This document shows, piece after piece, positions 1 to 5,188 of a stretch of 5,188 nt of DNA. How positions within the stretch are numbered: the first letter of the stretch is position 1; every line of letters begins with the position of its first letter. A model generated the notes under the pieces. The model was not told the DNA's origin. It did not search any database and worked only from the letters and a program-made list of their open reading frames with translations. The stretch comes from an uncultured archaeon (lineage in GTDB: Archaea; Asgardarchaeota; Thorarchaeia; Thorarchaeales; Thorarchaeaceae). A program made the position numbers and the translations under genes. The stretch lies in NCBI GenBank assembly GCA_964648855.1, contig CAZYLT010000051.1, positions 1-5,188 of the forward strand. Direction: 5' to 3'.

Positions 1-50
1 AGGAATACCGGTCCCGCATCGTGAGAGATTTTCTCAGAGGCCTCGACCAT
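1..50 (-). CDS. 5' part of a hypothetical protein running off the left edge (MVEASEKISHDAGPVF...)
   Basis: ATG at 50-48 overlaps the TAA of the upstream ORF (TAATG coupling). The frame stays open to the window edge, but only 16 codons are visible. Confidence 0.35.
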   Translation of the reverse strand, partial: MVEASEKISHDAGPVF

Positions 51-265
51 TATGCCAGAGCCCCCTGTGCCTGCTTAGCATGTTCATTCAGTTGTTCTTC
101 TTCTGCCAGGGTGTCACTGACTGCATCTTTATGGTCTAGAATGAGATCAGTCGCATCCACCTTATCCAGATTCTTTCCCAGTTTCTTAGCGAGTAAATCC
201 ATGAACTCTTCGAGCTCATTTACTCGTGCCCGTCTTACTGACCAGTTGTAGTATTTGTTAGCCAT
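50..265 (-). CDS. Small hypothetical protein (71 aa), possibly ribbon-helix-helix DNA-binding
   Basis: Likely start is the ATG at 265 (MANKYYNWSVRRARVNELEEFMDLLAKKLG...), with GAGG upstream. A short beta-like segment (YYNWSV) is followed by amphipathic helices. It is divergent from the wHTH gene. The fold is inferred. Confidence 0.5.
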   Translation of the reverse strand: MANKYYNWSVRRARVNELEEFMDLLAKKLGKNLDKVDATDLILDHKDAVSDTLAEEEQLNEHAKQAQGALA

Positions 266-274
266 TTTCAAGCC

Positions 275-347
275 TCGCGAATCTCGTAATTCATAATACA
301 TGATTTATTTGCCCAGTCATATTTAAGCCTATCGCGAATCTCGTAAT
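275..347. repeat. Perfect 16-bp direct repeat TCGCGAATCTCGTAAT x2 (275-290, 332-347), 57-bp period
   Basis: Read directly. Both copies are also preceded by AAGCC (270-274, 325-329), extending the similarity to about 24-26 bp with a 2-nt indel. Confidence 0.9.
320..327 (-). promoter_or_regulatory. Candidate archaeal TATA box (CTTAAATA) for the leftward transcript
   Basis: AT-rich box between the two direct-repeat copies, upstream of the ATG at 265. Motif match only. Confidence 0.3.
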
Positions 348-398
348 GCGTAATCGATGTGGGAAATGTCTTAATTGTGAGGGGATGGAAAATAAAAT

Positions 399-701
399 AT
401 GTCGAGCGATGATTCAATACTCGAATTTCTTGAACAAACATCAGCTCTTAGACTGCTCCATAGAATTGGAGATAGGGACAGGTATGTCACAGAACTCATT
501 AGAAGTACCAATAATCCAAGCGGAATTGGGAGTGAAGGGGCAATAAGGAAGTCCAGGGAGAATCTTATAGCAATAGGGTTAATGGTCGAAGAAGTCGAGA
601 AAGACCCACCATATAGAACTATGCTCAAAGCAACAGAGAAGGGAAAGAAAGCAGCTGAGATAGTTGGTAAATTGTTGGCCCTAGTTGACTCTAGCCAGTG
701 A
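399..701 (+). CDS. Winged helix-turn-helix transcriptional regulator (MarR/HxlR-like, 100 aa)
   Basis: Recognition-helix/wing pattern 'AIRKSRENLIAIGLMVEEVEKDPPYRTMLKATEKGKKAAE' matches the L..GL...R...(L)TEKG wHTH signature of small archaeal and viral regulators. GAGGGG lies upstream. Confidence 0.8.
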   Translation: MSSDDSILEFLEQTSALRLLHRIGDRDRYVTELIRSTNNPSGIGSEGAIRKSRENLIAIGLMVEEVEKDPPYRTMLKATEKGKKAAEIVGKLLALVDSSQ

Positions 702-884
702 GTATCTTCGCAGTTCCATCCCCGCATCTCTCTGCAGGTCGTCACCGAGTACTTTTTTCAGGTCCTGCACGAACTGGGTGATATCGTGCCCACGCTCCTG
801 GTGCCGTGTCGCCAGCTCCAGGATCATGTTTGCGGTCCGTATCCGGATGAGCCGAGCGTAGTGTCTTAGGTCTTGGTGGTTCAT
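681..884 (-). CDS. Hypothetical helical protein (67 aa)
   Basis: GGTAGGA upstream of the ATG and natural-looking amphipathic composition. It overlaps the convergent wHTH gene by 21 bp. No family recognised. Confidence 0.45.
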   Translation of the reverse strand: MNHQDLRHYARLIRIRTANMILELATRHQERGHDITQFVQDLKKVLGDDLQRDAGMELRRYSLARVN

Positions 885-936
885 TCTGTCCTACCGACAT
901 TGTGTTGGAGGCCGTCCCTCTTAAGGTCACCATGAA

Positions 937-972
937 ATTTACCAATGCTAGAGATAGGCAGTATTGGTAAAT
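937..972. repeat. Inverted repeat ATTTACCAATGCT-N10-AGTATTGGTAAAT
   Basis: 13-bp arms (937-949, 960-972) with one mismatch (G-U on the + strand). Confidence 0.85.
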
Positions 973-983
973 CCCACTATGCA

Positions 984-1005
984 AAAGTTGGCGCGCGCCA
1001 ACTTT
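984..1005. repeat. Perfect 22-bp palindrome AAAGTTGGCGCGCGCCAACTTT
   Basis: Read directly. It extends imperfectly to 978-1010. Confidence 0.95.
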
Positions 1006-1035
1006 GAATATGCCTCACCTCTAATAAAATTGTGT

Positions 1036-1061
1036 TTATTTACACATCATGGTGTAAATAA
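1036..1061. repeat. Inverted repeat TTATTTACAC-N6-GTGTAAATAA abutting the cysH stop codon
   Basis: Perfect 10-bp arms (1036-1045, 1052-1061) with a 6-nt loop. It begins at the first base after the TAG (1064-1062). Confidence 0.9.
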
Positions 1062-1784
1062 CTACTTTGTGTCGTTTCGGAATCGCCAGGACAGAATTCC
1101 ATCAACGAACGGAGACCCAAACCGTTCCATCTCCGAATCGAAGAAGGTGACAAATCGGTTCTTCTCAGAATCGTACCCGCCCTTCATCGTGGCATAGTCA
1201 TCGTAGACAGAGTGATAGGGAATCTCGTTCGAAACTATGTATGCCCAGCAGTCGCCAGCCGTCCAGTCACGAAGAGGATATAGCAGTGGCAGCTTGGTCG
1301 CTGAGTCGCGTTCTTCGTAGTTCTTACTTCGGATTGCACGCCCCTTCGATTCACTTGCCCGCATGCCAGTCAGCCCACAGTCCCGTTCTAGGTCCTGGCT
1401 CATCTTTCTCAGGGTCGCGAAGAAGGCCCTATATCCTAGCGAGCAGTCGTCTCTTGCATCCTTGCCACCTGGACGATGATATACATGTAATTCTGCTTTT
1501 GAGCCGCTTATTATATCCTCAGCGTTGTGAATGATCTCTCGGGCATAGGGTCTGGGAACCAGCCATGGCCCATAGTCCCAATGCCATACAACAAGTCCCA
1601 CGTCCCAGAATTGAAGCGCAAGGTCTAACAGAACGGTAGAGTCCTTTCCCCCAGAGAATGCGACGTATGGAGCATCAAACCTATTTGACCAATGTGATAG
1701 GCGCGTACGGCTCTCAGACACTAATTCTTTGAATCGTGGACTCTTCGCCCATAGCAGAAATTTTTGACGGTCTAGTGTATTCAT
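1062..1784 (-). CDS. cysH: CysH-like PAPS-reductase-family (PP-loop) protein associated with type IV-B Cas, 240 aa
   Basis: Motifs YVAFSGGKDS (PP-loop), TGMRASES..R and LYPLRDWTAGDCWAYI...IPYHSVYD. GGTGA RBS 9 nt upstream of the ATG. Last cas-associated gene of the operon. Confidence 0.9.
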   Translation of the reverse strand: MNTLDRQKFLLWAKSPRFKELVSESRTRLSHWSNRFDAPYVAFSGGKDSTVLLDLALQFWDVGLVVWHWDYGPWLVPRPYAREIIHNAEDIISGSKAELHVYHRPGGKDARDDCSLGYRAFFATLRKMSQDLERDCGLTGMRASESKGRAIRSKNYEERDSATKLPLLYPLRDWTAGDCWAYIVSNEIPYHSVYDDYATMKGGYDSEKNRFVTFFDSEMERFGSPFVDGILSWRFRNDTK

Positions 1785-2478
1785 CAGCCAATTTCACCAT
1801 CCCAAACCCCATGCTGTTCTTCTGTCCAAGTCCTGCCTGCAGGAGGAAGTCAGATATCGCATCATCACTCTCAACAGTGACAGTATAGTCATAGCTTATG
1901 AACCATCCTCCCTTTACGTGGATGCGTTTCCGTCTCACCTGCTCGAATCCCAATACTTCAAACTTTGCCCTGGAGCCGGTGATATCTCGATAGCGCTTCA
2001 TGGTGAAATGAATTAACAGGTCCGCGTAGTCATCATCTTCCGGCCCGATATGCCACTGTTTGTCTAAGTCCACCCGATATTTCCGGATTAATACAGGAGA
2101 CATGGTCTGAAGTCGATACTCGCCACTCATCTTCAAGCTGGGAACCGTCTGAACGTCTTTCACCCTGAAGTCCAGGGAATGAATTCTGATTATATTGGAA
2201 TCCTTGAATCCAACATAGATTGCATTTGAAATCTCCTCAATCGGACTCGAAATATGTAATTGGACCGTATCCGGAACCATCAAGCAGCCCCTCTGAGGAA
2301 TAAGACCCATGAGGCGAGAGAACACGAAGTGATGATACCCTGAGCGCTCATAGATGTGTCCAAGGCCCTCAGCCCGGAGGAGCGCATGAATCAATGAGGA
2401 CACGGAGTGATTGTACTCATATCCAATCATTGGTCGAGGGATTCGTTCATGAGGACTCAGCCAGACAATAATCCTCAT
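1714..2478 (-). CDS. cas6: CRISPR-associated endoribonuclease Cas6 (254 aa)
   Basis: C-terminal G-loop GLGQKNSMGFG (GhGxxxxxGhG), N-terminal YNHSVSSLIHALL, FVFSRL, HISSP and TMSPVL motifs. The ATG at 2478 overlaps the csf3 stop (ATGA). Confidence 0.92.
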   Translation of the reverse strand: MRIIVWLSPHERIPRPMIGYEYNHSVSSLIHALLRAEGLGHIYERSGYHHFVFSRLMGLIPQRGCLMVPDTVQLHISSPIEEISNAIYVGFKDSNIIRIHSLDFRVKDVQTVPSLKMSGEYRLQTMSPVLIRKYRVDLDKQWHIGPEDDDYADLLIHFTMKRYRDITGSRAKFEVLGFEQVRRKRIHVKGGWFISYDYTVTVESDDAISDFLLQAGLGQKNSMGFGMVKLADEYTRPSKISAMGEESTIQRISV

Positions 2479-3242
2479 AGTTCGACATTCGCCCCTGGAG
2501 GAGCACATAATGCTACGTTTTTCTTATCCCAGAATGGAGGGCGCCATGCTAATCGGACCTGGTCGTCATACTTCTTCAGTAACCGCACAGGAATGGGACG
2601 CATAGCAACCCCATCATCATCAACCACAGATAGATCTACATCGTGCTCTTGCACGTCTATTGATTTCACTGCACCAAACCCATATGCTGCCTTCTTTCCT
2701 AGATATTGCACATGTGATAGTAATTCCTGTACTCTTTCGATATCGCCACATGCAAAGAATCTAACTCGTTTCACCGGGAGATATGGCAGAGTCATCATGT
2801 ACATCTTATATCGCCCCCGATTTATCTGTACATACCGTTTTCGCCCCCGATTTATCATTTCAGAATGTCTTGAGTCAAAGCGCTTGTAGACGGTGGTATT
2901 GGTCCATTCGGATTCGTTAGCATCAAAAATGCTCACGCTGGCATGCCACATCTCGCCAGTCGACTTGAGCGGCAGAGGGATTTTCACCGGAACGGGGAGC
3001 TTCCCAGGAAGGAGCCAGTAGTCCGCTCCGAGGAGATTGCGAAACACAAAATGAGCTATGAGCCCATCAAGATGCAGCCAGGGATGTCCCATGGCCATGG
3101 GTGCTGCCATCTCAAATGAGATCTTCATCGGAATGAGCTCATCTGGCTTCTGAGCTCGTGCGAGTTTGTCCTGTACGCGAGCTATGAGGTCACGTTCATC
3201 CGAGAGCTGTTTCGAGGCTCTTGATTGTCTTGAGGATCTCAT
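2475..3242 (-). CDS. csf3: Type IV Cas5-family subunit Csf3
   Basis: PMKISFEMAAP...PWLHLDGLIA, IPLPL, WHAS, FFACGDIERVQELL, G-loop LGKKAAYGFGAV, RPIP and RPPFW motifs. The start is uncertain: 3242 (GGAGG 9 nt upstream), 3248 or 3128. Confidence 0.9.
   Translation of the reverse strand: MRSSRQSRASKQLSDERDLIARVQDKLARAQKPDELIPMKISFEMAAPMAMGHPWLHLDGLIAHFVFRNLLGADYWLLPGKLPVPVKIPLPLKSTGEMWHASVSIFDANESEWTNTTVYKRFDSRHSEMINRGRKRYVQINRGRYKMYMMTLPYLPVKRVRFFACGDIERVQELLSHVQYLGKKAAYGFGAVKSIDVQEHDVDLSVVDDDGVAMRPIPVRLLKKYDDQVRLAWRPPFWDKKNVALCAPPGANVEL
2811..2856. repeat. Intragenic 16-bp direct repeat TCGCCCCCGATTTATC x2 (2811-2826, 2841-2856)
   Basis: 30-bp period and in frame. It encodes INRGR twice in Csf3. 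Confidence 0.9.
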
Positions 3243-4017
3243 TGTCATTTTCCTCCACAAATGATAGATACTCGTCGCTCTTCGGAAATCCCTTCGGCCA
3301 GTCGTACTCGATCTTAACCTGTCCGAACCCAGTAGCACTTCTACCACCGATATGGGGGTCTTGCATCCACAGGTCCACCATGTGTCTCAGGCAACTTGCC
3401 TCAAGTTCATCATGATCCAGCAAGGTAAAAGAATGCTCGAATTTTGTTCCAGGGGCAAGCGTCTCGAATGTGATCATCATCTGCACGGCCTGTTCATCAG
3501 CCTCCCTCTGTTTCAAATCATCCTTTCGGGTCTGAAATGAGTCGTCTAGTAACTCATAGAATGACCGGTCACTCTGCAGATGCTCTGGATGGTAGGGATT
3601 CAGTTCACTACATACCGGAGTAGCAATCCCCACCTGCATCTTTCCCGATATCACTTGATTCAGAATGGATGCTCCTAGTAAGGATAATGGTGGAATCATC
3701 GTTCGGATCGATTCTCTCATCTCCAAGTCGATCCGTCCGGAGCCAGTTCCCACCTCCTCAAGGATTCCTCCAGCGAACAGCATATGATACATCTTGATGG
3801 TTGGTTCGTAGTCGATACGCCGACTCAGGTCTGAAAATGCCCGTCGTCTCAATGGCCCACGTATGGCATTTCCGCTCACTACAGGTACCTGCATGATCTC
3901 ATCATCCACGAGATACTTCATCCTGCGGATCATGACCTCGCTTCCTGTCTTCTCGTCTCCTCCGTGATGAATTGGACTCATCGCGGTGAGCACACCGTTA
4001 ATCTTTGTTGTCTTCAT
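3196..4017 (-). CDS. csf2: Type IV Cas7-family backbone subunit Csf2 (273 aa)
   Basis: LTAMSPIHHGG, VPVVSGNAIRGPLRR, LFAGG, PPLSLLG, QMMITFETLAPGT and G-loop IGGRSATGFG. GGAGG RBS upstream. Confidence 0.93.
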   Translation of the reverse strand: MKTTKINGVLTAMSPIHHGGDEKTGSEVMIRRMKYLVDDEIMQVPVVSGNAIRGPLRRRAFSDLSRRIDYEPTIKMYHMLFAGGILEEVGTGSGRIDLEMRESIRTMIPPLSLLGASILNQVISGKMQVGIATPVCSELNPYHPEHLQSDRSFYELLDDSFQTRKDDLKQREADEQAVQMMITFETLAPGTKFEHSFTLLDHDELEASCLRHMVDLWMQDPHIGGRSATGFGQVKIEYDWPKGFPKSDEYLSFVEENDNEILKTIKSLETALG

Positions 4018-4021
4018 TTTT

Positions 4022-4363
4022 TCATTCCTCCAGGGTGTCTATAGCTGACGGCCCTTGCTGGGCTAATAGCGTCAGCACCACGCTTTGTGTTCGTAGAACA
4101 TCCATGACATGTTTCTCCTCTTGCTTGAGCCGGTTTACTAGCCCCACAGGGAGATTGAGGGATTGTAGGGAAAGCCCTTTGCAGAGCCTCTCTATTGCCT
4201 CAGCTATACCACCTTGATATCCCGCCTTCTTGAGCCGGTGTTGGAATATGTCCGTGGCTCGTCGTGTCTTGGAGGTCCCCATTCTCTTCCAGTCTACTCG
4301 TTTCCATGCCTCGTGCAAGACTACCGCCAGGTCACGGTAGACAGGATCATCTTTGAGACTCAT
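4022..4363 (-). CDS. cas11: Cas11-like small alpha-helical subunit (113 aa)
   Basis: The ATG at 4363 overlaps the csf1 stop (ATGA), with GGAG upstream. Small, helical and basic, located between csf1 and csf2 where IV-B/IV-D loci encode Cas11. Assigned mainly by size and position. Confidence 0.75.
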   Translation of the reverse strand: MSLKDDPVYRDLAVVLHEAWKRVDWKRMGTSKTRRATDIFQHRLKKAGYQGGIAEAIERLCKGLSLQSLNLPVGLVNRLKQEEKHVMDVLRTQSVVLTLLAQQGPSAIDTLEE

Positions 4364-5046
4364 TTCTTTTTCATCTCCGTCTTTGTTGGAATCATCACAC
4401 TCACTACAGCCTTGGTCAGGCCATCGAAGCGATGTGTCTTGAACCATTCGTAGAGGCGAGGACGCTCCAAAGCCATTTGCCCTTCTTGTTTCAATACCGC
4501 CTCGTCCTTTAGCCACAACCATCTCCCCTTCCACATCTTCTCTTTGCTCCCACCAATAAAGACCGCTGCATCCCTGGTGAGTTCAATAGTTTCATCAATA
4601 AGCTCCTTGGTGACCGGATATTCCTCATCGTCCACGGTCAGCACAAACCGATTTCTGGAGGTATTGACATGTGTCTGGATCCATCCATGCTTACGATAGC
4701 TAAGTGAGATATAGAGAGCCCATGGTGGGTCAGGAACTTGTGTCAAATATGGTCGGACTTCAGCTCGTGATAAAAATGTGAAATCTTTCTCTGTCACCAG
4801 CCAAGATTTTCTTCGATAGTTTGCTGTCTTCAACATGTGCCAACAAGGAGGGCATATGTTCGCCCCCTCTTGGAAGTGTTCCCATGCAGTGAATGTCTTC
4901 GGCAGCTTGATTCGATGACCATTTTCGGTATAGATTCCACAGATGGAACAATCTCCGGGAATCTCATCCGTCGGTAGGTCAATAGAGCGCTGTCTGCAAA
5001 CAAAGTGAGATACTGAATGTAGCAATCGCTGATCAGATTTCAACAT
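4360..5046 (-). CDS. csf1: Type IV large subunit Csf1 (Cas8-like, Zn-finger), 228 aa
   Basis: CSICG...FTAW...ICPPC zinc finger followed by VPDPPW...SYRKHGW, typical of Csf1. First gene of the operon. Confidence 0.88.
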   Translation of the reverse strand: MLKSDQRLLHSVSHFVCRQRSIDLPTDEIPGDCSICGIYTENGHRIKLPKTFTAWEHFQEGANICPPCWHMLKTANYRRKSWLVTEKDFTFLSRAEVRPYLTQVPDPPWALYISLSYRKHGWIQTHVNTSRNRFVLTVDDEEYPVTKELIDETIELTRDAAVFIGGSKEKMWKGRWLWLKDEAVLKQEGQMALERPRLYEWFKTHRFDGLTKAVVSVMIPTKTEMKKK

Positions 5047-5071
5047 GATATGATATTGAGTGTAGTAGTCG

Positions 5072-5079
5072 CTAATAAG
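5072..5079 (-). promoter_or_regulatory. Candidate TATA box (CTTATTAG) for a near-leaderless csf1 transcript
   Basis: Lies 26-33 nt upstream of the csf1 ATG, and csf1 has no SD. This matches archaeal leaderless geometry. Confidence 0.35.
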
Positions 5080-5091
5080 TGATTCGATTTC

Positions 5092-5130
5092 AAATAAAAA
5101 GAGAAATACTGAGGACTGCGGCTAGTCCTC
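5092..5130 (-). terminator. Hairpin plus U-rich tract ending the upstream gene
   Basis: Minus strand GAGGACT-AGCCGC-AGTCCTC (7-bp stem) followed by AGTATTTCTCTTTTTATTT. It overlaps the TAG at 5124-5122. Confidence 0.55.
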
Positions 5131-5187
5131 TACGAAACTGATGTGTAGAGAGTCGAACTCGGTGTCGTTAAAGTCCCCGACCACAAC
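5122..5187 (-). CDS. 3' end of an upstream gene (...VVVGDFNDTEFDSLHISFVED*)
   Basis: Open frame from the right edge to the TAG at 5124-5122, followed by a terminator-like signal. Too short to identify. Confidence 0.45.
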   Translation of the reverse strand, partial: VVVGDFNDTEFDSLHISFVED

Positions 5188-5188
5188 G

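Follow-up and report, generated by a model that had tools for sequence, protein, structure and literature searches.

The window, a stretch of 5188 bp that makes up an entire 5.2-kb contig from a Thorarchaeota bin, carries a tightly coupled operon in which a type IV-B effector (Csf1, Cas11, Csf2 and Csf3) is accompanied by a canonical Cas6 and by a PP-loop enzyme of the CasCysH type. By a narrow preference, we explain it as the IV-B operon of a mobile element that captured its Cas6 and whose RNA is made in trans. To our knowledge, neither the RNA partner nor the function of type IV-B has been settled. Cas6 proteins bind specific RNAs, so that Cas6-bearing IV-B loci offer a handle on the RNA question. 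The sequence-only reading had taken the locus for a variant or evolutionary intermediate; its architecture is not new but a further case of a rare variant that Pinilla-Redondo et al. (PMC7038947) had described before ('rare exceptions: only 12 instances'), and six more loci of this kind turned up among 80 virus contigs. Our analysis adds the apparently repeated capture of Cas6 by virus-borne IV-B loci, the array-free state of the Cas6-carrying viruses, which points to RNA in trans, and one IV-B plus Cas6 system on a probable Thorarchaeota element that is targeted by host type I-D.

Organization of the operon

Six genes lie on the minus strand in the order csf1-cas11-csf2-csf3-cas6-cysH-like, with these coordinates read from the sequence:

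5093..5101, minus strand: TTTTTATTT, a TATA-like T/A stretch that precedes the csf1 ATG by ~50 nt (sequence reading)
4360..5046, minus strand: csf1, type IV large subunit, 228 aa, two CxxC pairs (PADLOC Csf1_0_IV, 3e-31; TIGR03114, 4e-12)
4022..4363, minus strand: cas11, small subunit, 113 aa; start codon overlapping the stop of csf1 as ATGA (PADLOC Cas11_0_IV, 2e-24)
3196..4017, minus strand: csf2, Cas7 backbone, 273 aa (PADLOC Csf2_0_IV, 3e-74)
2475..3245, minus strand: csf3, Cas5, ~256 aa (PADLOC Csf3_0_IV, 7e-60; TIGR03116, 1e-25)
1714..2478, minus strand: cas6, 254 aa, canonical Cas6 fold (TIGR01877, PF01881, AlphaFold2, Foldseek)
1062..1784, minus strand: cysH-like PP-loop gene of the CasCysH type, 240 aa, SGGKDS motif (PF01507)
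984..1061, minus strand: two terminator-like hairpins after cysH (sequence reading; putative function)
1061-1036, minus strand: first hairpin, a perfect 10-bp stem
1005-984, minus strand: second hairpin, an 11-bp palindrome ending in a T run

Profile searches recognised all six genes, and we regard their identities as virtually certain. The gene order, overlaps and 4-nt gap given by the sequence-only reading were borne out: ATGA overlaps are found at two junctions (4363-4360 and 2478-2475), 4 nt separate cas11 from csf2 (4021-4018), and the start of csf3 overlaps the end of csf2 by about 50 nt. Placed exactly between csf3 and cysH, cas6 is an integral part of the operon, as had been proposed, since it shares an ATGA junction with csf3 and the cysH start codon lies 71 nt within it. 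The TTTTTATTT stretch is a candidate operon promoter.

The IV-B core of csf1, csf2 and csf3 is complete, cas11 lies between csf1 and csf2, and a Cas-associated cysH-like PP-loop gene is adjacent. The core assignment is carried by the PADLOC type IV models; matches of the Csf proteins to TIGR03114/5/6 fall below the equivalog cut-offs. Compared with sister loci, Csf1 is 41-45% identical (L011, L013 and L015), Cas11 49-72% and the CysH-like protein 51-60%, while the closest relatives of Csf2 reach 62-67%. The starts of csf3 and cysH are supported by the sister loci, which align from residues 1-3 (the L015 Csf3 from residue 3). The CysH-like protein scores 58.2 bits against PF01507 (cut-off 22.5; 1.4e-15) and keeps all 18 of the positions that are at least 80% conserved across 168 IV-B CysH-like proteins. 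Its three cysteines occupy unconserved columns only, no cysteine is conserved across the 168 proteins, and the C-terminal catalytic cysteine of a bona fide CysH (PAPS reductase) is missing, in agreement with the description of CasCysH (PMC8175902).

IV-B loci typically, if not strictly, lack cas6 and arrays, as the earlier reading had stated (PMC7038947, PMC8175902); the window has cas6 and no array. Because Cas6-bearing loci have been kept in IV-B as rare exceptions (PMC7038947), we treat it as a variant that may still be placed there. The scan for arrays, dinG, recD and cas10-HD that the sequence-only reading had suggested found none within the 5188 bp, nor any other helicase or an adaptation gene.

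Cas6 keeps the fold and has a substituted active site

The protein encoded at 1714-2478 is indeed a Cas6: it exceeds the curated cut-offs of both TIGR01877 (92.9 bits versus 58.65) and PF01881 (67.8 bits versus 23). The AlphaFold2 model (pLDDT 91.6) predicts a double ferredoxin-like (RAMP) fold with a C-terminal glycine-rich loop, and Foldseek aligns it at a TM of ~0.8 to 3qjj, 3ufc, 5yi6 and 3pkm. The loop itself, GLGQKNSMGFG, is conserved and intact, as are other near-invariant positions. Homology and the confident predicted fold both begin at residue 1, which supports the start at 2478; the automatic gene call on record begins only at residue 67. Residues 232-254, the last 23 codons, form a disordered tail encoded within the cysH overlap, out of the start of cysH.

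In two-RAMP fold, glycine-rich loop and approximate length, this Cas6 resembles PfuCas6 and its non-catalytic paralogues (3pkm, 3i4h, 3ufc, 3qjj) as well as a Thorarchaeota type I-B Cas6, and the type IV-A Cas6/Csf5 structure 6njy is much less similar (TM 0.49). Unlike PfuCas6, the window protein is encoded by an array-less type IV operon, and all three catalytic positions are substituted: Tyr31, His46 and Lys52 of PfuCas6 correspond to H31, Y43 and H49, in columns that hold Y in 53, H in 60 and K in 56 of 66 relatives. The protein is a Cas6 family member by fold, whose catalysis is not predictable from its triad: with every canonical position replaced, binding may persist while cleavage is lost, but some Cas6 enzymes are active although they lack the histidine (PMC3652601).

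These substitutions raise the alternative that cas6 is a passenger that no longer functions or is decaying, a gene taken from a host and now devoid of its catalytic residues, in an otherwise ordinary array-less IV-B operon. The single changes Y31A and H46A abolish PfuCas6 activity (PMC3652601), the best PDB sequence matches (3ufc and PH0350) are non-catalytic paralogues, and the closest sister loci do without cas6. Yet the 254-codon ORF is intact and translationally coupled via ATGA, the predicted fold is confident with its loop and near-invariant positions kept, and His and Tyr have exchanged places instead of disappearing. Cas6 active sites are also plastic, SsoCas6 being functional without the histidine (PMC3652601), and repeat RNA is still bound by non-cutting paralogues (PDB 3qjj title). 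We therefore consider a passenger gene rather improbable. That H/Y/H could simply reflect gene decay counts against our preferred explanation.

Its nearest relative belongs to a type I-B operon of Thorarchaeota and is 35% identical, a distance at which repeat specificity cannot be deduced from the relative.

cas6 was probably captured in the window lineage

We surveyed 179 related loci, 80 of them IMG/VR virus contigs. CysH is present in 144 of the 179, and its co-occurrence with cas6, which the sequence-only reading had proposed to survey, is rare (7 of the 144, window included). The other six Cas6-bearing loci (L145, L176, L180, L181, L184 and L187) are all on IMG/VR virus contigs. Among the seven Cas6 proteins we distinguish five unrelated lineages, with at most 25% identity between lineages and four gene orders; that of the window is at most ~21% identical to any of the six from virus contigs. 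L176, L184 and L145 keep the Y/H/K triad, and H/Y/H is seen in the window alone.

On the Csf2 tree the window falls within a clade with 99% support. None of its readable members (L016/L015 and L011) has a cas6 between or beside csf3 and cysH, and in the closest relatives csf3 directly adjoins cysH. The distribution of Cas6 on the tree requires 4-5 changes. These cas6-less sisters and tree changes, together with the dissimilar Cas6 lineages, the Cas6 tail within the cysH overlap and the nearest Cas6 in a Thorarchaeota type I-B operon, argue that cas6 was probably captured secondarily in the window lineage. The earlier view of a locus that 'retains' cas6 as an 'evolutionary intermediate' is not supported. 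We infer from the sequences that virus-borne IV-B loci captured cas6 independently on at least four or five occasions, one of them in the window lineage, with ordinary archaeal type I-B/III-like Cas6 as the likely donor pool.

The survey also bears on whether the window is a truncated helicase-bearing subtype, an IV-D-like system with its RecD off the contig, which would account for Cas6. Subtype IV-D (RecD, Cas6 and array) shares Cas6 and has a Csf2 family related to that of IV-B, Cas6 normally goes with IV-A and IV-D (PMC7038947), and the contig flanks are unreadable. Unlike IV-D, however, the window has a conserved CysH-like gene of the IV-B kind, as do most relatives, and neither helicase nor array is visible in the contig. 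At five of the six other Cas6-bearing loci, ten large ORFs within ~7 kb of the operons, seven of them without a Pfam match, included no helicase. The closest long relative, a 115-kb element that encodes PCNA and an Arf-like GTPase, likewise showed none in the surrounding 20 kb. A nearby helicase or a IV-D affiliation, which the sequence-only reading had named as evidence against itself, thus finds no support among relatives, and we regard a truncated IV-D-like system as very improbable.

A probable mobile element targeted by a type I-D spacer

The host genome comes from a microbial mat sample, and EF-2 on its contig C12 is ~85% identical to named Thorarchaeota proteins. Three further features connect the window with this genome and its assembly:

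2623..2661, minus strand: protospacer inside csf3, 39/39 match to a spacer in the type I-D array of the host (G000:C11:97294-97332)
641..670, no strand: assembly branch point; depth of block 641-5163 is ~5x that of 1-640; there is also an alternative left flank
5111..5188, no strand: right-end segment also present in other contigs, with roughly twofold depth; the assembly ends here at a repeat or variant junction

The matching spacer sits in a 66-repeat array joined to the type I-D cas operon. Such a perfect 39-nt match makes the window most likely a fragment of a mobile element. The same origin is indicated by its G+C content (47.9% versus ~44.5%, the highest among 62 contigs), the branch points with depth steps, the many IMG/VR contigs among its relatives and the 115-kb element. 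We conclude that the window is probably part of a virus, a provirus or a plasmid linked to a Thorarchaeota host. There is precedent for a virus-borne IV-B locus targeted by a host spacer (PMC10541130).

Could the contig instead be host chromosome with a resident type IV system, the spacer match being self-targeting? It was binned with the host genome, and in run X1 a 57-nt repeat-plus-spacer piece branches off at 2623 with a depth of ~79, against 76-84 for the element. However, runs X2 and X3 contain the element and no spacer branch was seen in them; the G+C content is the highest of all contigs, the flanks are variable with ~5-fold depth steps, and relatives are overwhelmingly on virus contigs and plasmids. 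A perfect self-target under an intact type I-D system would normally be lethal. In addition, a survey of 1006 Asgard genomes places type IV in Heimdallarchaeaceae and Lokiarchaeales branches only (PMC13700489). A chromosomal location is accordingly improbable, and we keep to a mobile element.

Source of the RNA

The window contains no array, mini-array or host-repeat-like unit. No array was found anywhere in five Cas6-bearing virus records with IV-B and CysH, four of them at 100% CheckV completeness, and Cas6-bearing loci have no array or even two-repeat unit near the operon. This absence from window and virus records argues for RNA made in trans, and we somewhat favour such a supply for the IV-B complex. 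It also makes doubtful the earlier proposal that the complex is 'loaded with a defined Cas6-processed RNA', as does the substituted triad.

The element might alternatively have its own array or mini-array just past the contig ends, processed by Cas6 in a self-contained CysH-coupled CRISPR system. The contig ends at branch points of the assembly, and arrays, like other repeats, interrupt assembly; Fuxiviruses have an IV-B locus with a two-repeat mini-array (PMC10541130); at locus L090 a true array of at least 8 repeats directly follows cysH, and L107 has an array-like repeat of 3.6 copies. Against this stand the array-free virus records and Cas6-bearing loci, and the loose ends at the contig edges, which are not repeat-like. 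The two direct repeats at 275-359 belong to a divergent promoter region, outside any array. An own array is thus unlikely. The shortness of the contig (5.2 kb), past whose ends an array or helicase could lie, counts against RNA in trans as the best explanation.

If RNA is made in trans, the likeliest source would be host CRISPR transcripts, from three arrays with 104 repeats in the host genome; that it is host crRNA is a tentative suggestion that we hold less likely than the supply in trans itself. Cas6 would then act in trans, possibly on these transcripts. Several observations count against this. The element Cas6 has no detectable similarity to the host Cas6d beside the type I-D operon, and host repeats have only a short 5' TTTCAA-type motif in common with the repeat of the nearest Cas6's array. 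A second Cas6d-like gene adjoins an array on host contig C9. In the solved IV-B complex the bound RNA was heterogeneous and non-CRISPR although crRNAs had been co-expressed (PMC8175902), and IV-B correlates negatively with other CRISPR systems (PMC7038947). A crRNA-scavenging or sponge role for type IV-B is already in print (PMC8175902, PMC7038947).

Proposed mechanism and relation to known systems

By analogy with the solved IV-B complex, the Csf proteins would assemble a Cascade-like filament on RNA, which Cas6 would supply or anchor by binding a repeat-like element, and the CysH-like protein would act on whichever nucleic acid the complex holds. Capture of host crRNA could then drain guides from host type I-D or turn host spacers on rival elements. 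In its boldest form, which we consider speculative and rather unlikely, the captured Cas6, with a rewired or non-cutting site, and the IV-B filament would seize host type I-D transcripts as a multi-subunit, RNA-capturing counter-defence machine. Host immunity would then be starved of guides, or its spacers redirected against competitors, and the CysH-like enzyme would act on the captured or targeted nucleic acid.

Typical IV-B systems, such as the Mycobacterium sp. JS623 plasmid complex (PMC7937560; PMC8175902), have the same other five genes, Cas11 included, in the same order. They likewise have a CysH-like PP-loop protein without the catalytic cysteine, are carried on mobile elements, as the window probably is, and resemble the 5.2 kb of the contig in showing no array, helicase, nuclease or adaptation genes. 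The window differs in its cas6 between csf3 and cysH and in its Asgard (Thorarchaeota) host. The 'Fuxiviridae' of Bathyarchaeia (PMC10541130) and a Methanoperedens virus (bioRxiv 10.1101/2023.08.02.551345) are archaeal mobile elements on which IV-B again comes with a CysH-like gene, and a Fuxivirus csf gene is matched by a host spacer, as in the window. Cas6 is not mentioned for either, however, and the Fuxivirus has a mini-array whereas the window, tied to Thorarchaeota, has none.

Closest in content are the six IMG/VR Cas6-bearing loci, which like the window combine the IV-B core, a CysH-like gene and a canonical Cas6 and show neither array nor helicase in the sequence covered; L184 and L145 even share its gene order. 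The window is set apart by a Cas6 that was apparently gained separately and by its H/Y/H triad. Its promise as a model for CysH function, put forward in the sequence-only reading, is weaker than hoped, as the host is uncultured, the element incomplete and the Cas6 without canonical catalytic residues. With their triads intact, L176, L184 and L145 are better experimental starting points than the window copy.

The cas6 gene is part of a compact type IV-B operon

The window holds six closely spaced genes, all on the minus strand, which profile searches identified as follows:

5046-4360, minus strand, Csf1
4363-4022, minus strand, Cas11
4017-3196, minus strand, Csf2
about 3245-2475, minus strand, Csf3
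2478-1714, minus strand, Cas6 (TIGR01877, 92.9 bits against a cut-off of 58.65; PF01881, 67.8 against 23)
1784-1062, minus strand, CysH-like protein with a PAPS-reductase fold and PP-loop (PF01507, 58.2 bits against a cut-off of 22.5)

The two proteins whose combination is at issue, Cas6 and the CysH-like protein, both exceeded curated cut-offs. The gene order and junctions described in the sequence-only reading were all present: ATGA overlaps at two junctions, 4 nt separating cas11 from csf2, and 71 nt shared by cas6 and cysH. Two perfect hairpins 3' of cysH and a T/A-rich box about 50 nt upstream of csf1 are consistent with a single transcription unit. For Cas6 the recorded automatic gene prediction is only 188 aa long and starts at residue 67 of the protein encoded at 1714-2478, so that it would miss the N-terminal RAMP half, including the substituted triad positions discussed below. 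In the CysH-like protein the SGGKDS PP-loop is intact, as are all positions conserved in at least 80% of 168 IV-B CysH-like proteins; no cysteine is found among those positions. With its PP-loop and without a conserved cysteine, it is like CasCysH as published (PMC8175902). A candidate sliding-clamp motif at the Csf1 C-terminus was rejected, as it is a conserved NPLW/LYEWF-type motif internal to the domain in the window's clade.

Capture of cas6 is better supported than retention

Type IV-B is defined by csf1, cas11, csf2, csf3 and a cysH-like gene, normally without Cas6, array or helicase (PMC8175902). Virus-borne IV-B systems have been described in the 'Fuxiviridae' of Bathyarchaeia, where a mini-array is present and the viral cas7 is matched by a host spacer (PMC10541130), and in a Methanoperedens virus (bioRxiv 10.1101/2023.08.02.551345). 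We surveyed 179 non-redundant loci, taken from an alignment of Csf2 relatives in metagenome, genome and virus collections and annotated with custom-built profiles. A CysH-like gene was found in 144 of them, most commonly in the order csf1-cas11-csf2-csf3-cysH. PADLOC confirmed Cas6 in seven loci, six of them on IMG/VR virus contigs and the seventh in the window. The combination of Cas6 with IV-B is already on record in 12 instances (PMC7038947), though uncharacterised, and the window operon is a further member of this rare form. Particular to it are its Thorarchaeota host, a type I-D spacer of that host directed against it, and a fully substituted Cas6 triad.

The seven loci differ in gene order. 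That of the window recurs in L184 and L145, while the order is cysH-cas6 in L176, csf2-cas6-csf3-cysH in L180 and L181, and cas6-csf1-csf2-cysH-csf3 in L187. Their Cas6 proteins fall into five groups with at most 25% identity between groups. On a Csf2 tree built with FastTree, the distribution of Cas6 needs five changes, at least four of which are forced by well-supported branches. The window belongs to a clade with 99% support that also contains L011, L013 and L016 (L015 and L016 being one contig). A spacing of 35 nt separates csf3 from cysH in L015, whereas the two adjoin on opposite strands in L011; the L013 contig stops inside csf3. Finally, the stretch of cas6 that overlaps cysH encodes a tail (residues 232-254) that is predicted to be disordered, the pattern that insertion before a pre-existing cysH start would give. 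The scattered occurrence of Cas6 on the tree, its five groups, the varied gene orders and the tail within the overlap together support capture of cas6 better than its retention. The sequence-only reading had the operon "retain" Cas6 as a variant or evolutionary intermediate; its gene identities and layout stand, but retention and the intermediate status do not agree with the Csf2 tree, the sister loci or the Cas6 groups. Nor is the window the best model for CysH function, though it had been proposed as a tractable one.

Relatives such as L005 (10260-13509) and L011 (11530-14132) illustrate a further arrangement: after the IV-B operon there is often another PAPS-reductase gene, with DUF3440, and a ParB_N gene. 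The two resemble the pair IbrA/IbrB, and a DNA methylase sometimes lies alongside. A second CysH-type match follows the first in 19 of the 179 loci.

Cas6 has a PfuCas6-like fold and a substituted triad

A word-index search with Cas6 returned only three matches, all distant, and when 1.84 billion representatives were searched exhaustively the best match, named Cas6 of a Thorarchaeota archaeon, was only 35% identical. A member of the cluster of that protein heads a type I-B operon and adjoins an array with a 31-nt repeat. The AlphaFold2 model of the window Cas6 was confident (pLDDT 91.6). It resembled PH0350, the P. furiosus Cas6 paralogue 3ufc, 5yi6 and PfuCas6 with TM scores of about 0.8, but the type IV-A Cas6 6njy with only 0.49. 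When the window protein was aligned with 65 relatives, the PfuCas6 triad positions held Tyr in 53, His in 60 and Lys in 56 sequences; the window protein has His, Tyr and His. The Cas6 proteins of L176, L184 and L145 keep the Y/H/K triad. In PfuCas6, Y31A and H46A each abolish activity, whereas SsoCas6 lacks the histidine and still has activity; 3UFC is a paralogue that is not catalytic (PMC3652601). With the triad substituted and precedents in both directions, the window Cas6 may or may not cut RNA. The predicted fold and a glycine-rich loop suggest that RNA binding would persist. A literature search for the label 'Cas6nc' gave no match.

The contig is best read as a mobile element targeted by its own host

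The window is the whole of contig C51 (5188 bp), one of 62 contigs in a 3.1-Mb bin whose EF-2 shares about 85% identity with proteins that carry the name Candidatus Thorarchaeota. In a 2026 survey that covered 1006 Asgard genomes, type IV was confined to branches of Heimdallarchaeaceae and Lokiarchaeales (PMC13700489). On contig C32 the bin encodes a type I-D operon (cas1, cas4, cas10d, cas11d, cas7d, cas5d, cas3, cas6 and csa3), whose end overlaps that of contig C11, the carrier of a 66-repeat array. C9 and C33 each bear one more array, the repeats being related, and beside the C9 array stands a second Cas6d-like gene. That region (G000:C9:1-8455, L225) begins with the array and continues with the Cas6d-like, CARF, MkoA-like and DrmC/MkoB-like genes, possibly a Mokosh-type defence island.

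One of the 101 host spacers matches the window, over 39 of 39 nt at 2623-2661, within csf3. The runs that contain the window DNA are metagenomes of a microbial mat, from a single study; no RNA run was listed among them. In the public assembly of one run (X1) a 57-nt piece joins host repeat to spacer and splits the element contig exactly at 2623; in two others (X2 and X3) a single contig runs through this position. Characterised type I-D systems use the motif GTN. The minus-strand bases 5' of the protospacer (window 2662-2664) are ATC, or TCA if the array has the opposite orientation, and since neither conforms to GTN, type I-D interference may be inefficient.

The contig has the highest G+C of the bin. 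Graph branch points (641-670 and 5111-5188) flank the block 641-5163 in the public assemblies. Nucleotides 1-640 have about one fifth of the depth of this block, and an alternative left flank is present; the last 55-80 nt occur in other contigs too, at about double depth, and two contigs of higher depth, of 5467 and 459 nt, share the right end. These branch points, depth steps and the alternative flank indicate that the operon cassette occupies variable contexts in the population. Taken with the spacer match and the G+C, they are best explained if the contig is a mobile element that its own host targets. No longer contig with the exact window proteins was found, the longest being the window contig itself; its ends do not overlap and gave no sign of a circle, and a single-protein scan of genome contigs for relatives of the element found no match. 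The closest long relative, L011 (JGI contig Ga0452208_000067, 115 kb), is apparently a large element associated with Asgard archaea; PCNA adjoins its IV-B operon, and it encodes an Arf/Ras-family small GTPase.

Cas6 most likely acts on RNA made elsewhere

The only array candidate in the window was a 28-nt direct repeat present twice, at 275-302 and 332-359, with 86% likeness between the copies and an offset of 57 nt; it lies between two divergent small open reading frames:

399-701, plus strand, small open reading frame, weakly EarA/winged-helix-like (E 0.007)
265-50, minus strand, small open reading frame

We rejected it as a mini-array in favour of an operator/promoter repeat; a regulator encoded by the element probably uses the copies as operator sites. 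Units resembling the host repeats or the Thorarchaeota type I-B repeat were sought in the window, and the best matches, of 9-10 nt, were at chance level. No array or mini-array was found near the other Cas6-bearing loci of the survey, nor any array in five of their virus records taken in full (four rated 100% complete, at 63-153 kb), and no helicase was found among ten large open reading frames, seven of them without a Pfam match, lying within about 7 kb of the operon in five of the six virus loci. With arrays missing from both the window and these viruses, Cas6 of the Cas6-bearing IV-B systems most likely works on RNA produced elsewhere.

For the window element, the host's CRISPR transcripts would be the obvious candidate pool, being abundant. 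Against such a source, no similarity could be detected between the window Cas6 and the host Cas6d compared with it, the solved IV-B complex held heterogeneous RNA (PMC8175902), and IV-B is negatively correlated with other CRISPR systems (PMC7038947). The host bin has no type I-B operon. A metagenome contig (Ga0164318_10069268; L090:2718-3295) carries cas11-csf2-csf3-cysH followed directly by a genuine array of at least eight repeats (CTTTCAATTCCCCGTGGGAATGTCGAATAGGTCTTAC); the contig is short and shows no cas6. The 5' part of its repeat resembles the type I-D repeats of the window's host, and IV-B loci and the host repeat family can therefore be neighbours.
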